A stretch of 64,000 nucleotides of DNA, taken from Rickettsiales bacterium (GTDB taxonomy: Bacteria > Pseudomonadota > Alphaproteobacteria > Rs-D84). How positions within the stretch are numbered: the first letter of the stretch is position 1; every line of letters begins with the position of its first letter. The stretch is taken from the NCBI GenBank assembly GCA_031283185.1, contig JAITCH010000010.1, forward strand, positions 63,237-127,236, given 5' to 3'. This document shows positions 1 to 64,000 of this stretch, piece by piece. The position numbers and the translations under genes were made by a program. Under the pieces are notes generated by a model, which saw nothing but the letters and a program-made list of their open reading frames with translations, did not search any database and was not told where the DNA came from.

Positions 1-2445
1 TTGGGAACGGTGTTGTCGAATTCCGAAGCGTCGCAGGATTATAGAGTTGTGCAGGACGAGGCGATAAGTGTTTGGTTTGAATTGGAAGACGGCCGGCGGA
101 TTATTGCCTGGACGACAACGCCTTGGACGCTTCCTGCGAACGAAGCATTGGCAGTGAATCCGAAAATGGAGTATGTGCAACTTCGTGCAGAGGACGGCAA
201 GAATTATGTAGTGGCAAAATCGCGTGCGGGCGCATACGAAAAACAACTCGGCACAAACATCACTGCGAATTTCACTGGCGATGCGCTGGTTGGAAAAAAG
301 TATAAGCCATTGTTTGCTTATTACAATGATGAAAAATTATATCACATTGCTGCGGGCGAATTTGTTTCCGACTCGGATGGAACGGGTATTGTGCATCTTG
401 CGCCTGCATTCGGAGAAGACGATTTTTGGACGCTGAAAAAGTCCGACCAACATTTTCCAGTTATTGTGAATGTTGATGACTTTGGCAATTTTACGGCGGA
501 AGTCCTGGGTTTTTCGGGAATGAATATTTTTGAAGCCAGTCCGAAAATAATTGAAAACCTGAAAAAATGCGGCAATCTTATCCGGCGCGAATCTTATTCG
601 CATTCGTATCCTTATGGTGATAGATCAAAGGAAAAACTGATTTATCGCGCGACTGATTCTTGGTATATAGATGTTCCAAAAATCCACGATGCGTTGTTGA
701 AAAATAACGAACAGGTTCGGTGGACAAGTGCAGGCGCGCGGTTTGCGGATTGGATAAAGAACGCGCGGCCGTGGAGCATATCGCGTAATCGTTTTTGGGG
801 CACGCCGCTGCCGATTTGGGAACGGGATGGCGAATATAAAATCTTTGGCAGCATTGCGGAAATTGAAAAGTTTTTTGACACGAAAATTGAAGACCTTCAT
901 CGCCCGACTTTGGACGCATTGGAAAAAGACGGCTGGCATCGCATCCCGGATGTTTTGGATTGTTGGGTGGAAAGCGGGTCAATGCCCTGGGCTTCATTGC
1001 ATTATCCGTTTGAGAATAAAGCGCGGTTTGATAAAGAATTCCCTGCGGATTATATTATCGAAGGGCAGGATCAAACGCGCGGTTGGTTTTATTCGCTGAT
1101 GGTGCTTGCGTCTGCATTGTTTTCAAAACCTGCGTTCAAGGCGGTTTCTGCGAACGGAATGGTCGTTGATGATAAAAAGAAAAAGTTATCCAAATCGGTG
1201 GGCAATTATTCTGATCCAATGGATTTGATAAATACTTATGGTGCGGACGCGGTGCGGCTTTATATCCTTGGGTCAAATTTCTTAAAGGCAGAGCCAGTCA
1301 GCATAGACCTGAAAGGATTGGTATTTTTAGAGCCGACTAAAACTATTCTTGTGCCGTTGTGGAACGCGTATCATTTCTTTACCCTTTACGCGAACGCTGG
1401 AAATATGACGGCCGGACGGGGTAGTGGTAATAATGTAATGGATAAATACATTTTATCCGAATTGAATGATTTGACGGCGGTTGCGAATGACTCGCTTGAA
1501 AATTATTCACCGGATTTGCTGACGCGTAAAGTTGTGGAATTCTTGGACATTCTGAATAATTGGTATGTGCGCTTGAACCGAGAAAGATTTTGGAATGAAG
1601 ACCAGGATGCGTTTAATACATTGTGGACGGCATTGTCGGATTTATGTCGGATTATCGCGCCTGTTGCGCCGTTTTTGGCGGAACATATTTTCCGCGCATT
1701 GAATAATGGCGCGTCTGTGCATTTGGAAAACTTCCCGACATATATAGAGAATAAAGAAACCGAAAGTCTAAGAACGATGCGGACGATTAGGGACATTGTG
1801 TCGGTTGGAAAAATGTTGCGCGAAAATGCGGGTCTTCGTAATCGCCTGCCATTGAACGAGTTGAAGATATATGGATATAAAGATTTTGATAATCACTTTA
1901 TTAAAATTATTGAAACCGAATTGAATGTTAAAAAAGTGTCGCCAATGGGAACGGATAGTTCATCGGTTGCGGAAAGTTTTGTGTATCTGATTACGCCGAA
2001 AATCGGCGCGCGCCTTGGGGCGAAGTTGAAAGAGATAATGTCCGCATCAAAACAGCCGAATTTCAATCCGGCGGAATTTGGATTGTTGCCGGACGAGTTT
2101 GAGATGCGTCTGAATGTTAAAGCGGGAATAACGGGCGCGGCATTGCCGGATAATACGGCGGTGGTGGTGCTTGATACCGATATAACGCCGGAATTGGTGG
2201 CCGAGGGCTTGGCGCGAGATGTCCTGCGTTTTGTGCAGGATACTCGTAAGGCTATGGATTTGGATGTGTCCGATAGAATAACTTTGGAATATGACGCGGA
2301 TGATGAATTGTCCGCCGCGATAGAGGCGCATTCGGTGATGATAAAGGAAAACGCATTGGCGACCGAACTTCGCCGCACGACTGGGCAGGGCGATTATTCC
2401 ACAGAAATAGAATCCCACAAAATTTCTATTAGGATTAATAAGTAA
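1..2445 (+). CDS. ileS: isoleucyl-tRNA synthetase, C-terminal ~814 aa (5' end outside window)
   Basis: The ORF runs in from the window edge. Class I aaRS features are present: TTTPWTLPAN, a KMSKS-like KKKLSKS and an IleRS-like C-terminal region. Confidence 0.9.
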   Translation: MGTVLSNSEASQDYRVVQDEAISVWFELEDGRRIIAWTTTPWTLPANEALAVNPKMEYVQLRAEDGKNYVVAKSRAGAYEKQLGTNITANFTGDALVGKKYKPLFAYYNDEKLYHIAAGEFVSDSDGTGIVHLAPAFGEDDFWTLKKSDQHFPVIVNVDDFGNFTAEVLGFSGMNIFEASPKIIENLKKCGNLIRRESYSHSYPYGDRSKEKLIYRATDSWYIDVPKIHDALLKNNEQVRWTSAGARFADWIKNARPWSISRNRFWGTPLPIWERDGEYKIFGSIAEIEKFFDTKIEDLHRPTLDALEKDGWHRIPDVLDCWVESGSMPWASLHYPFENKARFDKEFPADYIIEGQDQTRGWFYSLMVLASALFSKPAFKAVSANGMVVDDKKKKLSKSVGNYSDPMDLINTYGADAVRLYILGSNFLKAEPVSIDLKGLVFLEPTKTILVPLWNAYHFFTLYANAGNMTAGRGSGNNVMDKYILSELNDLTAVANDSLENYSPDLLTRKVVEFLDILNNWYVRLNRERFWNEDQDAFNTLWTALSDLCRIIAPVAPFLAEHIFRALNNGASVHLENFPTYIENKETESLRTMRTIRDIVSVGKMLRENAGLRNRLPLNELKIYGYKDFDNHFIKIIETELNVKKVSPMGTDSSSVAESFVYLITPKIGARLGAKLKEIMSASKQPNFNPAEFGLLPDEFEMRLNVKAGITGAALPDNTAVVVLDTDITPELVAEGLARDVLRFVQDTRKAMDLDVSDRITLEYDADDELSAAIEAHSVMIKENALATELRRTTGQGDYSTEIESHKISIRINK

Positions 2446-2460
2446 AAAACGGGTGATAAA

Positions 2461-2868
2461 ATGGAACAATTTTTACAAGGACAATTATTTGCGGCAATTA
2501 TAATTTTAATACTAACAACAATTCTGACATTTGTTTCTAGCTATTTTTTAGAACGACAGCGCGCTAAAAAAGAAATTCAGCAAAAACTATTAATCAAACG
2601 ACTAGAAACATATGAAACACTTATGGAACTGATAAAGAATTGGCGGAATTTGATTCGCAATAAAAAAGAAAATAATGATGAAATTATGAGAATAAAACAA
2701 ATTGCTATTGATATTGAATCAAAATGTCTTCTATATGCATCTCACGAAGTGTGTCAGGAATACTCTAGGTTGGTTAATTGTGCCATGGATCAAAAAATAT
2801 TTGAATCCCCTGACAAACTTACACAAATAATACGAAAAGAGATTGGCAACGACAATCTTCCAAGTTAA
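2461..2868 (+). CDS. hypothetical protein with an N-terminal TM helix and a coiled-coil-like region
   Basis: The ORF has an RBS-like GGGTGATAAA upstream and a hydrophobic N-terminus (AAIIILILTTILTFV). No domain is recognised. Confidence 0.4.
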   Translation: MEQFLQGQLFAAIIILILTTILTFVSSYFLERQRAKKEIQQKLLIKRLETYETLMELIKNWRNLIRNKKENNDEIMRIKQIAIDIESKCLLYASHEVCQEYSRLVNCAMDQKIFESPDKLTQIIRKEIGNDNLPS

Positions 2869-2897
2869 GTGCACTAAATTTTCCCGACTAGTTTTTA

Positions 2898-2970
2898 GCA
2901 GGTGGGGGTTTCCTGCCCCACACTCATCTCCCCTTGTCATTCCCGCGAAGGCGGGAATCTCAAATTGTTA
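2898..2970. repeat. composite repeat family B copy (degenerate G-rich hairpin + GTCATTCCCGCGAAGGCGGGAATCTCAAATTGTTA), overlapping the 3' end of the GIY-YIG gene
   Basis: Sequence match to 29117-29194 and 55347-55453. Confidence 0.75.
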
Positions 2971-3278
2971 ATTTCCGCTGTTATTCCGGGGCATATATCT
3001 TCGGACAAATCATTCCATTCGGGATTGCTTTCTATTACCAATCGCTGTTTCCAACTTTTATTCCATTTCTTCAACTGCTTTTCCCGCACAACGGCGTGTT
3101 CCATATCTCCTTGAACTTCATACCAAACCAACTTATCCAGGTTGTATCTGTCGGAATGGCTATCCTTGAAAAACCCCGTCTTGTGTTGGTAAACGCGATT
3201 AACCAGGTCGGAGGTTGATCCGATATAGGTTCTGCCCATCCAACAATTAGTCATAATATATACGCAAGGCTGTTTCAT
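2937..3278 (-). CDS. GIY-YIG nuclease family protein (YhbQ/UPF0213-like)
   Basis: Starts VYIMTN...GRTYIGSTSDLVNRVYQHK...KLVWYE, which fits the GIY-YIG core. The last ~10 codons (NNLRFPPSRE) are encoded by the repeat at 2936-2970. Confidence 0.7.
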   Translation of the reverse strand: MKQPCVYIMTNCWMGRTYIGSTSDLVNRVYQHKTGFFKDSHSDRYNLDKLVWYEVQGDMEHAVVREKQLKKWNKSWKQRLVIESNPEWNDLSEDICPGITAEINNLRFPPSRE

Positions 3279-3325
3279 AGGACAAGGCTATCAAATTTTA
3301 TAAGTCCGCATCAAAGGATTTTTTA

Positions 3326-3406
3326 CAATTTGAGATTCCCGCCTTCGCGGGAATGACGACACTTCGTGTCGTTTCTAGCGGGTGGGGGTCGGGAGATCCC
3401 CACCCG
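3326..3406. repeat. composite repeat family B copy in inverted orientation (CAATTTGAGATTCCCGCCTTCGCGGGAATGAC ... GCGGGTGGGGGTCGGGAGATCCCCACCCGC)
   Basis: Reverse complement of the family B consensus. Together with 2898-2970 it brackets the GIY-YIG gene. Confidence 0.75.
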
Positions 3407-3418
3407 CCAAATGGAAAT

Positions 3419-4087
3419 TTATTTTATTTTCTGCTGCCCGACCATTGCCATTAGATTGCGTCTGTCGTCATTATGTAATTCGGGTAAATCCGCACAGGTA
3501 TCGCGGATCAAAGTTTCGAAATATAATCTGTAAGTATCCGAATGTAATTTTTTAATTTTGTTCTTATTGAAATTCAATTCTCCGTTCCGCCGCCGCCGCG
3601 GATAATTTTCCAAATCTTCAATATCTTCCTGTGTTGATTCAATCTGTTCGTCTAGGCAGGCGTTGTGCATACGAATTTCGTAATCGTATGCATTCTTTGC
3701 GACTATTCCATCTGCGCCGACACGGACGATTTCATAGCAGACATCGCGTAAAATTACCGGCTTGATCTTAATTTGGATGCCGATGATCCCGGCTTTGCCC
3801 ATTTTAAGGATTGCATTTTCGAATTTTATATCTTCATCCATTATGTGGGATAGACATTTGGCGTCCTTTGTCCCGTTGGCGCAAAGCCCAAGGGCATTTT
3901 GGAAGATGTCGTTGTTTGATGGATAGTTTAGAAAGATATGTTGTGTTTCCGGGTCAAGTGATTTTAATCCGGCGCGTTCGTCAACGACGCTTTTTGACAT
4001 AGAGTAAATTTCTTGGATAATTTTTACAATTCGGACGGCTTTTAATTGGGTTCGGTTTTCCCAATAGTTTTTTGGCGGTTTGTTCAT
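3419..4087 (-). CDS. hypothetical protein (222 aa)
   Basis: Long ORF divergent from the small paralog pair. No domain is recognised. Confidence 0.45.
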   Translation of the reverse strand: MNKPPKNYWENRTQLKAVRIVKIIQEIYSMSKSVVDERAGLKSLDPETQHIFLNYPSNNDIFQNALGLCANGTKDAKCLSHIMDEDIKFENAILKMGKAGIIGIQIKIKPVILRDVCYEIVRVGADGIVAKNAYDYEIRMHNACLDEQIESTQEDIEDLENYPRRRRNGELNFNKNKIKKLHSDTYRLYFETLIRDTCADLPELHNDDRRNLMAMVGQQKIK

Positions 4088-4231
4088 TTGCGGCCTCTTT
4101 TCCTACACAATACAACCATAATTTAATTGTGTCAATAAATAAAATTCCTCAGCCTGGCATAGGTAAAAAATCCCATAGGATTTTCGTCAAAAATATGATA
4201 CAATGCTCGGTCAAATAAATAGGAATTACAA

Positions 4232-4444
4232 ATGGCACTTTTTGAACTTAATGGGTATTTGGTTGGGAATGACCAATACGGACACTTGAATGTAATAAGA
4301 AAACTTGAAGATGGCGAAAAGGAATGGTTGGGCAAAATGTGCCCGCCGCCACTGCCACAAGAGAATGTCGGCGCGGTATCGAAATTGCTGAATTTTTTAA
4401 GAAAGACTATAGCGGATGCTTCCCGTCAAAGGGCTGTGGCATAA
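4232..4444 (+). CDS. small hypothetical protein (70 aa), first of a tandem paralog pair
   Basis: The ORF starts MALFELNGYLV... and contains CPPP. A -10-like TACAAT lies upstream. Confidence 0.5.
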   Translation: MALFELNGYLVGNDQYGHLNVIRKLEDGEKEWLGKMCPPPLPQENVGAVSKLLNFLRKTIADASRQRAVA

Positions 4445-4456
4445 AGGAGAAAACTG

Positions 4457-4671
4457 ATGGCATTATTTGAGTTAAATGGATTTCTTGTCCATAATGATGA
4501 TTTTGGACAGATAAATGTAATAAGAAAACTGGATGAACAGGAAAAAGAGTGGCTCGGTGGGCTTTGTCCCCCCCCCCATTCGCTAGTGCAGCGGCGAGAT
4601 TAAATACAGAATTCCTGTTATATTTGCGGAATAGGGCGAATATAGATAGTCGGCAAAGGGCTGTGGCATAA
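4457..4671 (+). pseudogene. tandem paralog of 4232..4444, interrupted or phase-shifted at a poly-C(10) tract (present frame stops at 4603)
   Basis: An AAGGAGA RBS sits 7 nt upstream. The N-terminus MALFELNGFLVHNDDFGQINVIRKLDEQEKEWLGGLCPPP parallels copy 1. After the C10 tract (4568-4577), the +1 frame encodes ...NTEFLLYLRNRANIDSRQRAVA, homologous to the copy-1 C-terminus ...NFLRKTIADASRQRAVA. Confidence 0.6.
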
Positions 4672-4697
4672 TAATTGAATAAATTAACGAGGATAAA

Positions 4698-4895
4698 TTG
4701 ACTCTGAAAGAGATTCCTGGCGCATTGATTGCGGTGGATTGTTTGGGTAATGTTGATGTGCGTCATAAGGTGGATAACGAACATAAGTTTAAGCGGACGG
4801 ATGGGACGCATTCGTCCAGCAAGGTTTCGCATCCGACCCCGCTTGATGCGGCGTTGAGCATTTCTAATCTTGCCCATAAAACTATTGCGCGTTAG
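4698..4895 (+). CDS. small hypothetical ORF (65 aa, TTG start)
   Basis: GAGGATAAA precedes the TTG. A strong hairpin terminator follows at 4927-4965. No homology is recognised. Confidence 0.3.
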   Translation: MTLKEIPGALIAVDCLGNVDVRHKVDNEHKFKRTDGTHSSSKVSHPTPLDAALSISNLAHKTIAR

Positions 4896-4926
4896 CCTAA
4901 AAATAGTTGGCGCGACCGATACAACT

Positions 4927-4965
4927 GCCGGAAGGGGTCTCAGAATCCCTTCCGGCATATTTTAT
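4927..4965 (+). terminator. intrinsic terminator-like hairpin GCCGGAAGGGGTCTCAGAATCCCTTCCGGC followed by ATATTTTA
   Basis: A 9-bp GC-rich stem followed by a T-rich tract, read directly from the sequence. Confidence 0.5.
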
Positions 4966-5003
4966 CGGCATTATATTGGCACTATTCAACCCGTTATACA
5001 CGA

Positions 5004-5036
5004 TGTATATACAAAATGCACGCAAATGTATATACA
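5004..5036. promoter_or_regulatory. two copies of the perfect 10-bp palindrome TGTATATACA with starts 23 bp apart; candidate operator
   Basis: Read directly from the sequence. A TTGACC motif follows at 5044-5049. Confidence 0.35.
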
Positions 5037-5122
5037 GGGGGTGTTGACCCGGACATAAGGTTTTCTGTGGATTTTTATCCTTTGACAAATAATAAAAGTG
5101 GGTGGAAAAGTTATAAAAAGTT

Positions 5123-5249
5123 CTCCTCCATTGGAGGAGTCCCCCACGAAGTGGGGGGAGGTGGTTTAGCCACATTAAGGTAAGTAGTGCGGGGATATTT
5201 GGTTAAACCACCCCGCGCCTACGGCGCACCCCTCCACCGGAGGGGAATT
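5123..5249. repeat. composite structured repeat copy A: hairpin, hairpin, inverted-repeat core GGTGGTTTAGCCAC...GTGGTTAAACCACC, hairpin, hairpin
   Basis: CTCCTCCATTGGAGGAG, TCCCCCACGAAGTGGGGGGA, the core, CGCGCCTACGGCGCA and CCCCTCCACCGGAGGGG. The architecture is the same as the copy at 35317-35454. Confidence 0.8.
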
Positions 5250-5300
5250 GAGCCCTGAAATGGGCGGGATGGAAAACAGACCTTATGGGGTTTGTTCGGT

Positions 5301-7004
5301 TTATTTTGTCATTTTCAGGAATTTTTCGCTGCGTTTGGCGGGCAGGTCATCCGGCTTTTCTTTCGCCAAGGCATCCAACTCTGCGCCAATCGCCTTTGAT
5401 AGATTTTCCATTGTCGTCTGCCAATCCGTATGCGCGCCACCTTCCGGCTCTGCTACAACTTTATCAACAATGCCCAGCGATTTGGCATCCGCCGATGTCA
5501 ATTTTAACGCCTCGGCAGCCTCGGCCTTGAACTTATTGTCCTTCCAACAGATAGAAGCGCAGGATTCCGGCGCAATAACCGAATATACGGCATTTTCCAT
5601 CATCAGCACTCGGTCGCCTGTGGCGATGGCGATTGCCCCGCCGGATCCGCCTTCGCCGACAATGGCTGCGATGTATGGAGTTTTAACTGACAGCCCGACC
5701 TGGATGGAGTTTGCGATTGCTTGGGATTGTCCGCGTTCTTCGGCATCCTTGCCCGCGAATGCGCCCGCCGTATCCACAAGCGACACAATCGGCAGTCCGA
5801 ATTTTTCCGCCAGCATCATAAGCCGTGCGGCCTTGCGATAGCCCTCTGGCGTTGGCATTCCGAATCTGTGCTTGGTTCGCGTTGCCGCATCTCGGCCTTT
5901 TTCTTGCCCCATTATGACGACTGGGCGTCCGCCAAAATATCCGACCCCGCCGATCAATGCCAGGTCTTCGCCGAATTGTCTGTCTCCGGCGAGCGGGATG
6001 AATCCAGAAACCATTCCGTTGATATAGTCCAAAAAGTGTGGGCGGTTTTCGTTTCGCGCCAGCAGGACTTTTTGATAAGCCGGGGGCAGGTCGCTTGCCT
6101 TGGATTCCATTCCGCCGTGATTTGGCGTTGCGATATGCGCGGATTCCTTGTCGCCCTGCTGTTTCATAAGGATGCGTAGGATATTGCCAAGAGTGTCTTT
6201 CAGCGCATCGCGTTTGACGACTATGTCGACCATTCCGTGGTCAAGCAAAAATTCCGCGGTTTGGAAATTGGCGGGTAATTTTTCATGCAGGTTCTGTTCA
6301 ATGACGCGCCGTCCTGCGAATCCGATTCGCGCGCCGCTTTCAGCAATATGAATGTCGCCGATCATTGCAAAGGATGCCGTTACCCCGCCGTATGTCGGGT
6401 CGGCAAGCACGACTATATAAGGCAGCCGTGCATCGCGGAGTTTATTTATTGCGGCGGTGGTGCGTGCCATCTGCATAAGTGATAGTAAATTTTCTTGCAT
6501 TCTCGCGCCGCCGGAACTGGTTATCAATACGAAAGGCTGTTTATGTTTGATGGCGTGTTCTGCGGCGGCGATGATTCCTTCACCGACTGCGCGACCCATT
6601 GATCCGCCGATAAAGTCCATATTCATAACGGCGATGGTTGTTGGAATTCCGCCGACTTCGCCAGTTGCGGCGGCGAGGCCGTCCTTCATTCCAGTTTCAT
6701 CGCGCGCTTCGGACAGGCGGTCTTTATATGGTTTGATGTCGGTAAAGCCCAGCGGATCGTCAACCACGACCGGCATTGGGACGGCGGTAAAATCCAATCC
6801 GTCAAACATCATTTTGAATCGTTGCGGAGGCGTCATTCCGAATATATGTCCACATTTGGGGCATACGCGTAGATTTTTCTTATAGTCTTTATAGAATACT
6901 AATTTTCCGCAAAAGTCGCATTTAATCCACATAAATTTTTTTATGGATTCGTATTTATCATTTTTTTTGATTGGTTCGGCGTCGTTCTTTTTTTTCCAAA
7001 ACAT
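5301..7004 (-). CDS. accD-accA: acetyl-CoA carboxylase carboxyltransferase, fused beta (AccD, zinc finger CDFCGK...CPKCGH) and alpha (AccA) subunits
   Basis: A 567-aa ORF with an AccD N-terminal half and an AccA C-terminal half, both judged by similarity. Confidence 0.9.
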   Translation of the reverse strand: MFWKKKNDAEPIKKNDKYESIKKFMWIKCDFCGKLVFYKDYKKNLRVCPKCGHIFGMTPPQRFKMMFDGLDFTAVPMPVVVDDPLGFTDIKPYKDRLSEARDETGMKDGLAAATGEVGGIPTTIAVMNMDFIGGSMGRAVGEGIIAAAEHAIKHKQPFVLITSSGGARMQENLLSLMQMARTTAAINKLRDARLPYIVVLADPTYGGVTASFAMIGDIHIAESGARIGFAGRRVIEQNLHEKLPANFQTAEFLLDHGMVDIVVKRDALKDTLGNILRILMKQQGDKESAHIATPNHGGMESKASDLPPAYQKVLLARNENRPHFLDYINGMVSGFIPLAGDRQFGEDLALIGGVGYFGGRPVVIMGQEKGRDAATRTKHRFGMPTPEGYRKAARLMMLAEKFGLPIVSLVDTAGAFAGKDAEERGQSQAIANSIQVGLSVKTPYIAAIVGEGGSGGAIAIATGDRVLMMENAVYSVIAPESCASICWKDNKFKAEAAEALKLTSADAKSLGIVDKVVAEPEGGAHTDWQTTMENLSKAIGAELDALAKEKPDDLPAKRSEKFLKMTK

Positions 7005-7073
7005 TTTTATTCTCCCATAATAATTTTCGCCGCAGTGCGGCGATTCATTAATTTCAACTTTTAATTTTTTGGT

Positions 7074-7364
7074 TTAACTTTTTTTCAGATGGTTCATCAC
7101 CTTGAAAAAATCCGCGCTGATTTTGAAGTGGAGTTTCTTGCCCGCTGGCACGGCGATTTTTTCTTTGGAATATGGGTTGTATCCGATTTTAGTAGCGCGT
7201 TCGCGCATTTCGAATGTTCCGAATCTGCGGATTTCTACGCGGTTGCCGATGGCGGCTTGTTCGCGGACTGCATTAAAAAATGTATCGACTACGCGTTCAG
7301 CGGCAGTCTTGTCCATTCGGATAAACCTTACTTGAATTGTTCTGACCAAATCCGATCGTTTCAT
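7074..7364 (-). CDS. ihfB: integration host factor beta / HU-family DNA-binding protein
   Basis: Starts MKRSDLVRTI...GFGTFE...RNPKTG, the HU/IHF fold. The start is chosen at the internal Met. Confidence 0.8.
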   Translation of the reverse strand: MKRSDLVRTIQVRFIRMDKTAAERVVDTFFNAVREQAAIGNRVEIRRFGTFEMRERATKIGYNPYSKEKIAVPAGKKLHFKISADFFKVMNHLKKS

Positions 7365-7486
7365 TGTCTTGCCTTTTACCCTGACCCTCATTGGGGCGGG
7401 GTTGATAAGTGGTCGGCGCAGCCGACATCTAATTTCCAAGTGAATTTAATATAAATTCTGCGTTATTTCAAGCATTTCTTTTTTAC

Positions 7487-7514
7487 TTGCAAAATTTGAC
7501 TGGCAATGTAAAAT
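7487..7514 (+). promoter_or_regulatory. sigma70-like promoter TTGCAA-N16-TAAAAT for the rpmF-plsX-fabH operon
   Basis: Hexamers read from the sequence about 35 nt upstream of the rpmF ATG. Confidence 0.5.
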
Positions 7515-7549
7515 ACGGGGCGATAGAAACAACATAGGGAAGACTAATT

Positions 7550-7723
7550 ATGGCAGTTCCAAAAAAGAAAAAAAGCAAATCTCGTTCCGCGCAGCACAAG
7601 GCGCATAACGCATTGTCTGCGATGCCGGCATCAACCTGCGTGAAATGCGGGGAAAAGAAGCGTCCGCATCATGTATGTGATGCTTGCGGCGCGTATGGCG
7701 AAAAGGCCGTATTGAAGAAATAA
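7550..7723 (+). CDS. rpmF: 50S ribosomal protein L32 (57 aa; shorter than the 60-aa cut-off of the ORF track)
   Basis: MAVPKKKKSKSRSAQHKAHNAL...CVKCGEKKRPHHVCDACGAYG, sitting immediately upstream of plsX as in the conserved cluster. Confidence 0.9.
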   Translation: MAVPKKKKSKSRSAQHKAHNALSAMPASTCVKCGEKKRPHHVCDACGAYGEKAVLKK

Positions 7724-7724
7724 T

Positions 7725-8795
7725 ATGGCATTTGCCGTCCAAAATACTTTTTCAATAGATGCGTTCGGGGGGGATAATGCCCCCCGGGCGGTTCTTGGGG
7801 GATTGAATCAATTCCTGTTTGCCGAACCTGAGTTGTCGGAGAAAATTCGTTTTCGTATTTTCGGCGACCGAGATAGGATTGGCGCATTGATGTCCCGTTA
7901 TCCGCGCGTTATGGCCAAATGTGATATTGTTCACGCGCCGGATATTGTGAATAATAATGATAAAGTCCGCGATGCCGTTAGGAAAGTTGATAGCAGTATG
8001 TTTGCGGCGATCAAGGATGTGCGTGATGGAAATTCTTGCGGGATAATATCTGCGGGGAATACGGGCGCATTGATGGCGTTAAGCAAATTGGCGTTGAAAA
8101 CCGTCGAGGGGATTTCGCGGCCCGCGATAACGACTATGCTGCCATCTGGCACTGGAAATACGCGGGTGGTTATGTTGGATTTGGGTGCGAATGCGGAATG
8201 CGATGAAGAAAATTTGGTGGATTTTGCTGTGCTGGGATCGGCTTATTCCAAGACATTGGGCGGCGCGAGCAGACCGAGAGTCGGGCTGTTGAACATCGGG
8301 GAAGAAGATCAAAAGGGCGATGAAACGCTGCGGAATGTTAACGAGGCGTTCAAGAATAATATAGATAGCCTTCCGTTTGAGTATGTGGGTTTCGTAGAGG
8401 GTAATGATATTTCCAGTGGCGAAATTGATGTGGTTGTTACGGATGGATTTACTGGGAATGTGGTGTTGAAAACGATAGAGGGGACGGCGCGGCTGATGAA
8501 GCGGGTTATGAAGGAAACTTTTGCAAAGTCTATTCTTGCGATATGCGTTTCGTTCGCGTTGCTTCATGTGTTCAAGAGGTTAAAGTCGAAAATCGATCCG
8601 CGTAATTATGCGGGCGCGGCGTTTATAGGGCTGAATGGCTTTGTGGTAAAGACGCATGGAAATTCAGATGCGCTGGCATTTGCGAATGCGGTAAAATATG
8701 CGGTGCAGATGTCTCGCGCGGATTATAATGCGGAAATTAGAAGGGATGTTGCATTGATGGGCAAGGTTAAAGAGGGTTTAAGAAATGGCAGGTAG
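7725..8795 (+). CDS. plsX: phosphate acyltransferase PlsX
   Basis: FGGDNAP...GNTGALMA motifs and the rpmF-plsX-fabH synteny. Confidence 0.9.
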   Translation: MAFAVQNTFSIDAFGGDNAPRAVLGGLNQFLFAEPELSEKIRFRIFGDRDRIGALMSRYPRVMAKCDIVHAPDIVNNNDKVRDAVRKVDSSMFAAIKDVRDGNSCGIISAGNTGALMALSKLALKTVEGISRPAITTMLPSGTGNTRVVMLDLGANAECDEENLVDFAVLGSAYSKTLGGASRPRVGLLNIGEEDQKGDETLRNVNEAFKNNIDSLPFEYVGFVEGNDISSGEIDVVVTDGFTGNVVLKTIEGTARLMKRVMKETFAKSILAICVSFALLHVFKRLKSKIDPRNYAGAAFIGLNGFVVKTHGNSDALAFANAVKYAVQMSRADYNAEIRRDVALMGKVKEGLRNGR

Positions 8796-9720
8796 AATTA
8801 CTGGACTTGGATATTATGCTCCGGCGAAGATTGTGAGTAATGACGATTTGGCGAAGACATTGGATACTTCGGACGAATGGATTTCTTCGCGCACGGGGAT
8901 TCGGCAGCGGCATATTGCAGCGGAAGGCGAAAGCGTTGCGGATATGGCGGTTGTGGCGTCAAGGCGTGCTTTGGCGCAGGCGGGATTGCAGCCGAATGAT
9001 ATAGATTGCGTTATATTGGCGACTATTTCCAACGGGCGCGAATTTCCGTCCGAGGCGAATTATTTAACGGCTTTGTTGGGGATGACGAACAAGGCTCCGG
9101 CATTTGATGTCAAGGCGGCTTGCACTGGGTTTGTGTATGCTTTGCACCAGGCGCGGGCATTTTTGGATGCGAAAATGCACAAACGGATTTTGTTGGTGGG
9201 CAGCGAGAAGATGAGTGATTTGGTGGATTGGACGGATCGGAATACTGCGGTTCTGTTTGGCGATGGTGCAGGCGCGATGGTGTTAGAGGCGTCCGATGAC
9301 GATTCGACGGGAATTATTGATACGAAAATTTATTCGGATGGTTCAAAGGCGGATTTGTTGTATTCAACGCCTTCGGCGATTCATATGGATGGCAAGGAAG
9401 TTTATAAAAATGCCGTGACGGATATGCCAAGTGCGGGCAAAGCGATTTTGGACGATATGGGTCTGACCGAGGCGGATATTGATTGGTTATTGCCGCATCA
9501 GGCGAATTTACGGATTATACAAAGTGCTGCGGACAAGGTTGGTTTTCCTATGGACAAGGTAATTGTTAATGTGGATCAGTTTGCGAATACTAGCGGGGCG
9601 AGCGGGATTATTGCGCTGGCGCACGCGGCAGAGCAGGGGCAGGTAAAAAAGGGTCAGAAAGTGCTTTATACGGCATTTGGTGCGGGCTTGACTTGGGGAG
9701 CCGCCCTTATTAAAATGTAA
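8785..9720 (+). CDS. fabH: 3-oxoacyl-ACP synthase III
   Basis: Active-site Cys context AACTGFVYAL and the motifs HQANLRI and NTSGAS. Confidence 0.9.
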   Translation: MAGRITGLGYYAPAKIVSNDDLAKTLDTSDEWISSRTGIRQRHIAAEGESVADMAVVASRRALAQAGLQPNDIDCVILATISNGREFPSEANYLTALLGMTNKAPAFDVKAACTGFVYALHQARAFLDAKMHKRILLVGSEKMSDLVDWTDRNTAVLFGDGAGAMVLEASDDDSTGIIDTKIYSDGSKADLLYSTPSAIHMDGKEVYKNAVTDMPSAGKAILDDMGLTEADIDWLLPHQANLRIIQSAADKVGFPMDKVIVNVDQFANTSGASGIIALAHAAEQGQVKKGQKVLYTAFGAGLTWGAALIKM

Positions 9721-9742
9721 ATGCAATGAAAGAGGTATCATC

Positions 9743-10033
9743 ATGACAGAAAAAAGCATAACCCGGTCGGATTTTGCGGAAATTATACATAGTATGGTTG
9801 GTCTGTCCAAGGCCGAGGGCTATGCGATGACTGACTTGATATTTCAAGAGATTGCGGATAGTTTGGTTCGTGGCGAGGAAGTAAAAATAAGCGGCTTTGG
9901 AACATTCAAGATATTGAATAAGAGAGAGCGTATGGGTCGGAATCCTAAGACTGGCGCGCCTGCGGTAATATCTGCGCGGCGCACTGTTACATTCCACCCG
10001 TCTGCGAAATTAAAAAAGAAAGCCAATCAATAA
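9743..10033 (+). CDS. ihfA: integration host factor alpha
   Basis: ISGFGTFK...RNPKTG; the position after fabH is the typical alphaproteobacterial order. Confidence 0.85.
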   Translation: MTEKSITRSDFAEIIHSMVGLSKAEGYAMTDLIFQEIADSLVRGEEVKISGFGTFKILNKRERMGRNPKTGAPAVISARRTVTFHPSAKLKKKANQ

Positions 10034-10078
10034 GAGAGCAAGGCCGCGCCATAGCGCGGAGCGCGTAGGCGGGAGAGG

Positions 10079-10453
10079 ATGTCAACAGAACAATCATATT
10101 TTTTACCGATTTCGGATGTATCGAAAAAGATGGGGCTTCCATCGCATGTATTGCGTTTTTGGGAAAAGCAATTTCCGAATTTTGTTAAACCGACGACTGG
10201 CGCGGGCGGGCGGCGTTATTATAGAACTACGGATATAGAAAATTTGGAACGGATAAAGGATTTGCTTTATCGGCAGGGCTATACTATACGCGGTGTGAAG
10301 AAATTGTTGGCATCTGGTGGGGGTGCGATGGTTGGGGCTGCGGCCGGCGGGGCAGAGCCTGCGCCAAGGTCAATTGTTGACGGCGGAGTTTCAGAGCAGG
10401 TTGTAGAGTTATTGTTATCTGCGCGCCTTGCCCTCAAAACCGCAAATGAATAA
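10079..10453 (+). CDS. MerR-family transcriptional regulator
   Basis: ISDVSKKMGLPSHVLRFWEKQF is a MerR-type HTH. A regulator downstream of ihfA is the alphaproteobacterial arrangement. Confidence 0.8.
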   Translation: MSTEQSYFLPISDVSKKMGLPSHVLRFWEKQFPNFVKPTTGAGGRRYYRTTDIENLERIKDLLYRQGYTIRGVKKLLASGGGAMVGAAAGGAEPAPRSIVDGGVSEQVVELLLSARLALKTANE

Positions 10454-10461
10454 AAAATAAG

Positions 10462-10504
10462 ATTCCCCTCCAAGGTGGAGGGGTGCCCGAAGGGCGGGGT
10501 GGTT
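10462..10504. repeat. terminal half-copy of the composite repeat (AATTCCCCTCCAAGGTGGAGGGGTG + GC hairpin + GGGGTGGTT)
   Basis: Matches the ends of the copies at 5123-5249 and 35317-35454. Confidence 0.75.
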
Positions 10505-10529
10505 GAGTTTTGTAGAGAGAGAAAAACTC

Positions 10530-12395
10530 GTGAATATATTTCTAATTCTTATCGCATTCCTGCTTATGGCGGGATATTATTATATGGACTCGCCGTCATT
10601 GCGTGGCGCGGCGAAATCGTCAGAGGAAATTTTAGAAACTTCGGATGCGGCGGCGGCGGTTGCTTGTCTTGTGGCAGAGCATAATGCGGAATTAGAGGGG
10701 CTGGACGAAGGCGCGACCCGCCGCGCGAAAAATCCCTGTGCGGACAAGTTTAAGATAACATCGGCATCAGCGTGTTTTAATGATGGCGAGGTTTCGCGGT
10801 CTTGCCGTGCGGACGCGAATAATCCCGGATCAATGCAGCGGTTTGTCATATCCCGGTCGGAATGGGCTGGTTCGGAAATGTCCGGCAGCATAATGGAAAC
10901 ATTGCGGAAGAAATATAAAAATACATCCGGGCTGGGGATTGTTATGGCATCGGTTTCGGATGGCGATGAAGATGCTGGTATGACGATAATGTCGGCGGGT
11001 CGGAAACCCGTTGCGATTGATCCCGAACTTGTTCGGCTGGCAAAGTTGCAGGCCGGGGACTTGGCGTATATCTCGCATCATTCCGGGGATGAATTAGAGG
11101 CGCGTAATATAAAGAAGGAGGCCGAAACGATTTCTTGCGCCAAGGGCGAGGTCAAGGTTTTCCGCTTTCGTAATTGGCGGTGCGAGCAGCCGACCCCTGT
11201 AAAGGTTTGTCAGGGCGATACGGTTTATGACAGGGATTTGGATGAATGCGTAGATAATGTTGCGAATACGATAGTGTGCGGCGGGTCAGAGACGGCGGTG
11301 GTTATTGACGGGGTGTGGACTTGCCAGCCGCCCAAGGTTGCAAAGGAATGCCCAACTGGCAAAACGGCAAGTTTTGATTATGACGCGCTTGAATGGGTGT
11401 GCGTGGGCAATCCGGCAGCCGGTGATTTCAAGAAATGCGCTGGCGCATCAAATGCTGGTGCGAATTGTAGCGATTGTGAAGCGGCGGTTCAAGATGATGA
11501 AAGTTGCGAAATTTCGTGTATTCCGAACGCGGCGAAACTGACTTGGAAAAGTTGTTATCCCGATGTGGGCGAATGTAATGGCGGTGATGGAACCAAGGCG
11601 TTTTATTTCGGCTTTCCAAATGATGCGAGTTATAATGCGAGGGCGATGCAGTTGGTGGCGGGGCTTGCGGCGGCGGGGATTCCGCGGACGGATATGCATT
11701 CTGCGAACAGGAAATTTAATTGTTTGGATTGCGCGCCGTTCAAAGTAAGCACGGAAAATATTTTTGCTCCTTATATAGCGTCTTGTGTTTTCGAAGGGAC
11801 GCATTCTTCGGTGTGCGGCGCGAATTCGGTTTTTGTGCCGTCCCCGGTGGTTGGGGAAAACGGGCGATGCGAGAGTTTAGAATTGCGACCTGAATTGGTT
11901 CCGCCTTGCCCGAATGGATATGCGCGGGCGACATTAAGCGCGGCGTGTAGTCCGAAATGGTGCGGCGGGGATAACGGATCGGCGGGGGTATATTGCAGCA
12001 CCAGTCGGCAACTTATGGTTCTTGCGCCCGAAGGCTGTGCATATTGTATAAATCCTCGACCGGGTCAGGTTCCGATTGCCAGCGGGGTGGAGATTGATAT
12101 AAATAAGAATGCTGGGAATAACGGATATGCGGGCGGGGTCAAGGTTAGTTGGAGCGGTGAATACGGCTATGAGATTCCAGTTATTCCGCCAGAGTTGTCT
12201 GGGTTTAATTTGCTTGGTGGACGGCGTTTTGCAGACGAGAATATATTTGACGGCGGGCGGGTTATAAATCTGATGGATGCGATTGTTTGGGGCGACAAGA
12301 CGGGGATGCCTGTGCCGATGCCAGTTGCTGTTCCCCAAGGCAAGATTGAATGTGATATGACTGGCTCCCACTGCTCAGCCAATCAAAATCCATAG
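10530..12395 (+). CDS. large cysteine-rich protein with an N-terminal signal anchor (hypothetical; start uncertain, TTG 10503 or GTG 10530)
   Basis: A ~620-aa ORF with a hydrophobic N-terminus (VNIFLILIAFLLMAGYYY) and more than 40 Cys. No domain is recognised. Confidence 0.5.
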   Translation: MNIFLILIAFLLMAGYYYMDSPSLRGAAKSSEEILETSDAAAAVACLVAEHNAELEGLDEGATRRAKNPCADKFKITSASACFNDGEVSRSCRADANNPGSMQRFVISRSEWAGSEMSGSIMETLRKKYKNTSGLGIVMASVSDGDEDAGMTIMSAGRKPVAIDPELVRLAKLQAGDLAYISHHSGDELEARNIKKEAETISCAKGEVKVFRFRNWRCEQPTPVKVCQGDTVYDRDLDECVDNVANTIVCGGSETAVVIDGVWTCQPPKVAKECPTGKTASFDYDALEWVCVGNPAAGDFKKCAGASNAGANCSDCEAAVQDDESCEISCIPNAAKLTWKSCYPDVGECNGGDGTKAFYFGFPNDASYNARAMQLVAGLAAAGIPRTDMHSANRKFNCLDCAPFKVSTENIFAPYIASCVFEGTHSSVCGANSVFVPSPVVGENGRCESLELRPELVPPCPNGYARATLSAACSPKWCGGDNGSAGVYCSTSRQLMVLAPEGCAYCINPRPGQVPIASGVEIDINKNAGNNGYAGGVKVSWSGEYGYEIPVIPPELSGFNLLGGRRFADENIFDGGRVINLMDAIVWGDKTGMPVPMPVAVPQGKIECDMTGSHCSANQNP

Positions 12396-12422
12396 GGGTA
12401 GGGCGCGGGTAATTTCCCAACA

Positions 12423-13310
12423 CTAAACCCTTGAAAACTTGCTGCGAAGTTTGTGGCGCAAACTTTTACTTGGAATCGGCATTACAAATATATAAAGAAA
12501 GAAGTTGTATATTGCGTTCGCCAGAAATGTTTTATAAAATGGCGACATTTTCGCATATTTCCACCATATGCCTGACATTCTGGTCGGAAAAAACCAAGGC
12601 TTTTTCCCGGTGTAGTGGATAATACCGATTTCCTTGCCGCGTGCGCGGTCGCAGTGTATGCGAAAGTTGTATGTCGTATCGCCGTCATTGCACATTGCAA
12701 GTTTGCCTTTGAATGCGACACTCATAAGGCCTTGTTCGTATGACAGGTCTTTGTTTTTTAAGATTTCTGCAAATGATTCATAAACTTTGGATTCGCGGAT
12801 TAATTTCAGATTCAGTGCGACTACCCCTGCATTAAATTCGCAAATATCTTTATATGCGGATCGTCTTGCGGACAAATGAAATGCGTTGCCGACTGCAAAC
12901 GCTGCCATATAATTATCACCTAAATCTATATCCGCAAGTTCGTCCAATGGCTTCAATATGATTGTATCATCGTCCAAATGAATAACCCTGTCAATGTTGG
13001 GCAGCAAGCGGTATGAATCCATTTTGTAATAACAGATGCCGCCGCCAAAGGCCATATTTTTATTATAAGGTATGGATGCGTTTTTTTCATCAAAATCAAC
13101 GAACTCAATGGAAGACTCGGCATCTATTCCGGCTACAATTTCTGTCATTTGTTTTTGTGCATCTAAATTTCTGAAAAAATCCGCATTAACTATGCAATGA
13201 ATTGCATAATGTGAATCGCCCTTATTTTTCAATAGCGATATTATGGATACCAAGGTGGTTTTCCACCGCGTATTATCAAAAGTATAAGAGACATCAATAG
13301 TTTTTTTCAT
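12423..13310 (-). CDS. glycosyltransferase family 8 (LPS/LOS glycosyltransferase-like)
   Basis: A DxD motif (HLDDDTI) and the GT8 C-terminal motif IIHYTGKKPW. Confidence 0.8.
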   Translation of the reverse strand: MKKTIDVSYTFDNTRWKTTLVSIISLLKNKGDSHYAIHCIVNADFFRNLDAQKQMTEIVAGIDAESSIEFVDFDEKNASIPYNKNMAFGGGICYYKMDSYRLLPNIDRVIHLDDDTIILKPLDELADIDLGDNYMAAFAVGNAFHLSARRSAYKDICEFNAGVVALNLKLIRESKVYESFAEILKNKDLSYEQGLMSVAFKGKLAMCNDGDTTYNFRIHCDRARGKEIGIIHYTGKKPWFFPTRMSGIWWKYAKMSPFYKTFLANAIYNFFLYIFVMPIPSKSLRHKLRSKFSRV

Positions 13311-13421
13311 TGTCCGGGCATTATACTTTGTGTTCGGAATAAATCAATTGATTTTTTGACAAAGGGGGGTATAATTGTATTGTTCGGAGGGGGAACACAA
13401 CAGAAACCAAAGGGTTCTCGT

Positions 13422-14396
13422 ATGAACAATTTTCCATCATCCTTAGGCGCGCATTGCCGTGGCAAAGTCCGCGATACATTTAAAATTGAACGCGACAAGA
13501 TGCTGATTATCACCAGCGATCGCATTTCTGCATTTGATATTGTCTTGAATCCGGGCATTCCTGGCAAGGGAATTGTCTTGATGCAGATTTCCAATTTCTG
13601 GATGCAGCTGATGAATTTTCCGAATCATTTGATTGATACGGATATTGATTCTTTGGCAAAGGTTTATCCAGACCTTGCACAGTATAAAGAATATCTTCGT
13701 AATCGGATTGCGCTTGTGAAAAGGTTGGATATGCTTCCTGTTGAAGTTATTGTGCGCGGGTATCTGACAGGCTCGGCATTGAATGAATATAATGTCGAAA
13801 CGGGAATGTTGTTTGGACTTGATCATTATGTGGGCAAGAATCTGATCCCGCAAAGCAAATTGCCCGCACCGATTTATACGCCGACCACCAAGGCGGAACA
13901 GGGTCAGCACGACCAGCCTTTGTCGCGTTGTGATGCGGCGGATATTTGTGGGGCGTATGGGTTTTCTTCGGAAATATCTTATGAAGTAGAGGATGCGGCG
14001 ATTGATATGTTTGCATCCGCAAGCAATTATATGTTAAAGAATGGTTTGATTCTGGCGGACACCAAATATGAATTTGGAACGGATGAAAATGGCGTGTTGG
14101 TTTTGGGCGACGAAATTTTAACGCCGGATTCTTCGCGGTTTTGGGAATCGGACGATTATGAACGGGCGATACAGAATAATACTGCGCCGAAATCGTATGA
14201 TAAACAGCCTGTGCGCGATTACTTGACCGCGGAAAAAAAGGCTGGGCGTTGGGACGGAAAATCTCAGCCGACTTTGCCGGACGAAGTTGTGTCCGAAACC
14301 CGGTCGCGTTATATTGAAGCATATTTGAAAATTGCGGGCGAAGACTTTAATCCGTCAGCGACAATGCAGTTGTTAATGGGCGGGCGCGGTCGTTAA
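13422..14396 (+). CDS. purC: phosphoribosylaminoimidazole-succinocarboxamide synthase (SAICAR synthetase, long form)
   Basis: Starts KVRDTF...LIITSDRISAFD..., which is PurC-like. The start is chosen at the internal Met with an AAAGGG RBS. Confidence 0.85.
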   Translation: MNNFPSSLGAHCRGKVRDTFKIERDKMLIITSDRISAFDIVLNPGIPGKGIVLMQISNFWMQLMNFPNHLIDTDIDSLAKVYPDLAQYKEYLRNRIALVKRLDMLPVEVIVRGYLTGSALNEYNVETGMLFGLDHYVGKNLIPQSKLPAPIYTPTTKAEQGQHDQPLSRCDAADICGAYGFSSEISYEVEDAAIDMFASASNYMLKNGLILADTKYEFGTDENGVLVLGDEILTPDSSRFWESDDYERAIQNNTAPKSYDKQPVRDYLTAEKKAGRWDGKSQPTLPDEVVSETRSRYIEAYLKIAGEDFNPSATMQLLMGGRGR

Positions 14397-16231
14397 GCAG
14401 CGTCTGGTCGCCGCGCTTTTTTCCGCATATTTGGATCCAGGTCTTTTTTACGCAGGCGGATTATGTCCGGCGTTACCTCTACCAGTTCATCGTCTTGAAT
14501 ATATGATAATGCTTCTTCCAAAATAATTTTGCGTGGCGGTGCAAGGAATAGTTTTTCATCAGCCGTAACCGACCGCATATTGGTCAGTTCCTTGCCCTTG
14601 ACGGGGTTGACTTCCAGGTCGTTTTCTTTCGCGTGTTCACCGATAATCATTCCGTTATAAACCTGTGTGCCGTGTCCGATAAACAGAACTCCGCGCGGCT
14701 CTAAATTGTGAAGCGCGTATGTAACAGCCGTGCCGTTTTCCATTGAAACCAAGACGCCCGGGCGATAACTATCAATCGGCCCACGATAAGCATCAAAGCC
14801 CGAAAAGATTCGGTTCATAACGCCGGTGCCACGCGTGTCCGTGCGGAATTCTGATAAATATCCAATCATTCCGCGGCTGGGCGCAGAGAAGACGAGGCGG
14901 GTTTTTCCAACTCCGCTTGGTTTCATTTCGACCAGTGTTGCGCGCCGTTTGGAAAGTTTTTCTACGACCGCGCCGGAAAATTCATCATCAACATCAATGA
15001 CGATGTCTTCAATCGGTTCCAGCATATTTCCGTCTGCATCTTTTTGCATAATGACGCGCGGACGCGAAACGGATAATTCAAATCCTTCGCGCCGCATTGT
15101 TTCTATTAAAATGCCAAGTTGTAATTCGCCACGGCCGGAGACTTCAAAACTTTCATTGTTGGCGGATTGCGAAACGCGAAGGGCTATGTTGGTTTCTGCT
15201 TCCTTGAACAGCCGTTCGCCGATCATACGACTGGTCAGTTTTTTGCCGCCGGATTTTCCAGCCAGGGGCGAAGTGTTGACCGAGAAAGTCATTGATAATG
15301 TTGGCGGATCAATCGGCATTGCGGGGATTGGTTCTGAAACGCCGATGTCGCAAAGTGTGTCTGCCACCGTTGCCTTGGAAAATCCGGCGATGATGACTAT
15401 GTCGCCCGCGCTTGCGGATTCCAGGGATATTTTTTCTATTCCACGATGTTCAATTATTTTTGTAATTTTTGCGCGTTCAACGACTTCGCCTTTGGCGTTT
15501 ATTGCTTGCACTTGTTGGTTGACCTTGACCATTCCGGTTTCAATTCGGCCGGTTAGAATTCGCCCGACATACGGGTCGGCTTCCAGTGTGGTGGCCAGCA
15601 TTTTGAACGGGGCATTAGCATTGCATTGGTCTGCTCCGCGGCAGTCTGGCGCGGGCACATGGTCAACGATTAATTGGAATAGTGGTTCAAGTCCCTTGCG
15701 TTCATCATTCATATTGCGGACTGCCCAACCATCGCGTCCGACCGCATACATAAATGGAAAATCAAGTTGTGAATTTGTCGCGCCGAGTTTATCAAACAAA
15801 TCAAAAACTTCATTTAATACTTCATCCGGCCGAGCATCGCTTCTATCAACCTTATTTAGAATTACGATTGGATGCAGATTTAATTTTAATGCTTTGCCCA
15901 ACACAAATTTGGTTTGCGGCAGCGGACCTTCGGAAGAATCCACGAGCAGAACAACGCCGTCAACCATTGACAGGATTCGTTCAACTTCGCCGCCAAAGTC
16001 CGCGTGGCCTGGGGTGTCGATTATGTTGATTTTGTAGCCATTCCAAAGAATGGAAGTTGGCTTTGCGGAAATGGTTATACCGCGTTCGCGTTCCAAATCG
16101 CCGGAATCCATAACGCGTTCCGCGATTTTTTCATTCTCGCGGAATGTGCCTGCTTGGCGAAGCATATTGTCCACCAGTGTTGTTTTTCCATGATCGACAT
16201 GGGCGATAATTGCAATGTTTCTAATCTTCAT
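14393..16231 (-). CDS. typA: translational GTPase TypA/BipA
   Basis: G1 motif AHVDHGKTTL, DTPGHADF, and an EF-G-like domain architecture. Confidence 0.9.
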   Translation of the reverse strand: MKIRNIAIIAHVDHGKTTLVDNMLRQAGTFRENEKIAERVMDSGDLERERGITISAKPTSILWNGYKINIIDTPGHADFGGEVERILSMVDGVVLLVDSSEGPLPQTKFVLGKALKLNLHPIVILNKVDRSDARPDEVLNEVFDLFDKLGATNSQLDFPFMYAVGRDGWAVRNMNDERKGLEPLFQLIVDHVPAPDCRGADQCNANAPFKMLATTLEADPYVGRILTGRIETGMVKVNQQVQAINAKGEVVERAKITKIIEHRGIEKISLESASAGDIVIIAGFSKATVADTLCDIGVSEPIPAMPIDPPTLSMTFSVNTSPLAGKSGGKKLTSRMIGERLFKEAETNIALRVSQSANNESFEVSGRGELQLGILIETMRREGFELSVSRPRVIMQKDADGNMLEPIEDIVIDVDDEFSGAVVEKLSKRRATLVEMKPSGVGKTRLVFSAPSRGMIGYLSEFRTDTRGTGVMNRIFSGFDAYRGPIDSYRPGVLVSMENGTAVTYALHNLEPRGVLFIGHGTQVYNGMIIGEHAKENDLEVNPVKGKELTNMRSVTADEKLFLAPPRKIILEEALSYIQDDELVEVTPDIIRLRKKDLDPNMRKKARRPDAA

Positions 16232-16232
16232 T

Positions 16233-17510
16233 TTATTTTTTACCTATTGTTTTTCTTCCGTCCATAAGCGATTGTAATTTGACGGGAACATTTACGCTGC
16301 CGTCTTCGTTCTGATGATTTTCTATTACCGCGGCCAGCGACCGGGGCAATGCGATTGCGGTGTTATTAAGTGTCGCGCAGAAACGGACTTTGCCGGTTGC
16401 ATTTTCACGGAATCTGGTGTTGGTGCGCCGCGCTTGAAATTCGCCGATTGTGGAGCAACTGCCCAGTTCGCGGTATTTTTCTTGCGAAGGAAACCAAGCC
16501 TCCACATCGTCCATTTTGATTTTGTTGAAACCCATATCGCCGGTGCAGGTGGATAATATATGGTATGGCATTTCTAAATCTTCCATTATGCCGCCCAGGA
16601 ATCCCAAAAGTTCCGCGTGCATTTTTTCCGAATCTTCGGGCTTGCAGAAAATAAATTGTTCAACCTTGTGAAATTGATGTGCGCGCACCAGACCGCGAGT
16701 GTCTTTGCCCGCCGCGCCCGCTTCCTTGCGAAAGCAGGGTGAGTATCCTGCATATTTAATTGGAAGTTTATCTTCGGATAAAATTTCGCCGCGATGCATA
16801 GAGTTCAGAACGATTTCGGCAGTTCCGGCCAACGCCTTGTCCGGCGCGTTCAGATAAAATACATCATTGTCCATAATGGAAATATCTTTGCCCGGAAAAT
16901 GTCCCGCATCAAAAATCATTTGCGGTTTGACGATTGCGGGAACGGAGATATAAGTAAATCCCGCGGCGATCATTTTTTTAATTGCGTGCGTTTGAATTGC
17001 TAAATCCAGTTCTGCAATTTCGCCCATAAGGGTGTATGTGCGCGCGCCGGATATTTCGGAAATTTTTTCGCTTGCCCACCAGTTGTTCATATCCAGAATT
17101 TCCCAGTGCGGACGCGGGGTGAATGCGAATTTTTTTGGTGTGCCGATTGTGCGGACGACGACATTGCCGGAATCATCTTTGCCGATTGGCGAATTTGCAT
17201 CTGCAATCTGCGGAACGGATAAAAGTAGATTATTTAATTCTGATTCTGTGGCGTCTAATTCGGCTTGCAGCGAATTTATTTTCTCATTTAGATTTTTTGA
17301 TTCAGCGACCAGGGGTGCTTTGTCGGCGGCGGCAGCGACTTGACGGGAAAGTTCATTTTTGCGTGCGACCATATTTTCGGTTTCACATTTTAAGGCGCGA
17401 ACGCGTTCGTCCATTTTCAATATGGCATCAGTATCAACGCGATAGCCTTTGTTAATGGCATTTTGTTTTACCGAATCGGGATTGGTTCTGATTATGTTTA
17501 TATCTATCAT
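16233..17510 (-). CDS. serS: seryl-tRNA synthetase
   Basis: N-terminal coiled coil followed by class II motifs (FRKEAGAAGKDTRGLVRAHQF). Confidence 0.9.
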   Translation of the reverse strand: MIDINIIRTNPDSVKQNAINKGYRVDTDAILKMDERVRALKCETENMVARKNELSRQVAAAADKAPLVAESKNLNEKINSLQAELDATESELNNLLLSVPQIADANSPIGKDDSGNVVVRTIGTPKKFAFTPRPHWEILDMNNWWASEKISEISGARTYTLMGEIAELDLAIQTHAIKKMIAAGFTYISVPAIVKPQMIFDAGHFPGKDISIMDNDVFYLNAPDKALAGTAEIVLNSMHRGEILSEDKLPIKYAGYSPCFRKEAGAAGKDTRGLVRAHQFHKVEQFIFCKPEDSEKMHAELLGFLGGIMEDLEMPYHILSTCTGDMGFNKIKMDDVEAWFPSQEKYRELGSCSTIGEFQARRTNTRFRENATGKVRFCATLNNTAIALPRSLAAVIENHQNEDGSVNVPVKLQSLMDGRKTIGKK

Positions 17511-17663
17511 TAAGACCTCGTCATCCAGGCGAAGGCCGGGATATTTGTATGAATGTCTATTATACCCTCATTTTCCCAATTTTCAAGATTTTCTTGATTT
17601 ATTGTGCGTTTTAATATAAATTGTCTGCACGAAACCAAATAACTCCGTGGGGAGGTGATTTTA

Positions 17664-17870
17664 ATGGTCAAAGTTTTAGTGCGCGATAATAATGTAGAGC
17701 AGGCTCTGCGTGTGTCCAAGCGCAAGTCGCAAAAAGAAGGCCTGTTCCGCGAAATGCGCGAACGCGAAAGGTTCAAGAAACCGACTACGCGTAAGAAAGA
17801 AAAGCAGGGCGAAGCCGTGCGGCGCGAGAAAAAGCGTCAATCCAAGCAAAAAATGGTCTTTGGGTTTTAA
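17664..17870 (+). CDS. rpsU: 30S ribosomal protein S21
   Basis: [21 protein letters not shown]...[20 protein letters not shown] sits 8 nt upstream of the ATG at 17664. Confidence 0.85.
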
Positions 17871-17871
17871 T

Positions 17872-17901
17872 AAAAAATCCCCTCTAATAGAGGGGATTTT
17901 T
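17872..17901 (+). terminator. intrinsic terminator CCCCTCTAATAGAGGGG followed by a T-run
   Basis: Hairpin flanked by an A-run and a T-run, directly after rpsU. Confidence 0.7.
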
Positions 17902-17959
17902 CACTATTTGCACATCTGAATAAAATCTGATATAATTAATCCAACCAAAGGATAAGAAA

Positions 17960-18268
17960 ATGCAAATAATGAAAACAATAACATACTTGGCAGCCTTGTT
18001 AATGTTCGCGGGCTCAGCGCAGGCAGGAACGGGAACGGTTATTTCCACACAAAAGAATGTTTCATTTTCAATGAAACCTACATCCGCAGCAACTGCCCCC
18101 ACGCCTTCTGCTATACAACCTGCACCTGATAATGGTTCCGTAGCATCCGCGCCTGATAATTCTAAATCAACCACGAGCTCCACAACACCTACTACTTCTG
18201 GTGGTCCCATTAATGTAAAAGTTTCTATTGATGCGGCAGGAAATATAACAGGTTGTACTAAGATATAA
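17960..18268 (+). CDS. small secreted S/T/P-rich hypothetical protein
   Basis: Signal peptide MKTITYLAALLMFAGSAQA, an AAGGATAAGAAA-like RBS and a low-complexity body. Confidence 0.45.
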   Translation: MQIMKTITYLAALLMFAGSAQAGTGTVISTQKNVSFSMKPTSAATAPTPSAIQPAPDNGSVASAPDNSKSTTSSTTPTTSGGPINVKVSIDAAGNITGCTKI

Positions 18269-18289
18269 AATTTATATTTCTATAAAATT

Positions 18290-18330
18290 TAGCGGGAAGG
18301 GATCTCCGAATCCCTTCCCGAACATTTTAA
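18290..18330. terminator. bidirectional terminator hairpin GGGAAGGGATCTCCGAATCCCTTCCC between convergent genes
   Basis: A 10-bp stem located between the 17960..18268 (+) ORF and trpS (-). Confidence 0.55.
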
Positions 18331-18343
18331 CCCAACTTTTCAT

Positions 18344-19399
18344 TTACCCAAAATAATCCAATCCAATCGCACGCATAACACGCGCGCGGGTTGCGGCGGC
18401 GCGTTCGCGCGCCTTGTCCGTTCCAACGCGTAAAATTTCCATAATCGCAGCCGGGTCTTTCGCCAATACTTCGCGCCGTTCCCGAATCGGCCGTAATGTA
18501 TCCTGTAAAACAGAATTCAGAAACTTTTTCACAATGCCATCGCCCAAACCGCCTCGTTCGTAATGCGCTTTGAGTTCCGTAATGTTTTTATATTCAGGCA
18601 GATATGCGGCAAAATGTTCCGTAGTGGCAAAAACTTCCAAATAAATGAATACGGGATTGTTTTCGGTGTGTCCCGGATCTTCCACGCGCAAGTGAAGAGG
18701 ATCGGTGAACATCTCTTTAACCTTCGCGGCGATTTCATCGGCGGAATCCCGTAGGAAGATTGTGTTGCCCAAAGACTTTGACATTTTCGCATTGCCGTCT
18801 GTACCGACAAGGCGCGCGGAATTTTTATCGGACGGGATAAGGCAGTCCGGCTCTATCAAAGTTTCGCCATAAAGCGAATTGAACTTGCGGACGATTTCGC
18901 GGGTCTGTTCAATCATTGGCTTTTGGTCTTCGCCGACCGGGACGAGTGTCGCATCAAACGCGGTTATGTCGGCGGCCTGAGATATGGGATATGTAAAGAA
19001 TCCGACCGGCACGCCTTCGTTGAATTTGGATTTGCTTTCGATTTCAGCTTTGACCGTTGGGTTGCGTTCCAATCGCGCGACCGAAACCAAGTTCTGATAG
19101 TAAAATGCAAGTTCTGGCAGTTCCGGGATTTGCGATTGAACGAACAGGGTGGAAATTTTCGGGTCAATGCCGACCGCGAGATTATCCAGCGCGAATTCAA
19201 TTACATTGCGGCGAATTTTCTGCGGATCGTCAAAGTTGTCGGTCAGTCCCTGGGCATCTGCGGCCATTAAAAAAACTTCGGCATATTTGCCGCTGTTTTG
19301 TAGCGCGACCCAATTTTGTAACGCGCCGACAAAGTGTCCGATATGAAGGGGTCCTGTTGGCCGCGCGCCGGTTAATATGATTTCTTTTTTATTTGCCAT
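18344..19399 (-). CDS. trpS: tryptophanyl-tRNA synthetase
   Basis: HIGH-like motif TGPLHIGHF and the KMSKS motif. Confidence 0.9.
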
Positions 19400-19401
19400 T
19401 T

Positions 19402-20022
19402 TTATTCAATACAACAATCTACGGCTTTTTTAACCCAAGCCCCAAGTTTCCCGACTGCGGTTGTTGGTGCAGCACCTTTGGCCTCGGCCATAACGGCGGC
19501 GCGGGCGGATATATCGCAAGTCTTTGATGATTGGGCAGGTATATTTTTGATTTCTTCCGAAACGGACGAAGTTATCGCCTGCACGCCGGATAAATCAATC
19601 AAGTCCATATTGATGCCCCAAAACAGCGAATATAATTCATACGCCTTGCCGAATAGCATATAGGCATCGTCTTTATTCCCGCGCCCGATTTGCTTTGTTC
19701 CGACTTCCATAAGGCGCATTGATGCGGCGAGCAAGTGTTTGGAAATGCACCACACTTCGCCGTTATCGCCGCCGGACTTTTTCACGATGCGCCCCATCAG
19801 GTCTTTACGCATTTCGCGGACGACATTAATCAGGTCGTAAAACCCAGTCTTGCCGGTTTTGCCGCCGCTGAAAAAGAAGTGTTCTTCCAGACTGACGAGA
19901 TTCATTAATGCGATGGATAAATCCTGGTCGCTGGACAAGTCAAGCGGATTGACCTTTTTCGCCTCGTCCAGTTGGGCGACCATTTCGTCCATAGTAAGTT
20001 TTTTTGCGTTCTCGATCGGCAT
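19402..20022 (-). CDS. hypothetical protein co-oriented immediately upstream of trpS (206 aa)
   Basis: The ORF has a 2-nt gap to trpS. It contains [10 protein letters not shown] and a C-terminal CCIE. No homology is recognised. Confidence 0.45.
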
Positions 20023-20056
20023 TTGATGCTCCTTTTTTAGGCGCGAATATAATACA

Positions 20057-20557
20057 TTATCCGACTATTAGCCAGAAGATTAAAGTCGCAAGCGATAATG
20101 CGGCGATTGGCATCACGACTTTCTGAAATGGGAAAATTGCGTGTCCGCCGTTGTTTTTCTTGATGCGTGCATACCAAAAAACGGAAACCCAAAACACTAC
20201 GCTGCCTGTAAGAATTCCTAATAATAACTTGTCAACGCCCCATAAGGTGTGCGCGCCGAAGTCAATTCCCGGCAATGCATAAACGGACATTGTTAGCGCA
20301 TACATACCGACTAAATCCAAAACATAAGGCCACGATGCCTTGACCCCGCGGCGTTTCATATAGTTTGCGATCCACATTGCGACTGACAATGTCAGCGCGC
20401 CCGCCCATAGTCCTGATATGATGTCGTCGATTCCGAATTCGCGTGCAAATATCAGTCCGCCTCCGACTGCGACCGTGCAGACTGGACAGACGGCCTTGGC
20501 GGTAAGGGTGGAAATTGAAAGGCATAAAGTTGATATTGCGAATAATAATTTTTTCAT
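20057..20557 (-). CDS. integral membrane protein with an N-terminal CPVC motif
   Basis: About five hydrophobic segments, and CxxC right after the signal/TM region. Confidence 0.5.
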   Translation of the reverse strand: MKKLLFAISTLCLSISTLTAKAVCPVCTVAVGGGLIFAREFGIDDIISGLWAGALTLSVAMWIANYMKRRGVKASWPYVLDLVGMYALTMSVYALPGIDFGAHTLWGVDKLLLGILTGSVVFWVSVFWYARIKKNNGGHAIFPFQKVVMPIAALSLATLIFWLIVG

Positions 20558-20587
20558 AATTAAGTTTCCTTCATTGAATTTGCCGAA

Positions 20588-21316
20588 TTATACCGATAAT
20601 CCTAGGGTCAGGTCAAGCCATTCCGAATCGGGGAAATTCGTCCGCAAAACTTCCTGTTGGGCGCGGACTTGGTCGCCCATCCCAAGCGCGGCATAGCATA
20701 CGGCGAGCCTATATAAAGCCTCGGGCACCATTTTTGTGTCTTGCAGGCTGAGGATCAGCCCGTTCAGGCGCGTAATAGCGGCTGTCCAATTCTGCCGCCG
20801 CATTTCTTGCCGTGCCAAAAACATCAACTTGCCCGCCAGGTAATTGCGAAGGATGCTTACCTTGTTCTTGGCATTTTCTGCATATTCGGATTTTGGGAAT
20901 CGTTCTATAAGCGCGCCGAACGCGGCGATTGCGTCTTGGGTCATACTGGCATCGCGCTGCACATCTGATGCCTGTTCCATAAACGCCATACCGCGCAGAT
21001 ACATCATATAGGCGGCATTTGGATTGCCCGGGTGGAATCGCAGGAATCTGTCCGCGCTGAGAATGGCAGAGGCAAAATCTCCGTCCATATAATATGAGTA
21101 TGCCGCCAGAACGAGGGAGTCGGCAATCCAAGGGCTAGCGGGGTGGAGTTTATCGACATCTTCAAACCTGGCGGCTGCTGTGGAAAAATCTTTATTGGCA
21201 AGTTTTTCGTGTGCTTCGGTGTAGATTTCCGTATCGGACAACTCTGGCGCATCCGTGCCCGAGCACGCAGTCAGCGCGAACAATGCCATAACTATAATAA
21301 TTTGCTTTTTTATCAT
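20588..21316 (-). CDS. bamD: outer membrane protein assembly factor BamD (TPR lipoprotein)
   Basis: Lipobox LTAC, and colinear similarity to E. coli BamD (EIY..A..KL, FP.S.W, NP..P....Y.MYLRGM). Confidence 0.8.
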   Translation of the reverse strand: MIKKQIIIVMALFALTACSGTDAPELSDTEIYTEAHEKLANKDFSTAAARFEDVDKLHPASPWIADSLVLAAYSYYMDGDFASAILSADRFLRFHPGNPNAAYMMYLRGMAFMEQASDVQRDASMTQDAIAAFGALIERFPKSEYAENAKNKVSILRNYLAGKLMFLARQEMRRQNWTAAITRLNGLILSLQDTKMVPEALYRLAVCYAALGMGDQVRAQQEVLRTNFPDSEWLDLTLGLSV

Positions 21317-21340
21317 TTCGGGTGTATATTAAGGCAAATT

Positions 21341-22816
21341 ATGAGCATAAGCAAACAATTTTTATCAGTCAGCGTCTGGACGGCGATTAGTCGCTTGCTG
21401 GGCTTTGCGCGCGATGTGCTGATTGCGTCATTGATGGGCGCGGGTCGCGGGGCGGATATATTCTTTGCGGCGTTTAGGATTCCTAATATGCTGCGGAATT
21501 TATTTGGCGAAGGCGCATTGCAGGCTTCGTTCGTGCCGATGCTGGTAGAGCGCAAGAATAACAGCGAAGTGAATTTCGCAAATATGGCGTTTAGTTGGCT
21601 GATGCTGATAATGTTGCTGATTACGATTGCGGCGGTTATTGCGATGCCGCTGATAATGCTGATAATCGCGCCGGGCTTTTCGGCAGAGCCGGGCAAGTTG
21701 GCCGAAGCGATAGATGTAGGGCGGCTGTTATTCCCATATTCATTATTAATATGCGCGGTGGGATTTTTGTCGGGTGTTCTGAATGCAAATCATAGATTTG
21801 CGCTGGCGGCGGCGATGCCAGCATTTTTGAATATATTTATGATTGCGGGCGCGGTTGGTGCTTGGCATTTTGGATGGGCGGTTGCGCCTGCATTGTCCAT
21901 TGCAGTTCTGTTGTCGGGCGCGTTTCAGATTTGGATTCTGTGGTCGCGGATTCGCAGCGGCAATTTTGGGCTGCGATTGGTGCGTCCGCGTGGCTCAACT
22001 GATATGAAGACCCTAGGGCGGCGGATGTTGCCGGGGATTGTCGGGTCGGGCGCGTATCATATAAATGTAATGATCAGCACTATTCTTGCCAGCCTTACGC
22101 CGGGCGCGGTTTCGTGGCTTTATTATGCGGATCGGATGATTCAGCTGCCGTTTGCTGTTATTGGGTTGGCGATTGGCACGGTGTTGCTGACGGCGATTTC
22201 CAAGGCACTTGCGGAAGGGGATAAACAACTTGCGACCCAGCATCAGAATAATGCGATAACGAACATCTTGTTTTGGACATTGCCTGCGTTTGCGGGGCTT
22301 GCTGCGCTGGCAGAGCCGATTACTCGGATTTTATTTCAGCGCGGGGAATTTACGGCATTTGATACGGCGCAGACGGCGGGTGCGATTTTGTTGTTGTCAT
22401 TTGCATTGCCCGCGATGAGTTTGTCGCAGGTGTTCGAGAAGACCTTGTTTGCGGACAAGAATACCAAAACCCCGGCGAAGATTGGGATTTTAAGTATTTT
22501 AGGCGGCACGATTGCGGCGATTGCGCTTTACCCGGTTATGGGATTTCTGTCGGTTGCGCTGGCGACATCGTTGTCGGCCTGGGCGCGGTTGTTTATGTTG
22601 GCGCGTGCGGCGCATCGCCGTGATTTGTTTCACCTTGATTCCTGCACGATTCTGAATGGATTGGTGTTTATGGCGGCGGCGGCGATGATGTATTTTGGGC
22701 TGAAAATGTTTGAAGTTCCGAATTTAATCCAGCTTGGGGCATTGATTGCTGTGGCGGGCGGGGCGTATTTGGTAGGGATGAAATTATTCCTTGTGTTTAT
22801 GAAAAAGCCCGGCTAA
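21341..22816 (+). CDS. murJ: lipid II flippase MurJ (MviN)
   Basis: MSISKQFLSVSVWTAISRLLGFARDVLIA..., a polytopic protein. The N-terminal extension in the ORF track overlaps bamD and is rejected. The start is approximate (+/-1). Confidence 0.85.
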   Translation: MSISKQFLSVSVWTAISRLLGFARDVLIASLMGAGRGADIFFAAFRIPNMLRNLFGEGALQASFVPMLVERKNNSEVNFANMAFSWLMLIMLLITIAAVIAMPLIMLIIAPGFSAEPGKLAEAIDVGRLLFPYSLLICAVGFLSGVLNANHRFALAAAMPAFLNIFMIAGAVGAWHFGWAVAPALSIAVLLSGAFQIWILWSRIRSGNFGLRLVRPRGSTDMKTLGRRMLPGIVGSGAYHINVMISTILASLTPGAVSWLYYADRMIQLPFAVIGLAIGTVLLTAISKALAEGDKQLATQHQNNAITNILFWTLPAFAGLAALAEPITRILFQRGEFTAFDTAQTAGAILLLSFALPAMSLSQVFEKTLFADKNTKTPAKIGILSILGGTIAAIALYPVMGFLSVALATSLSAWARLFMLARAAHRRDLFHLDSCTILNGLVFMAAAAMMYFGLKMFEVPNLIQLGALIAVAGGAYLVGMKLFLVFMKKPG

Positions 22817-22839
22817 AATTATAAAAAAGGGAAAATAAA

Positions 22840-24204
22840 ATGAAAAGACTTATATCTATTTTATGTGCATTGACATTTATGACTTCTGCGGCGAATGCGC
22901 GGAATCAATATGGCGAATGGAGCCCTGTGGACGATGTCATTAATCATCCAGATTTTGATAATGGTGATTTAAGCGATGAAGCGGCGAATGCGATAAACGC
23001 GGACGAACAGGATGATAAGAACAAGACGGCGTTTCCTGCGGGCTTGCAGTTCGGCGCGGGACTTACGATTATGCCCGGACATAACTGGTTTATTGGATAT
23101 GCGAACAAGGATTTTGAGAGTTTTTGGTGGAAAAGAATCGGCGGCAGGCTGGACTTTACGACCCCGATGTCATTGTCGGCCAGTGCGACCATTCACGACA
23201 AAATCGGGGGGGGGTATGAAGTTGATCCGCACGCGCAGATATGGTTCAAGAAATTTGATTTTGATAAACAAACAATCAAAGAAGACTTTGACCTTGATGA
23301 CGAAACGATCAGTCTTAATGGGTCGAATGCAAAGTTCTTTATGAAGCATAAGAATTTTGGCGCATTGATGGATATTTATCCGTTTGGAAATACTTGGTTC
23401 CTAGGCGGGCTCAGGTTGTCCGGCGGATATTATATGGGCGAATTGATGGCGGATTTTCATACGGATATTCCGTTGGATATTCCGGCACAGGGATTCAAGC
23501 AGCCAATCGGGGCGAATGATGAACTAAGATTCAGAATCCGTAATGGTTCCAAATTTGGAACGACTATTAATTGGAAATATAATGGACCTTATGTTGGATT
23601 GGGTTTTGATTTGGGTTTGTTGTGGGGCGCGAAAATTTATATGGACGCGGGCGCGGTATATACTAAGCCGTTGAAAGTATCTAACAAAAGCCTTATTGAT
23701 GACAAGAACATTTATGTGGACAGCTGTTTCAGAATAGGGGCATCAGGGGCTTGTGAATGGACACAATTATTTGCCGGGATGACTACGCCGAATGTTGACC
23801 AGATTGTTCAGGGTGTTTTAAGCGGGGTTATTGATGCAAAGATACAGACATATTTGACCGGCGATCAACTCATAATTCCTGGCGCAGGCACTTATACTTT
23901 GACTACTGATCAACAAGCAACCATTGGGCAAGACATTACTTACTGGTTATTGAACGGAACGAATGCGAATACTCCTGCGTGGATTACACAACTTACTGAA
24001 ACAAATGCCGATATTGCGAATACAATGAATCAGATTCGAACCGAGGTTGTTGATGACGCGCATAGCGATATTCAGTCTAAAATTGACGAGATTTGGGGCG
24101 ATTACGAGCAGCAAAAGTTGGATGCGGTTAATGATATAAATGATAGTGTGAAAGACTTCCGCATTATGCCTATGATAAAACTGGGCTTTATGTATAGATT
24201 TTAA
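22840..24204 (+). CDS. hypothetical outer-membrane/secreted protein (454 aa), probably a beta-barrel (C-terminal ...GFMYRF)
   Basis: Signal peptide MKRLISILCALTFMTSAANA, and a C-terminal aromatic residue. It contains a G9 tract at 23206-23214. Confidence 0.55.
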   Translation: MKRLISILCALTFMTSAANARNQYGEWSPVDDVINHPDFDNGDLSDEAANAINADEQDDKNKTAFPAGLQFGAGLTIMPGHNWFIGYANKDFESFWWKRIGGRLDFTTPMSLSASATIHDKIGGGYEVDPHAQIWFKKFDFDKQTIKEDFDLDDETISLNGSNAKFFMKHKNFGALMDIYPFGNTWFLGGLRLSGGYYMGELMADFHTDIPLDIPAQGFKQPIGANDELRFRIRNGSKFGTTINWKYNGPYVGLGFDLGLLWGAKIYMDAGAVYTKPLKVSNKSLIDDKNIYVDSCFRIGASGACEWTQLFAGMTTPNVDQIVQGVLSGVIDAKIQTYLTGDQLIIPGAGTYTLTTDQQATIGQDITYWLLNGTNANTPAWITQLTETNADIANTMNQIRTEVVDDAHSDIQSKIDEIWGDYEQQKLDAVNDINDSVKDFRIMPMIKLGFMYRF

Positions 24205-24210
24205 TCTCAT

Positions 24211-24239
24211 AAATCCCCTCCAACGGAGGGGATTTTTTT
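24211..24239 (+). terminator. intrinsic terminator TCCCCTCCAACGGAGGGGA followed by T7
   Basis: Hairpin followed by a T-run directly after the 22840..24204 stop. Confidence 0.75.
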
Positions 24240-24265
24240 AGGAATAAAAATTCTTCATTTTACCC

Positions 24266-24294
24266 CTTGAAATCCTGTTTTTACTCACTATTTT
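24266..24294 (+). promoter_or_regulatory. RpoH (sigma32)-type promoter CTTG-N18-CTATTTT upstream of dnaK
   Basis: Matches the alphaproteobacterial sigma32 consensus CTTG-N17-18-CYTATNT, about 200 nt upstream of the dnaK ATG. Confidence 0.45.
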
Positions 24295-24493
24295 CAGAAT
24301 AGCAAATAAATAATAAACCTCAAAAAACATTAACGAGGTCGCGTTTGCGAGGATAGAACGCCCAATATCAAGGAAAGCCGGGGGCGAAGTTGGCGTCTGC
24401 CAATGAGTGTGCCCCCGGTTTCCGCAGATAGTGGGTGTTATAGACCGCAAACGAAAAACCGAGGTTGTGTTTTTTAGCAAAAAGGAGCAAAAA

Positions 24494-26389
24494 ATGGCAA
24501 AAGTATTGGGTATTGATTTGGGAACGACCAATTCCTGTGTCGCATTTATGGATGGCGCAGAACCGAAAATTATAGAAAATTCCGAAGGCCAGCGGACGAC
24601 CCCGTCCATTGTCGCCTTTGCCGCCGACAGCGAAGAACAATTTGTCGGCATCACGGCAAAAAACCAAGCCGTTACAAATCCGGCAAATACGATTTATGAA
24701 ATAAAGCGGCTTATGGGACTTCGCTTTGACGATCCCAGTCTGAAAGATTTCGAGAAATTGTCGCCGTTCAAGATCGTCCCGGGCGACAACGGCGATGCTT
24801 GGGTGGAAATAAAGGGCAAAAAATACGCGCCTTCGCAAATATCCGCAATGATTCTTTCCAAATTGAAAAAGGATGCCGAGGCTTATTTTGGTCAGCCCGT
24901 AACAGAGGCGGTCATAACCGTTCCTGCATATTTCAACGATTCGCAACGCCAGGCGACCAAGGATGCCGGACGCATCGCGGGCTTGAATGTTTTGCGTATT
25001 GTGAACGAACCGACGGCGGCCGCGCTTGCGTATGGTTTGGATAAAAAGAAGAACGGCACGATTGCTGTTTATGATCTTGGCGGCGGAACATTTGATATTT
25101 CAATTCTTGAAATTGTTGACGGGGTGTTCGAGGTCAAGGCAACGAACGGCGATACCAAATTGGGCGGCGGCGACTTTGATAAACGCGTTATGGAGTATCT
25201 GTTGGACGAGTTCAAGAAGTCCAGCGGCATAGATTTGCGCGGCGATAAACTTGCCTTGCAACGGCTTAAAGAAGCGGCGGAAAAGGCAAAAATTGAATTG
25301 TCCAGCAAAACCGAAACGGATATTAATTTGCCGTTTATTACGGCGGATGCGTCCGGCCCGAAACACTTTAATATAAAGATGACCCGGGCGAAGTTGGAAT
25401 CTTTGGTGGACGATTTAATTACGCGTTCGGTGGAACCTTGTAAAAAAGCAATGAAGGACGCAGGGCTGAATATGTCCCAAATTTCCGAGGTTATTTTGGT
25501 CGGTGGACAAACCCGTATGCCCAAAGTGCAGCAGGTCGTCAAAGAGTTCTTTGGCAAAGAACCGCACAAGGGCGTGAACCCGGACGAAGTCGTCTGTATG
25601 GGCGCGGCAGTGCAGGGCGGTGTGCTTAAAGGCGATGTTAAAGATGTTCTGCTTTTGGATGTTACCCCGCTGTCGTTGGGTATTGAAACAATGGGCGGCG
25701 TCTTCACGCGCCTTATTGATCGCAACACGACCATACCGACCAAAAAGTCGCAGGTGTTTTCCACGGCCGAAGATAATCAAACGGCCGTTACGATTCGCGT
25801 ATTTCAGGGCGAACGCGAAATGGCGCAGGATAATAAATTGCTTGGGCAGTTTAATTTAGAAGGCATTGCGCCCGCGCCGCGCGGTATGCCACAGATAGAA
25901 GTCTCGTTTGATATTGACGCGAATGGAATCGTTCATGTATCGGCCAAGGATAAAGGCACGGGCAAAGAGCAGATGATTTCCATTAAATCAGACGGCGGCC
26001 TGTCCGAGGCGGACATACAAAAAATGGTAAAGGATGCAGAGGCGAATGCCGAGGCGGACAAACAGAAACGCGCGCTTGCCGATGCGAAAAATAGCGCAGA
26101 GGCGTTGTATCATTCAACCGAGAAAGCACTTAAAGAGCACGGCGATAAAATTGATGCCGATACGAAGAAAGCGATTGATGATGCTATGACCGAATTGAAA
26201 TCCGAAATGGATAAATCGGATGCGACCGCGGACGGGCTGAAAGCCAAGACGGACGCATTGTCGGAACGCGCGATGAAACTGGGCGAGATTATTTATAAGC
26301 AAGCCCAAGCCGAATCGCAGTCTGCCGGGTCTTCGGAACAGAAAAATCCCGATGGCCCCATCGACGCCGACTTTGAAGAAAAGAAATAA
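24494..26389 (+). CDS. dnaK: molecular chaperone DnaK (Hsp70)
   Basis: Starts [14 protein letters not shown] and continues with the remaining Hsp70 signatures. The start is chosen at the Met with an AAAAGGAG RBS. Confidence 0.95.
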
Positions 26390-26450
26390 TCCTTGTCCCC
26401 CTTTGTCGCGCCGTAGCAAAGCGAAGGCGGATAATGGGTGGGTAAAATAA

Positions 26451-26482
26451 GTTATTCCGGGGCTTGACCCCGGAATCTTGTC
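26451..26482. repeat. REP/RPE-like 32-bp palindromic element (GTTATTCCGGGGCTTGACCCCGGAATCTTGTC)
   Basis: One of six copies of the GTCATYCCSGGGCTTGACCCSGGRATCTYG family. Confidence 0.8.
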
Positions 26483-26498
26483 ATAATATAATTCCCAT

Positions 26499-27503
26499 AT
26501 GAAAAAAATAGATCTTGTATATCTTTGGGTAGATGGCAGCGATGCGAAATGGCAGGCGAAAAAAAATGCCGCATTGAAAAAAGCAGGCATTTATAAAAAG
26601 ACTTCTGCGACATCTGCGAATCGTTGGCGCGATAATGACGAGTTGAAGTATTCGTTAAGGTCTGCGGAAAAATTCGCGCCGTGGATAAATCATATATATA
26701 TTGTGACAGACAGGCAGAAACCAAAATGGTTGAAAGAAAGCGCGCGCTTATCAATTATCAATCACGAACAAATTATGGAAAAAAAGTTTTTGCCGAACTT
26801 TAATGCATCAGCCATTGAAATTAATATATATAAAATTCCAGGGCTTTCGGAACACTTTCTTTATGCGAATGATGATATGTTTTTCGGCCGCCCAGTTAAG
26901 CCGGACTTTTTCTTTGATAGACGGGGTAATCCGATAGTGATTATGACAGGACGAAATAATTGGCGTGCTTTTGCGGGACACAAAACGCGGAATCTCTTCA
27001 AAACAATGAAGTGGAATGCCTTACGATTTGTCCAGCGCGTCTTCGGCGAAAAATATAATTTAACATTCAAACACGCGATAGAGCCATATCGCAAATCGTA
27101 TATGCAGGAAATGGCCGACAAATTTTATAAGGACATAATTGTGCCAAGTATGACGCAATTCCGAGACCGGGCGAATGTGCAGAGAGTTGTATTGCCACTT
27201 ATTGACAATGCGATGGGGCGCAATACGATAATGCTTAATTGGCGCGATGGTAAGAATCGGATAATTTATAATGTCCACCGCGAGCATAGGTTCTGGCATT
27301 TCATTCGTTGGATGTTTGCGGCATTGTTCGGATATATAAAGTATGATTGTTATGACAAGCAGTGGCGGATGAACAAAATTATTCAGAAACGCCACCCAGC
27401 ATTATTTGTGATAAACGATACGGCGGAATCTGATGCTGATTTTATCCGCACTGCGAATTTGATGAACGAAATGTTTCCAAAAAAATCCCAATTCGAAAAA
27501 TAA
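26499..27503 (+). CDS. Stealth-family protein (capsule polysaccharide phosphotransferase-like)
   Basis: CR1-like IDLVYLWVDGSD, and a CR2-like LYANDDMFF. Confidence 0.65.
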   Translation: MKKIDLVYLWVDGSDAKWQAKKNAALKKAGIYKKTSATSANRWRDNDELKYSLRSAEKFAPWINHIYIVTDRQKPKWLKESARLSIINHEQIMEKKFLPNFNASAIEINIYKIPGLSEHFLYANDDMFFGRPVKPDFFFDRRGNPIVIMTGRNNWRAFAGHKTRNLFKTMKWNALRFVQRVFGEKYNLTFKHAIEPYRKSYMQEMADKFYKDIIVPSMTQFRDRANVQRVVLPLIDNAMGRNTIMLNWRDGKNRIIYNVHREHRFWHFIRWMFAALFGYIKYDCYDKQWRMNKIIQKRHPALFVINDTAESDADFIRTANLMNEMFPKKSQFEK

Positions 27504-27594
27504 AACTAAAATTTTTTCTGCCTCCGCTGACCGGGGGTGGGATTAAGCATACATTCCTATACACAACTTTTCCGCGCACATATATCATTGCGGA

Positions 27595-28233
27595 ATGAAA
27601 AAAATTCTTGCCGCATTAATTCTTTGCCCATCCGCCGCATTTGCCATTGAGGCGGATGTTTTGTCGCCCACGCATCGTAGTAATTTCGTTATGCTTTCGG
27701 TCATTCAGCCGAATATAATGTTCAAGACTGATGGCGAATGGCCGGGGCAGCATCACATCAGCGGCACTGGTATGGGCGTGGGTTTTGGGCGGAGGTTTCC
27801 GAATGGTTTTGCGGCGGACTTTGATTTTTCTTCGGTTAGCATAAATTTATTTTCGCCTAGCAAGCAGAATGCGTTGCAGTCGGGATCCTTGATGGGCGGC
27901 GTTATGTATGAGCATAACATTTGGGAAGGCATTGCGCCATATGTGGGTGCGGGTGTTGGCGGTGCGGTATGGGTGAATAATATAAAGTATCGCAATACGG
28001 ATCAGACTGGATTGATAAGCGATTGGTCGGTGCATACTGATACGGCGATGCGCTTAAACTTCGCATATTATGCAAGGGCGGGCGTGTGGGTTGAGTTAAG
28101 TGATCGGTTTGATATGGATTTGGGGGTGCGGTTTCAAGACCTTGGCCGTGCGCCGAATAGATATGGATATTTTGATATAGTTGGGCGGATAACGAATGTG
28201 CAATTCGGTATCGGCGTAGCATATAAATGGTAA
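27595..28233 (+). CDS. small outer-membrane beta-barrel protein (OmpA-like/OMP_b-brl family)
   Basis: Signal peptide, alternating amphipathic segments, and a C-terminal ...GVAYKW. Confidence 0.55.
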   Translation: MKKILAALILCPSAAFAIEADVLSPTHRSNFVMLSVIQPNIMFKTDGEWPGQHHISGTGMGVGFGRRFPNGFAADFDFSSVSINLFSPSKQNALQSGSLMGGVMYEHNIWEGIAPYVGAGVGGAVWVNNIKYRNTDQTGLISDWSVHTDTAMRLNFAYYARAGVWVELSDRFDMDLGVRFQDLGRAPNRYGYFDIVGRITNVQFGIGVAYKW

Positions 28234-28302
28234 TAAAAATTTCATAGAAAATTTTGTTTTTGCAACGCATGGTTATACTTAATGTATCTTTTTCTGTCTA
28301 TA

Positions 28303-28330
28303 CAAAAAATCCCCTTTCGGGGACTTTCTC
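28303..28330. terminator. bidirectional terminator AAAAAATCCCCTTTCGGGGACTTTCTCTT
   Basis: Hairpin with an A-run on one side and a T-rich tract on the other, lying between convergent genes. Confidence 0.6.
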
Positions 28331-28870
28331 TTAGAATTCTGTCTTAAACCCCAATCTTACAGATTCTGAATTTGCGGACACTTGAATCTTATCTTCATGC
28401 TTACCAACTAACACCCATGTAAATAAAGCTGAAACTGCTGCTCCTGCTATCACATCATGGGTATAGTGTGCTCTTATCTCTACTCTTTGCCAAGCAACTA
28501 TACCAGACATTATGTAAGGTGCGATTGCTTGCTTCCAACCATACCTTTTATGGACAAACATAGCCCCAGAGAAAGCACCTGCGGAATGTCCGCTCGGGAA
28601 AGACATATTATCAATCCCATTAGGCCTTTCTTCTTTCACAGTTCTTTTAAGTCCTTCCACCATAAGTTGAGAAGCAACTATCGAACTTGTTAATTGTAAA
28701 GCTCCTGCCCAATCTTCTTTACCAGCTGTCATTCCATAAGCATAAAATACCGAAGCGGATAAAAATAGATCACCCATTACACCCTTGTTCGTAAATGGAC
28801 CAGCATAAACTTCATTTGTCGTCAATGCCCAACAAATAAAGATTGTACCAAGAGTTCTAAGCCCTGACAT
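28331..28870 (-). CDS. PAP2-family phosphatase (lipid phosphate / lipid A phosphatase-like)
   Basis: PAP2 motifs KRTVKEERP, PSGHS and HYTHDV. Confidence 0.8.
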   Translation of the reverse strand: MSGLRTLGTIFICWALTTNEVYAGPFTNKGVMGDLFLSASVFYAYGMTAGKEDWAGALQLTSSIVASQLMVEGLKRTVKEERPNGIDNMSFPSGHSAGAFSGAMFVHKRYGWKQAIAPYIMSGIVAWQRVEIRAHYTHDVIAGAAVSALFTWVLVGKHEDKIQVSANSESVRLGFKTEF

Positions 28871-28892
28871 TTTCTTACTCCTTTTTTATGAC

Positions 28893-28919
28893 AAAAAAAG
28901 ACCACCATTAGTGGTGGTC
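28893..28919 (-). terminator. intrinsic terminator on the minus strand (GACCACCACTAATGGTGGTC + T7), 20 nt upstream of the PAP2 RBS
   Basis: Perfect 8-bp stem plus a T-run on the minus strand. It ends a ~180-nt minus-strand unit that starts near a TATAAT at 29090-29085. Confidence 0.6.
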
Positions 28920-29116
28920 AGGAGTTAGAACAGTCAAACATTGATGACCCTGTTGTCTTACGAGCAACAGCATCCTGACCATAAGTCAGGACATAAAATC
29001 AGTGCAATGTTTCGGTGTTCTAAGCCAAATCCACTAACTATGTCTTATCCCTGTTTTAGAGAGACAATGGGATAATACTACTAAATTATATGAGATTCAA
29101 TCGGAAAAGAAGTTTA

Positions 29117-29194
29117 GCGGGGCGGGGTCTCCTGACCCCGCCCCGCAATCGTCATCCCCGCGAAGGCGCGGATCTCAAATTGTATAATGCAAAT
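29117..29194. repeat. composite repeat, family B: G-rich hairpin GCGGGGCGGGGTCTCCTGACCCCGCCCCGC + GTCATCCCCGCGAAGGCGCGGATCTCAAATTGTATAATGCAAAT
   Basis: Same architecture as the copies at 2898-2970, 3326-3406 (inverted) and 55347-55453. Confidence 0.8.
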
Positions 29195-29257
29195 AAAATT
29201 CCACGCCACCATTGACGGGTGTGATAGGGTAGGGGTAATTTCCCATTAAAAAACCTG

Positions 29258-29286
29258 TTGCAATCTACATCACCACCCCTTATAAT
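29258..29286 (+). promoter_or_regulatory. consensus-like promoter TTGCAA-N17-TATAAT for tRNA-Ala/tRNA-Cys
   Basis: Hexamers lie 10 nt upstream of the tRNA-Ala 5' end. Confidence 0.6.
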
Positions 29287-29296
29287 CGCAACCTGT

Positions 29297-29372
29297 GGGG
29301 TCGTAGCTCAGTTGGTAGAGCGCTACGTTCGCATCGTAGAGGTCGGGCGTTCGAGTCGCCTCGGCTCCACCA
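29297..29372 (+). tRNA. tRNA-Ala (anticodon CGC), CCA encoded
   Basis: A cloverleaf can be folded by hand, with a G3:U70 identity pair. The anticodon loop is TTCGCAT and the T-loop TTCGAGT. Confidence 0.9.
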
Positions 29373-29404
29373 ATTTTTGCCAAACTTCGTTTAGTTGCAA
29401 ATAA

Positions 29405-29478
29405 GGCTCGGTGGCAGAGTGGTTATGCAGAGGACTGCAAATCCTTGTATGCCGGTTCGATTCCGACCCGAGCCTCCA
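29405..29478 (+). tRNA. tRNA-Cys (anticodon GCA), CCA encoded
   Basis: Acceptor stem GGCTCGG/CCGAGCC, anticodon loop CTGCAAA and T-loop TTCGATT. Confidence 0.9.
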
Positions 29479-29599
29479 AATTTCAATATATTATGGCACA
29501 AATCAAGGCCTTACCTGCCGCGCCCGCCTAGGGCGGGGTGGTCGGCAGGCGTATTCGCCCATCCCAAAATAGACAAAATAATAAATTTCACTAAACTAC

Positions 29600-29627
29600 T
29601 TGACAAACGGAGGCAGTGTGCTATATT
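29600..29627 (+). promoter_or_regulatory. promoter TTGACA-N16-TATATT for the sRNA candidate
   Basis: Near-consensus hexamers read from the sequence. Confidence 0.5.
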
Positions 29628-29633
29628 AATGCT

Positions 29634-29834
29634 GTCTGGGGGGAAACTTCCAGCCAGATTCCTTGGGTCACCAGACTCCCTCCTACATTCTCTCTCCTCT
29701 GGCCCCAAGGAACCAAGATTTTGCCGCATTTCATTTACGCGCGGCGCAGAGCTTAAAGCATTCTGTTTCTCCTTTCCTTCCTCCTTCATTTGGAATGCTT
29801 TGGTCCCCCGGATAAAACCGGGGGAAGTTTTTTA
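29634..29834 (+). ncRNA. candidate ~200-nt CU-rich small RNA with its own promoter and intrinsic terminator (CCCCCGG-ATAAAA-CCGGGGG + T6)
   Basis: Delimited by a promoter and a terminator, with no ORF. The pyrimidine-rich tracts CUCCCUCCUAC and CUCCUUUCCUUCCUCCUUC resemble anti-Shine-Dalgarno seed regions. Confidence 0.45.
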
Positions 29835-29837
29835 TCT

Positions 29838-29866
29838 TGCAAACTGATTGTGCTGACATTAATATC
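29838..29866 (+). promoter_or_regulatory. promoter TTGCAA-N17-TAATAT for tRNA-Leu
   Basis: Hexamers lie 14 nt upstream of the tRNA-Leu 5' end. Confidence 0.55.
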
Positions 29867-29880
29867 AATGGGCTTAAATG

Positions 29881-29965
29881 CGGTCGTGGCGAAATTGGTA
29901 GACGCACTACCTTGAGGTGGTAGCGAGTAAAATCATGGGAGTTCAAGTCTCCCCGACCGCACCAA
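29881..29965 (+). tRNA. tRNA-Leu (anticodon GAG), long variable arm, CCA encoded
   Basis: Acceptor stem GCGGTCG/CGACCGC, anticodon loop TTGAGGT and an 85-nt length with an extra arm. Confidence 0.9.
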
Positions 29966-30029
29966 TAATTTTTTTCTAAAATAAATCCCGGCTTTCGCCG
30001 GGATGATTTTTTATCCTGCTATTTTTTGA

Positions 30030-30551
30030 TTAAAACCAGCTCCGTTCTTTCAGAACGCCCCAGCCGATTTTCTTGCCGTCTTTTTTGCCAATCGCTATTT
30101 TCATATTTTCCATTTCCGCCGCAGTTAATCCGGCCATAAGGAACGACATATTCACCCGTCCCTCGGCATCCGCGTGTAAAATCGGAAGCGTTATATTGCT
30201 GCGTTCCTTTTCGCACTTTGCGGTGGTTTTGTCGGCCTTATACTTTTTCATATCGCATTTGGAAATGTCGTAAAGCCACAGGCTGTAATCGTTATTCGGC
30301 TTTACTCCGCTGATTTCCACGCGCATCACCAATCCGCTGTCCTTTTCTGTGAATCTAATCACGCCAAGTTCGGTTTTGGTTTCGCCCTTGATTTTAATGA
30401 CGCGGGCGCGAAGTTTCGTAATGTCGTCATTATTATGCGTTTCAATCGTGGTTTCCGGCTTTGTGTTTTCGCCAGATCCCGAATCCGAACACGCGCCGAG
30501 TGCCACCACGGACACCGCAAGCATTGCAATTTGTTTCAATGAATATGTCAT
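30030..30551 (-). CDS. hypothetical lipoprotein (173 aa)
   Basis: Lipobox LGAC. No domain is confidently recognised. Confidence 0.5.
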   Translation of the reverse strand: MTYSLKQIAMLAVSVVALGACSDSGSGENTKPETTIETHNNDDITKLRARVIKIKGETKTELGVIRFTEKDSGLVMRVEISGVKPNNDYSLWLYDISKCDMKKYKADKTTAKCEKERSNITLPILHADAEGRVNMSFLMAGLTAAEMENMKIAIGKKDGKKIGWGVLKERSWF

Positions 30552-30679
30552 AAGTTTTTCCTTTGGTTGTTTTTTGTTGCATCAACATTTTACCGCGTTT
30601 TTTATAATTTGCCTTAGGAGTGAATTCCGCGCAAAAAATAAAGTTGAAAAAATTCTTAAATCCGGTATAGTAAAGCATA

Positions 30680-32119
30680 ATGAAAAAATACATAACCACG
30701 CCGATTTACTATATGAATGCCGCGCCCCATATTGGCAGCGCATATACCACCGCAATGTGCGATATTTTGCGCCGCGCTTATATCCGCCAAGGGCACGAGG
30801 TTTTCTTTACCAGCGGCAGTGATGAGCACGGCCAGAAAATGCAAGAGGCTGCGGAACGCGCCGGTATGTCATTTACGGAATTTTTGGATAAACAAAGCGC
30901 GCGGTTTAGGGAACTTACGATTGCGCTGAATGCCGCGCCGGATTTCTTTATTCGCACCAGTATGGATCAGCATAAAAAGATTGTCAGCGAATGGCTGGCG
31001 GACGCGCATCAAAAGGGCATTTTGGTAAAGAAAAAGTATAAGGGGCTTTATTGTGTCGGCTGCGAGCAGTTCAAGAAAGAATCAGATTTGATAGAGGGCG
31101 GCCTGTGCCCAGACCACCGCAAAGCACCGGTTGAAATGGAAGAAGAAAATTACTTTTTACCATTAGAGCCGCACCGCGAATGGTTGCGGGAATACATTGC
31201 GAAAAATCCCGAATGGATTCAGCCGGAAAGTTATCGCGCTGAAATTCTTAATATGTTATCAGAGCCGTTGGAGGATTTGTCCATTTCGCGGCCCCGGTCG
31301 CGGGTTGCACTGGGGATTGAATTTCCATTTGACGGGGATCATATAACTTATGTTTGGTATGACGCGCTGATTAATTATGTGTCTTCATTGCGTATAAACA
31401 AGTTTGATGAATTTTGGGCGGGCGCGATTCATGTAATTGGCAAGGACATATTAAAACCGCATTGTATTTTCTGGCCGATAATGTTGCGCGTTATGGGTAT
31501 GCCCCCGGCGCACCGCACATTTATACACGGATTTTGGACGGGCGAGGGCGGAATAAAAATGTCAAAGTCGCTGGGGAATGTAATTGATCCGTTTGAAGTT
31601 ATTGATGAAATCGGCGCGGACGCGTTAAGGTTTTACTTCGCACAGAACGCGGCGATTGCAAGGGATTCGACTATATCGCGGGAGTTGCTGAGAAAGGGCT
31701 ATGAAACCTTGGCGAACAATTTCGGCAATTTGTATCTGCGAACTTTTAAGATGATTGAGAAATATAATGTAGAATTCCCCTCCAAGGCTTGTCGCGCCGA
31801 AACGAAGTGTAGGCGGATGGAGGGGTCGGCGAAGCCGGGGGTGGTTGAGAATCTATCCGACATCCAAACCCTTGCGAATGATATTTTACGGCGCAGTTCG
31901 GAGTTAAATTTGTATATAGATCAGACGCAGCCGTGGGCATTGGCAAAGGACGAGGCGAAGAGGGATGAGTTGGTGCAGGTGCTGCAAACATTGGCGAATG
32001 GGGTTTTGGAATTGGCAGATGCGGTTGCGCCGATTATGCCGGATACTTCGGATAAAATTATTCAGTCATTCAAAACCAAAGAGTCCGTAGTCCTGTTTCC
32101 AAAGTTGGAAGATAAATAA
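30680..32119 (+). CDS. metG: methionyl-tRNA synthetase (short form)
   Basis: HIGH motif PHIGSAYT, zinc knuckles CVGC...CPDH, and KMSKS. Confidence 0.9.
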   Translation: MKKYITTPIYYMNAAPHIGSAYTTAMCDILRRAYIRQGHEVFFTSGSDEHGQKMQEAAERAGMSFTEFLDKQSARFRELTIALNAAPDFFIRTSMDQHKKIVSEWLADAHQKGILVKKKYKGLYCVGCEQFKKESDLIEGGLCPDHRKAPVEMEEENYFLPLEPHREWLREYIAKNPEWIQPESYRAEILNMLSEPLEDLSISRPRSRVALGIEFPFDGDHITYVWYDALINYVSSLRINKFDEFWAGAIHVIGKDILKPHCIFWPIMLRVMGMPPAHRTFIHGFWTGEGGIKMSKSLGNVIDPFEVIDEIGADALRFYFAQNAAIARDSTISRELLRKGYETLANNFGNLYLRTFKMIEKYNVEFPSKACRAETKCRRMEGSAKPGVVENLSDIQTLANDILRRSSELNLYIDQTQPWALAKDEAKRDELVQVLQTLANGVLELADAVAPIMPDTSDKIIQSFKTKESVVLFPKLEDK

Positions 32120-32123
32120 AATT

Positions 32124-32402
32124 CTAATGATGCATCGAATGGCAATTATGACAAACCGATACCAACCAGTCGATGGGTTCTCTGCCGATGTTCCTTGCAT
32201 ATTTTAAGTGATGAACTTGTGTCGCGCGAGCACCACAATATACGCAACGCCAATTATCTCGCTTGAACACCAAATAACGCTTTCGTTGCCAAGCATCTGA
32301 TTTAAGGTAGTCGTTCCGATAATAATCTCTCCGCCATTTCCGCTTCAAATTATTAAAAAACACAAACAAGATTATTAAAACTATTGAAAACAAAATTTGC
32401 AT
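32124..32402 (-). CDS. membrane-anchored HNH endonuclease-like protein (92 aa)
   Basis: An N-terminal TM helix followed by CVYCG...HHL...CHNCH. Confidence 0.65.
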   Translation of the reverse strand: MQILFSIVLIILFVFFNNLKRKWRRDYYRNDYLKSDAWQRKRYLVFKRDNWRCVYCGARATQVHHLKYARNIGREPIDWLVSVCHNCHSMHH

Positions 32403-32403
32403 T

Positions 32404-33243
32404 TTAGTCGTTCCGGTTAAATTTTAAAACAGAATTTTTATTATATGGGCTTGCATATTGCATTGGTTGTGATTTTTCCAAATAGACTATAATTACAAGA
32501 ACCAAATCCATAAACCAACTTATTTCTTCATTGTCAATGTCATGCGAATCAAAGCCCGGGGTCAACATATTAACATGTTTATAACAACAATATTTAGAAT
32601 AATAATTCGAGAAAGATTTTGCAAATTGATTTTCGCCAAGATTTTCCAAATTATCTAATTTCTTTGAGAATGCTCGGACATAACCTTCTGGATCCGGTCG
32701 TTTGTAAGAGTCTCTTAAAAGTTTTATTTTTTCTGCATTAGTTCCGCCGCGAGTGTTTAGTTTTGTGATCGCTTCTTTGTGCATTTCTTCATAAGTTTTA
32801 TGATTTGCTTTATCCAACTTAACTATGCTTGCGCCACTCTGATTGAGAAATTTCAATAAGGATATATGTGATTGTTGAGATGCAAGGTCGTCAAGATTGT
32901 TTTTATCCATATCAAGTATTATAATCATCCGTCCAACAGCGGAACGCGCTACACATTTATTGAAATTAAGAAGTTTAGGTTCTTTATCATTATCTTTTAT
33001 ATAGCTCAATATCGCACAGGTCTCCAACATCTGACCCGCTGTAAGGAATGCATCATAATAACATTTATTTTCTAGTAGAATTCCAAAGGATTTTATTGAA
33101 CTGCAAATGCGTTCATATAAAAGCCATAAAATATAAAGCATTGTGTCTTCGTTATTAAAAGCAGGGCGCGACATAGGGACGAAATCTTTTATGATTTGGA
33201 TTTTGCCCTCAATATTCCAATTATATTTGCGAGAATTCGTCAT
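32404..33243 (-). CDS. hypothetical protein (279 aa), operonic with the HNH gene and the lipoprotein gene
   Basis: A 1-nt gap to the HNH gene, and a 4-nt overlap with the upstream lipoprotein gene. No domain is recognised. Confidence 0.5.
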   Translation of the reverse strand: MTNSRKYNWNIEGKIQIIKDFVPMSRPAFNNEDTMLYILWLLYERICSSIKSFGILLENKCYYDAFLTAGQMLETCAILSYIKDNDKEPKLLNFNKCVARSAVGRMIIILDMDKNNLDDLASQQSHISLLKFLNQSGASIVKLDKANHKTYEEMHKEAITKLNTRGGTNAEKIKLLRDSYKRPDPEGYVRAFSKKLDNLENLGENQFAKSFSNYYSKYCCYKHVNMLTPGFDSHDIDNEEISWFMDLVLVIIVYLEKSQPMQYASPYNKNSVLKFNRND

Positions 33244-33674
33244 TCCATTTCTTTTTGCGGGATATAATAATCCGAAACTTTATAAAAATTATTAAACTTC
33301 TTTTTTTCATTCTCATTTATTAAAAGAATTGTGTAGTATTGGCTATGTTTTGTTATTTCGGTAGGTATATAGACACCATTTGATACATAGCCGCTTTGGG
33401 ATTTGCTTGTGTTGCCATCTTTTGACAACATAGAAAAATATTCATACCCCGTGCCATTAACAAATTTGGCAGTATTTCGCATACAACTATCTTTAACAAA
33501 AGTGTAATTTGCATACCCATTTCCGCCACAGAAAATACTAAATAATTTTCCATCTAGATGTTCGAATCCTGCTCCTAAAATTTCATTGGTTTTAAGTTCC
33601 TCCACATCAAATCCCGCGGTTGGTTGGGCGCAACCAAAACAAATTATAGGTAAAATCAAAGGCAGTTTTTTCAT
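33240..33674 (-). CDS. hypothetical lipoprotein (144 aa)
   Basis: Signal peptide plus lipobox ICFGCAQ. Confidence 0.5.
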   Translation of the reverse strand: MKKLPLILPIICFGCAQPTAGFDVEELKTNEILGAGFEHLDGKLFSIFCGGNGYANYTFVKDSCMRNTAKFVNGTGYEYFSMLSKDGNTSKSQSGYVSNGVYIPTEITKHSQYYTILLINENEKKKFNNFYKVSDYYIPQKEME

Positions 33675-33746
33675 ATCAAATCCTTTTTAAGAGACACCAG
33701 GATTATAGTCCAGGAAAATACAAAAACAATAAAAAAATTCCCAGCC

Positions 33747-33776
33747 TTGATTTTTACCGCCATTTCAGACTATAAT
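33747..33776 (+). promoter_or_regulatory. promoter TTGATT-N18-TATAAT placed 6 nt before the ATG (leaderless transcript predicted)
   Basis: Hexamers read from the sequence. The start given in the ORF track is the TTG of the -35 hexamer. Confidence 0.45.
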
Positions 33777-33782
33777 CATTCT

Positions 33783-34343
33783 ATGGCAAAGAATCTTTAT
33801 ATTATCGCAGGTGCAAATGGAAGCGGCAAAACAACGCTTGCCCACGAACTTCTTCGTGAAGAAAAAGACCTGGTCTTTCTCAACGCAGACGAAATCGCAC
33901 GGGAAATCAATGATGATTTGGGTCTTCGTGCGGGTAAAATTGTCCTGGAACGCGCTGACGAATTATTAAAGGCAAAAAAATCGGTTGCTTTGGAATCCAC
34001 CATTTCGGGAAAATATCACGAGCGTCTAATTGAAAAATTCAAGAAATCTGGGTATGAAATTGTCCTAATTTATGTCTTCCTTAATCTCCCGGAACTCAAC
34101 ATTGCAAGAATCAAAAATCGGGTTGCGCTTGGTGGGCACAATGTCCCTGATCAAGATGTCATAAGGCGTTTTCATAAAAGCGTTAAAAATTTTTGGGCGG
34201 CGACAGGGCTTGCCGACCGGTGGAAACTTTATTACAATGGCGATGACAATTATGAGCAGATTGCAGCCGGTCGGGATGATGTCCTTGAAATTCTGAATGA
34301 TGACCTTTATAATCGGTTTAAGAAAGGGCTGAAAAATGGATAA
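33783..34343 (+). CDS. zeta-toxin family P-loop kinase-like protein (COG4185-like)
   Basis: Walker A GANGSGKTT and the family-typical RV.LGGHNVP...IRRF motif. Confidence 0.65.
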   Translation: MAKNLYIIAGANGSGKTTLAHELLREEKDLVFLNADEIAREINDDLGLRAGKIVLERADELLKAKKSVALESTISGKYHERLIEKFKKSGYEIVLIYVFLNLPELNIARIKNRVALGGHNVPDQDVIRRFHKSVKNFWAATGLADRWKLYYNGDDNYEQIAAGRDDVLEILNDDLYNRFKKGLKNG

Positions 34344-34524
34344 AAAAGATTACGAATTGTCGGCAAAAATTACGCGCCTTGCCAATCGCGGTGTTCGCAA
34401 GGCAATTGATGCGGCGCATCGTGCGGGACTTGCCGTGCCATATGCTTTGGGCAATAAAATTTTATATCAACTTCCAGACGGCAGCATCACTGACAAACAG
34501 CCGAAAGTAATTAAGAAAAAATAA
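34336..34524 (+). CDS. small protein (62 aa), translationally coupled to the kinase-like gene (8-nt overlap)
   Basis: Overlapping stop/start ATGGATAA. No homology is recognised. Confidence 0.4.
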   Translation: MDKKDYELSAKITRLANRGVRKAIDAAHRAGLAVPYALGNKILYQLPDGSITDKQPKVIKKK

Positions 34525-34527
34525 TTT

Positions 34528-35301
34528 TTATTTCAACTCCAAAATCAATGGCGTATGGTCGCTGGAACTTGGGGCGCGGCGCGGGGATAAATCAATCTCA
34601 ATACTCTTCGCCATTGGCGCGGCCGCGCGGTTCAATAAAAAATAATCCAATCGCAATCCGTGTCCTTTTTCCAAACTTCCGCCGCGATAGCCAATCCAAG
34701 TATATCCAACTTCGTCTGGCCCGCGCAAAGCCCGCCAAGCATCCGTCCACCCGGCATCCAACCATTCCTGCATAATGCGCCGCGCCGCCGGGGCGGAAAT
34801 GGACGATCCTTCATAAGCCTTTGGATTCCACACATCAATATCCCGAATTGCAACATTAAAATCACCCACCAATATAGTCGGAAATTCGTCATCCAATAAC
34901 GGCGCGGCGAACTCCGAAAACTTTTTCATCCAATCAATTTTATAAGGAAATTTTGGCGAATCTTCCGCCTCGCCATTCGGCATATATACATTGACCAACC
35001 GCACGCGCCCGTCAATGATGCAGTCAACCATACGGGCATTCGGATCTCCCGGAAAAGTCGGCAGCCCGCGCGAAAAATCCTCTATGCTGAACTTAGAGAA
35101 CACCGCCACGCCGTTGTAAGACTTTTGCCCAAAGACCTTTATGTTATAGCCCAGGTGTTCGAAGATTATATGCGGAAATTGTTCGTCTTGCGCCTTGACT
35201 TCCTGGATCAGAATGACATCCGGGCGGGCGGCCTGCATCCAGTTGATAAAGTTCTCTGCGTGCGCGCGGATAGAGTTTATATTAAAAGTCGCAATTTTCA
35301 T
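34528..35301 (-). CDS. xth: exodeoxyribonuclease III
   Basis: MKIATFNINSIRA...QEVK, the EEP nuclease motifs. The start is chosen at the internal Met. Confidence 0.85.
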   Translation of the reverse strand: MKIATFNINSIRAHAENFINWMQAARPDVILIQEVKAQDEQFPHIIFEHLGYNIKVFGQKSYNGVAVFSKFSIEDFSRGLPTFPGDPNARMVDCIIDGRVRLVNVYMPNGEAEDSPKFPYKIDWMKKFSEFAAPLLDDEFPTILVGDFNVAIRDIDVWNPKAYEGSSISAPAARRIMQEWLDAGWTDAWRALRGPDEVGYTWIGYRGGSLEKGHGLRLDYFLLNRAAAPMAKSIEIDLSPRRAPSSSDHTPLILELK

Positions 35302-35316
35302 TTTTATCATCCATAA

Positions 35317-35454
35317 GTTCCCCTTCATTGAAGGGGTGTCGCCGCAGGCGACGGGGTAGTTTAGCCACATTTTGGCAAGCAGTGCGGTTATATGTGGTTA
35401 AACCACCCCGGCACTTCGTGCCACCCCTCCAACGGAGGGGAATTTTATTTTTAT
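35317..35454. repeat. composite structured repeat copy B (same architecture as 5123-5249, with compensatory stem changes)
   Basis: CCCCTTCATTGAAGGGG, GTCGCCGCAGGCGAC, the core GGGTAGTTTAGCCAC...GTGGTTAAACCACC, GGCACTTCGTGCC and CCCCTCCAACGGAGGGG. Confidence 0.8.
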
Positions 35455-35522
35455 TCTACACACTTTATTCCCCCCACTCCACACTTTTTTTTACGCGGCG
35501 TTTGTGATATAATGTTGGTAAT

Positions 35523-37865
35523 ATGAAGATATTGAAACACCAATTTTTATGGTTTTCTGCTGCTTTGCTTGCGCTTGCATTGCCCGCGGCGTCCGAGCCT
35601 CGGCCAGATTTGGCGGACAATGAAGAAATAATTATTGATGAAGAAATTTATACCGAAGAATCAGAAACCCCGGCGGAACAGGGCGCGCGTCCAGTTATGG
35701 CATCTGCACCGGGAATGGTTCGTACGGGAACTCGGTCGGTTCGTGCTGGCGCAGCACCTGTGGCGGGTGCGATGACGCAGCAGCAGGGCAGGGGCGTTGT
35801 CAGCCGCCAGCCGGGAAATTTACAGCCTGCATTTAATAGTGGGCGCGTGGTCAGCGGGCGAAGTGCGGTGAATACGGGTCAGGTGAATGCGAATACAGCG
35901 CAAAGGTCGGCAACGACATCTCGTCCGACTGCGAATGCAGCAACCCCAAGATCTGGCGAAATTCATAGCCGCACTACTGGGCGGACTGGTGCGGTTCAAA
36001 CGGCACCTGCGGCTGATTCTGCGCGGACAATTTCTGCGCGGACACCTGGAACTACGGCAAGTGGTGTGAATACTGCGCGCGCATCGGTTATTACTTCGGT
36101 GAACAAGGCGTCTCCGGCGGCGGCGCGGCGGTCAAACAATACGGCGCGTAATGCTACGGCGGATGTGGTTGATCCTTCGGTGGAAAAGTATTCCAAGATG
36201 CGCCAGGAAGTCGAAAATCTAAAAACCGAAATGAACATTAATAATGACAAGGCAGAGGTTTATGCCCAGGTTTATGATAATTGCGAGGCGCGGTTCTTCG
36301 GATGTATGGATGACATTTGCGAACGGGTCAGCGATGAGATGGGTCGTTGCGCTTGTTCGCCGAATGCGGATACATATAAAGAAAATGCAGAGGCGTTAAA
36401 GCAGGCGAAGATTGACTTGCAGGATACGGTTCAGAATATCCAGTATTTGGGATTGACGGCAGAGGAAGTTAATTCGCTGTTCACAATTACCGAGGCCGAA
36501 GGCGCCTTAGAGGCGAATCAGTTTGGCGGCGGCGACCAGTCGGAATTGAAAAAAATGATTATGGGGATTCGTGATAACATTCCGGACATAAATAATCTCA
36601 GTTCTACCAGCAGCGGGATATTGACATCTTCGACTGGTTGGAATTTGGACGCAGATTTTTCGATTATGACGGATATGAATTCGTTCACATTTGGTAATGT
36701 AAAGGGCAATCAGTTCAATGACATTTCTGGTATGACTGGCGGCGATTTGTATAAAAGCGCGAAGAATGTGTGTCAAACCATTATGAACGAATGCAAAAAG
36801 AATAAGGTTGATGTGGACTTGATGCAGGCGAAATATGATGTAGAGGTTGGCAAGGCCTGCGTAGATTATAAAGGTATGTTAGAGGATCAGACGCAGTCAT
36901 TAAAAACCTTGAACAGGAATGCGAAGTATATGTTGGAACGCGCAAGATTTTCCGTGCATCAGAACAAGAACGCGTTGGATTTGAAGGGTTGCGTGCTGGA
37001 AATTGATAAATGTATGCAAGATGATTTCGTATGCGGTAAGGATTATAAGAAATGCCTCGATCCGACTGGTCAGTATATTTCAGTGGATAGCAAGGTTGTT
37101 CCCGGCGCAGATTTGCCTGTTGGCCAGATAAGGTTGTGGGGCGCACGGAAAAGCGCAGTTAATTATAGCGAACTTGCGGGTCTTGGTGCCACTTCTAAAG
37201 ATATAGTGTCTGTGAATGGTGCGGCGGGATCTACTAATTACTTGGTTAATATGCTTACCTCCAAGGTGGGCGAGATTGATAAACTGACGGGTAATGCGAC
37301 CAGTGGATATTGCGCGGGTGTTATGAGGCAGTGTCAGCGGTTCAGTTATGATTCGAATGCACAGTATAATTCGAATAATCTTGTGATTAAGAATTATGTA
37401 TATATGGCATTGCCAAAGATTATGTCGGCACAGGATACGATGATAAGCAATTATCGGACGCAGTGCACAACGGACTTAAAGCAGTGTTATCAGACGCAGT
37501 TGTTGACTTTCAATACTGGGCAGTATTATGGCGGACAAATAAACGGCAGCCAGTTGACCTGGGCGCATCTGAATTCAGCATTGTATGCGTGTGATAATAT
37601 AGGGCTTTCGTGCGCGTTCACTGTATTTAGCGGCGCGGATAATTTAGGAGAAACCGATAGCAGCGCGACAGCGAAGCAATGTCCGAGATATATAAAATGC
37701 GATGCAGAAAAAGGAACCTGTGATAATAAAGCAACCTTTGATGCCGATGGTTCTGCCCAAATATGTTCTAGAAGTATGATGATTAATTTGATTCAGGGCT
37801 TGTTGCAGTGTAATGGAACTTATCCAAAGACTTGGGAACCTGATAATAATGCTGTTTGCAAATAA
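35523..37865 (+). CDS. large secreted protein (780 aa): signal peptide, ~200-aa disordered R/T/A/S-rich region, coiled coil, Cys-rich C-terminal domain
   Basis: Signal peptide MKILKHQFLWFSAALLALALPAA and low-complexity composition. No domain is recognised. Confidence 0.55.
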   Translation: MKILKHQFLWFSAALLALALPAASEPRPDLADNEEIIIDEEIYTEESETPAEQGARPVMASAPGMVRTGTRSVRAGAAPVAGAMTQQQGRGVVSRQPGNLQPAFNSGRVVSGRSAVNTGQVNANTAQRSATTSRPTANAATPRSGEIHSRTTGRTGAVQTAPAADSARTISARTPGTTASGVNTARASVITSVNKASPAAARRSNNTARNATADVVDPSVEKYSKMRQEVENLKTEMNINNDKAEVYAQVYDNCEARFFGCMDDICERVSDEMGRCACSPNADTYKENAEALKQAKIDLQDTVQNIQYLGLTAEEVNSLFTITEAEGALEANQFGGGDQSELKKMIMGIRDNIPDINNLSSTSSGILTSSTGWNLDADFSIMTDMNSFTFGNVKGNQFNDISGMTGGDLYKSAKNVCQTIMNECKKNKVDVDLMQAKYDVEVGKACVDYKGMLEDQTQSLKTLNRNAKYMLERARFSVHQNKNALDLKGCVLEIDKCMQDDFVCGKDYKKCLDPTGQYISVDSKVVPGADLPVGQIRLWGARKSAVNYSELAGLGATSKDIVSVNGAAGSTNYLVNMLTSKVGEIDKLTGNATSGYCAGVMRQCQRFSYDSNAQYNSNNLVIKNYVYMALPKIMSAQDTMISNYRTQCTTDLKQCYQTQLLTFNTGQYYGGQINGSQLTWAHLNSALYACDNIGLSCAFTVFSGADNLGETDSSATAKQCPRYIKCDAEKGTCDNKATFDADGSAQICSRSMMINLIQGLLQCNGTYPKTWEPDNNAVCK

Positions 37866-37889
37866 TTTATAGCGGGTAAAATTCGACCA

Positions 37890-37917
37890 GTTCCCCTTCA
37901 AAAGAGGGGAACTTTTT
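37890..37917 (+). terminator. intrinsic terminator GTTCCCCTTCAAAAGAGGGGAAC followed by T5
   Basis: Hairpin plus a T-run after the stop at 37865. Confidence 0.7.
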
Positions 37918-37985
37918 CGCCTTTGACAAATCCGTGTCGGTGCGTCATAATCCCTCTGTCTAGCGAAACCGAAAGAAGGAAAATT

Positions 37986-39572
37986 ATGAATATGTATTTG
38001 TTTTTGGACGCAGCCGTCCAAGAAACGCCTAACAGCATCTTTATCGCCCGCGAAGGTATTACCTATGTGGACTTTATGGAACTGGTCAAGGCGCGGGCGG
38101 TTGCTCTCCGTAAGTTGGGCGTTAAATCTGGCGACAATGTCGGGGTTTTATCGCACAATATCAAAGAATTCCCGCAGACGCTGTTTGCGTTGTGGGGCTT
38201 GGGCGCGCGCGCGCTTATGTTGGATACGAACCTGACAAAGTTCGAATATGACAATATGACCGAACGCGCGGACACGAAACTGATAGTATGCGAAAAGGGC
38301 TTTATCTATAATTCCGATCGCTTGAAGTTTTATGATATTAAAACGCCAGAAGTCGTGAACCAGGAAAGTTATGAATTCGTCCCGGCCGAAGTCGGCATGA
38401 ATGACATCGCAACCCTTTCATTCACTTCGGGATCAACCGGCATTCCAAAGGTTGTGCCATTGACGCATTCCAATTTAATTGAAACTGCGCGTTCATTGAA
38501 TGATATGAAAGAATTTCTGCACAAGGGCGATATGTTCTATGGCTTTTTGCCGATGTATCATGTATTCGGCTTTGCTGTGGAAATTTTGGCGTCCATTTGG
38601 TATCGCGGATCTGTGCTGTTGCAGCCGACCTTGAATCCAAAGGAAATTTCGTCCGATTTGGAAAATTTCAAGCCGCATATTTTGCCGGCTGTTCCGCGCT
38701 TGTTTGAAGTCTTCCGCAATAAAATCATAGATAGTTTCAAGGCGAAACATTTATGGTGGTTTGCGGGATTCGTATTGCGCCGTCAGAATACTCTGAAATG
38801 GCTTGGGCTTGGATTCTTGGTGAAAAAGATTCAAGACCCGGTGCATCAGAAATTCGGCGGGCGCGTGCGTCTTCTTATCGCAGGTGGCGCAGCAACCAAG
38901 CCGGAAGTGGAACGATTCTATCAACGATTCGGGTTTGAATTTATACAGGGTTATGGATTGACCGAAACCGTTGGACCAATCTGCCTCAGTTATCCTGTTC
39001 CGGGACGCTTGCCGTTTGCTATTGGCAGCACCCTGTCCAATAACGAATACGAAATCCGCGACAAGAATGCTGATGGCGCGGGCGTATTGTGGCTGAAAGG
39101 CACCAGCGTGTTCTGCGGCTATCTGAATAACGAAGCGGCGAATAAAGAATCGTTTGATGATCGTGGATTCTTTAATACGGGCGACCTTGTTACATTGGAT
39201 CGGAACGGCGAATTGCATTTCCACGGGCGCAAGAAACTGGTTATCGTTTTGGATAGCGGCAAGAATGTTTATCCTGACGAATTGGAAGGCCTGTTTATGC
39301 AAATACCCGGCGTAAAAAATGTTGCGGTGTTCGAGCATAAGATAAAGGACAAAACCGTTACTTATGGCGTGTTCCAAGTGGAAGAGGGCATAAAGATAGA
39401 TGAGCTTGAAAAGGGCATAAAAAAGCAGAATTCCAAATTGGCATCGTATAAGTGGTGTTCACACTTTGCGATGACGACCGAGGATTTGCCGCTGACATCT
39501 ACGACCAAGGTAAAGCATCACGAAGTCAAGAAGTTGCTTGATTCCGGCTCTTACCCGATTCGTAAAGAGTAA
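37986..39572 (+). CDS. AMP-dependent synthetase/ligase (long-chain acyl-CoA synthetase-like)
   Basis: AMP-binding motif SFTSGSTGIPKVV, plus GYGLTET and the conserved downstream Gly/Asp-rich region. Confidence 0.85.
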   Translation: MNMYLFLDAAVQETPNSIFIAREGITYVDFMELVKARAVALRKLGVKSGDNVGVLSHNIKEFPQTLFALWGLGARALMLDTNLTKFEYDNMTERADTKLIVCEKGFIYNSDRLKFYDIKTPEVVNQESYEFVPAEVGMNDIATLSFTSGSTGIPKVVPLTHSNLIETARSLNDMKEFLHKGDMFYGFLPMYHVFGFAVEILASIWYRGSVLLQPTLNPKEISSDLENFKPHILPAVPRLFEVFRNKIIDSFKAKHLWWFAGFVLRRQNTLKWLGLGFLVKKIQDPVHQKFGGRVRLLIAGGAATKPEVERFYQRFGFEFIQGYGLTETVGPICLSYPVPGRLPFAIGSTLSNNEYEIRDKNADGAGVLWLKGTSVFCGYLNNEAANKESFDDRGFFNTGDLVTLDRNGELHFHGRKKLVIVLDSGKNVYPDELEGLFMQIPGVKNVAVFEHKIKDKTVTYGVFQVEEGIKIDELEKGIKKQNSKLASYKWCSHFAMTTEDLPLTSTTKVKHHEVKKLLDSGSYPIRKE

Positions 39573-39583
39573 TAAAATAAAAT

Positions 39584-39615
39584 GTCATCCCGGGGCTTGA
39601 CCCCGGGATCTTGCC
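39584..39615. repeat. REP/RPE-like element GTCATCCCGGGGCTTGACCCCGGGATCTTGCC, 12 nt after the stop codon
   Basis: Member of the family described at 26451-26482. Confidence 0.8.
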
Positions 39616-39666
39616 TTTAATAACCTTGACATTTTCCCGTCAGCCCTTTATCATCCCAAGACTTAT

Positions 39667-39744
39667 GGCGAATGTAGCTCAGTTGGTTAGAGCGCGGGTT
39701 TGTGGTACCTGAGGTCGCGGGTTCGAGTCCCGTCCTTCGCCCCA
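39667..39744 (+). tRNA. tRNA-His (anticodon GTG) with an encoded G-1, C73 and CCA
   Basis: Anticodon loop TTGTGGT and T-loop TTCGAGT, with an extra 5' G opposite C73. Confidence 0.85.
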
Positions 39745-39892
39745 TTTTTCTTGACTTTTCGCCAGTTCCATTATAAAATCCCCCCAATCGCTAGGCAATC
39801 AGACCCGATTAACCGATTTGCGCCCTATGGTGGCAGACGGGATAAGGTGCCTGTTAAACGCCCGGCTTAACTAAAAACCATAGGAAGAAAAA

Positions 39893-40519
39893 ATGGCAGG
39901 CAAACGCCTTAATGCAAAAAAGAAAATAGATCGTCGCTGGGGTATAAACCTTTGGGGGCGCGCAAACTCATCATTTAACACTCGCAAGTATAAGCCGGGT
40001 CAGCACGGGCCGACCGCTCGCACTGGCGGAACTGGCAGCGATTATGGCCGTCAGTTAAAAGCCAAGCAAATCCTGAAAGGTTATTATGGCAATATCGGCG
40101 AAAAGAAATTCCGCAGTTATTATTTAGAGGCGAATAACGCAAAGGGTGATACCGGCGCGAATATCATAGGCCTGTTGGAATCGCGCTTGGATGCGGTTGT
40201 GTATCGCGCGAAATTCGCGCCGACCGTTTTCGCGGCGCGTCAGTTGGTCAGCCACGGACATATTTTGGTCAACGATAAACGTGTGAAAATTTCGTCTTAT
40301 TCAGTAAAGCCGGAAGATGTCATATCCATTTCGGAAAAGGCAAAACAGATGCCATTGGTCGTAACAGCATTGGAAAGCCCGGAACGCGACTTTTGCGACT
40401 ATGTCCAGGTTGATCCGATGGCGTTCACTGCGAAATTCGTGCGCCGTCCTGCATTGGAAGATGTTCCATATGCGGTTCAAATGCACCCGGAATTGGTCGT
40501 CGAATACTATTCAAGATAA
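39893..40519 (+). CDS. rpsD: 30S ribosomal protein S4
   Basis: [13 protein letters not shown]...YKPGQHG, the alpha-type S4 N-terminus. Confidence 0.9.
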
Positions 40520-40528
40520 TAAACAAAT

Positions 40529-40560
40529 GTCATCCCGGGGCTTGACCCCGGGATCTTGCC
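40529..40560. repeat. REP/RPE-like element, 10 nt after the rpsD stop
   Basis: Identical to the copy at 39584-39615. Confidence 0.8.
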
Positions 40561-40575
40561 TATAAGAGGTCTCCG

Positions 40576-41139
40576 ATGAAATACATTGCAAATGAAATTC
40601 GTAATGGTTGGGTTATATCGCATAACAGCCGCCGCTTTGTGATAACTGGATTTACAAAGGTAAAGCCCGGCAAGGGCGGCGCGTTTGTGCAGGCGGAAAT
40701 GCGCGATATTGACAGCGGAACAAAAGGAAACGAGCGATTCCGCGCGGAAGATACGATTGAAAAGTTGATGGCAGAGGATATAAAGGCTCAGTTCTTGTAT
40801 TCCGATGCGGACGAATCGTATTTTATGAATTTGGATAGTTATGAGCAGTTCACATTGCCGAACGATAATCTTGGAGACCAGACTAAGTTCCTCGCGCCGG
40901 AAATGGAAGTGGTGGCGAGTTTCATAGAGGGTTCGCCGATGTCCATAACCCTGCCGAAAAATGTGGTGGCGGTGGTTGCAGAAACAGAGCCTGCATTAAA
41001 GGGGCAAACTGCATCCGGCAGCGGCAAGCCCGCGACATTGGATAATGGGGTTCGCGTTTCTGTTCCGACCTTTATAGAGCAGGGCGAGCGGATTGTGGTC
41101 AATACTGAAACATATGAATATGTAGAAAGAGCAAAATAA
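40576..41139 (+). CDS. efp: elongation factor P
   Basis: Length, and the KPGKGGAFV motif around the modified Lys loop. Confidence 0.9.
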   Translation: MKYIANEIRNGWVISHNSRRFVITGFTKVKPGKGGAFVQAEMRDIDSGTKGNERFRAEDTIEKLMAEDIKAQFLYSDADESYFMNLDSYEQFTLPNDNLGDQTKFLAPEMEVVASFIEGSPMSITLPKNVVAVVAETEPALKGQTASGSGKPATLDNGVRVSVPTFIEQGERIVVNTETYEYVERAK

Positions 41140-41143
41140 TAAA

Positions 41144-41671
41144 ATGCACGAACGCACACTTGTAATCTTGAAACCTGATGCAATCGCCCGCGGACTGGCC
41201 GGGAAAATAATTACAGCAATTGAAGATTGCGGACTGAAAATAACTGACGCAAAATTAATGACCGCATCGCGTTTGACTGCCGAACAACATTATAACGGAT
41301 CACAGGAATTCTTGAATGCACTTGGGGTCAAGGCGATTGAAAATGCCAAGTCAAAGGGCGAAGACATAATCAAAAAATTCGGCACGGAAAATCCCGCGCA
41401 GATTGGCGCAATGATTCGCACTCGCATATTGAATTATATAACCGAAGGCCCTGTTATGCCGATGATTGCAGAGGGCAATGACGCGGTTCGTGTGGTTCGG
41501 AAATTGATTGGCGCAACAAATCCTGTGGATGCCGATCCGTCAACCATACGCGGCAAGTATTGCACGGATTCGCTGGAATTATCCAGCCGCGAGGGGCGTG
41601 CGACCCGGAACTTGGTTCACGCATCCGGCAATGTCGCCGAAGCCGCCGCCGAAATCCCCATTTGGTTTTAG
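41144..41671 (+). CDS. ndk: nucleoside diphosphate kinase (with a C-terminal extension)
   Basis: Starts ERTLVILKPDAI and carries ...NLVHASGNV, with the active-site His context. Confidence 0.8.
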   Translation: MHERTLVILKPDAIARGLAGKIITAIEDCGLKITDAKLMTASRLTAEQHYNGSQEFLNALGVKAIENAKSKGEDIIKKFGTENPAQIGAMIRTRILNYITEGPVMPMIAEGNDAVRVVRKLIGATNPVDADPSTIRGKYCTDSLELSSREGRATRNLVHASGNVAEAAAEIPIWF

Positions 41672-41766
41672 GGTCAAAATAATGGCTGAAATCAACTACT
41701 TATTCAGGGGGGCGATATAGAAGACTTGGCGCAAAACTAATATGCGCCTTTATTCCATTCGGGTCG

Positions 41767-42612
41767 TTGCGGCGTAGTGTCCGCGACATTTTAATTTTTG
41801 GCATAATAAATTATATAAAATTTTTTCGCGCGGCTAAACGCGCAGAACACAAACTTAAATTTCCACATAAACTTTCCATTGTTGCCATCGCAAAAAACGA
41901 AGGCGCAAATTTTCAGGAATGGATTGAATATCATCGCATTGTTGGCGTTGAAAAATTTTATATTTACGATAATGAATCCACTGACGATACGAAAAAAGTT
42001 CTTGAACCATATATAAAATCCGGCGTGGTGGAATACACTTATTTCCCTGGGCAGAAAATGCAAAAGCCTGCTTATGCAGATGGGCTTAAAAAATGCAGAT
42101 TTGATACGAAGTGGGTCGCGCTCATAGACCTAGATGAATTTATTGTCCCGATAAAGCACGAAAAAATTTCCGATTATTTGGACGAACTTCCCGATGATGT
42201 GGGATGCGTTATGGTACCTTGGATTACATATGGATCCAGCGGACATCAAGCCAGACCAATCGGATTGGTTATTGAAAGTTATAAAATGCGTAGTGCGGAT
42301 TTCAAGTTGGGAAATCTCGCGGCGGACAAGCAGTGTAAAAGCATTATTAATCCTCGGTTTGCTATTCGATTGAACGGCGTGCATATAGGCAGCAGCATAT
42401 TGAAAAAGATACGAAGTGATGTGTTAAGGTGCAATCATTATTACAGCAAATCGTGGGAAGAATTCGCTGCTCGCCGATCTAGGGGTGATGTTAGGTTTGG
42501 CAATAATTATGCCCAAGCGACTTTCAACAAAGATTTATTTGATCGTATAAACAGGGATAATTTTTATGACCCAATTATGGATAAATACATCCCGCAATTA
42601 AAAACCATTTGA
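41767..42612 (+). CDS. glycosyltransferase family 92 (DUF23)
   Basis: The AKNE...EWIEYH...FYIYDNESTDDT motif. The TTG start is uncertain. Confidence 0.6.
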   Translation: MRRSVRDILIFGIINYIKFFRAAKRAEHKLKFPHKLSIVAIAKNEGANFQEWIEYHRIVGVEKFYIYDNESTDDTKKVLEPYIKSGVVEYTYFPGQKMQKPAYADGLKKCRFDTKWVALIDLDEFIVPIKHEKISDYLDELPDDVGCVMVPWITYGSSGHQARPIGLVIESYKMRSADFKLGNLAADKQCKSIINPRFAIRLNGVHIGSSILKKIRSDVLRCNHYYSKSWEEFAARRSRGDVRFGNNYAQATFNKDLFDRINRDNFYDPIMDKYIPQLKTI

Positions 42613-42644
42613 AAACTCACTTATACATTGATATAATTCGCATT

Positions 42645-43421
42645 ATGAAAATAATAGTCAGTTTAACATCATTCCCGGCGGCGATTCCGTTTGCGGTGAA
42701 CGCGATAAAAAGCATTATGAACCAAAGCGTTCTGCCGGATAAAATCGTTTTGTATCTGACGGCGGAACAATTCCCCGATAAAAAACTTCCAGCAGAATTG
42801 TTGAATTTAGTAGAATCATCTTCGCTGTTCGAAATCCGTTTTTATTCAGAAAATATTCGTTCATATACGAAACTGATTCCCGCGCTGAAAGACTTCCCGG
42901 ATGACATAATCATAACGATTGATGACGATATAAATTATCCGCGTGATTTGATAAAGAAATTGTTGCGCGCGCATAAAAAATATCCGAATGCGATTGTGGC
43001 GCATCGGGTTCGCCGAGTGCGATGGGATGCTGATGGAAATTTGCTGCCTTATAAGAAATGGGGTCGCTATATGCGATTAAGGTATTATTTATGGTCGTGC
43101 CGTCCACGCCTTTGCAATTTGTTGACTGGTGTGGGTGGGGTGTTGTATCCGCCGCACTCCTTGCCGCCCGAGGCGAGCGATGCCGGAACATTTATGAAAC
43201 TTGCGCCGACTACGGACGACATATGGTTTTGGTTGATGGCGGCCAAGACAGGAACCGGGACTGCCCCGGTCAGATGGGGATTTGTAAATCAACTGGGTGA
43301 TATGCACAAGCCAAGGGATATAACATTAAGTTCGGTTAATATAAAAAGCGCGGTGGATGTGAACCGAGAGAATGCCGAAAAGATAATCGCACATTATAAA
43401 ATCAAAACCCCTATCAAATAA
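42645..43421 (+). CDS. putative glycosyltransferase (DxD-containing, capsule/LPS biosynthesis-like)
   Basis: IVSLTSFP near the N-terminus, and a TIDDD motif. Confidence 0.5.
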   Translation: MKIIVSLTSFPAAIPFAVNAIKSIMNQSVLPDKIVLYLTAEQFPDKKLPAELLNLVESSSLFEIRFYSENIRSYTKLIPALKDFPDDIIITIDDDINYPRDLIKKLLRAHKKYPNAIVAHRVRRVRWDADGNLLPYKKWGRYMRLRYYLWSCRPRLCNLLTGVGGVLYPPHSLPPEASDAGTFMKLAPTTDDIWFWLMAAKTGTGTAPVRWGFVNQLGDMHKPRDITLSSVNIKSAVDVNRENAEKIIAHYKIKTPIK

Positions 43422-43471
43422 AATTCCCCTCCAAGGTGGAGGGGTGGTGGCGTAGCCGCCGGGGTGGTTGG
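43422..43471. repeat. terminal half-copy of the composite repeat
   Basis: AATTCCCCTCCAAGGTGGAGGGGTG-GTGGCGTAGCCGCC-GGGGTGGTTGG. Confidence 0.75.
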
Positions 43472-43474
43472 TGC

Positions 43475-44077
43475 TTAAAAATTCCACGAAACTCCTAATG
43501 CATAAAAGTCATATACATAATTCATATCGCCAGTGTCGCCGTTGGAAAAATGTTGCATTATTAATTCCAAGTTCCAAGAATCTGTCATACGCCATCCGGC
43601 AACCATTTTGAAAGGCAGAATGAATTTTGTGTTCAGGCGAGCGTTCTGTTTCCCTTGAATGGCGATACCGATTCCGGCACCAAGATATGTGCGTTGGGTC
43701 AGTGCGAATCCGACTTCTTGGGTCAGCACGGCGATTTCATTGCCATATTCTTGCCAGTCGGTGTGTCCAGTCCAAACGGCGTGCTTGCCGTAGTTGTGAT
43801 GACCGAATCCCAGGGTTTTGGTGAAGCCGATTGTTTGCCGACCTGGCAGACGAAAGAAGGTGTTTGGTTGGCTGTATGAAGCGGCAATCATATAATATGG
43901 AACCGGGACATCCAGGTGTTTGAAGAGGATGAGTTCGGCGGAGTCAAAGCCTTGCCCAATGGCGAGTCCCAGTTGATTTTGTTTATCGCCAAAGAAAGGA
44001 TTGAATTTCGTCCCTTCGGTTTCCGCGTTTGCTGCGCCGCATAAAATTGCAAAACATAAAATTATTTTCTTAATCAT
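43475..44077 (-). CDS. PagL-like outer-membrane lipid A deacylase family protein (paralog 1)
   Basis: Signal peptide, YSQPNTFFRLPGRQ, a His-x-Ser catalytic-like motif QHFSNGD, and a C-terminal ...GVSWNF. Confidence 0.55.
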   Translation of the reverse strand: MIKKIILCFAILCGAANAETEGTKFNPFFGDKQNQLGLAIGQGFDSAELILFKHLDVPVPYYMIAASYSQPNTFFRLPGRQTIGFTKTLGFGHHNYGKHAVWTGHTDWQEYGNEIAVLTQEVGFALTQRTYLGAGIGIAIQGKQNARLNTKFILPFKMVAGWRMTDSWNLELIMQHFSNGDTGDMNYVYDFYALGVSWNF

Positions 44078-44322
44078 CTTGGTTGTCCTGCGAATAATTG
44101 TTGAATGATTTGTTTTGGTAAAGACATAAAGATTTGCCGATTGGTATCCGGGTCTGTGAAATATATGTCTAACATACTATGTTTATCTTCAAACTTGGCG
44201 AATGCGATGTTGCCTTGCCGGGACACGGGCTGTTTTTTAGATATTCTTCTAATTGATATTGGTATATTTTCTAATACTGGCATAATATTATATTCCTTTT
44301 TTGTTTAGTGTGGTATTGATAA

Positions 44323-44562
44323 CTAAAAATGTTTTTTAGAAAATAGCCTGCCATTTCCAGTTTTCAAATATGCCTCAAATTTTTCTGCCTTGTCTCTATT
44401 TTCAAATGCAAAATAGTTTTTAATTTTCCAAGGCTTGAATTTGTTTGTATGTATTGAGCATCCTTTGTTATGTTCATTAAGTCGTTTTTTCAGGTCGTCA
44501 GTTTGTCCCACATAAAATCTGTCTGGATTGCTTATGCTTTGTAAGATATATACATAAAACAT
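44323..44562 (-). CDS. GIY-YIG nuclease family protein (80 aa)
   Basis: MFYVYILQS...RFYVGQTDDLKKRLNEHN. Confidence 0.7.
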   Translation of the reverse strand: MFYVYILQSISNPDRFYVGQTDDLKKRLNEHNKGCSIHTNKFKPWKIKNYFAFENRDKAEKFEAYLKTGNGRLFSKKHF

Positions 44563-44673
44563 ATTTAATCCCTAATTGCCCGCTTTCGTCCTTCGGACGA
44601 TAGCGCGGCATCCGCTTCTCTAACACTCCGCCGCGATTGTGCCCAATCGCGCCGTAGCGTAAGCGAAGGCGGA

Positions 44674-44747
44674 TGGTTGGGGCAACTGGATTCGAACCAA
44701 TATAGTCAGAATCAGAATCTGAAGTCCTACCATTAGACGATGCCCCA
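44674..44747 (-). tRNA. tRNA-Gln (anticodon CTG), CCA encoded
   Basis: The reverse complement folds as tRNA. It has a U1:A72 pair like E. coli tRNA-Gln, anticodon loop TTCTGAT and T-loop TTCGAAT. Confidence 0.85.
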
Positions 44748-44794
44748 AGGTTTGGGAATAATACCCCCGCGCTTGCATATTTGCAACATAAAAA

Positions 44795-44843
44795 AATTCC
44801 CCGCCAAGGGTGGCGGGGTGTCTGCGAAGCAGACGGTGTGGTT
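44795..44843. repeat. terminal half-copy of the composite repeat
   Basis: AATTCCCCGCCAAGGGTGGCGGGGTG-TCTGCGAAGCAGAC-GGTGTGGTTCG. Confidence 0.7.
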
Positions 44844-44853
44844 CGTTAAAAAT

Positions 44854-45405
44854 TTACTTCTTTTTCCGTTTTGGCATTGCCAAAACCACCAATAGCAACA
44901 CGCCCAAAACGCCGAGTATCACATACAGATACCCGTATCCATTTTGTTTTTCAATTACAACTTTTTCGGCTTTGGCGCGGGCTGTCCGTTCAGCATTTTC
45001 CTTGCGGACTGCGACTGGATTTGCCGCGAGGCGCGCAGAATTTGCGGCGACAGATTCGGTTTCAATTTCATTCAGTCCATCGTTCAAAGCATCGCGGTAT
45101 TCTTTTTCAGTTGTGCCCTTGCCGAATCCTTGAAAGCATTTGTCGCCGATGACCATAAGGGGGACGCCGAACGAGTCCAACTTGCACTTTTTGATCTGCC
45201 GTTCAAATGCGCCGCGGTTTGACGGCTCGCCGACATTTTTCTTGTTGAATTGAACGAAGGGATATTCAATGACAAGTGTTTCGTCAATGAATTCCATCGC
45301 GTGGTGGCAGTGCGGGCAGGTAGTCATATAGAATAGGGTGGCGTCCTTGGCGGCGACTGCGGGCAAGGCGAGAATTGCGAATGCGAATAATAATATCTTT
45401 TTCAT
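44854..45405 (-). CDS. thioredoxin/glutaredoxin-fold protein with a CPHC motif and a C-terminal TM anchor
   Basis: Signal peptide, TTCPHCH, a basic K/R/E-rich helix and a hydrophobic C-terminus. Confidence 0.55.
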   Translation of the reverse strand: MKKILLFAFAILALPAVAAKDATLFYMTTCPHCHHAMEFIDETLVIEYPFVQFNKKNVGEPSNRGAFERQIKKCKLDSFGVPLMVIGDKCFQGFGKGTTEKEYRDALNDGLNEIETESVAANSARLAANPVAVRKENAERTARAKAEKVVIEKQNGYGYLYVILGVLGVLLLVVLAMPKRKKK

Positions 45406-45465
45406 AATGTGTCCTTTTTTGTTTATTGGGGCATTATAAGAATAATGGGGTAGGGCGGTCAACCA

Positions 45466-45822
45466 TTAAAACTCCATCAACCTCACTTGCCCGGGGTTGT
45501 ATTGGGACGGCGGAGTGCTGAAAAGCCAATACATTCCAACGAGGAATACTGCACTGACGCCGATGGCAATTACGGCATTATCTTTAATCCAACTGCTTTT
45601 TTGTGATTTGGGTTTATATGCTGTTGTTTGAGGGCAGTAGTAAATGTCCCCATTTTTTTCGGAGCATTGAACATAATTGGTTAGTGGAGTATTACATTGA
45701 ACTTTGTCTGGCTGTTGACCCGGCGCGGTGGGAACCATGCAGTAATTAACGGCATTTGCAGGGGGGGGCGTGAACACCGATATAAGTCCGAAAACCGATA
45801 AAATTGCTAATAATTTCTTCAT
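45466..45822 (-). CDS. small exported Cys-containing protein with a C-terminal TM segment (118 aa)
   Basis: Signal peptide MKKLLAILSVFGLISVFT. It contains the G8/C8 tract at 45762-45769, which encodes PPP. Confidence 0.45.
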   Translation of the reverse strand: MKKLLAILSVFGLISVFTPPPANAVNYCMVPTAPGQQPDKVQCNTPLTNYVQCSEKNGDIYYCPQTTAYKPKSQKSSWIKDNAVIAIGVSAVFLVGMYWLFSTPPSQYNPGQVRLMEF

Positions 45823-45887
45823 AAATGAACTTTCTCATAAATGTCGGTATAGAGTCAATACAAAAATTGCCCGCCACCCCTTTCCTC

Positions 45888-45915
45888 TTGACAAAACGCA
45901 AATACTCGCTACAAT
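45888..45915 (+). promoter_or_regulatory. promoter TTGACA-N16-TACAAT, 7 nt before the ATG (leaderless)
   Basis: Hexamers with the upstream TTTCCTC motif shared by the promoters at 46590 and 48248. Confidence 0.5.
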
Positions 45916-45922
45916 CCCGCTT

Positions 45923-46573
45923 ATGATAAAAAAGACTCCGACTATTTTAATGCGATTTAACCGCTGGCGCGATATAGACGAATGCCTAACCGACACGCAT
46001 TTCTTTGACCCGAAATATCCGTCCATTGGAAAGGATATTTTGGTGGTTGGTGGTGGCGACAGCACATATAGCACATTCGGATATTTTGATTTTAATTGGA
46101 CGAATATAGACCTGAACATCCCGGACGGATATTTCCAAATACCTTGGGTCAAAAGTATCAGGGCTGATTTCATAACGCATTTGGAATTTAATCCTACCGG
46201 GTATGACGAGATTTTGTCCTGGTATGCTTTGCCGTTGTATTCGCCAACTTTTGCATCTGCGTGGTATTTTTATCTGAAAGCGATGAGTCTTTTGCGTCCC
46301 GGCGGACGGCTGCGTGTGGGCGGTGTGCGCCCCGAAGATTATGCGGAATCCAGGAATTCATACCTAAGGAATTCGGATGCGCCGGAAAAGATTGTTCGTG
46401 CGCGGCAAGGGGCGTTGGCGACCCTTGCGAATTGGGGTGCAGAGGTCAAGGAATATAAATATGCGGAAATTATCACGAAACCCCGGTCGGCATCGCTCTT
46501 TAACCACCAGGTTGACGGCGAACTTGGTCGTATGCGGCTTCATATCGCGGATTATAAATTGCAGGTCAAATAG
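45923..46573 (+). CDS. class I SAM-dependent methyltransferase-like protein
   Basis: Rossmann GxGxG motif ILVVGGGDS, and LRPGGRL. Confidence 0.45.
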   Translation: MIKKTPTILMRFNRWRDIDECLTDTHFFDPKYPSIGKDILVVGGGDSTYSTFGYFDFNWTNIDLNIPDGYFQIPWVKSIRADFITHLEFNPTGYDEILSWYALPLYSPTFASAWYFYLKAMSLLRPGGRLRVGGVRPEDYAESRNSYLRNSDAPEKIVRARQGALATLANWGAEVKEYKYAEIITKPRSASLFNHQVDGELGRMRLHIADYKLQVK

Positions 46574-46589
46574 CCCAACAAATTTCCAC

Positions 46590-46617
46590 TTGACAAAATA
46601 AATGTCTGTTCTATAAT
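46590..46617 (+). promoter_or_regulatory. promoter TTGACA-N16-TATAAT
   Basis: Near-consensus hexamers. An AAGGAG RBS and an ATG follow. Confidence 0.5.
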
Positions 46618-46651
46618 ACGCCTAACAATCGCAACCAAGGAGCGACCAAAA

Positions 46652-47173
46652 ATGATGATACAAGAAATAACAAGATATATATTAGTCCCTAGCCAAATTC
46701 TGGTCATCGGTCCTGACGGACAGAAAACCTTGGACGGCAATAGTCAATATTATCATCTGCCGGAATACCAGTTTGATAAATACGATAATGATCTTATACA
46801 AAACAAGTTCAACGCGATTGTCAAATTGGGGAAAGAATATAAGATAAATATCGGTCAGTTCGCGCTCTTCCCGGTGAAATATGAAACAAAAGGGTGTGAC
46901 CGATGCGTGGGCTTGGATATTCCAGAGGCATATGACTTTTCCAAGGCGAAAGAATGGTGTCGCGTGATGTGCGTGCCGTTAGAGGTCAGTGGTAAAGAAC
47001 TAAAAGCACTAAAATCCGGTGCCTTGTTTGGCGGCTGCCACAGCTCGATTGACCGCTTTGCGAAGGACGCCGCCGTTGATTTTGTGAACGCTGTTGCGGA
47101 CACGGATGAGACAGATTTCCGAAAAGCATTGCGCCTCGCTCTCGCGTTTGTGTCAAAAGCGAGATCGAAATAA
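46652..47173 (+). CDS. hypothetical protein (173 aa)
   Basis: ORF with a strong promoter and an AAGGAG RBS. Confidence 0.5.
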   Translation: MMIQEITRYILVPSQILVIGPDGQKTLDGNSQYYHLPEYQFDKYDNDLIQNKFNAIVKLGKEYKINIGQFALFPVKYETKGCDRCVGLDIPEAYDFSKAKEWCRVMCVPLEVSGKELKALKSGALFGGCHSSIDRFAKDAAVDFVNAVADTDETDFRKALRLALAFVSKARSK

Positions 47174-47217
47174 CGAGATAACAACCCTACGAAACCTAAA
47201 TAATAAGGAATGTAAAA

Positions 47218-47402
47218 TGATTTATAAGATAATATATGAATTTGGCTCGGTTGGGAGTCAGGAGCTTGACTTCGATGATGATCATTCAACTATGAGTATT
47301 GTCGGGCAGCAAATGCCATTTGATCCCGGGGATTTCCAGGACGCGGCGCGCTACTTCGGTAGAGATATTATGTCAAGCTTGATACAACAACGAATGAGAT
47401 AA
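47218..47402 (+). CDS. small acidic hypothetical protein (61 aa)
   Basis: An AAGGAATG RBS precedes the ATG. Confidence 0.4.
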
Positions 47403-47490
47403 CGGAAATCGGTTTGGGTGTGCGGGGGCTTTTGTGCCCCCGCCCTTTTTTTATTTGACATTCAATTGATTCCATTACAAGGTATGGCGC

Positions 47491-47544
47491 AAATTCTCCT
47501 CCTGTGGAGGAGTCCGGGCGAAGCCCGGGAGGTGGGTCTACCAT
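47491..47544. repeat. 5'-half copy of the composite repeat (subfamily with GGTGGGTCTACC core), directly upstream of the DUF559 gene
   Basis: AAATTCTCCTCCTGTGGAGGAGTCCGGGCGAAGCCCGGGAGGTGGGTCTACCAT, identical over 56 bp to 48002-48057. Confidence 0.8.
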
Positions 47545-47564
47545 TAATCCTTGGGCAACAAACA

Positions 47565-47978
47565 ATGTCAATAGTTATTCAATACAATCCAAATCTTCGC
47601 AACAATGCAAAAGCATTACGCAAGGCGGGTATATTATCCGAAATCCTTCTATGGGATCAGATAAAGCGAGGTCAAATAAATGGTCTTGATTTTGACCGAC
47701 AACGAATCATGGGAAATTATATAGTGGATTTCTGCTGCCCAGATACAGGTGTAGTTATAGAGATTGACGGACATTCGCATGACTTTAAGGAACTGCACGA
47801 TACCAAGCGTGAGGAATATCTAAAAAGCCTGGGTCTTGAAACTATACATATCGCGGATATTGATGTTAAGCAAAGTTTAGATGGTGTTGTTGGAATGTTA
47901 AAGGCGCATCCATTTTTGCAAAATCCAATTAAAGATAGAAAATGTGTTTTTATACATAATTCTCCTCTTGTGAATTAG
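47565..47978 (+). CDS. DUF559-family endonuclease-like protein (Vsr/restriction-endonuclease-like fold)
   Basis: ...GNYIVDFCCPDTGVVIEIDGHSHD...EYLKSLGLETIH, the typical DUF559 pattern. Confidence 0.65.
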   Translation: MSIVIQYNPNLRNNAKALRKAGILSEILLWDQIKRGQINGLDFDRQRIMGNYIVDFCCPDTGVVIEIDGHSHDFKELHDTKREEYLKSLGLETIHIADIDVKQSLDGVVGMLKAHPFLQNPIKDRKCVFIHNSPLVN

Positions 47979-48001
47979 GATTTGGTAGTGTGGCACTGAC
48001 T

Positions 48002-48128
48002 AAATTCTCCTCCTGTGGAGGAGTCCGGGCGAAGCCCGGGAGGTGGGTCTACCATATCTATGAAACGCAAGCCTAACCCGGAGACCCACCCCGTCCGCTT
48101 CGCGTCCACCCCTCCACCGGAGGGGAAT
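48002..48128. repeat. full composite repeat copy (GGTGGGTCT...AGACCCACC core subfamily), immediately downstream of the DUF559 gene
   Basis: Its 5' half is identical to 47491-47544. The 3' half ends CCCCTCCACCGGAGGGGAATT, as in the other copies. Confidence 0.8.
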
Positions 48129-48247
48129 TGGGCCCCGGAACGAGTTGGATTTCAAGTGGCAACGCAGAAATCTTAAGAGTTCCAGGCGAACATCCCTCAA
48201 CATCCACCCGCTCCATAACCCCCTCGCGCGCCACAATAACTTTCCGC

Positions 48248-48275
48248 TTGACAAAACTAATTAATGGGGTATAAT
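48248..48275 (+). promoter_or_regulatory. promoter TTGACA-N16-TATAAT
   Basis: Near-consensus hexamers. The -10 overlaps the ATG proposed in the ORF track, so the start is moved to 48307. Confidence 0.5.
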
Positions 48276-48306
48276 GACCCGGTCAATAACCCAAAAGGGG
48301 GAGAAA

Positions 48307-48729
48307 ATGGCAACTTTTACAGAAACAGAATTGATTCTGGAATGGGAATATAACGAAGAATATCAGTATGCATTTGAACGAATTCGGGAATACAACGCGT
48401 CCGAGCAGGGCGGCGAAAAACTTAAGGCTGATGAACGGCACGATTTGTTGGAACAAATCGCAAAAATGCAGGAAATTGACCTTCGTCGCTATAAAATGGC
48501 TATGATCGGCAAGTTTTATGTGGAATTAAAGGGGGCGTTGGAAGAAGTTATAGATGCCCGCCTTGCAATTCGTGGCGCAAGCGCGATTTTGGGGGCTGCA
48601 ACCAAGCCGGATGATGTCGCGCGAGAGGTTGTATCGCGCCGCGCTGTTGATATTACCCGCAAATTGGATAAAAACGAGCGGGAATTGGCGAAAAAAATAG
48701 CAGAATACTTGTCAGGCCTTGCGCGGTAA
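48307..48729 (+). CDS. hypothetical protein (140 aa)
   Basis: An AGGGGGAG RBS lies upstream of the ATG at 48307. Confidence 0.5.
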   Translation: MATFTETELILEWEYNEEYQYAFERIREYNASEQGGEKLKADERHDLLEQIAKMQEIDLRRYKMAMIGKFYVELKGALEEVIDARLAIRGASAILGAATKPDDVAREVVSRRAVDITRKLDKNERELAKKIAEYLSGLAR

Positions 48730-48736
48730 TAGGGGC

Positions 48737-48765
48737 TTGACGATTTAACCCGGGCAATATATAAT
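48737..48765 (+). promoter_or_regulatory. promoter TTGACG-N17-TATAAT
   Basis: Near-consensus hexamers. Confidence 0.5.
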
Positions 48766-48790
48766 GCCCCGGCAAAACAAAGGAAACGAA

Positions 48791-49225
48791 GTGATATATT
48801 TAGAAGAACATTATAGCAACGCGACTAAGTGGATTGCGTTTTATCAGTACATTACCTGGGTCAAAAAGTTAAATTTGACTGCCGAAGAATTGGCGGATTA
48901 TGACAATCTGACTAACATTGTGGATAATTGTCCGGCCGCAACTCGGCAAGAGGCTTTTCGTGAGCACGAAGACGCGTTTCATGGCTATTCGGACGAGGAT
49001 TTAAAGCGCGAGCGGTTTTTGCGGCAGAAATTTATTGGGATTTCTGAGACATTGAAGACGATGCCGGAAACTCAGCGTAGATTGGCAAACTCAAGGTCGC
49101 CTGAATCGCAGGCTCAGGCTGCGGCGATGATCCGGGAGATGGCGGAACTTGAAAAAACGCGCGATGGCTTGTTGAAAGAGTTAAATTCTTTGTGCGTCGC
49201 CACCCACGCCGCCCAGACCTGGTAA
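48791..49225 (+). CDS. hypothetical protein (start probably the GTG at 48791; the ORF-track ATG at 48764 overlaps the -10)
   Basis: An AAAGGAAA RBS lies 6 nt upstream of the GTG. Confidence 0.4.
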   Translation: MIYLEEHYSNATKWIAFYQYITWVKKLNLTAEELADYDNLTNIVDNCPAATRQEAFREHEDAFHGYSDEDLKRERFLRQKFIGISETLKTMPETQRRLANSRSPESQAQAAAMIREMAELEKTRDGLLKELNSLCVATHAAQTW

Positions 49226-49268
49226 AAATAAAAATTTCCGCCCCCGATTCCGGGGGCAGGAAAATTAT

Positions 49269-51074
49269 TTACTTCAACACTTTCTCAATTTCATCCGCAG
49301 TCAGGGTTTCGCGTTTCAGTAGTGCCTCGGCCAATTTTTTCATCTTTGGCTTGTTCTTGCCTAAAACTGCGCTGGCAATTTTATATGCCGAATCAATAAG
49401 CGACTTTATTTCCGCATCCACCAGTTCGGCAGTTTTATCCGACACATTTTCGCGCCGGGTTTGGATCCCCCACCCGCCCATTGTTTCATTGACGGCAATC
49501 ATACCCAGTTTCGGCGACAATCCCGCGCTGACAACGGCGTGCCGCGCCAGATTGGTCGCGGCGGCAATGTCGGCGGTCGCGCCGGTGGTGATTTTGTCTT
49601 TGCCGATGAATATTTCTTCGCTTGCCCGTCCGGCCATATAAATCGCCAAATTCGCACGAATTTCGGCTAAATTCATAGAGTTCTTGTCATCAACCGGCAG
49701 ATGCTGCACCATCCCGAGTGCCCGTCCGCGCGGGATGATTGTGGCTTTCAGAATCGGGTCGGAAACGCCCTTGAAATGCACGGACAGCATTGCGTGGCCG
49801 GCTTCGTGATAAGCGGCAATTTTGCGGTCATTTTCGGACATCCGCATTGATTTTTCCGGCCCCATCAGGACTTTGTCGCGCGCCATATCCAAATCCGCGG
49901 CGGACACAGCGGTTGACTTGCGCCGGACGGCGATTAACGCGGCTTCATTCATAAGATTTTCCAATTCCGCGCCGGAAAATCCGGGTGTTCCGCGTGCGGC
50001 AATATCTAGGTCAACTGACTTGTCCAACTTTAATTTCGCAGCATAAATTTTCAGAATATCTAACCGACCCGACCGATTCGGCAGGTCAATATGCACTTGG
50101 CGATCAAATCGCCCCGGGCGAAGTAACGCGCCGTCCAGTATGTCAGGGCGATTGGTTGCGGCGATTACGATTACGCCGGAGTTGTTGGCAAATCCGTCCA
50201 TTTCAATCAGCAGTTGGTTCAGGGTTTGTTCGCGGTCGTGGTCGGACATTGAACCCTTGCCGCGCTTTTGTCCGATTGCGTCAATTTCGTCTATGAACAG
50301 GATGCAGGGCGAGTTGGACTTTGCCAGTTTGAACAGGTCGCGGACTTTGCTGACCCCCAGGCCGACCAGGATGCCGGAAAATTCAGAGCCGGAAGACGCA
50401 AAGAACGGAACTTTTGCCTCGCCGGCGATTGCGCGTGCGAGCAAGGTTTTGCCAGTGCCGGGCGCGCCGGATAACAGGACGCCGCGGGGTAGTCTTGCCC
50501 CCAGTTTTGTGAAATCTGACGGCTTTTTAAGGAAATCTATCAGTTCCTCAACTTCTTTTTTTGCATCATCAATGCCCGCTACATCCTTGAAAGTAGTCGC
50601 TTTTTTCTTTTTCTCGCCATTTGCGCGCATAACTACCATTTGTGGCATTCCGGGGATTCCGCCGCCTGCCATCATTTTTGGCCCCCGCAGTATCAGATAT
50701 ATGAACAGGATACCGATGATAAGCGGGAAAAACATAGCCACTTTCTCCCAAAAACTGGTGGACGAATCGATTGATATTGATACGCCGGACTTGCCCAACT
50801 GGGTCAGGGTGGCGGGGTCATAAATTATTTCAGCATTGTAAGTTCCGCCGTCTGTCAGATCGCCGGTTGCTTCGTTTGCGCGGATTGTGGCTGTCTTGAT
50901 TTTACCTGCGGACGCGGCATCCATAAAGCCGGTAAAGTTCATCTCTGTGGTCTTTGGGGCTTCAACTTTCGCCGGGCTAGATTTACTGCCGATATATATG
51001 TCCCGCGCGGCGAGTGCTGCGATTATGATGAACAGCAGTAAAAATTTATTTGCCTTAAACTTTTTCATTTTCAA
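49269..51074 (-). CDS. ftsH: ATP-dependent zinc metalloprotease FtsH
   Basis: Walker A GPPGTGKT, SRH, HEAGH zinc motif, and an N-terminal TM segment. Confidence 0.95.
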   Translation of the reverse strand: MKMKKFKANKFLLLFIIIAALAARDIYIGSKSSPAKVEAPKTTEMNFTGFMDAASAGKIKTATIRANEATGDLTDGGTYNAEIIYDPATLTQLGKSGVSISIDSSTSFWEKVAMFFPLIIGILFIYLILRGPKMMAGGGIPGMPQMVVMRANGEKKKKATTFKDVAGIDDAKKEVEELIDFLKKPSDFTKLGARLPRGVLLSGAPGTGKTLLARAIAGEAKVPFFASSGSEFSGILVGLGVSKVRDLFKLAKSNSPCILFIDEIDAIGQKRGKGSMSDHDREQTLNQLLIEMDGFANNSGVIVIAATNRPDILDGALLRPGRFDRQVHIDLPNRSGRLDILKIYAAKLKLDKSVDLDIAARGTPGFSGAELENLMNEAALIAVRRKSTAVSAADLDMARDKVLMGPEKSMRMSENDRKIAAYHEAGHAMLSVHFKGVSDPILKATIIPRGRALGMVQHLPVDDKNSMNLAEIRANLAIYMAGRASEEIFIGKDKITTGATADIAAATNLARHAVVSAGLSPKLGMIAVNETMGGWGIQTRRENVSDKTAELVDAEIKSLIDSAYKIASAVLGKNKPKMKKLAEALLKRETLTADEIEKVLK

Positions 51075-51963
51075 TCCTTATAATGTTTCCTTTTCTTTTC
51101 ACGATGCAATGCGCGAGGGTTATGGTAGCATCCTTTTCCAATTCTTTCAATGCCCGTTGCACGGAATCAAGTCGTGGGGGGTATGCGTCCCCGCCGACCT
51201 GCTGTAAAATGCGGCTGAAAAATTTCAACTTCATTTCCTCTGGCAGGTTTTCAAGCGTTGAATAATTGCCGTCAAAATTTAATAATAATTTTTCAATCTC
51301 GCCTTCGGACGCATCGCGCGCGCGCGCCAACGAAGAAATTGCCAACAACAATCGCTCGTCCGAAATCCCTAACTTTTCCGCCAATATCCCGCGATTTTTC
51401 CGAACACGAACGCGCAGAAATTGTTCGTCGTCATTCATCGGGTCGTCAACAAAATCAACCGAATTTTTAACACACCAATCACGAAGTTCCGCACGGCGCA
51501 CTTCCAGCAGCGGACGCGCGATTGTGATTCCGCCGCGCTCTGAAATTGGGCGAAGTCCGCCAAGTCCAAACAGACCTGATCCGCGTCCCAGGTTCATTAA
51601 AAAGGTTTCAATGTTGTCATCGGCGTGATGTGCGGTCATAAGAATTCCGATGTTGTTCGCCCGGCAAAAATCAAGCATCAAATTGTATCGCGCTTCACGC
51701 GCGGCTTCTTCAACGCCGGTGTCGGGCTTGTCGCCGACCCATTTTAATGTGTGATGTTCCAACCCCAATTTTTTCGCAACGCGTCCGACCATTTCTGCTT
51801 CTGCCGCGCTCTCATTCCGTAATCCGTGGTCAATGGTCAAAACTACGGGCTTGTAATCCGCGCACCAATGCATCAAAGCCATACTATCTGCGCCGCCGGA
51901 AACAGCGACAGCGATGCGCGCCTTGGGCAGTGCATTTATAAATGAAGTGAACTTATTATTCAT
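51055..51963 (-). CDS. tilS: tRNA(Ile)-lysidine synthetase
   Basis: PP-loop SGGADS. The tilS-ftsH order is conserved in other bacteria. Confidence 0.85.
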   Translation of the reverse strand: MNNKFTSFINALPKARIAVAVSGGADSMALMHWCADYKPVVLTIDHGLRNESAAEAEMVGRVAKKLGLEHHTLKWVGDKPDTGVEEAAREARYNLMLDFCRANNIGILMTAHHADDNIETFLMNLGRGSGLFGLGGLRPISERGGITIARPLLEVRRAELRDWCVKNSVDFVDDPMNDDEQFLRVRVRKNRGILAEKLGISDERLLLAISSLARARDASEGEIEKLLLNFDGNYSTLENLPEEMKLKFFSRILQQVGGDAYPPRLDSVQRALKELEKDATITLAHCIVKRKGNIIRIENEKV

Positions 51964-52044
51964 AGTCTGAAAGTATTAGCACCCTTTGATTGGAATTTCA
52001 ATGTCAAATATGGTATAGTTTGTTATTGAAACAGGGAGCGGATT

Positions 52045-52605
52045 ATGGCGGACAAAAGGTCAATGGCTGTGTATTGCGGGCATAAGATGGGTGGCAGTCC
52101 AGAGTATAAAAAGGATGCCGAGCGTCTAGGCACGCTGATGGCGAAAAATTGTATTCGTCTGGTGTATGGCGGCGGGTCGCTGGGCTTGATGGGCGTGGTG
52201 GCTGGCGCGGCGAAAAAGGCCAAGGGCGAAGTTATCGGCATTACGACTCAGCATGTTATAAATTTGCAAGAGCCATTGTTGGAAGGCATAGAGTTCGAGA
52301 TAAAGGGCGGTCTGTCAGAGCGCAAGCGCAGGATGTTTGAATTGTCCGATGCGTTTTGCATTTTGCCTGGCGGACTTGGGACGCTGGACGAGTTGGTAGA
52401 AATTATGGTTATGCAACAGGTGCATGAAAGCAGTTTGCCGATATATTTTCTAAATACGAACGGCTATTGGAACATAATGGGGCGGGTGATGGGGCATATG
52501 CAGCGGGAAGGTTTTCTAAGTGATTTAACACAATTTAATATGCATATTATGGACACGCCCGAAGACATAATTAAAACCTATAAATCCCGTTTCTGGACAG
52601 ACTAG
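52045..52605 (+). CDS. LOG-family protein (cytokinin riboside 5'-monophosphate phosphoribohydrolase-like, TIGR00730)
   Basis: PGGLGTLDEL and GGGSLGLMG motifs. Confidence 0.8.
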   Translation: MADKRSMAVYCGHKMGGSPEYKKDAERLGTLMAKNCIRLVYGGGSLGLMGVVAGAAKKAKGEVIGITTQHVINLQEPLLEGIEFEIKGGLSERKRRMFELSDAFCILPGGLGTLDELVEIMVMQQVHESSLPIYFLNTNGYWNIMGRVMGHMQREGFLSDLTQFNMHIMDTPEDIIKTYKSRFWTD

Positions 52606-52694
52606 CAACTAATTCCCCTAAGCGGGCGGGGTAGTTTTTCAATCAAGAATATCTTCCGATTTTATTTGCGCGTTGTGTGTGCGTAAATAATATA

Positions 52695-53270
52695 ATGAAA
52701 AAATTATTATTTCTTATCTGCACTTTACACTTTCCATTCTCCGCCTTGGGTGCGAATCCTATGCTTGGGGACAATCAGAATTCCATCCGCATTGAAGGCG
52801 TGAATATGGTTGATTGGTATGCGCGGGACATTCGGGTTTTTTATCTCAGTTATGCACAGCCGAATATTTTTTTTCGTTTGCCTGGTCAGCGGAATTTACA
52901 AATGGTTTATATCAGCGGTCGGACGAAATATAGCCCGGAATACAGACCTGGGCGATTGCATTCTGTGCAAATGGTGAATGGAGAAACTAGTCGGGATGTA
53001 TCGCAATTTGCGTGGGGCTTGACGCAGGATGTGGTGTTTTTATCTGGCTGGGGATTTTATATGGGCGCGGGGATTGGGCCTTTTGTAAAGGAGTATAAAA
53101 ATGATTATATCGGGACAAAGTTCATAATGGGCGAGCGTTTTTTTGCAGGTTATAGATTGAATAATAGTTTCAATTTGGAATTGGTGGCGCACCATTTTTC
53201 CAATGGACATCTCAGCGCGATGAACAAGGGTCTGGACGGCTTTGGTCTTGGCATTGCCTGGAATTTTTAA
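52695..53270 (+). CDS. PagL-like lipid A deacylase family protein (paralog 2)
   Basis: YAQPNIFFRLPGQRN, HHFSNGH, and a C-terminal GIAWNF. Colinear with the copy at 43475-44077. Confidence 0.55.
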   Translation: MKKLLFLICTLHFPFSALGANPMLGDNQNSIRIEGVNMVDWYARDIRVFYLSYAQPNIFFRLPGQRNLQMVYISGRTKYSPEYRPGRLHSVQMVNGETSRDVSQFAWGLTQDVVFLSGWGFYMGAGIGPFVKEYKNDYIGTKFIMGERFFAGYRLNNSFNLELVAHHFSNGHLSAMNKGLDGFGLGIAWNF

Positions 53271-53283
53271 GGAGTAAAAACAA

Positions 53284-53856
53284 ATGAGAAAAAACATACT
53301 TATACTTTTGGCTGCGATGCTGATAATTGGTGTTGCATCGGTGGCGCGCGGGGCGCGGGAAAATCCATTGTTTGGGGATACGCAAAGCCAGTTTGGACTT
53401 AATGCGGGACATGGTGTTGGCGGCGGGAATATCTGGCGGATGGTTCCGTTTAACGATTGGCGCATAGAGCCGTTTGGAGCGTATTGGGCGGAATATAGCC
53501 AGCCGTTCGAGTTTTTTCGTCTTCCTGCGCGGCAGACTTTGCACGCGGGGATGTTCGCTGGGTATGAAGATATGTCCCGGAATTATACCGAGCCATTTTT
53601 AGGTCTTTCGTGGGATGTAGTGCCGCTTAGTTGGCGCGGAGCGTATGTTGGCGCGGGGCTTGGGGTTTATATAAAGCCGACTTTTCGTGGGCGTCAGGAT
53701 TCGTTGTTGATGTTCGGGGAGAAGTTGTTTGCTGGGTATAGGATAAGCGCGGCGTGGTCGGTAGAATTATGGACGCGGCATTTTGATAGTGGTGGATTGA
53801 CACCGATTAATGGGGGCTATAATTTCTTTGGTCTGTCTGCATTGTATAACTTTTAA
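53284..53856 (+). CDS. PagL-like family protein (paralog 3, His-x-Ser motif altered to RHFDSGG)
   Basis: YSQPFEFFRLPARQT, and a C-terminal LSALYNF. Confidence 0.5.
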   Translation: MRKNILILLAAMLIIGVASVARGARENPLFGDTQSQFGLNAGHGVGGGNIWRMVPFNDWRIEPFGAYWAEYSQPFEFFRLPARQTLHAGMFAGYEDMSRNYTEPFLGLSWDVVPLSWRGAYVGAGLGVYIKPTFRGRQDSLLMFGEKLFAGYRISAAWSVELWTRHFDSGGLTPINGGYNFFGLSALYNF

Positions 53857-53923
53857 TTTGTCTTTTTTTATGATATAATACCCGTGAGAGAGAAGTAGGA
53901 AACTGCTCATAAAGGAACATATT

Positions 53924-55342
53924 ATGCTTAAATTTGCTAAAATTTTTGGTGCTGTGTGTGGGGTGCTTGTTGTTGCTGGTGGCGCGAATGCTGCTGCGAC
54001 AGAGGCTGATTCTTCGGAACAGGTTATACAGACCACGGGCGGCGCGCAGAATATCGTAATTAGGGTCAAGGTTCGTTCAAAGTCGTCAGAATCTGGCACG
54101 GCGACCACTGCGGGCACTGCGGCGGCATCGTCAAAGCCTGTGCGTCGTAAGTTGAAATCTGGACCAGATAAATGGATTTATGAAAAGCCGAAACCGGTAG
54201 AGGTAAAGCAGGATGTGATAATTGACGGCAAGAATTCGGCAAAGAATTATGAATATGATTTAGAGCCGATTGATTGGGAGGATGACGAACAGGAATTGCC
54301 ACCTTCTCCAAAGCCGAGGGCAGTGGGCGAATGGCGGACGATAAGTGTAGATACGAATTTGGCGAATCCGTTTTTCCAACCACAGCAGGGCAGATTTACA
54401 TTTGATATAGATGCGAGACAGACAAATCATTCATTCAAATTCAAGGTTAAGGATGCTTATACGCCTAGTGTAGTGTATCCAGCGGGCGCTTCTAGTGTGA
54501 ATTTGGAAGGTAAAAAGTTTGGTTTTGATAATACTCAATCTCAGTATTTGGGACGAATTACATATGGTATTACAGATGCGTTAGAGATAAATGGAACGGT
54601 CGCTGGTTATGATCAGAGGTTTGTGTATCAAAATCGTTCGTTTGCTCTTGATTCAACCTTGGCGTTGGCAAATCCGCCGCATGATCTTACGAATGCTGGC
54701 AGTGGGTTGGAATCATGGGGGCTTGGTGTTGCGTGGCGCGTATATGATTATAACGAAGTTTTGTTCCAGGTGCGCGGTGAATACAGGCAGTTGCAGTATG
54801 AAAAAGCATCCGAGGTTCATCTTGGTGTGCAGGGCGGTATCGTTAATGGGCGCAGCACATTTTATGGACGATTGGGTCTGTATTTGTGGAATAATGAACT
54901 GGATGGATATGGATATGGGTTTGGATATGGGGCTACGGATTTTCCAGAAAACTTGTGGGAAAAGGTGTTGTTTGAAACTGACAACAAGCATCCGATTTAT
55001 GTGGAGGGGACAGCCGGTATCTTTACTGCGTTGAACGATAGTGTGTCGCTGGATGTCAATACCAGTTTGGCAGATTTAAGTTGGCGTAGTGTTTGGAGCA
55101 TTGGCAGTCAGTTGGCGTTCCAGCCTGTGGATGCATTTATGTTTATGCTATACGGGAGTTATAATCTGTATGATAGTTCCGCTGGTGTCAGCACTTCTCC
55201 CGATGATAATCAGTTAGTGTTATGGTCAAATATGTCTCCGCAGTATGGTTCTGACCGGGTTGGTTTCCGTCCTGTGAGCGGCATCAATGTTTCCGCCCCG
55301 CGCGAATTCACCTTCGGAGCCGGAATAAAGGTCTTGTTCTAA
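53924..55342 (+). CDS. hypothetical outer-membrane protein (472 aa, porin-like, C-terminal ...KVLF)
   Basis: Signal peptide and a C-terminal Phe. Confidence 0.5.
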   Translation: MLKFAKIFGAVCGVLVVAGGANAAATEADSSEQVIQTTGGAQNIVIRVKVRSKSSESGTATTAGTAAASSKPVRRKLKSGPDKWIYEKPKPVEVKQDVIIDGKNSAKNYEYDLEPIDWEDDEQELPPSPKPRAVGEWRTISVDTNLANPFFQPQQGRFTFDIDARQTNHSFKFKVKDAYTPSVVYPAGASSVNLEGKKFGFDNTQSQYLGRITYGITDALEINGTVAGYDQRFVYQNRSFALDSTLALANPPHDLTNAGSGLESWGLGVAWRVYDYNEVLFQVRGEYRQLQYEKASEVHLGVQGGIVNGRSTFYGRLGLYLWNNELDGYGYGFGYGATDFPENLWEKVLFETDNKHPIYVEGTAGIFTALNDSVSLDVNTSLADLSWRSVWSIGSQLAFQPVDAFMFMLYGSYNLYDSSAGVSTSPDDNQLVLWSNMSPQYGSDRVGFRPVSGINVSAPREFTFGAGIKVLF

Positions 55343-55346
55343 TAGC

Positions 55347-55453
55347 GGCGGGTGGGGGTCTCCCGACCCCCACCCGAACATTTTACAAAAATTGCTTTTG
55401 CAATTTTTGTCATTCCCGCGAAGGCGGGAATCTCAGATTGTAAAATGCAAAAT
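55347..55453. repeat. composite repeat family B copy: GGGTGGGGGTCTCCCGACCCCCACCC hairpin, a 10-bp-arm palindrome spacer, and GTCATTCCCGCGAAGGCGGGAATCTCAGATTGTAAAATGCAAAAT
   Basis: Matches 2898-2970, 3326-3406 and 29117-29194. The repeat supplies the ATG/5' region of the downstream OMP gene. Confidence 0.8.
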
Positions 55454-56167
55454 AAAAAGAAACAAATGAAAAAACTATTAACAATTTTCACTATCGCCAC
55501 ATTATCCACTCTGTCGGCACACGCAGAACGCGCATTTACTACCGACCCATTTGATCCATTGTGGCTGGGGCTGAAAGGTGTGGTGCTGGCGGAAACTGGC
55601 GCGGATATTTATAAATCAACGATCAGCGTGCCTGTGCGCGCCCAGTGGTCTGTGGTGGATGATTTTGCAATTGAAGTAGATGTGAATGGCCAGGCGGACT
55701 TCAACAATCCGAATAGCGGCGTGTCGAATCTTGGCCTTAACGCATATTATAGAATTTCCGAAGGCAAAATGATATTTGATATGGTTGGCGGATTCCGGCT
55801 TGGACGGGAAAATAGTCGTGTTGCGATGTATCGGGACGACATATATACTTTTGGTATGCGTATAGGAACTGTTCGGAACAAGATAACGCTTTCTATGGAT
55901 GTTCTAACGAATTGGGCGTTTAACGGGAATTATAGTTATGCTCAGTTAAACTTGGTTCCGAATGTGTATATTCGCCTAGACGAAGATTGGAAATTAGGCG
56001 CTTATGCGGATGTCAAAAAGGACACATATAATACTGGGCAGGAAGAGGTTCGCATAGGTGTTTTGGCGGTGAAACAATATGGCGCGACAAGTTATATGGG
56101 CGGCGCGGGATATGCTGTGAACGAGGCGAGTATTTACCTCCAAGCCCGCCTAGCCGTCCTGTTTTAA
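55442..56167 (+). CDS. outer-membrane beta-barrel protein (start 55442 or 55463)
   Basis: Signal peptide MKKLLTIFTIATLSTLSAHA, and a C-terminal ...LAVLF. Confidence 0.5.
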   Translation, partial: KMQNKKKQMKKLLTIFTIATLSTLSAHAERAFTTDPFDPLWLGLKGVVLAETGADIYKSTISVPVRAQWSVVDDFAIEVDVNGQADFNNPNSGVSNLGLNAYYRISEGKMIFDMVGGFRLGRENSRVAMYRDDIYTFGMRIGTVRNKITLSMDVLTNWAFNGNYSYAQLNLVPNVYIRLDEDWKLGAYADVKKDTYNTGQEEVRIGVLAVKQYGATSYMGGAGYAVNEASIYLQARLAVLF

Positions 56168-56185
56168 TTAAAAAAGGAGAATCAA

Positions 56186-56785
56186 ATGGCAATAAAGAAA
56201 AAGAAATCATCAGCAAAAAAGTCCCCATCAAAGGTCGTGCACTCAAAAGTCCCCTTCGCTGGCGAAGGGGTGGCGGGCTTTGCCCGCCGGGGTAGTGGTA
56301 ATAATCTGTCAGCCGAATCGACCGGGTTTGTCCGTTTCGGGGACGCGCTGAACAACTTCTTCCGCGGATATTTTGATTGTTATGGCACGGCGACCCGCGC
56401 AGAATTTTGGTGGCCGGTTTTGGCTGTGGTTTTATTGGTGGGTTTGCCGTGGGCATTGCCAGGATTTATTTTGGCGATTATGGTTCCGTTTGTAATGGTT
56501 ACGATTCGCCGTATGCACGACATTGGGAAATCTGGCTGGCATTATTACGGAATTGAAATTGGCTTTTTCGCGCTGTATCAAGTATTGACTGCGATTGCGA
56601 CTAGCCTTGCGGATAAAGAGATGCGCCTGATAGGCGATCCGGAAGAATTGCACGAAGTTATTGTTCATACGGGGCTTAGCGGCTTTATTGATGCGTTTGC
56701 GCTTGTTATGATGTTGGTAGTCAGCGCATATCTGATTTCATTATTGATCCGCCCATCTCTTCTAACCGGCAATAAGTATCGCTAA
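56186..56785 (+). CDS. DUF805-family inner membrane protein
   Basis: RRMHDIGKSGWHYY motif and TM helices. Confidence 0.6.
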   Translation: MAIKKKKSSAKKSPSKVVHSKVPFAGEGVAGFARRGSGNNLSAESTGFVRFGDALNNFFRGYFDCYGTATRAEFWWPVLAVVLLVGLPWALPGFILAIMVPFVMVTIRRMHDIGKSGWHYYGIEIGFFALYQVLTAIATSLADKEMRLIGDPEELHEVIVHTGLSGFIDAFALVMMLVVSAYLISLLIRPSLLTGNKYR

Positions 56786-56792
56786 GCCGATG

Positions 56793-56822
56793 CCGGGCGG
56801 GGTCTCCGAACCCCGCCCGGAA
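56793..56822. repeat. solo G-rich hairpin of repeat family B (CCGGGCGGGGTCTCCGAACCCCGCCCGG); may also serve as a terminator
   Basis: Same GGGGTCTCC-N-ACCCC design as the hairpins at 29117, 3378 and 55347. Confidence 0.6.
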
Positions 56823-56841
56823 CCATTTCCTCACCTTATTA

Positions 56842-58392
56842 TTACGCTCCGAACTTACCCCTATTAATCGATCTGTATGTCAATGCCTCGGCAATATCTT
56901 CCATAATGATATTTTCTGCGCCACGCAAATCTGCAATCGTCCGTGCGATTCGTAATACGCGATTGTATCCGCGCGCTGACAGCGACATTTTTTCCGCCGC
57001 TAAATTTATAAAGTCGCGCAACTCTTGCGTCAATGCGGTGGCGGTTTCCAACTCGCGCCCGTCCAGCCGGGCATTCAGAATTTCGCGCCCGAAAAGTTTC
57101 ACGCTTCGCGCGATCTGCCGTTCCCGCGCGGCGCAGGTGCGTGCCCGAATCGCTGCGGATGTTTCCTCGGGCGCGCTTTCTGTCCGCCCCAGTTCCCAAG
57201 GGTTCACCGAATCAACTTCAACATGCAAATCGATTCGATCCATTAGTGGTCCTGAAATTTTATTTTGATACGCCTCGGCACAGCGCGGTGCCTTGGAGCA
57301 CGATAATTTTGCATTCCCCAGGTGTCCGCACGGGCAGGGATTCATTGCCGCAATAAGTTGAAATTGCGCGGGGTATGTTGCATTGCGTTTCGCGCGCGAA
57401 ATGGTAATGCCGCCGGTTTCCATTGGCTGCCGTAAAATCTCTAATGCGCCGCGCTGAAATTCGGGCAGTTCGTCCAAAAATAACACGCCATTGTGCGCCA
57501 AAGAAATCTCGCCGGGCAGCGCGTTGGAACCGCCGCCGGACAGCGCGATTTGACTTGCGGTGTGGTGGACGGCGCGGAACGGACGGGCATTCATCAACCC
57601 GCCGCCTTTGAGGAGCCCCGCGACAGAATAGATGACCGAAGTATCTAAAACCTCGCGTTGCGTCATCGGCGGCAATATAGAGCCGAGGCGCGATGCGAGC
57701 ATTGATTTACCCGCGCCCGGAGGGCCGACCATTAACATTGCGTGCCCGCCTGCCGCGGCGATTTCCAATGCCCGTTTTGCTGCCGCTTGCCCCTTTACTT
57801 CGGACATATCTGCCGAATCAGTTCCCCTCCGGTGGAGGGGTGCCGCCAAAGGCGGCGGGGTGGTCTCGGGCGCAGGCATTGGTTCATTATGTCTAAACCA
57901 ATTCACCAAATCCAAAACATTTCCGGCGGCCAGGATATTTTTATTTCCCGCCCACTTGGCCTCGTCCATATTGTCAACGGGGCAAATGATGCCCAACCCT
58001 TGGTCGTTTGCCCAAATACTGGCGGGCAGGACGCCATTTGCCCGCAGGATTGTGCCGTCAAGGCCGACTTCGCCCATAATGACATATTTTGCCAGTTCTT
58101 CTTCTGGCAATACGCCCATCGCGGCGAGAACGGCGCATAGAATCGGCAGGTCAAAGTGCGCACCGGTCTTGGTCAGGTCGGCGGGCGCAAGGTTCACTAC
58201 GACTTTCTTTGCGGGTATGGACAGGTTCATTGCCTTGAAGGCGGATTCAATGCGGGTGGATGCTTCTTTGACGGCGCGGTCGGCGAGCCCAACGATGAAG
58301 AATTTAACCATTCCGTGGGATATTTGCGCCTGTGCTTCGACGCGGGTTATTTCCAGTCCATTAAAAACGATAGTATTTATATTCGCCGTCAT
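56842..58392 (-). CDS. comM: YifB/ComM-family Mg-chelatase-like AAA+ ATPase, carrying an in-frame half-repeat insertion in the inter-domain linker
   Basis: Lon-like N-terminal domain, Walker A GPPGAGKS, and a C-terminal ChlI-like domain. The repeat at 57821-57864 encodes PETTPPPLAAPLHRRG. Confidence 0.9.
   Translation of the reverse strand: MTANINTIVFNGLEITRVEAQAQISHGMVKFFIVGLADRAVKEASTRIESAFKAMNLSIPAKKVVVNLAPADLTKTGAHFDLPILCAVLAAMGVLPEEELAKYVIMGEVGLDGTILRANGVLPASIWANDQGLGIICPVDNMDEAKWAGNKNILAAGNVLDLVNWFRHNEPMPAPETTPPPLAAPLHRRGTDSADMSEVKGQAAAKRALEIAAAGGHAMLMVGPPGAGKSMLASRLGSILPPMTQREVLDTSVIYSVAGLLKGGGLMNARPFRAVHHTASQIALSGGGSNALPGEISLAHNGVLFLDELPEFQRGALEILRQPMETGGITISRAKRNATYPAQFQLIAAMNPCPCGHLGNAKLSCSKAPRCAEAYQNKISGPLMDRIDLHVEVDSVNPWELGRTESAPEETSAAIRARTCAARERQIARSVKLFGREILNARLDGRELETATALTQELRDFINLAAEKMSLSARGYNRVLRIARTIADLRGAENIIMEDIAEALTYRSINRGKFGA
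57821..57864. repeat. terminal half-copy of the composite repeat, inserted in-frame within comM
   Basis: GTTCCCCTCCGGTGGAGGGGTG-CCGCCAAAGGCGGC-GGGGTGGTCT on the plus strand. It is read through on the minus strand. Confidence 0.8.
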
Positions 58393-58423
58393 TTCTCTTT
58401 CCTTTTATACCCTGCCCCCTTGA

Positions 58424-58444
58424 GGGGCGGGGGAGGGGTGGGGG
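58424..58444 (+). promoter_or_regulatory. G-quadruplex-type motif GGGGCGGGGGAGGGGTGGGGG between divergent genes (comM and 58514..60010)
   Basis: Four G-tracts of at least 4 nt separated by single nucleotides, read directly from the sequence. Confidence 0.4.
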
Positions 58445-58513
58445 TTAAATTAATTCTAAAAATTTACCCTTTTTTATGATATACTACAAGTAATTAATGT
58501 AGAGGGGAATGTT

Positions 58514-60010
58514 ATGCAAAAATTTATATTTGGAAGTTTGGCGGTTCTGTTCAGTGCATCTGCTGCGTCTGCGAATACATATTATAATCCTGGGAATGTG
58601 GGTCAGTATAACCAAGGTGGATTTATAGGGCAGGGTAATGCCAGTCAGCAGTATCAACCTCGCGGCGGCGGTTATCAGGGAAATTATCAAGGCGGTGGCT
58701 ATCAGGGTGGCGGCTATCAGCCGCAACAGAATCAGCAATTTCGTCCTTATGGACAGGGCGCGCCCGGCGCGTATGGCCAGCAGAATCGCGGATACGGATA
58801 TGGTCAACAGGGGCAGCAGTCTCGCGGACAGAAACCGCAGGCGAGCAAGGCGTTCGAGTTTGATGTGTTTGCGGGATATGAGGGCGCAGATTTTGGATTC
58901 AATATGAATAGTGCTGGGTCAGAGATTAGCTTTAATAATATCACTTGGCAAAAGATTGGCGCGGCGGGCAAGGGGACATTTGACTTGGGCGGCACGGCTG
59001 TGGAGATAAAGGGCGGATTGGAACTTGGCACGCAGGGCAAGTCCGGCACCGTTACGGACGATGATATGCAGAATGGAGGAATATGGAGTGGCTTTGTATA
59101 TTTCTCAAATGGCGCGCAAGATCCTTCGCTTTTGAATTGGTCTAGTCTGGGCGGCGATAACGAATGGGTCAATTTTGGATCCACAGAATTGGCGTATGGC
59201 GTGGGCGAGCAGGGCAAAGGAAGTTCTCTTGGATTTTTTGCATCTGTTGGTCTGGCGAATGGTTGGACATTGGCGGATAATATAACTTTAAAGCCATCGG
59301 TTGGTTATAGATATGAAAGTTATAAATTGATTGGACAGAATGTTATAACGACATCGGTTCTTGCAATTTTGGGCGAAGGATATGACGAGCAGGGTGTTCC
59401 ATATATGATGGGGGATTTGCAGGCGGTTGCTGATTTCTGTGGGAACGCGTCAAATGCTTGTGATGTTATGGTTGTTTTTGATAAGGATGACATACCTCAT
59501 TTTGTCGGATTTGTTATGGGGCTAGACGATTATGACGAGCCGTGGTTTTTAACTTTGGCTTCGGCGCACGCATTGGATGGCATTACGCATAAGTATGATG
59601 TTGTTTGGGCGGGACCATTTATCGCAGCGGACATAGAGGCGAAGTTGATGCCAAAGATGACGGCGAATATGCGGATTGAAATAGGTTTCCCTGGATATTC
59701 GTCCGAGGCGGATCAGCCGTTCCGTAGTGATTTGGCGCATCCAGTGGCGTTTAGGGATTCTGCGGGAATGTTCAGCGGGATGCATTATGGGTTGATGTTG
59801 GGCTATACGGCGGCGATTACGGACGGGATGTCGGTTGGGTTAGATTGGAAATGGGATTATTATGAAGTTAAGGGTGCGGCGAGCGAGAGTTTCTATGCGC
59901 GTGGTTATCCTGCATATGAGGAACATGGTCCAAGCTTTAAGATTGATAATGAAGTGAATGCCCGGTATAAGCAGTCTGGCCTCCGCGCCACCCTCAAAAT
60001 GAAATTCTAA
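58514..60010 (+). CDS. outer-membrane protein with an N-terminal Q/G/Y-rich low-complexity region (GGYQG repeats)
   Basis: Signal peptide and a ~90-aa QGY-rich region, followed by a predicted beta-barrel ending ...LKMKF. Confidence 0.55.
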   Translation: MQKFIFGSLAVLFSASAASANTYYNPGNVGQYNQGGFIGQGNASQQYQPRGGGYQGNYQGGGYQGGGYQPQQNQQFRPYGQGAPGAYGQQNRGYGYGQQGQQSRGQKPQASKAFEFDVFAGYEGADFGFNMNSAGSEISFNNITWQKIGAAGKGTFDLGGTAVEIKGGLELGTQGKSGTVTDDDMQNGGIWSGFVYFSNGAQDPSLLNWSSLGGDNEWVNFGSTELAYGVGEQGKGSSLGFFASVGLANGWTLADNITLKPSVGYRYESYKLIGQNVITTSVLAILGEGYDEQGVPYMMGDLQAVADFCGNASNACDVMVVFDKDDIPHFVGFVMGLDDYDEPWFLTLASAHALDGITHKYDVVWAGPFIAADIEAKLMPKMTANMRIEIGFPGYSSEADQPFRSDLAHPVAFRDSAGMFSGMHYGLMLGYTAAITDGMSVGLDWKWDYYEVKGAASESFYARGYPAYEEHGPSFKIDNEVNARYKQSGLRATLKMKF

Positions 60011-60014
60011 TTAA

Positions 60015-60044
60015 AATCCCCCTCCATTGGAGGGGAATTTTCTT
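60015..60044 (+). terminator. intrinsic terminator CCCCCTCCATTGGAGGGG followed by a T-rich tract
   Basis: Hairpin directly after the stop. Confidence 0.65.
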
Positions 60045-60101
60045 CACTTTACACCCGACATTCTTTGTTCTATAATACCATGTCAAAGACAGAGGAATAC
60101 A

Positions 60102-60746
60102 ATGAAGTTCAAGTTATATATTATTATATTATGTGCATTTTTTGCAACTCCAACACTCGGGGCATCAGAACTTTCAGCCTCTCGCCAGGTTGAAATAACC
60201 GCGGCAAATTCGGTGGATGCAAAGAATCGCGCTGTGAATGATGCGCGCCAATCGTTGGTCAAAGAATTACTGCGCCGTAGTTCGTCTTCGGATGCCTCGC
60301 GGACAGAGGCCGCGCTGGAACGCCTGACCGATTCGGAAACTTCGGCACTTGTGCGATCGATGAGCATAGAGAACGAAAAGCGGTCGTCAAAGTCGTATGC
60401 GGCAAAGATAACGATAAATTTGGATGCCGAGGCGATGGCAGATTGGTTCGAGAATAGGAACTTGTCGTTTGCGCCGATTTTAGACGCGCAGGTTGGCTGG
60501 ATGCCGGTTTATGTAAATGTGCCTAATGGGCTGAACCAGTGGATATGGTTTAATGCCAAGTTAAGGGATGCCAAGGTTCAGAATCGCGGGGGGTTTCAAG
60601 TATTGCAGATTGGCGGCGGTGTTATTTCCGGCCGGATTTCATCTGATAACGCGCATAAGTTTGCAAGTAATGTTCGTTCCATTGGCGCGAATGTTCAGAA
60701 TGGCGGCACCCTTCGCATTTCATTACCACACGAATCAATGCAATAA
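60102..60746 (+). CDS. hypothetical secreted protein (214 aa)
   Basis: Signal peptide MKFKLYIIILCAFFATPTLGA. Confidence 0.45.
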   Translation: MKFKLYIIILCAFFATPTLGASELSASRQVEITAANSVDAKNRAVNDARQSLVKELLRRSSSSDASRTEAALERLTDSETSALVRSMSIENEKRSSKSYAAKITINLDAEAMADWFENRNLSFAPILDAQVGWMPVYVNVPNGLNQWIWFNAKLRDAKVQNRGGFQVLQIGGGVISGRISSDNAHKFASNVRSIGANVQNGGTLRISLPHESMQ

Positions 60747-60747
60747 T

Positions 60748-60779
60748 GTCATTCCGGGGCTTGACCCCGGAATCTTGCC
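60748..60779. repeat. REP/RPE-like element, 2 nt after the stop codon
   Basis: GTCATTCCGGGGCTTGACCCCGGAATCTTGCC. Confidence 0.8.
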
Positions 60780-60941
60780 TTTTTCACTTGCATTTTGCTT
60801 AAAATATCTATAAAATACTCCAACATTCTTCGGAATGAAATAAACAGGCTAGGTTTTAGGTAGTCTTCACGATTGCCTTCCAGTGCCCCGATGGGGTTCC
60901 CGACCAGCCGAAGTCCAACTGGTAAAACAAAAGGAAAAAAG

Positions 60942-61805
60942 ATGGCTTTACCGAAATTTACTATGAAACAACTGCTGGAAGCGGGTGTGCACTTTGGGCA
61001 TCATACGCGCAGATTTGAACCGCTGATGACCCCGTATGTCTTTGGGATAAAGGATTCAATCCGTATAATTGACCTTAATAAGACTGCGCCGCTGCTCCAC
61101 CGCGCTTTGACCGAACTGGAATCCGTTGCCGCAGCAGGCGGAAAAATTATGTTCATTGCGACCAAACCCCAGGCGCGTGAATTGGTCAAGGAAGCGGCCG
61201 AAAGATGCGGACAATTCTATGTCAACAGCCGCTGGCTGGGCGGAATGATGACGAATTGGGGCACGATTTCGCAATCCATTCGCCGGATGAAACATCTGGA
61301 AAAACAGATAGAAGACGGCGCGTCATTGGGTCTGACGAAAAAAGAAATTCTTAATATGACAAAGGAAGTTGAAAAACTTCGCGGCATATTCGGTGGAATT
61401 TTGGATATGCACGGCGTGCCGCAGGCAGTGGTTATTATTGATGTGCCGCATGAATATAATGCGGTAAAAGAAGCGGCGGTTTTGGGCATTCCTGCGATTG
61501 CGATTTGTGATACGAATGCGAATCCGTCATTGGTTGAATTCCCTGTGCCGGGCAATGACGATGCGGCGCGGGCGATTCGGTTGTATTGTGATTTGTTTTC
61601 GGACGCGATATTGTCGGGCATTGAAAAACGGCTTGCGGGCAAGGATGTGCAAAAGTCCAAGGGCGACATAGCCGCGGAAGAAGAGGACGAGTTGGAAGAA
61701 AAAGTTGTGGAAAGGGAATTGAAAGAAAAGTCCAAAACTTCCGAAGCGCGCGCTGTCCGCCGCGAGAAACTGGCCGAAAAAGCCGAAGAAAAATCCGCCG
61801 AATAA
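60942..61805 (+). CDS. rpsB: 30S ribosomal protein S2
   Basis: Starts MALPKFTMKQLLEAGVHFGH. The start is chosen at the Met with an AAAAGGAAAAAAG RBS. Confidence 0.9.
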   Translation: MALPKFTMKQLLEAGVHFGHHTRRFEPLMTPYVFGIKDSIRIIDLNKTAPLLHRALTELESVAAAGGKIMFIATKPQARELVKEAAERCGQFYVNSRWLGGMMTNWGTISQSIRRMKHLEKQIEDGASLGLTKKEILNMTKEVEKLRGIFGGILDMHGVPQAVVIIDVPHEYNAVKEAAVLGIPAIAICDTNANPSLVEFPVPGNDDAARAIRLYCDLFSDAILSGIEKRLAGKDVQKSKGDIAAEEEDELEEKVVERELKEKSKTSEARAVRREKLAEKAEEKSAE

Positions 61806-61812
61806 TTAATAA

Positions 61813-61844
61813 GTCATCCCCCGGCTTGACCGGGGGATCTCGGC
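61813..61844. repeat. REP/RPE-like element (GTCATCCCCCGGCTTGACCGGGGGATCTCGGC) between rpsB and tsf
   Basis: A family member with compensatory stem changes. Confidence 0.8.
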
Positions 61845-61863
61845 AAAATTAAAGGAATCTAAA

Positions 61864-62742
61864 ATGTCAGAAATAACTTCAAATATGGTAAAGGAACTCC
61901 GCGAAAAGACTTTTGCGGGTATGATGGATTGCAAAAAGGCATTGACCGAAACGGGTGGAGATATGGCGGCGGCGGCGGATTGGCTGCGCGAAAAAGGCAT
62001 ATTGAAAGCGGCGAAAAAATCCGATCGCGTTGCGGCGGCGGGACTTGTCGCGGCCAAGGCCGAGGGGAAATTGGGCGTGTTGGTAGAGGTAAATTCCGAA
62101 ACTGATTTCACTGCGAAAAACGGAATGTTCACAAAACTTGCGACTGATGTTTTGGACGCGGCATATGGGCACAAGGGCGACCTAGAAGCGACCCGGGCAA
62201 AGATGGCGGACGCGTTGACTGCGGCGGTTGCTACCATTGGCGAAAATATGGTTATTCGCCGTGCGGAAAAGATAGAGGCGGATTCGGTTCTGAAATATGT
62301 TCATAATTCTGTGGACGGCGGGACGCTTGGTCAGATTGGCGTGTTGGTCGGTTTGAATGGTGGGGATGAAGCGGCGCGGAAAGATTTGGGTCTGAAAATT
62401 GCGATGCATGTAGCGGCGGCCAAGCCGGACTTTTTGCGTGCTTCGGATGTCAAGCCCGAGGTTATAGAGAAAGAGAAAAAGTTCTTTATAGAGTCTGGCG
62501 CGACCAATGGCAAACCTGAACAAGTTGTGGCAAAAATGATAGAGGGTCGCATTAACAAATTCTTTGGCGAGGTTGCATTGGAAGAACAGGCGTTTGTAAT
62601 GGAGCCCGAGAAAAAAGTGAAACAGGTTGCGGCAGAGCAGGGTATGACGATTGCGGGTTTCGCAAGATTCTTGCTTGGCGACGGCATTGAAAAGGTGCAA
62701 GAGAATTTGGCAGACGAAGTCGCCAAAACATTAGGCAATTAA
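61864..62742 (+). CDS. tsf: elongation factor Ts
   Basis: Starts ITSNMVKELREKTFAGMMDCKKAL. The rpsB-tsf order is conserved in other bacteria. Confidence 0.9.
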   Translation: MSEITSNMVKELREKTFAGMMDCKKALTETGGDMAAAADWLREKGILKAAKKSDRVAAAGLVAAKAEGKLGVLVEVNSETDFTAKNGMFTKLATDVLDAAYGHKGDLEATRAKMADALTAAVATIGENMVIRRAEKIEADSVLKYVHNSVDGGTLGQIGVLVGLNGGDEAARKDLGLKIAMHVAAAKPDFLRASDVKPEVIEKEKKFFIESGATNGKPEQVVAKMIEGRINKFFGEVALEEQAFVMEPEKKVKQVAAEQGMTIAGFARFLLGDGIEKVQENLADEVAKTLGN

Positions 62743-62762
62743 AAAATAAAAAGGAAAACATT

Positions 62763-62972
62763 ATGAAAAAGGGAATTCATCCAGAATATCATACGATAAA
62801 GGTTACGGCGGTAGACGGCAGCGTTATTGAAATGCACTCGACCGTTGCAAAGGATATAACACTTGATACGGATCCGTCGAATCATCCGGCTTGGACTGGG
62901 CAGCGGGCATCGGTTGAGCGTGGTCAGCGCGTGAATAAGTTCAAGGCGAAATTCGGCGACTTTAAGTTATAA
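62763..62972 (+). CDS. rpmE: 50S ribosomal protein L31
   Basis: Starts MKKGIHPEYH. Confidence 0.9.
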   Translation: MKKGIHPEYHTIKVTAVDGSVIEMHSTVAKDITLDTDPSNHPAWTGQRASVERGQRVNKFKAKFGDFKL

Positions 62973-62978
62973 TCAAAT

Positions 62979-63025
62979 AATTCCCCGCCAATGGTGGCGG
63001 GGTGGCACGAAGTGCCGGGGTGGTT
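62979..63025. repeat. terminal half-copy of the composite repeat
   Basis: AATTCCCCGCCAATGGTGGCGGGGTG-GCACGAAGTGCC-GGGGTGGTTAG. Confidence 0.75.
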
Positions 63026-63030
63026 AGAAA

Positions 63031-63783
63031 ATGCTTACCGAAAAAGAACATCGTATAAAGGGCTCTGGCGAGTTAAACGAAATGTTTAACGCGCTAAGCC
63101 GGACTGCGACTGGAATCCAGCGCGACTTTGGCGAAATTGAAAGCCTGCAAAGTTCTATTAAGGGCGCGGCGGATTTCGTGGCCAAGGCGATAGAACGGGT
63201 CGAGGCGATGATATTGTCGGACTTGCAGTTAATTCGTCCGCAGGCTGGTATTACGACCACGAACGAATTCCGCGAAGGCGATGGTGTGGACGAATTTGTG
63301 TTGGGATTTTCCGGCGCGGGAAATTTCGTGCGCGGGAATCCGCATTTTGCGATTTCTTTGGCACTTAAACACGAAGGCGAAACTGCGATTGGCTTGATTT
63401 ATTCGCCGATTGACGACAGATTGTATTTCGCGGAAAAGGGCAATGGCGCATTTATATTCGCTCCGTTTCATAGTCAACGGATGCGCGCTTCAACCCGCAC
63501 CGAACCTACTGACCTTACAATTTATAAGTCATTCCCCGGCTTGACCGGGGAATCTCGGCCGCTAATATCGCAAATCCCAACCTCCAACCTTCGCATTTCC
63601 GGCTGCCCTGCGCTTGACCTGGCATATGTTGCATCGGGCAAGGCGGACATTGCGATTTTGGCGAATGACGGCATTTCCGAAATCTGTGCTGGTCAGTTAT
63701 TGGTCGAAGAGGCGAATGGCTTTGTTGATTTCACCAACGGCGACATCCTTGCGGCATCTCTTTCCATAAAATCCTTTATATAA
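63031..63783 (+). CDS. inositol monophosphatase (SuhB/IMPase)-family protein with a degenerate metal-binding motif and an in-frame REP-like insertion
   Basis: C-terminal ALDLAYVASGKAD and central PHFAISLAL match the IMPase fold. However, the DPIDGT motif is replaced by GFSGAG, and the repeat at 63528-63560 encodes SFPGLTGESRP. Confidence 0.6.
   Translation: MLTEKEHRIKGSGELNEMFNALSRTATGIQRDFGEIESLQSSIKGAADFVAKAIERVEAMILSDLQLIRPQAGITTTNEFREGDGVDEFVLGFSGAGNFVRGNPHFAISLALKHEGETAIGLIYSPIDDRLYFAEKGNGAFIFAPFHSQRMRASTRTEPTDLTIYKSFPGLTGESRPLISQIPTSNLRISGCPALDLAYVASGKADIAILANDGISEICAGQLLVEEANGFVDFTNGDILAASLSIKSFI
63528..63560. repeat. REP/RPE-like element inserted in-frame within the IMPase-family gene
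   Basis: GTCATTCCCCGGCTTGACCGGGGAATCTCGGCC. Confidence 0.8.
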
Positions 63784-63794
63784 TAGGATTATTA

Positions 63795-64000
63795 ATGTTA
63801 AAAAAGTATTTTGGTTTGTTGGCTCCGTTGTTGGTGTTTTATCATCGCATTCGTGCGATATTAAAGTTGGGCATTCTCAGGTATTTGCGCGTGCGATTTT
63901 TGGGCGCGGACGGCATTGAAAAATTTCCATATTTTTTATCAGTGGTTGCTTGTGCCAAAAACGAAGGCCACGACTTTGCGGAATGGATTGAATATCATCG
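63795..64000 (+). CDS. glycosyltransferase family 92 paralog (3' end outside window)
   Basis: ...VACAKNEGHDFAEWIEYH matches the GT92 N-terminal motif of the 41767..42612 protein. Confidence 0.5.
   Translation, partial: MLKKYFGLLAPLLVFYHRIRAILKLGILRYLRVRFLGADGIEKFPYFLSVVACAKNEGHDFAEWIEYH

Follow-up and report, generated by a model that had tools for sequence, protein, structure and literature searches.

Classical IS/MITE pairs (IS630/Tc1-type MITEs, Correia) comprise full-length and internally deleted forms with common terminal inverted repeats. The hairpin-flanked DUF559 gene described here resembles such pairs in that its terminal inverted repeats are common to long and short forms and that many copies exist, some of them intragenic. 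In contrast to these pairs, a DDE, tyrosine or serine transposase is lacking, hairpins kept by covariation form the ends themselves and no regular target-site duplication has been established. In REPINs, REP doublets are mobilised by a REP-associated tyrosine transposase (PMC3337134, PMC3479197). As in the REPIN-RAYT system, one small nuclease or transposase gene lies between inverted short hairpin repeats, gene-less palindromic doublets of ~100 nt occur genome-wide, copies are found near gene ends and in clusters, and recognition of a folded DNA hairpin by the enzyme is likely. However, the enzyme here is a predicted Vsr-like PD-(D/E)xK protein (DUF559) and not a Y1/HUH transposase, and the ends consist of two hairpins and a GGGGTGG box with no GTAG or CGTC tag. 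The gene here appears to move with ends that are near-identical across phyla, whereas each RAYT/REP pair is specific to its lineage, with a RAYT gene that is essentially immobile, and loaded copies here are translated within host proteins.

Compared by description, the short copies are also similar to the Rickettsia palindromic elements (RPEs; PMC10969869), being palindromes of ~100–150 nt in a Rickettsiales genome which are inserted in frame in coding genes and translated. The RPEs are confined to Rickettsia and have no known enzyme, whereas the present family includes a nuclease-encoding full-length form and is found in many phyla. The EDxHD/Vsr-like homing endonuclease I-Bth0305I (PMC3239194) has the same catalytic fold and is likewise a selfish gene present or absent at a fixed site of a host gene, and free-standing members of its group exist. 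However, I-Bth0305I sits in a group I intron or intein, where splicing restores the host product, and carries N-terminal NUMOD/HTH modules, whereas the element here has no intron or intein, is translated through, encodes the catalytic domain only, and possesses structured inverted ends and gene-less derivatives. Caulobacter VsrA (PMC12907096), a solitary gene with a DUF559 domain to which the window protein bears a predicted likeness, can cause DNA breaks and has been interpreted as repairing T:G mismatches and as linked to a cytosine methyltransferase; in contrast to our locus, a mobile-element context is unreported for VsrA. In the literature covered, which took in a minority of the subscription journals, an association of DUF559, COG2852 or Vsr-like proteins with palindromic, hairpin or mobile elements is undescribed.

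Our analysis suggests, with a probability of roughly 0.6, that the region 47491–48129 is one copy of a hairpin-ended mobile element in its 'loaded' form, with the DUF559 nuclease as the sole gene. The 3' side of this copy would be joined to a gene-less copy of the same element, or would have its 3' end in common with it.

Layout of the DUF559 locus

The window, i.e. the whole 64-kb stretch of DNA analysed, holds a single DUF559 gene, and a tblastn search finds no second copy within it. A repeat search places this gene between two copies of a direct repeat of 54 nt and 100% identity (47491–47544 and 48002–48055, 511 nt from start to start), which has exactly these two window copies at up to 3 mismatches (shuffles expect 0.00). 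The initial annotation had described the pair as 56 bp long with the second copy ending at 48057; the pair is real, with a length of 54 nt and an end at 48055. Its further observations were confirmed: an intact DUF559 ORF (47565–47978) is bracketed by both copies, the second copy runs on into a complete palindromic element of 128 nt ending CCCCTCCACCGGAGGGGAATT, and a third, degenerate repeat start is present as AATTCTCCTCTTGTG at 47958–47972, identical to the repeat start at 14 of 15 positions. The degenerate start lies 45 nt from the next copy, a spacing within the range of the tandem end arrays of other genomes. The arms of the palindromic element (48003–48050 and 48082–48129) are 75% complementary and 31 nt apart, and its 3' half is the right end of both the gene-less element and the whole 639-nt unit (47491–48129). 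On the 3' side of hairpin 2, the first copy of the repeat carries a GAGGTGGG box followed by 8 nt (TCTACCAT) which are common to copy B. The features are collected in Table 1. A short TGGTAGT-TGG motif is held by the 26-nt spacer within the degenerate remnant (47958..48001) and is seen, by eye, also after the stop codon in locus L084.

Table 1. Coordinates of the DUF559 locus and of other repeat copies in the window
Feature	Position	Strand	Remarks
Complete gene-less element	5119..5249	+	fold z = -6.2; hairpin 1, hairpin 2, central stem, hairpin 2', hairpin 1'
Single 5'-type half, intergenic	10462..10502	+	hairpin 1, GCCC-GAA-GGGC, GGGGTGG
Complete gene-less element	35316..35444	+	fold z = -6.7; hairpin 1 with compensated variant CCCCTTC/GAAGGGG
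Single 5'-type half	43422..43467	+	begins right at the end of an ORF's stop codon
5' end ('5' half') of putative loaded element	47491..47544	+	exact repeat; ssDNA fold with both hairpins, z = -3.9
Hairpin 1 of 5' half	47496-47502 with 47506-47512		CTCCTCC TGT GGAGGAG
Hairpin 2 of 5' half	47514-47519 with 47523-47528		CCGGGC GAA GCCCGG
DUF559 (Vsr-like PD-(D/E)xK) nuclease ORF, predicted	47565..47978	+	137 aa
Degenerate 5'-half remnant	47958..48001	+	first 15 nt encode the ORF's last codons HNSPLVN*
5' half, copy B	48002..48055	+	100% identical to 47491-47544; left arm of gene-less palindrome
Central loop of gene-less element	48056..48081	+	ATCTATGAAACGCAAGCCTAACCCGG
3' half	48082..48129	+	AGACCCACCCC, weak hairpin 2' (CGC TTC GCG), hairpin 1', then AATT
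Hairpin 1' of 3' half	48109-48115 with 48119-48125		CCCCTCC ACC GGAGGGG
Single divergent 5'-type half	56248..56298	+	CCCCTTCGC..GCGAAGGGG, GCGGGC-TTT-GCCCGC, GGGGTAGTGG
Single half in frame within comM/yifB-like Mg-chelatase-family gene	57820..57863	+	gene 56842-58404, minus strand
Single hairpin 1	60019..60039	+	CCCCTCC ATT GGAGGGG AATT; immediately 3' of stop codon

The ORF belongs to Pfam family PF04480 (E = 4.6e-25, 88 bits against a cut-off of 20.6), and phmmer relates its product to PDB 3HRL (E = 4e-15). Foldseek matches of the AF2 model (pLDDT 90.7) are 3HRL (E = 8e-6), 3R3P (I-Bth0305I; TM 0.69 on target), 1VSR and PvuRts1I, and in the family alignment residues D55, E66, D68, H72, D79 and R82 are invariant in 21 homologues, window protein included. 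The predicted structure of the window protein is a Vsr-like nuclease fold. Going upstream, the reading frame runs through the 5' half and stays free of stops as far as 47418; a promoter scan predicts no sigma-70-like promoter for the gene, and an obvious Shine-Dalgarno sequence is likewise lacking. Domain scans of six ORFs between 45770 and 49225 reveal no transposase. The only ORF of the element is DUF559; transposases of the recognised classes (DDE, Y, S and HUH) are absent, and no recombinase adjoins the DUF559 unit. To our knowledge, no strand-transfer activity is known for a 137-aa Vsr-like nuclease.

Gene-less copies, single ends and tandem ends of the repeat amount to about 12 in the window, and the 19-mer of the hairpin start has 8 window matches at up to 3 mismatches compared with 0.02 expected. 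Translation of the half located in the comM-like gene gives TTPPPLAAPLHRRGT, which lies in the linker that precedes the AAA+ domain of the protein. Single hairpins similar to the one at 60019 are present at 17879, 24215 and 37889, each with a T run behind it, and are probably terminators. The sole Rfam match between 47300 and 48400 is a sub-threshold L20_leader on the upstream terminator, with none on the repeat and no intron family. Look-ups of the exact protein sequences and a search with the exact 25-mer of the window copy's hairpin 2 gave no match elsewhere, and a metagenome scan with the neighbouring ORF (46652–47173) gave no relative.

The source of the window is a MAG contig, and the repeat is exactly 54 nt long, i.e. 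k-1 for a k=55 assembly; the local order is given as assembled. Assemblers working at k=55 cannot pair the entries with the exits of such a repeat. It could be argued from the exact repeat length and the MAG source that the order of the locus (5' half, DUF559, 5' half, loop, 3' half) is an artefact of metagenome assembly, misjoined through the repeat, and that the true genome has a plain gene-less element at this place, the DUF559 unit lying at another site or forming a tandem array or a circle. However, the same arrangement is found in independent assemblies, in other phyla and with other repeat lengths, and we consider a misjoin very improbable. Even if true, it would alter the local order only and the link between gene and repeat would stand.

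Recurrence across phyla and structure of the ends

The link of a nuclease gene to MITE-like repeats, proposed in the initial annotation, is borne out beyond the window. The architecture recurs round homologous genes in many phyla, clearly at odds with a flanking repeat peculiar to one copy. The recurring order is a 5' double hairpin, the DUF559 ORF and an inverted 3' double hairpin, and it has been read directly in full in L001–L003, L084 and L085. Among the 67 homologue loci with enough flank, hairpin CCCCTCC-N3-GGAGGGG is present just upstream of the gene (100–300 nt before the DFDRQ motif) in 59 and its inverted copy just downstream (200–420 nt) in 52, with both sides occupied in 46; the background of hairpin 1 is 0.126 per kb. 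At least 589 relatives are found among 185,579 species genomes, complete genomes with members of the clade including Ca. Haliotispira prima (CP123443) and Balneatrix alpica, and the DUF559 family comprises 15,102 clusters of 50% identity at E <= 1e-3. Phages gave no match as carriers, plasmids hold only distant DUF559 genes (<43% identity), and in IMG/VR the end motif occurs in only 12 stretches on 11 contigs, one of which has the gene. Synteny with the closest homologue loci was considered and rejected; L002 also has ftsH nearby, but ftsH (52% identity) and DUF559 are all that it has in common with the window, and their order differs.

In these loci translation of the ORF, which lacks a stop codon of its own, continues through the 3' end of the element, and this translated end is the common C-terminal tail HPAL.GTPPEEGN. 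Gene-less copies greatly outnumber loaded ones and retain the asymmetric pair of end types of the loaded copy of the same genome. Judging from their sequence, the central loops of gene-less copies seem to preserve the beginning of the ORF, an ATG with a few N-terminal codons, in L003 as well as in the window, where the loop at 48056..48081 may be a relic of the start of a deleted DUF559 ORF.

The DUF559 gene might instead encode an ordinary solitary Vsr-like mismatch-repair endonuclease, like Caulobacter VsrA, near which REP-like, terminator or regulatory hairpins of the host accumulate. The functional tie of the Caulobacter DUF559 protein to cytosine methylation and DNA damage (PMC12907096) is consistent with such a role, single hairpin-1 copies with T runs in the window look terminator-like, and hairpins would also stabilise mRNA. 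However, the same inverted ends lie at fixed distances round the gene in many phyla, whereas near-identity across phyla would not be expected of REP families, which are genome-specific; the ORF without its own stop runs through the end, and the unit is present or absent inside conserved host ORFs. The mismatch-repair reading is already strongly disfavoured and retains very little probability.

The second 5' half of the window locus has parallels as well. A 5'-type end lies directly downstream of the gene in 15 of 59 copies, as in the window, and the plain form (5' half, ORF, 3' half) with the second 5' half absent is seen in 44 of 59 loci. Where both are present, the upstream and downstream 5' ends are usually near-identical (100% in L045, 98% in L003, identical by eye in L066), and L008 has units of the order '3' half, ~35 nt, 5' half' both before and behind DUF559. 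It is conceivable that a circle of 5' half, DUF559 and spacer (511 nt in all in the window) integrates by single crossover into the 5' half of a resident element and leaves the insert between two identical 5' halves, with excision as the reverse, through host RecA or a host site-specific recombinase and perhaps stimulated by a DUF559 nick. The exact 54-nt direct repeat round the window gene fits such a circle, as do the identical or near-identical 5' halves flanking DUF559 in L045, L003, L008 and L066 and the L008 units, which resemble a circle junction. The absence of a second 5' half from the plain loci and the lack of an encoded recombinase speak against a circle, which we regard as improbable; it is in any case a variant of the mobile-element reading and not an independent alternative.

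Each end is composed of AATT, hairpin 1, hairpin 2 and the GGGGTGG box, and the two ends are mutually inverted. Hairpin 1 has an almost invariant 7-bp stem (CCCCTCC/GGAGGGG) with a 3-nt loop; its variants are CCCCTCC (window), CCCCTTCGC (Enterousia), CCCCTCCCC (Sphingomonas) and CTCTCCC (Neisseria). Hairpin 2 has a variable, covarying stem, usually with a C-GNA-G triloop. The 186 distinct ends yield 68 different hairpin-2 stems, with GNA loops in 121 and a stem of at least 4 bp in 168, compared with 50 of 186 shuffled ends. In an alignment of 48 ends, three of four hairpin-2 pairs change on both sides and 99.5% of cells are paired, and the covariation observed was reached by none of 500 shuffles. 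As judged from the aligned sequences, the end hairpins are kept by compensatory change and their structure is under selection. It is hairpin 1 and the GGGGTGG box that are conserved across phyla and not TCTACCAT, which leaves the nicking site GGTGGGTCTACCAT suggested in the initial annotation unsupported.

Copies in frame within host genes

Of 80 loci, about 30 carry the whole unit as an in-frame insert of a host gene, the hosts including HsdR, HsdS, Type ISP, N6_N4 MTase, QueA, LipA, Mur ligase, iPGM, CysRS and fumarase. Among 49 copies embedded in host genes, the catalytic residues E, D, H and D show little or no variation. All embedded copies found are in the sense orientation, the only one which the search could have shown. 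When the element of the HsdR gene of L031 is removed in silico, natural orthologues of 1089 aa are found which are 94% identical and without DUF559. The HsdR site is filled in 16 and empty in 100 sequences (the 116 of the best 120 matches in which both flanking motifs were located), and the QueA site is filled in 12 and empty in 92 (the 104 of 120 matches that could be scored); QueA orthologues of 88–92% identity lack the element. In the DNA of L031 HsdR, the element is inserted at TTTAAT^ACNCAA, beside a remnant of an older 3' end. AAT is found at both ends of the insertion in the single clean filled/empty pair, and no regular target-site duplication is seen in the flanks of 30 complete elements; in the QueA filled/empty DNA pair the insertion is not clean. 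An intein or intron was rejected as an explanation of the in-frame copies, as Pfam shows no Hint domain and the frame is kept throughout. Some embedded copies (QueA lineage) look old and vertically inherited, and for these domestication fits as well as parasitism. The single end translated in the comM-like gene of the window, together with the many in-frame cases in relatives, amounts to RPE-like behaviour.

These sites also bear on the possibility that DUF559 is a free-standing homing endonuclease which parasitises an independently mobile palindromic repeat, the repeats being moved by some other enzyme. Such an endonuclease would cut repeats that lack the gene, or a site within their loop, and recombinational repair would copy the gene in with the ends serving as homology arms. 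The fold in common with the proven homing endonuclease I-Bth0305I (PMC3239194), the patchy occupancy of the HsdR and QueA sites among close orthologues, the constant position of the ORF at the centre of the palindrome and the great excess of gene-less over loaded copies are all consistent with homing. However, in host genes and at intergenic sites it is the whole unit, ends included, that constitutes the insertion, and thus gene and ends move together. Beside the repeats no further enzyme was seen that might mobilise them, and the new copy in L031 lies beside the old end remnant and has not replaced it, unlike simple allelic gene conversion. The ATG and codon fragments that the loops of L003 and the window appear to keep, as from a deletion, also point, if weakly, away from homing. 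We regard homing into an independent repeat as unlikely.

The linkage across phyla and the presence or absence of the unit in host genes suggest, therefore, that the DUF559 gene and the repeat form one mobile unit. The initial annotation had offered two alternatives, a non-autonomous derivative and a gene homing into repeats. The evidence leans to the former, and the two could also hold together; on the sequences compared here, the repeat is most likely the gene-less derivative of a DUF559-encoding element.

Possible mode of mobility and its implications

We infer that the nuclease drives the mobility of the element. The DUF559 protein would recognise the end hairpins in extruded or single-stranded form and nick or cut there, and host replication or repair would then copy the element into the break. 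As breaks would arise at existing ends, tandem ends and head-to-tail arrays would result, including the order 5' half, DUF559, 5' half of the window. The palindromes of 130 nt would be internal-deletion derivatives mobilised in trans, and recombination between the two 54-nt copies of the window would remove the gene, so that a clean gene-less element remains.

It is possible, and we put it forward tentatively, that the DUF559 proteins of this clade, perhaps along with a large part of the family, are mobilising nucleases of an unrecognised cross-phylum class of hairpin-ended elements. Such elements would be transposase-free, would spread by nuclease-triggered copying at folded ends, would shed REPIN/RPE-like gene-less palindromes and would survive in essential and restriction-modification genes by being translated through. 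If true, inserts of the form 'hairpin linker, nuclease domain, hairpin linker' would be a splicing-free counterpart of inteins, and the known kinds of bacterial mobile DNA would gain a nuclease-only element. For DUF559, a very large family on whose function there is no agreement, a structured DNA end as conserved partner would provide a testable role and a defined substrate. The element is also a possible 'parent' of orphan palindromic repeats, of one class at least, among them the RPE-like repeats that lie in frame in a Rickettsiales genome. It would account for hundreds of odd fusion annotations of the type 'HsdR / very-short-patch-repair endonuclease' and for the recurrent database peptide tails NSPPLEGW..GVV and HPAL.GTPPEEGN. 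The embedded copies indicate that insertions of ~450 nt can persist in housekeeping enzymes without splicing.

The unit differs from a programmed invertible segment in that no recombinase is adjacent and that the embedded copies found are all in sense, antisense copies being undetectable by the search. These elements may also mislead searches that rely on repeats to detect programmed inversions in restriction-modification genes. DUF559 is among the genes flagged for IRs (PMC9881135), and the ends of these elements are probably the origin of that flag.

The DUF559 locus and its repeat family

The initial annotation had placed the DUF559 gene between two identical 5' halves of a repeat. Repeat search and direct reading confirm an exact repeat on both sides of the ORF, where AAATTCTCCTCCTGTGGAGGAGTCCGGGCGAAGCCCGGGAGGTGGGTCTACCAT is present twice with zero mismatches. 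The two copies are identical as claimed, but the repeat is 54 nt long and not 56, the second copy ending at 48055. At up to 3 mismatches the window holds exactly these two copies, and none is expected by chance. As also proposed, the second copy runs on into a full palindromic element without a gene (gene-less, as opposed to loaded copies), whose right arm is 75% complementary to the left arm and terminates in CCCCTCCACCGGAGGGGAATT, and the last codons of the ORF lie in a third, degenerate repeat start, AATTCTCCTCTTGTG, which matches at 14 of 15 positions, 45 nt ahead of the next copy. The gene is present in a single copy within the window (tblastn). The spacer following its stop codon shares a short TGGTAGT-TGG motif with the corresponding spacer of L084, one of its two closest relatives, a weak hint in the sequence of a possible common origin. 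Local order has to be read with care, since 54 nt is exactly k-1 for an assembly with k=55.

Features of the DUF559 locus and repeat copies of the window, compiled for the repeat family from direct reading and BLAST
Feature	Window position	Description
First 54-nt copy	47491-47544
DUF559 ORF	47565-47978	137 codons, between both 54-nt copies; PF04480, E = 4.6e-25
Degenerate repeat start	47958-47972	overlaps last ORF codons
Post-stop spacer	47976-48001
Second 54-nt copy	48002-48055
Gene-less element at the locus	48002-48129	128 nt; left arm is the second 54-nt copy
Its right arm	48082-48129
Complete gene-less elements (n=3)	5119-5249, 35316-35444, 48002-48129
Single 5'-type ends (n=4)	starting 10462, 43422, 56248, 57820
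Single hairpin 1 copies	17879-17905, 24215-24240, 37889-37913, 60019-60039	CCCCTCC-N3-GGAGGGG, directly after stop codons
comM/yifB-like gene	56842-58404	minus strand; Mg-chelatase family

The hairpin start of the repeat has 8 matches in the window at up to 3 mismatches, against 0.02 expected. Folded as single-stranded DNA, the complete elements that start at 5119 and at 35316 give five helices, namely hairpin 1, hairpin 2, a central stem and the inverted copies 2' and 1' (z of -6.2 and -6.7, respectively), while the element at 48002 forms one long stem, arm on arm (z about -4). Hairpin 2 varies between copies in the window with its pairing always kept (CCGGGC-GAA-GCCCGG, CCCCCAC-GAA-GTGGGGG, GTCGCC-GCA-GGCGAC, GCCGCC-AAA-GGCGGC). 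Two of the single hairpin 1 copies are followed by T runs and probably serve as intrinsic terminators; the single post-stop hairpins are either co-opted element ends or ordinary terminators that resemble one. The end at 57820-57863 lies inside the comM/yifB-like gene and contributes the in-frame peptide TTPPPLAAPLHRRGT to the linker ahead of the AAA+ domain, behaviour like that of Rickettsia palindromic elements within the window.

The nearest relative of the DUF559 protein is only 67% identical, and the next relatives come from Fibromonadaceae, gammaproteobacteria, Chloroflexi, Chlorobi, Planctomycetes and others. The protein matches the solved DUF559 protein NGO0050 (3HRL, E = 4e-15), and its structure model, which is confident (pLDDT 90.7), superposes on 3HRL, the I-Bth0305I catalytic domain (3R3P), PvuRts1I/AbaSI and Vsr. 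All family-invariant residues are kept, including D55, E66, D68, H72, D79 and R82. A search for sigma-70-like promoters from the upstream terminator (47422-47443) to the start codon gave none; the consensus promoter at 48248-48275 is that of the gene after the locus.

Linkage of gene and hairpins across phyla

Many homologues carry C-terminal tails (...HPAFGTPPRRGII, ...HPALTGTPPEEGN) that resemble the translated 3' half of the repeat, and DNA confirmed this. Five loci were read in DNA: L001 (a Fibromonadaceae MAG), L002 (an ENA contig), L003 (Balneatrix alpica), and L084 and L085 from the two closest relatives. In each, AATTCCCCTCC-N3-GGAGGGG, then a second hairpin, then GGGGTGG stand ahead of the gene, and the inverse series of CCACCCC, another hairpin and CCCCTCC-N3-GGAGGGGAATT stands behind it. 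Scanning one genome per species gave at least 589 relatives, from which 80 loci were kept, 67 with enough flank. Hairpin 1 occurs 100-300 nt upstream of the DFDRQ motif in 59 of these 67, 200-420 nt downstream in 52 and on both sides in 46, against a background of 0.126 per kb elsewhere in the same loci. Complete units measure 436-615 nt. In most of them the ORF lacks a stop codon, and reading continues through the 3' end into the flank. Gene and ends are thus inherited together.

Distant DUF559 genes (about 35% identity) also lie between inverted hairpins, of other sequence. In a Sphingomonas copy that lies between sufB and sufC these hairpins are CCCCTCCCC-TTCA-GGGGAGGGG...GGGGGTGGG, and the N. 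gonorrhoeae NGO0050 homologue (crystallised as 3HRL) has its own inverted repeats, of the CTCTCCC-TGT-GGGAGAG type, on its flanks. The outer ATTCCC...GGGAAT of the element end resembles the Neisseria dRS3 repeat (ATTCCC-N8-GGGAAT), a lead only. In the plasmid locus of Sphingomonas parapaucimobilis (L092), the distant DUF559 gene has inverted hairpin arms of 33 nt and splits sufB from sufC, normally one operon.

Among 186 distinct ends, hairpin 1 is nearly invariant, while hairpin 2 takes 68 different stems, is paired over at least 4 bp in 168 (50 of 186 when shuffled) and has mostly GNA loops (GAA 75, GCA 22, GTA 15, GGA 9). In 48 aligned 40-nt ends, 3 of the 4 hairpin-2 pairs vary on both sides, yet 99.5% of the cells are paired; compensated cells number 25 against 4.2 in shuffles, and the covariation is equalled by no shuffle and no slid register. 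The ends are therefore under structural selection. Stems at the two ends of one element are often unrelated, therefore what is kept is the fold, and the ends need not be complementary to each other. Mini-hairpins of DNA with a C-GNA-G triloop are unusually stable, and the GNA loops lie on the strand running 5' to 3' inward from each end. This suggests that the ends may be recognised as extruded or single-stranded DNA, as REP/RAYT and IS200/IS605 ends are.

In many loci the element also exists as derivatives: palindromes that lack the gene, lone ends, and ends in tandem at a period of about 40-51 nt, for example six 3' ends in L011 and three 5' ends in L047. B. alpica has one loaded and four gene-less copies in a head-to-tail row, all with the same asymmetry, a left end of the 46-nt type and a right end of the 40-nt type. 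Its gene-less loops (TTGTTTGAATGCTAACCTAA) resemble the start of the ORF region (TCTTTATGCGAAAAACACAAACCTACAA), and the gene-less loop of the window contains ATGAAACGCAAGCCTAACCC; these likenesses hint weakly that gene-less copies may arise by internal deletion of a loaded one.

A 5'-type end directly downstream of the gene is present in 15 of the 59 copies with enough flank, and a 3'-type end just ahead of the upstream 5' end in 18. Where both exist, the upstream and downstream 5' ends of a locus are usually near-identical (100% over 50 nt in L045, 98% in L003, identical by eye in L066; less alike in L048 and L051, at 89% and 87%). The order of 5' half, DUF559 and 5' half is therefore a regular outcome in unrelated lineages and not a peculiarity of this contig, as it would be if it were an assembly artefact. 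Most simply, the locus can be read as a loaded element that abuts a gene-less copy with its 3' part or has that part in common with it. This arrangement might come from insertion or copying at an existing end, or, if the element were a circular cassette, from single-crossover integration of the circular form. If the two 54-nt copies recombined, the gene would be lost and a clean gene-less element would remain. In the Fibromonadaceae locus (L001/L004), a 29-nt direct repeat (2918-2945 and 3507-3535 of that locus) brackets the element plus 62 nt. It consists of 14 nt of flank and the first 15 nt of the element, AAATATTAA[T/C]GATAAATTCCCCTCTGGGGA, and could be a long insertion duplication or an integration scar.

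Copies embedded in host genes

In about 30 of the 80 loci a much longer ORF runs in frame through the whole unit of end, nuclease and end, with intact host domains (Pfam) on both sides. Hosts are type I HsdR (same site in 11 loci), Type ISP/Eco57I-like enzymes (two or more different sites), HsdS, an N6_N4 methyltransferase, QueA and a radical-SAM protein, lipoyl-synthase-like by sequence. Of the 147 best hits that could be retrieved from an exhaustive search over 1.84 billion cluster representatives, 49 are proteins of at least 280 aa with an internal DUF559, adding Mur ligase, iPGM, class-V aminotransferase, fumarase, CysRS and aldolase as hosts. Catalytic residues are invariant or nearly so in the embedded copies, so these translated insertions conserve the active site.

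The element is polymorphic for presence at such sites, a pattern to be set against the alternative of a housekeeping Vsr-like enzyme. Searching with the L031 HsdR from which the unit had been removed in silico, we found natural 1089-aa orthologues without DUF559 at 94% identity. The site is filled in 16 and empty in 100 of the 116 hits, among the best 120, in which both flanking motifs were located. In DNA, the sequence is TTTAAT|ACGCAA for the empty allele and TTTAAT|TCCCC...GGGGAATG|ACTCAA for the filled one. Only a few bases separate the new copy from the degenerate remains of an older 3' end, which the 'empty' allele has too. At the QueA site, 12 are filled and 92 empty (104 of 120 hits scorable; empty orthologues 88-92% identical); variant elements occupy this site as well, but the DNA junction is not clean. 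Both patterns show gain or loss at fixed sites and repeat visits where an end already sits.

Three QueA proteins of other lineages (P0258, P0315, P0344) have different inserts at the same linker site, in which hairpins encode other peptides (NPALAAGSQSASNCDARCGGGL...) and a divergent ORF matches DUF559; this linker is a hotspot or else just tolerates insertions. Extra single ends are translated in frame elsewhere in host proteins of the unit, as EFPSDGGVPEGRGG in the L031 HsdR N-terminus (about 2069) and as FPSSGGVSAGRGG inside the L013 Type ISP enzyme.

Proposed mechanism, related systems and neighbourhood

In the mechanism that we propose, binding of the DUF559 protein to the folded ends would lead to a nick or cut at that place, and the break would be repaired by copying in another element. 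Such copying would account for tandem ends, arrays and insertion beside old ends, and gene-less copies might be mobilised in trans. Alternatively, the nuclease might home as a parasite into an independent repeat. The element contains no strand-transfer enzyme, and no firm target duplication was found. REPIN-RAYT is the closest system in function; however, the DUF559 element differs in enzyme class, gene mobility and the cross-phylum identity of its ends. Rickettsia palindromic elements, for which no enzyme is known, match its in-frame behaviour, and Vsr-like homing endonucleases share the fold, whereas the DUF559 element has no intron or intein. In the literature that could be searched, we found no paper linking DUF559 or Vsr-like proteins to such hairpin repeats. 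The chance is substantial that this element, a nuclease gene accompanied by gene-less palindromic derivatives, represents a distinct class. In one survey, 'DUF559 domain-containing protein' appears alongside restriction-modification genes in the set enriched for flanking inverted repeats (PMC9881135), which the element would explain.

Around the element (45770-49225), in a neighbourhood adjoining ftsH, lie orphan ORFs of 267, 173, 61, about 142 and 153 aa, none with a Pfam match; the 173-aa ORF has no relative in a JGI metagenome scan. An Rfam L20_leader hit at 47369-47457 (25.8 bits against a gathering score of 58.7, E = 0.014) overlaps the terminator hairpin of the upstream gene and is almost certainly due to chance. 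A 42-nt direct repeat of 74% identity (46576-46617 and 48234-48275; also about 5075-5115 and 37915-37950) spans two consensus promoters (TTTCC[AG]CTTGACAAAA...TATAAT) ahead of the orphan ORFs flanking the locus, and CTTTGACAAA-type -35 regions recur beside other repeat copies.

Follow-up and report, generated by a model that had tools for sequence, protein, structure and literature searches.

What is a piece of a dispersed, hairpin-forming repeat doing inside the reading frame of comM, and how might it have come to lie there? A sequence-only reading of the window (the whole 64-kb stretch of DNA analysed here) had pointed to such a piece in the linker of the gene and likened it to the Rickettsia palindromic elements (RPEs). 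The string that it quoted is found on the plus strand at 57821-57866, within a minus-strand open reading frame (ORF) of 516 aa that, as claimed, runs through it without a stop. The features at the locus are:

56842..58392, minus strand: comM/yifB host gene, 516 aa, intact (Pfam domains, PDB match, Walker motifs)
57820..57864, plus strand: solo two-hairpin module, equal to one terminal arm of a composite element (covariance-model match 57819-57867)
57824..57840, plus strand: hairpin 1, a 7-bp stem with loop (CCCCTCC-GGT-GGAGGGG) that forms the conserved family core
57842..57856, plus strand: hairpin 2, GCCGCC-AAA-GGCGGC, differing in sequence among copies with the pairing kept
57857..57864, plus strand: 3′ box of the module, GGGGTGGT

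A repeat arm in the comM reading frame

The ORF carries the Pfam domains ChlI (residues 22-141, E 3e-32), Mg_chelatase, which is the AAA+ domain (195-397, E 2e-92), and Mg_chelatase_C (410-507, E 5e-25), and the gene is therefore ComM/YifB. Its top match among solved structures is ComM 8rxd (E 1e-111), and both Walker A (GPPGAGKS at residue 223) and Walker B (LFLDE at 304) are intact. The module lies between the ChlI-like (Lon-like) N-domain and the AAA+ domain, where it had been placed earlier and in agreement with the Pfam boundaries. Read on the minus strand, its 45 nt coincide with codons 177-191 (TTPPPLAAPLHRRGT), both ends falling on a codon boundary, and the translation includes PMPAPETTPPPLAAPLHRRGTDSADMSEVKGQAAAKRALEIAAAGG uninterrupted by a stop. 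From the intact frame, the module is predicted to be translated with the rest of ComM. Recognition of a repeat arm in comM thus stood, whereas the figures first attached to it (coordinates spanning 44 nt, a string of 46 nt, and a peptide of 16 aa with a two-residue offset) were mutually inconsistent.

The match of the segment to the repeat is far beyond chance. Against a covariance model of the module the comM copy scores 60.4 bits (E 3e-17), ranking third among the 14 full copies that the model finds in the window. The 17-nt hairpin core CCCCTCCGGTGGAGGGG occurs in the window three times exactly and seven times with at most two mismatches, compared with none in shuffled sequence. Both hairpins of the comM copy are perfect, and both are predicted in the comM mRNA. 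Hairpin 2 shows covariation: 101 double-sided changes were counted vs. 32 in shuffles, and the signal collapsed in slid controls. The GGGGTGGT box is near-invariant in an alignment of 90 sequences, in part by construction because the box belonged to the search pattern. The base composition also changes at the module, with a local GC spike of 0.73 and a reversal of the GC skew.

Copies elsewhere in the window

The segment had been described as the terminal arm of a composite repeat of ~130 nt, and three such composites bear this out. Together with further modules they are listed here:

5118..5250: full composite copy, intergenic, with arms at 5118-5168 (plus) and 5204-5250 (minus), found by repeat search and covariance model
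35315..35445: full composite copy just upstream of the true xthA start, with arms at 35315-35363 (plus) and 35399-35445 (minus)
48002..48130: full composite (MITE-like) copy, with a module at 48002-48050 (plus), a spacer and an inverted module at 48082-48130
31772..31848, plus strand: metG module with an enlarged hairpin-1 loop, in frame in the methionyl-tRNA synthetase ORF 30680..32119 as EFPSKACRAETKCRRMEGSAKPGVV, 41.4 bits
56246..56299, plus strand: DUF805 gene module, in frame in ORF 56186..56785 as VPFAGEGVAGFARRGSG, 41.2 bits
10460..10506, plus strand: solo module, intergenic, 55.9 bits
43421..43471, plus strand: solo module, intergenic between convergent ORFs, 54.8 bits
44794..44845, plus strand: solo module, intergenic, adjoining a tRNA gene, 39.4 bits
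62978..63027, plus strand: solo module, intergenic, 49.2 bits

Three of the 14 copies thus reside in frame within genes (metG, the DUF805 gene and comM). The DUF805 copy sits in the Lys-rich N-terminal tail of its protein. The metG copy aligns in part with the sequence of relatives, and some in-frame copies may therefore be old. The copy at 35315-35363 was also considered as intragenic (ORF 34528..35370) and rejected, because the true start of xthA (MKIATFNINSIR) is downstream of it. Relative to the host gene, the module is antisense in comM and sense in metG, the DUF805 gene and, in the nearest relative, queA. The occurrence of both orientations argues for an element acting at the DNA level over an RNA signal.

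A nuclease gene between the arms

One cassette in the window, spanning 47491-48130, holds a gene between modules:

47491..47539, plus strand: left-arm module of the gene-bearing copy, 25 nt before the DUF559 ATG, 39.7 bits
47565..47978, plus strand: DUF559 gene (Vsr-fold PD-(D/E)XK nuclease), 137 aa (Pfam DUF559 E 1e-24; PDB 3HRL E 4e-15)

The first 54 nt of the composite at 48002-48130 are identical to 47491-47544. Homologs of the DUF559 protein with 50-67% identity are present in many phyla. At the loci from other phyla with a DUF559 homolog, among the matches listed, this gene lies within 191 nt of a module in 16 of 16; among the same matches the upstream arm is co-oriented in 14 of 16 and the downstream arm is inverted in 11 of 12. 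Of 120 DUF559 homologs, 62 run at the C-terminus into peptide encoded by a module. A small DUF559 gene has the two-hairpin modules as its terminal inverted repeats, which are structured.

The flanked gene matches only DUF559, strongly in Pfam and weakly in the NCBIfam DUF559 model; PADLOC returned nothing meaningful for the protein. DUF559 has been grouped with Vsr and I-Bth0305I (PMC3424549). The 137-aa protein has no NUMOD or HTH targeting region. As for vehicles of spread, a search for close homologs on plasmids found none, and only 14 viral contigs with the module were seen.

Distribution across phyla and residence in genes

The repeat had been treated as a local family; it is in fact pan-bacterial and flanks the DUF559 endonuclease gene well outside the source organism. 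A census of other phyla by an exact-core pattern, which is biased to intact copies, gave at least 118 loci. Matches come from Cyanobacteria, Bacteroidota, Firmicutes, Fibrobacterota, Chlorobi, Planctomycetes, Spirochaetes, and Alpha-, Beta- and Gammaproteobacteria, isolates included; cultured carriers are, for example, Flavobacterium, Chryseobacterium, Pedobacter, Serratia microhaemolytica and Advenella.

Residence within genes is a recurrent property of the family. Among the matches listed from other phyla, about a third of the copies (42 of 132) lie within open frames of some length. Translation passes through single arms in queA, mnmE, hsdM and metG, and through whole module-DUF559-module cassettes in hsdR and methylase genes, as read from the frames; HsdR, HsdM, MnmE and a type III methylase were verified as hosts by Pfam. 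In the nearest relative, the module is in frame in queA. Cassettes occupy intergenic DNA as well as several different host genes, and solo arms are dispersed. In almost every copy all six frames are free of stops, and the encoded peptides vary with frame and orientation among host genes.

The hairpin-flanked DUF559 element appears to be undescribed: no Rfam family, curated protein-family name or paper was found for it. Across the entire window, Rfam found only tRNAs at the gathering score; for 47400-48250, which contains four modules, it gave no relevant family with E values of up to 10. Of the papers in the library searched that mention DUF559, none gives a description of such an element.

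Replacement of the native linker in ComM

The linker of ComM is hypervariable, with indels in all relatives. A module-type peptide is absent from the linkers of all 119 other ComM homologs retrieved, and in the three nearest relatives (L001, L003 and L005) the covariance model has no match within the DNA of comM. The sequence-only reading would have taken the same residues in repeat-free genomes as the sign of a coincidental match; given these absences, no such residues were found. The nearest ComM has 77% identity in protein and ~72% at the DNA level, and the protein search gave none closer.

The module had also been said to add 16 aa, which overstates the change. The linker is 21 aa long vs. 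15-17 aa in the closest relatives, only 4-6 aa longer. So small a net gain implies that the module replaced host linker sequence instead of being simply added to it. Only ~5 residues of native type (AP and DSA) are left outside the module. The same pattern of replacement is seen at three independent pairs of filled and empty junctions, one in queA (L001 vs. L005/L003) and two in a type III methylase (L079 vs. L022). At these junctions, which are untidy, the module takes the place of 6-18 nt of host DNA; the empty site in queA reads AGCTCTGGTGGA.

No convincing target-site duplication was found at solo copies, at full copies or at the three filled/empty junctions. The AATT ends may belong to the inverted repeat or represent a duplication of the target. 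Metagenome contigs were scanned with the comM flanks, using a pattern that does match the window itself, and neither an empty (15-45 nt) nor a filled (46-76 nt) allele was met in this collection, which is without the organism.

In the AlphaFold2 model, residues 169-202 of ComM are coil, and pLDDT falls below 50 at 181-191. This is weak evidence on the linker because the model is mediocre, with a mean pLDDT of 71.8 and low confidence also at 271-349.

Relation to known elements

The behaviour of the module fits the analogy with RPEs that was drawn at the outset, as the in-frame copies of the window and the queA copy of the nearest relative attest. RPEs are palindromic repeats found in frame in unrelated housekeeping genes (Ogata et al., 2000, 2002, as recounted in PMC10969869). 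By the same account they are ~150 bp long, belong to Rickettsia only, and carry one conserved peptide per family (PMC10969869). Like them, the module is in frame in unrelated genes, where its short peptide falls in a linker or at the surface, in permissive positions, and the host gene stays intact; its host here is also Rickettsiales-affiliated. Membership among RPEs goes by a unit of ~100-150 bp with a conserved peptide of some 30-50 aa. Unlike RPEs as described, the module has 45 nt and 15 aa (130 nt for a full copy) and is read in several frames and both orientations to give differing peptides. Its range also spans many phyla, and there is a physical link between it and a DUF559 nuclease gene.

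The in-frame placement had been called unusual for a different repeat family, but examples of repeats inserted in frame are already on record far outside Rickettsia. Intragenic in-frame MITEs include ERIC, BOX, QMITE1 of Coxiella, Anabaena MITEs and Correia elements (PMC10969869). The composites are likewise small, multi-copy and non-coding, with terminal inverted repeats, and are sometimes fused in frame to ORFs; in its 64 kb the window has 14 arms, and in three copies of ~130 nt the arms form an inverted pair. They depart from bacterial MITEs in that no target-site duplication was found for the module family, single arms are common as free-standing copies, and the distribution crosses phyla. 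Moreover, the gene with the same ends is not a recognised transposase but a Vsr-fold nuclease of DUF559, a class without known transposase activity.

Resemblance to REP/RAYT systems (REPtrons) lies in the short dispersed hairpin repeat, the one small gene between inverted copies and a variable stem that keeps its pairing. REP heads are GTAG or CGTC on a palindrome of 20-40 nt (PMC3733652), whereas the module has the head AATT/AGTT and two hairpins over 45 nt. REPs are extragenic, whereas coding sequence harbours a fifth to a third of the module copies; and the gene between the arms is DUF559, not a RAYT, which is an IS200/IS605-like Y1 HUH transposase.

Nucleases of the Vsr fold (EDxHD) have been proven as homing endonucleases in the case of I-Bth0305I (PMC3239194). 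The DUF559 partner shares the Vsr-type PD-(D/E)XK fold, and cleavage by it is putative. Endonuclease cassettes can sit in ORFs without an intron or intein, read through or bypassed, as in the ShiLan HNH element and in T4 mobA with its bypass cassette (PMC11855218; bioRxiv 10.1101/2022.08.31.505936). The units in hsdR and methylase genes are similarly read through. EDxHD homing endonucleases and the known in-ORF insertions occupy one site in a host gene, are mostly of phage, and have neither hairpin terminal repeats nor solo arms; in contrast to EDxHD homing endonucleases, the DUF559 cassettes show no intron or intein residence and no single conserved site. Inteins, which sometimes carry an endonuclease, are also selfish insertions translated in frame in a host protein. 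Unlike an intein, the module peptide (15 aa in ComM) would stay in the mature protein, and Pfam finds no Hint/intein domain in ComM or in the HsdR, methylase and MnmE hosts.

How the arm came to lie in comM

We think it likely that the comM segment is a solo arm of a selfish DUF559 element that was inserted after the lineage split; in ComM it is most likely a passenger that is tolerated rather than an adaptation. The complete element would be a DUF559 (Vsr-fold) nuclease gene between two inverted modules of ~45 nt, each composed of a fixed hairpin, a variable hairpin and the GGGGTGGT box. One arm would have entered the comM linker after this lineage parted from its known relatives, displacing ~10 codons of the native sequence. 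The DUF559 nuclease would mobilise the arms, whether by homing-like break and repair or by hairpin-directed transposition; solo arms may arise from independent mobility or from deletion of full copies. The comM insertion is probably recent, and we infer that it is neutral. The insert would persist because it is exactly 15 codons long, because its reading frame has no stop, and because its Pro/Ala/Gly/Arg-rich coil falls where every ComM is hypervariable and lacks structure.

Could the insert instead serve ComM? A longer Pro-rich flexible linker might aid assembly of the hexamer or movement of its domains and so amount to a functional innovation. The copy is fully intact inside the coding sequence of an otherwise conserved gene, and linker length differs among ComMs, so length may matter. 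However, the net change is inside the normal range of the family, and intact hairpins are to be expected of a young neutral insertion. Further, unrelated proteins carry this module, and its frame and orientation differ among them and yield different peptides, which points to tolerance independent of sequence. We therefore regard such exaptation as improbable. Nor do we give much credence to a regulatory element in comM (a terminator or attenuator, an RNase site, a translational pause, or a bypass like the 50-nt gap of T4 gene 60), which strikes us as quite improbable. Neither strand has a detectable terminator-like or promoter-like site at the copy, the z-score of the fold is just -1.8, and the family is found in both orientations inside genes. 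Bypass would be unneeded, since the segment is in frame and stop-free, and there is no arrangement of take-off and landing codons with a stop. What speaks for regulation is the predicted stability of the two hairpins in the mRNA (-30.4 kcal/mol), the presence, at gene ends in other parts of the window (24215, 60019), of stems that resemble hairpin 1 and lead into T-runs, and the precedent of a homing-endonuclease cassette with a hairpin bypass insert (bioRxiv 10.1101/2022.08.31.505936).

It is very unlikely that there was no insertion at all and that the segment is an ancient linker, passed down vertically, which came to look like the repeat by convergence or from which the repeats themselves were derived. 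Such an origin would have to accommodate the full-length match to a model built mostly from other phyla, the compensatory changes in hairpin 2, the compositional spike and the 119 ComMs without the module. In its favour, linkers are too variable for their ancestry to be traced, the metG copy may be old, and the data hold no empty-site allele of this exact gene, from a collection without this organism. Yet comM cannot be where the repeat originated, because DUF559 genes of unrelated bacteria also have this module at their flanks. Least likely of all is an artefact of assembly or binning that mis-joined a short repeat into the comM contig. The source is a metagenome-assembled genome rich in hairpin repeats, which break assemblies, and on either side of comM the Logan contig breaks off at a repeat. 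That contig, though, is the product of an independent assembler, and over 1,635 nt it is base-identical and covers the whole gene with the insert. Also against an artefact, the insert is exactly 15 codons, in phase, in one continuous conserved ORF, and at 45 nt it is below the k-mer length typical of assembly.

Consequences of a DUF559 element in genes

By itself, the comM insertion adds one more to the known cases in which a permissive linker contains a repeat that is read through. Its importance stems from the identity of the repeat, which ties DUF559, a very common domain of unknown function, to a structured DNA partner. The tie to a selfish-element lifestyle gives a biochemical hypothesis, namely, a nuclease acting on a 45-nt two-hairpin substrate. 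It also reveals a route, neither intron nor intein, by which endonuclease cassettes and their remnants can persist in genes, those of restriction-modification included.

Beyond our preferred view of the comM copy, a broader reading is possible but doubtful: the module and its nuclease would form an undescribed pan-bacterial class of selfish elements that live in coding genes without an intron or intein, are simply translated through, and have their arms and cassettes copied by the nuclease. For this, the arms would be stop-free in essentially all frames and enriched for lengths that are multiples of three, with peptides that form coil. The nuclease would recognise either the hairpin arms or a target that mimics their joined ends (A-R-Y-T...GGTGG), and this recognition would let arms and cassettes be copied to new sites. 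If so, the comM insert would be a recent trace of a system still at work, housekeeping proteins and those of restriction-modification would have their linkers and loops continually reshaped across phyla, and DUF559 would gain its first defined biological role.

The family is in any case a recurrent source of Pro/Gly/Arg-rich insertions in loops and linkers of bacterial proteins across phyla. These bear on genome annotation, the calling of domain boundaries and studies of protein evolution.

The arm in comM

The plus-strand string quoted in the sequence-only reading (57821-57866) is enclosed by a minus-strand open reading frame of 516 aa (56842..58392), whose translation (...PMPAPETTPPPLAAPLHRRGTDSADMSEVKGQ...) runs through it without a stop. 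Pfam divides the protein as follows:

Residues 22-141, ChlI domain
Residues 195-397, Mg_chelatase/AAA+ domain
Residues 410-507, Mg_chelatase_C domain

The best-matching solved structure is ComM (8rxd, E 1e-111), both Walker motifs are intact (A at residue 223, B at residue 304), and a protein with 100% identity, named "YifB family Mg chelatase-like AAA ATPase", is encoded on a 189.5-kb contig of a Rickettsiales MAG. By direct reading, codons 177-191 (TTPPPLAAPLHRRGT) are exactly the 45-nt module at 57820-57864, where a GC spike (0.73) coincides with reversed GC skew. No terminator-like or promoter-like sites overlapping the arm were found. An independent Logan assembly is base-identical over 56794-58428, which excludes an assembler artefact as its origin. 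The ends of that Logan contig fall exactly at hairpin or G-rich repeats flanking comM; such repeats fragment short-read assemblies. The adjoining ORF (58514-60010) has a Pfam match to "Pom" (E 3e-7; Protochlamydia outer membrane protein); its N-terminal region is low-complexity and rich in Gly, Gln and Tyr.

The module lies in a permissive place. Across 60 aligned homologs, the segment bounded by "...NHF..xP" and "DMSE" is hypervariable, differing in both sequence and length in all lineages. The AlphaFold2 model (42 homologs) has coil at residues 169-202, with pLDDT below 50 at 181-191; since the overall quality of the model is no more than fair (mean pLDDT 71.8), the coil counts as supporting evidence only. 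That the module is an insertion, as had been proposed, is borne out by the orthologs: a module-type peptide occurs in the linker of none of 119 other homologs, and a search of comM DNA from the three nearest relatives with the covariance model described below gives no arm. These relatives are themselves distant (identity 75-77% for the protein and, outside the linker, 69-72% for the DNA). The proposed addition of 16 aa has to be scaled down, however. The linker is 21 aa long here vs. 15-17 aa in relatives, and the residues not belonging to the module are just "AP" and "DSA"; hence the net gain is 4-6 aa, the arm having replaced about 10 native codons. The event is an ordinary in-frame repeat insertion in a permissive linker, and is probably neutral.

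A structured repeat linked to a DUF559 gene

A 17-nt core, CCCCTCCGGTGGAGGGG, recurs in the window and is absent (0) from shuffles. The flanks of the core sites reveal a composite element of about 130 nt with inverted arms. Each arm consists of AATT, hairpin 1 (CCCCTCC-N3-GGAGGGG), TG, a variable hairpin 2, and GGGGTGGT. A covariance model built from an alignment of 90 arms identifies 14 full arms in the window, half of them (7) solo. The others include:

5118-5250, composite copy (inverted arm pair)
35315-35445, composite copy (inverted arm pair)
48002-48130, composite copy (inverted arm pair)
47491-47539, arm preceding a DUF559 gene

The comM arm scores third best in the window (60.4 bits, E 3e-17), with both stems perfect. 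The comM segment is thus a repeat arm well beyond chance; the observation that it lies in frame within comM is confirmed, and the interpretation given to it in the sequence-only reading is supported in part. Hairpin 2 varies in sequence with its pairing kept (101 double-sided changes vs. 32 in shuffles), and the pairing collapses once the partner columns are slid. The invariance of hairpin 1 and of the 3′ box is uninformative because both were fixed by the search pattern; the conserved 5′ ATT lies outside that pattern. Single hairpins with the core of hairpin 1 and adjacent A- and T-runs stand at gene ends (17875-17901, 24211-24237, 60015-60041). They resemble ordinary intrinsic terminators, and the arm could be related to them or derived from them.

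An exact-pattern scan, with one genome per species, places the arm at at least 118 loci in Cyanobacteria, Bacteroidota, Firmicutes, Fibrobacterota, Chlorobi, Planctomycetes, Spirochaetes, Armatimonadetes and the Alpha-, Beta-, Gamma- and Deltaproteobacteria. Carriers among the loci listed include cultured organisms (Flavobacterium, Chryseobacterium, Pedobacter, Serratia microhaemolytica, Advenella, Oscillatoria) and a closed "Ca. Haliotispira" chromosome.

In the window, a 137-aa DUF559 protein (Pfam E 1e-24; PDB 3HRL E 4e-15) begins 25 nt downstream of the arm at 47491-47539, and 3′ of its gene is a composite copy whose first 54 nt are identical to that arm. Homologs of this protein are present in 16 of the 118 listed loci from other phyla (28% identity in L075, 47-63% in the other 15), always within 191 nt of an arm. 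By covariance-model matches, 14 of the 16 loci have their closest upstream arm in the orientation of the gene, and on the downstream side the closest arm is inverted in 11 of 12. The protein database gives independent evidence: among the best 120 DUF559 homologs, 62 run on into a peptide encoded by the module (...NHPALxGTPPxEGN) in their last 25 residues, and 17 have one at the N-terminus. Orientation, proximity and run-in together define the family as a DUF559 gene with structured terminal inverted repeats on both sides, accompanied by gene-less (MITE-like) copies and solo arms.

Viral contigs rarely carry the arm-bearing element, and plasmids lack its DUF559 subfamily. Many arm-bearing MAGs of different phyla come from one kind of sample (L008-L011, L018, L031, L044, L059, L075, L083, L094 and others), their isolate labels suggesting termite and other animal guts. 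L006, the contig of a ComM relative, has a Ga01233xx identifier, a series common to several arm-bearing MAG contigs. The shared sample kind and series may hint at spread within one community.

Arms inside genes

Three of the 14 window arms lie in coding sequence. Besides comM, the in-frame cases in the window and in the nearest ComM relative are:

31772-31848, methionyl-tRNA synthetase (ORF 30680..32119), read as EFPSK...MEGSAKPGVV
56246-56299, DUF805 gene (ORF 56186..56785), Lys-rich N-terminal tail
L001 (contig of the nearest ComM relative) 7606-7651, queA, read as LLES-SPPVEGCPQGRGGLSA-FSGTT

The synthetase arm has its hairpin-1 loop enlarged by about 30 nt. The DNA of the closest relatives (ATG GAA TTG TCG GCA AAG ACC GCG; cf. 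L125 3001-4404) resembles the arm minus hairpin 1, which may reflect an old shared insertion decaying in relatives, or target-site microhomology. The DUF805 gene encodes a membrane protein, and its arm sits about 550 nt from comM. Its homologs align only from residue ~44, yet their tails are similar and one has the same MAIKK start, so the start codon is genuine. In queA, two other relatives read LLES-SGGKP-FSGTT, and their proteins have 329-330 aa vs. 340 aa with the arm, so that filled and empty sites can be compared cleanly here.

In the listed loci from other phyla, 42 of 132 arms fall within open frames of at least 150 codons, vs. 71% of random positions; coding sequence is therefore under-represented among arm sites, yet commonly used. 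Pfam-confirmed hosts are HsdM, MnmE, a type III methylase and HsdR, in the last of which the reading frame continues through a whole arm-DUF559-arm unit placed between HSDR_N and the SWI2/SNF2 domain. Such cassettes, which have no start or stop codon of their own, form part of the reading frame of type I hsdR and type II/III methylase genes in L124 (Bacteroidales MAG), L033 (Cloacimonadales MAG), L079 and L022 (Flavobacteriaceae MAGs), L011 and L017; at one equivalent site L011 has the cassette and L017 a gene-less copy only. MnmE of L123 (uncultured proteobacterium RUG14746), a tRNA-modification GTPase and thus a further host of housekeeping type, contains two arm-derived peptides, FPHLGGTDHAVAGGV and FPSHGGVAQSDGVV.

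Genic arms encode differing peptides, as they are found in either orientation and in several frames. Each of the six frames is free of stops in 80-97% of 159 unique arms, and 79 of these arms (half) have a length divisible by three vs. 53 expected. The copies are not independent of one another, and both figures owe something to selection on genic copies. Residence inside reading frames is a trait of the family.

Junctions and mode of insertion

Three filled and empty junctions were compared (queA, and two sites in the methylases of L079 and L022). No clear target duplication was seen at any of them, and every arm stands in place of 6-18 nt of host DNA, which fits the comM net gain of well below 15 codons. 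All three empty sites have A(A/G/T)(C/T)T at the position of the arm's AATT/AGTT, and that of queA has GGTGGA where the arm's GGTGGT sits. These three junctions suggest a process closer to break-and-repair or microhomology-assisted copying than to clean cut-and-paste. The queA empty site, AGC TCT GGT GGA, also resembles the two ends of the arm joined. Vsr-fold nucleases (EDxHD family) are proven homing endonucleases (PMC3239194) and DUF559 has been classed with them (PMC3424549); our working model is therefore that the DUF559 nuclease would drive the spread of arms and cassettes.

Relation to known elements

The sequence-only reading likened the insertion to Rickettsia palindromic elements (RPEs) and considered it unusual outside them. 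The likeness holds: the in-frame behavior of the arm is that of RPEs and other intragenic MITEs, and the arm is set apart from RPEs by unit length and taxonomic range. The rarity was overstated, since a 2024 review calls in-frame MITE/ORF fusions "not unusual" (PMC10969869). The interest lies rather in the identity of the repeat, a cross-phylum arm of a DUF559 cassette found habitually in reading frames. The nearest architectural analogue is REP/RAYT, where dispersed hairpins likewise border the gene they belong to, though with a different head motif and a different gene. In-frame endonuclease insertion without an intron or intein has precedents in the ShiLan element (PMC11855218) and in T4 mobA with its bypass cassette.

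We found no Rfam family for the arm, no specific curated protein-family name for the DUF559 protein, and no description of the element in open-access papers mentioning DUF559; because the search covered open-access papers, we regard the element as undescribed provisionally. In a survey of predicted programmed-inversion targets, DUF559 proteins and those named "endonuclease domain-containing" are over-represented (odds ratios 14.3 and 9.6; PMC9881135, Table 1), as are R-M methylases; the DUF559 enrichment is given there without comment. Inverted arms could explain it.

Other repeats and tRNA genes in the window

The source genome is unusually rich in short palindromic repeats. Three further hairpin families, and tRNA genes, are found at:

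2936-2983, 3321-3364, 29151-29198, 55409-55456, GTCATTCCCGCGAAGGCGGGAATCTCAAATTG family, ATTCCC-N8-GGGAAT core
26447-26487, 39580-39620, 40525-40565, 60744-60784, 61809-61849, 63524-63564, GTCATCCCGGGGCTTGACCCCGGGATCTTGCC and GCCGGAAGGGGTCTCnGAATCCCTTCCGGC families, first group of sites
4927-4964, 18292-18329, 55348-55385, 56792-56829, the same two families, second group of sites
29297-29961, cluster of three tRNA genes
39668-39741, single tRNA gene
44677-44747, single tRNA gene, adjoining a solo arm

The core of the GTCATTCCCGCGAAGGCGGGAATCTCAAATTG family shares its form with the core of the neisserial dRS3 repeat.

Follow-up and report, generated by a model that had tools for sequence, protein, structure and literature searches.

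Ssn is a small GIY-YIG nuclease that recognizes DNA hairpins as single-stranded DNA, and "Ssn-related motifs" (SRMs) are NTS/dRS3-like sequences (Chenal et al., Nat Commun 2025; PMC11893778). The characterized protein binds single-stranded DNA, not RNA. For the Neisseria enzyme, the three nucleotides 5′ of the palindrome matter for cleavage and the adjacent 3′ C matters for binding; altering the stem sequence abolishes activity even when the hairpin is kept (PMC11893778). The published search string for SRMs is HGTCWYN(0-2)YYVSBRHN(0-5)WNVSBRGN(0-2)RNCYNB. Here, we describe a family of dispersed hairpins in an uncultured, symbiont-like alphaproteobacterium (MAG, NCBI label Rickettsiales bacterium), which joins the carriers of this recently described system. 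The repeats are a new example of the known Ssn/SRM system, not a new kind of terminator or a new system.

The window, i.e., the whole 64,000-nt stretch of DNA analyzed, contains six hairpins of the form GTCATYCC-SSGG-CTTGA-CCSS-GGRATCTYG, all on the + strand, with ~0 expected by chance (Table 1). An earlier note on this DNA had reported these six copies, and all are indeed where it placed them, with 0–2 mismatches to its consensus. The consensus was not found in 100 dinucleotide shuffles of the window, and a search with the core CCSSGGCTTGACCSSGG returned the same six sites. Other parts of that description need adjustment. The "32-bp palindrome" is an asymmetric unit of ~30–36 nt; the single consensus fits, except that copy 1 has a 5′ triplet of GTT, not GTC; the census overlooked four related copies, at 2936(+), 3357(-), 29151(+) and 55409(+). 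Similarly, placement of the five intergenic copies after stop codons stands, but the gaps, given as 2–60 nt, range from 1 to 61 nt (61, 11, 9, 1 and 7 nt from stop codon to GTCAT). This placement is largely due to the spacers being very short; two of the spacers consist mostly of the hairpin. Copy 4 lies between the preceding stop codon and a conserved −35-like cTTGCAtt upstream of rpsB.

Table 1. Hairpins and associated genes in the 64,000-nt window.
Feature	Position	Strand	Description
NTS-type SRM, right inverted repeat	2936..2971	+	overlaps 3′ end of ssn-like gene; in opposite orientation to the copy upstream
ssn-like gene	2937..3278	-	single-domain GIY-YIG nuclease, 113 aa; PF01541 match
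NTS-type SRM, left inverted repeat	3322..3357	-	GTCATTCCCGCGAAGGCGGGAATCTCAAATTGTAAA; ~45 nt upstream of ssn-like gene, on the gene's strand
CTTGA copy 1	26451..26480	+	GTTATTCCGGGGCTTGACCCCGGAATCTTG; between dnaK (end 26389) and Stealth-family gene (start 26499)
NTS-type SRM, solitary	29151..29186	+	GTCATCCCCGCGAAGGCGCGGATCTCAAATTGTATA; adjoins GC-rich hairpin 29117-29145, upstream of tRNA-Ala
CTTGA copy 2	39584..39613	+	11 nt past stop of AMP-binding (acyl-CoA ligase-like) gene; tRNA-His (39668) downstream
CTTGA copy 3	40529..40558	+	9 nt past rpsD stop; efp start 17 nt further on
NTS-type SRM, solitary	55409..55444	+	adjoins GC-rich hairpin 55348-55376; between gene end 55342 and ATG ~55467
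CTTGA copy 4	60748..60777	+	1 nt past stop of ORF 60027..60746
CTTGA copy 5	61813..61842	+	rpsB-tsf spacer
IMPase-fold protein (PF00459), host of copy 6	63031..63783	+	lacks DPIDGT and WD motifs
CTTGA copy 6	63528..63560	+	in frame within IMPase-like ORF 63031..63783

Each CTTGA copy forms a 9-bp stem with a 5-nt loop (CUUGA in RNA, CTTGA in DNA), with folding energies of −16 to −21 kcal/mol as RNA and about −10 to −11 kcal/mol as DNA (z-scores of −3 to −4.5). The stem is a semi-palindrome with oriented, non-palindromic flanks, three nucleotides on the 5′ side and a C on the 3′ side. This C is present in all six copies, and the 5′ GTC is present in five. These are the features of an SRM. Indeed, the published string matches five of the six copies (at 39583, 40528, 60747, 61812 and 63527), against 0.14 matches per simulated window, with copy 1 missing the string at GTC>GTT only. 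At the Rfam gathering threshold, only tRNAs were found in the window; between 60 and 64 kb, relaxing the threshold to E≤1 added only sub-threshold chance hits. A literature search with exact variants of the hairpin sequence returned no papers. We consider it highly probable, at roughly 85%, that the six repeats are SRMs of the NTS/dRS3 superfamily, co-occurring with and recognized by single-domain GIY-YIG nucleases of the Ssn family.

Selection acts on the hairpin. Among the 10 SRM-type copies in the window, four of the nine stem pairs vary on both sides in a compensatory manner, and 94% of stem cells are paired, as opposed to 41–61% when the partner strand is slid by 1–3 columns. In other genomes, 139 of 140 listed copies, with eight stem types among them, are fully complementary at the three freely varying pairs, when only 17.5 would be expected. 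Stem covariation, which had been claimed from the window's copies, is thus borne out well beyond them. Two elements outside the searched pattern are also conserved among the 140 listed copies elsewhere: YGTC is found upstream in 132, and the 3′ C is found in nearly all.

The hairpin is widespread, with >120 loci among the listed matches in other genomes, none overlapping the window, and ~1 chance hit calculated. Carriers include Alpha-, Gamma- and Deltaproteobacteria, Treponema, Fibrobacter, Nitrospirota and others, consistent with the reported spread of SRMs. Head-to-head doublets ~50 nt apart occur in some of these genomes (L007, L043, L045). Matches in a scan of metagenomes were mainly compound repeats of a soil type, belonging to other organisms. 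GC skew is positive along the whole window, and almost all copies in it lie on the + strand; we rejected replication-strand bias as a general rule, since the forward strand is G-rich for only 66 of 140 listed copies elsewhere. In the loci examined, no ssn homologue (L049, L086, L093, L102, L157, L236 and that of the window) is farther than 200 nt from an SRM; typically, one SRM precedes the gene on the same strand and a second, inverted, follows it. CTTGA-type hairpins flank the homologues in L049, L093, L102 and L157, while NTS-type hairpins flank those in L236 and the window.

The four overlooked copies belong to this second, NTS-type subfamily (GTCATTCCCGCGAAGGCGGGAATCTCAAATTGT). Two of them bracket the window's ssn-like gene as inverted repeats, with 36-nt arms that are 97% complementary. 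Judged from the sequence, the window carries a complete SRM-ssn-SRM cassette (2936-3357) of the sister subfamily. The enclosed ORF matches PF01541 over residues 4–77 (3e-13) and encodes a single GIY-YIG domain, with no additional domain and with the catalytic Tyr, Tyr and Glu, as expected for the Ssn family (cd10448), in which the domain has ~94 aa; its final ~12 codons are read-through into the downstream hairpin. Most of its homologues are "GIY-YIG nuclease family proteins" of 95–110 aa. Alignment to SRM-flanked ssn homologues shows conservation of VY(7), Y(18)IG, R28, H32 and E66, and the N position also aligns. No solved structure was matched by sequence.

The mechanism we propose is borrowed from the experimentally characterized systems of Neisseria and Wolbachia. 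When single-stranded, the strand carrying GTCAT...GGRATC would fold into the 9-bp hairpin. Ssn would bind the hairpin together with the C immediately 3′ of it, and would then nick that strand a short distance (a few nucleotides) to the 5′ side of the conserved GTC. It would not act on double-stranded DNA, on RNA or on the reverse strand. The six CTTGA copies are solitary members of a subfamily that elsewhere flanks its own ssn genes, and an Ssn of this organism may cut these particular copies.

Which Ssn this might be bears on an alternative, namely that the CTTGA copies are harmless relics whose own nuclease gene has been lost from the genome, with nothing now acting on them. The window's only ssn gene has hairpins of the other subfamily on either side. 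Its product clusters with a homologue flanked by NTS-type hairpins (L236, 61% identity) and is only 38–53% identical to Ssn proteins flanked by CTTGA-type hairpins. Given these affinities and the stem specificity seen in Neisseria, the six CTTGA copies may not be substrates of the window's Ssn. No ssn cognate to the CTTGA subfamily was found within the 64 kb, and no ssn adjoins any of the six copies. Decay could also account for the altered GTC triplet of copy 1 and for the divergence of the copies at four stem positions. However, pairing remains perfect in every one of the six stems; copies 2 and 3 share an identical 37-nt stretch, suggesting recent duplication; some cross-specificity among Ssn homologues has been reported; and the window covers 64 kb of a ~190-kb contig in a larger genome, such that a second ssn could lie elsewhere. 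On balance, we think it rather unlikely that the copies are relics.

Comparison with syntenic relatives shows that hairpin copies are insertions. The gene order Pom-hyp-rpsB-tsf-rpmE-IMPase-like is conserved. The rpsB-tsf spacer, which is 58 nt in the window and includes copy 5, is only 1–2 nt in the relatives L121 and L123, and the homologous spacers of both relatives also lack copy 4. No target-site duplications are evident at copies 3, 4 and 5.

Copy 6 is a further case. As had been noted, it lies in frame inside an intact gene of the IMPase family: together with the preceding G, it encodes SFPGLTGESRP, read as K-SFPGLTGESRP, and the ORF continues through it. The parts of the ORF on either side of it align with the same homologues in a single frame, so an assembly chimera is unlikely. 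The insert is absent from 14/14 aligned homologues, and, when codons are aligned with those of L121, the extra 33 nt appear as a clean insertion after TAT AA/G (the slash marks the junction). The insert lies in the least confident internal part of an otherwise confident predicted structure model. It had been suggested that loss of the DPIDGT motif explains why the protein tolerates the insert. That explanation fails: the motif is missing from every aligned homologue, so its loss is old, family-wide and unrelated to the insertion. All 15 aligned homologues have S-G-A-x-N-F without variation, and 14 of them lack the insert.

The solitary copies are insertions that accumulated where they do little harm. 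They lie straight after stop codons, where spacers are very short, and not in the promoter-bearing spacers between divergent genes; one is in an IMPase-fold protein, in a surface loop that is variable, and its 33-nt unit preserves the frame. How the copies spread can be addressed only tentatively. It is possible, although we would not favor it strongly, that SRMs are non-autonomous mobile elements moved by Ssn via a single-stranded intermediate; on this view, the cassette amounts to a minimal insertion sequence that represents a new enzymatic class, and elements in this lineage would land 3′ of A/T-rich, TAA-like sites. Copies 1, 5 and 6 show the sequence ATAA/GTCAT, and L121 has TATAA/G at its putative empty site. 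Such a preference would explain both the pile-up after TAA stop codons and the in-frame entry of the 33-nt unit.

Insertion after stop codons could instead reflect a role in RNA, with the copies transcribed at mRNA 3′ ends and acting as terminators or as shields against 3′ exonucleases, as the earlier note had proposed. The RNA hairpins are stable, all five intergenic copies lie ≤61 nt past a co-oriented gene, and all six copies are in the sense orientation. Among 139 listed copies elsewhere, 35 in co-directional spacers are sense and 15 are antisense (p=0.007), and 27 copies lie in convergent spacers compared to five in divergent spacers. Gene calls for these counts were crude longest-ORF calls, and the sense bias, which is absent from the metagenome loci (13 versus 13), is suggestive only. 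Moreover, a GC-rich stem-loop followed by a T/U tract is not the rule here. Copy 4 has a T-rich tail, and it was the only one of copies 4–6 listed in a terminator scan of 58–64 kb; the other five copies have no U tract, their tails being CTTGTCAT, CTTGCCTTTAA, CTTGCCTATAA, CTCGGCAAAA and CTCGGCCGC. Ordinary terminators, of the AAATCCCCTC-N4-GAGGGGATTTTT type, are present in the genome. Copies 3 and 5 are located within gene pairs that are likely co-transcribed (rpsD-efp and rpsB-tsf), 17–21 nt before the next start codon, and the hairpin is evidently not needed in relatives with a 1–2 nt rpsB-tsf spacer. A generic stabilizing hairpin would also leave unexplained the conservation across phyla of the loop, as well as that of the 5′ GTC and 3′ C, which are asymmetric and unpaired. 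One copy lies within a coding sequence, and the characterized partner protein does not bind RNA (PMC11893778). Thus, we consider a role as terminator or 3′ stabilizer improbable.

A promoter function, with the loop (cTTGACc) serving as a portable −35 box for the downstream gene, is less probable still. The loop sequence is conserved across phyla, copy 1 has TTGACC-17 nt-TATAAT positioned 6 nt upstream of the Stealth-family ATG region, and copy 6 has TTGACC-16-TAATAT. However, a suitably spaced −10-like hexamer is missing from four of the six CTTGA copies, the number of promoter-like sequences in the region matches that in shuffled sequence (10 versus 8.5), stem covariation would serve no purpose in a double-stranded promoter, and the copies avoid divergent spacers, where promoters lie. 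Least credible of all is that the copies are RPEs, or classical REP elements mobilized by RAYT (an IS200/IS605-like Y1 transposase): the earlier note's "REP/RPE-like" label is apt, in its REP part and in a broad sense, for a dispersed, structured family of short, imperfect, extragenic palindromes with covarying stems in gene 3′ regions, the doublets seen elsewhere recall REPINs, and in-frame insertion into a gene is a hallmark of RPEs, but membership in either class is not supported, given a conserved 5′ YGTCAT where RAYT-type REPs have the tetranucleotide GTAG/GTGG, a GIY-YIG nuclease as the flanked gene, and a unit of 30–36 nt (33 nt for the in-frame copy) when RPEs reportedly run to roughly 100–150 nt. 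A literature search combining GIY-YIG with repetitive extragenic palindromic sequences found no paper linking the two.

As part of the Ssn/SRM system, the window offers comparative material of several kinds: two SRM subfamilies together, a complete SRM-ssn-SRM cassette, filled and empty sites, and a rare in-frame copy. This material bears on two questions left by the 2025 paper: (i) how SRMs spread, i.e., whether they are mobile and whether Ssn moves them; (ii) what role SRMs have in bacteria without known natural transformation. If SRMs are indeed mobile elements, recent SRM insertion outside Neisseria would have its first comparative evidence in these filled and empty sites. Conservation of the CTTGA-loop subfamily across phyla, with its own Ssn clade, makes it a candidate new specificity for tools that cut single-stranded DNA.

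Compared to other repeat families, the hairpins resemble RPEs in that a palindromic repeat sits in frame, at a structurally tolerant site, in an alphaproteobacterial protein-coding gene; they differ in having a 33-nt unit with an identified partner family, whereas RPEs are not known to have a partner enzyme. Similarities to REPs and REPINs are more extensive: both are short, extragenic, many-copy hairpins that occur singly and as head-to-head doublets, both are seen as single-stranded hairpins, and both flank a small nuclease gene. The nuclease fold is GIY-YIG rather than HUH/Y1, the flank is GTCAT rather than GTAG, and mobilization by Ssn is only putative.

Close counterparts are the dRS3/NTS repeats of Neisseria (CGTCATTCCCGCGMAVGCGGGAATCYRG). 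Window copies 2936, 3357 and 55409 read ATTCCC-GCGAAGGC-GGGAAT, an exact match to the dRS3 pattern ATTCCC-N8-GGGAAT, and agree with NTS at 26/28 positions. The outer frame GTCATYCC...GGRATC is also found in the six CTTGA copies, but these depart from dRS3 in having N11 (copy 6) or another outer triplet (ATCCC/ATTCCG); the ATTCCC-to-GGGAAT distance is 11 nt, not 8. Their stem is 9 bp long and their loop is a conserved CTTGA, in contrast to the 8-bp stem and GMAV-type loop of Neisseria NTS, and their 3′ tail is CTYG or CTCAAATTGT, not CYRG. Copy 6 is translated within a conserved gene, whereas only 2% of NTS are intragenic in N. meningitidis. The hosts also differ, being an uncultured alphaproteobacterium in one case and, in the other, Neisseria, where a link to natural transformation exists. 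In the following respects, the hairpins share the properties of SRMs as described by Chenal et al. (2025): they are oriented, with a 5′ (Y)GTCAT and a 3′ C, and mostly intergenic; they are found in many phyla and are enriched in symbiont-like Alphaproteobacteria; and they occur, inverted, on both sides of single-domain GIY-YIG genes of ~95 aa, as in the cassette described here.

The six hairpins of the window with a CTTGA loop (copies 1 to 6) are Ssn-related motifs (SRMs): they form a CTTGA-loop subfamily and exemplify the Ssn/SRM system, which was published in 2025. A pattern search recovered exactly the six copies listed in the earlier note, all on the plus strand, and found none in 100 shuffled sequences; a looser core pattern returned the identical six sites and no others. 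Every copy has a 9-bp stem (ATYCCSSGG/CCSSGGRAT) and a 5-nt loop, a fold predicted under both RNA and DNA parameters, the latter for either strand. There are four stem versions, each perfectly paired, and copies 2 and 3 have the same sequence over 37 nt. The covariation that the earlier note had described is borne out: in an alignment of 10 related window copies, four of nine pairs carry two-sided changes and 94% of cells pair, versus 41–61% when partners are slid by 1–3 columns. The placement of five copies just 3' of stop codons likewise stands, with the gaps now measured (see table). The loop and 3' flank of copy 1 read TTGACC-17 nt-TATAAT, which is close to a consensus sigma-70 promoter and lies just 5' of a Stealth-family gene; copy 6 has TTGACC-16-TAATAT within coding sequence.

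Coordinates of hairpins and associated features (gap, distance from stop codon to GTCAT)
Feature	Position (strand)	Gene 5' of copy	Gap (nt)
Copy 1	26451 (+)	dnaK	61
Copy 2	39584 (+)	AMP-binding enzyme gene	11
Copy 3	40529 (+)	rpsD	9
Copy 4	60748 (+)	unnamed ORF	1
Copy 5	61813 (+)	rpsB	7
Copy 6	63528 (+)		
NTS-type copies	2936 (+), 3357 (-), 55409 (+)		
NTS-type variant	29151 (+)		
SRM-ssn-SRM cassette	2936-3357		
ssn-like ORF	2937..3278 (-)		
GC-rich hairpin	3378-3406, 29117-29145, 55348-55376, about 2900-2925		
Second GIY-YIG ORF	44326-44565 (-)		
IMPase-like ORF	63031..63783 (+)		
Promoter-like site, copy 1	26464-26492		
Stealth-family gene	26499		
80-nt direct repeat	41857-41936, 63921-64000		
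AATTCCCCTCCAAGGTGGAGGGGTG-hairpin-GGGGTGGT family	5117-5250, 10449-10500, 35314-35446, 43410-43468, 44783-44842, 47490-47544, 48001-48055, 57818-57864, 60003-60041, 62972-63025		

Chenal et al. (2025; PMC11893778) defined the Neisseria repeat NTS, CGTCATTCCCGCGMAVGCGGGAATCYRG, as an oriented extension of dRS3, together with a degenerate SRM search string and the Ssn family of GIY-YIG nucleases (~94 aa). In that paper, Ssn nucleases bind the hairpin solely in its single-stranded DNA form and cleave a few nucleotides upstream of it; dsDNA, RNA and the reverse strand are not substrates. Binding depends critically on the C after the palindrome, and cleavage on the 3 nt before it. SRMs lie near 71% of ssn homologues, and on both sides in 42%, a layout resembling an insertion sequence, and SRMs abound in symbionts such as Rickettsia and Wolbachia (PMC11893778). 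The SRM string is matched by five of the six window copies, versus 0.14 matches per simulated window; copy 1 misses it because GTC is changed to GTT, the sole mismatch.

The hairpin is widespread. The pattern ATYCCSSGGCTTGACCSSGGRAT was scanned across one genome per species, where ~1 match is expected by chance, as calculated from pattern degeneracy. The matches listed include >120 loci from Alpha-, Gamma- and Deltaproteobacteria, Treponema, Fibrobacter, Nitrospirota, Solirubrobacterales and others. Among these matches, YGTC precedes the hairpin in 132 of 140 copies and C directly follows it in nearly all 140, both outside the searched pattern; at the three pairs that the pattern leaves free, 139 of the 140 listed copies are fully complementary (expected, 17.5), with eight stem types. 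The conserved flanks and the complementarity at free pairs therefore show this to be an oriented, structure-constrained hairpin common to several phyla. At one syntenic relative (L121, 1005-1040) and at locus L122, an SRM has the flanks and stem of copy 6 with the loop inverted (GTCATTCCCCGG-TCAAG-CCGGGGAATCTCGGCCGC), which looks like a hairpin-loop flip; the tail ATCYCGGCCGC, common to copy 6 and these SRMs, suggests a clade unit ~35 nt long. In soil and peat metagenomes (L126-L235), many CTTGA-type SRMs are followed 10–20 nt on by an inverted, diverged hairpin (GATGGCCGGGTCAAGCCCGGCCAT); these pairs are REPIN-like doublets, many with nearly identical flanks (GATCACCCCNNATC upstream).

Scanning the window for the outer frame GTCATYCC...GGRAT revealed a second, NTS-type subfamily, GTCATTCCCGCGAAGGCGGGAATCTCAAATTGT, overlooked in the earlier note. 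Two of its copies are 36-nt inverted repeats, 97% complementary, on either side of an ORF encoding a single-domain GIY-YIG nuclease of 113 aa (PF01541, 3e-13), whose last ~12 codons run into the hairpin. This region is a complete SRM-ssn-SRM cassette of the NTS-type subfamily. Homologues of the nuclease are mostly 95–110 aa long and named "GIY-YIG nuclease family proteins". The public (JGI) gene call, P0121, has 100 aa and covers 87% of the query; its start seems to be an internal Met (inferred to be M14), whereby the GIY strand would be lost. Every NTS-type SRM has next to it, on the outer (5') side, a GC-rich hairpin, GCGGGTGGGGGTC-N4-GACCCCCACCCG; SRMs may land there by preference, or the hairpin may be a piece of a larger compound repeat. 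The second small GIY-YIG ORF of the window (79 aa, MFYVYILQS...YVGQTDDLKKRLNEHN), directly 3' of tRNA-Gln, is of the YhbQ/Slx1-like type, unlike Ssn; it matches the Ssn profile weakly (27 bits), and no SRM lies within 200 nt of it.

Searches with the window Ssn (tblastn and profile) found homologues at six loci (L049, L086, L093, L102, L157 and L236), every one with an SRM-type hairpin within 200 nt. Usually, one hairpin lies upstream on the gene strand, 10–45 nt before the ATG, and one lies inverted at the stop codon. Ssn proteins flanked by CTTGA-type hairpins share 53–72% identity with one another. The window Ssn and its closest relative, from L236, are 61% identical, and both have NTS-type flanking hairpins bearing a CTCAAATTGT tail; their identity to the CTTGA-flanked proteins is 38–60%. 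Since Ssn recognition depends on sequence (PMC11893778), this grouping suggests that the window Ssn belongs with the NTS-type copies. For the six CTTGA copies, a partner would lie outside these 64 kb, in another part of the genome, or else the copies may be orphans. The upstream SRM at L236 (3400-3475) has ~45 nt with another hairpin inserted in its loop (GTCATCCTCGC...GGCGAGGATCTCAAATTGT); loop extensions are tolerated by the Ssn enzyme (PMC11893778).

The earlier note had proposed that the hairpins act as terminators or 3' stabilizers of transcripts. Elsewhere, they favor convergent over divergent spacers (27 vs 5 for the genome loci listed; 12 vs 3 for metagenome loci), and in co-directional spacers the sense to antisense ratio is 35:15 (p=0.007) for the genome loci listed and 13:13 for metagenome loci, counts that rest on crude ORF calls. 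Between 58 and 64 kb (copies 4 to 6), only copy 4 was terminator-like, and no T run followed any other copy in the tails read, which speaks against the proposal. The window has ordinary terminators of different sequence, and two copies lie 17–21 nt before the next start codon inside likely co-transcribed gene pairs. There is no general G-rich strand bias (66 of 140 listed copies); GC skew is positive across the whole window. The hairpins may have an RNA-level side effect, but such an effect accounts neither for the conservation of the loop and of the unpaired flanks nor for the link to a DNA nuclease. The window has another abundant compound-hairpin family, AATTCCCCTCCAAGGTGGAGGGGTG-hairpin-GGGGTGGT. 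Some copies are terminator-like on one strand, yet the family is also present in the "wrong" orientation in spacers of co-directional genes (62983-63002). Two 54-nt copies 511 nt apart (47491 and 48002) are 100% identical.

The gene order Pom-hyp-rpsB-tsf-rpmE-IMPase-like is conserved in two relatives (~70% protein identity). Their rpsB-tsf spacer is 1–2 nt, versus 58 nt in the window, where it consists of the hairpin, A/T-rich flanks and a new Shine-Dalgarno-like AAAGGAA. The hyp-rpsB spacer has its hairpin placed precisely after the conserved stop codon and ahead of conserved promoter-like boxes (cTTGCAtt...TATAAAAT). These comparisons indicate that the hairpin copies are insertions. We give roughly three chances in ten to the tentative proposal that Ssn is the enzyme moving SRMs through single-stranded DNA and that, in this lineage, they land 3' of TAA-like sites.

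Copy 6 is in frame in the IMPase-like gene (PF00459), where it encodes K-SFPGLTGESRP, in agreement with the SFPGLTGESRP of the earlier note. This segment is missing from all 14 aligned homologues, in a region that forms a variable-length loop. The L121 codons AAT TAT AAG / GAG CTT TCG GGA ATC CCG align with ATT TAT AAG [33 nt] CTA ATA TCG CAA ATC CCA in the window, compatible with a clean 33-nt insertion after TATAA/G plus a separate 6-codon length difference upstream, although alignment is ambiguous at such divergence. An AlphaFold model, confident overall (pLDDT 85, pTM 0.86), places the insert (residues 167-177) after strand 164-166 and before strand 187-189; the internal block of lowest confidence (residues 171-180, pLDDT 65) falls inside the insert, which would fit a surface loop. 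Loss of the DPIDGT motif had been offered to explain why the insert is tolerated. GFSGAGNF does replace DPIDGT, but it is part of S-G-A-x-N-F, invariant in 15 of 15 aligned homologues, so the loss is ancient, extends to the whole family and has nothing to do with the insert. Both ORF halves align in one frame to one family, which makes an assembly chimera unlikely.

In each of the 15 aligned homologues, WD has likewise given way to (A/S/P)E. SGAxNF and (A/S/P)E mark a conserved IMPase-fold clade of gut-type Alphaproteobacteria (the window protein and P0002-P0058, alignment A1), probably non-catalytic; in all three genomes inspected, its gene lies 3' of rpsB-tsf-rpmE, and a part in ribosome or transcription biology, as for SuhB, is a guess. 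An 80-nt direct repeat (74% identity) lies at two ORF starts, probably of paralogous genes, the second of which runs off the window end.

No Rfam family matches the hairpins. The window's NTS-type copies match Neisseria dRS3 exactly and agree with NTS at 26 of 28 positions. Taken with the hairpins beside Ssn homologues and the SRM string matches, these results lead us to file copies 1 to 6 as SRMs. Modestly new are a CTTGA-loop subfamily with its own Ssn clade, two SRM subfamilies and one cassette together in 64 kb, filled versus empty SRM sites among syntenic relatives, and an SRM copy in frame within a conserved gene; in N. meningitidis, just 2% of NTS lie inside genes (PMC11893778).
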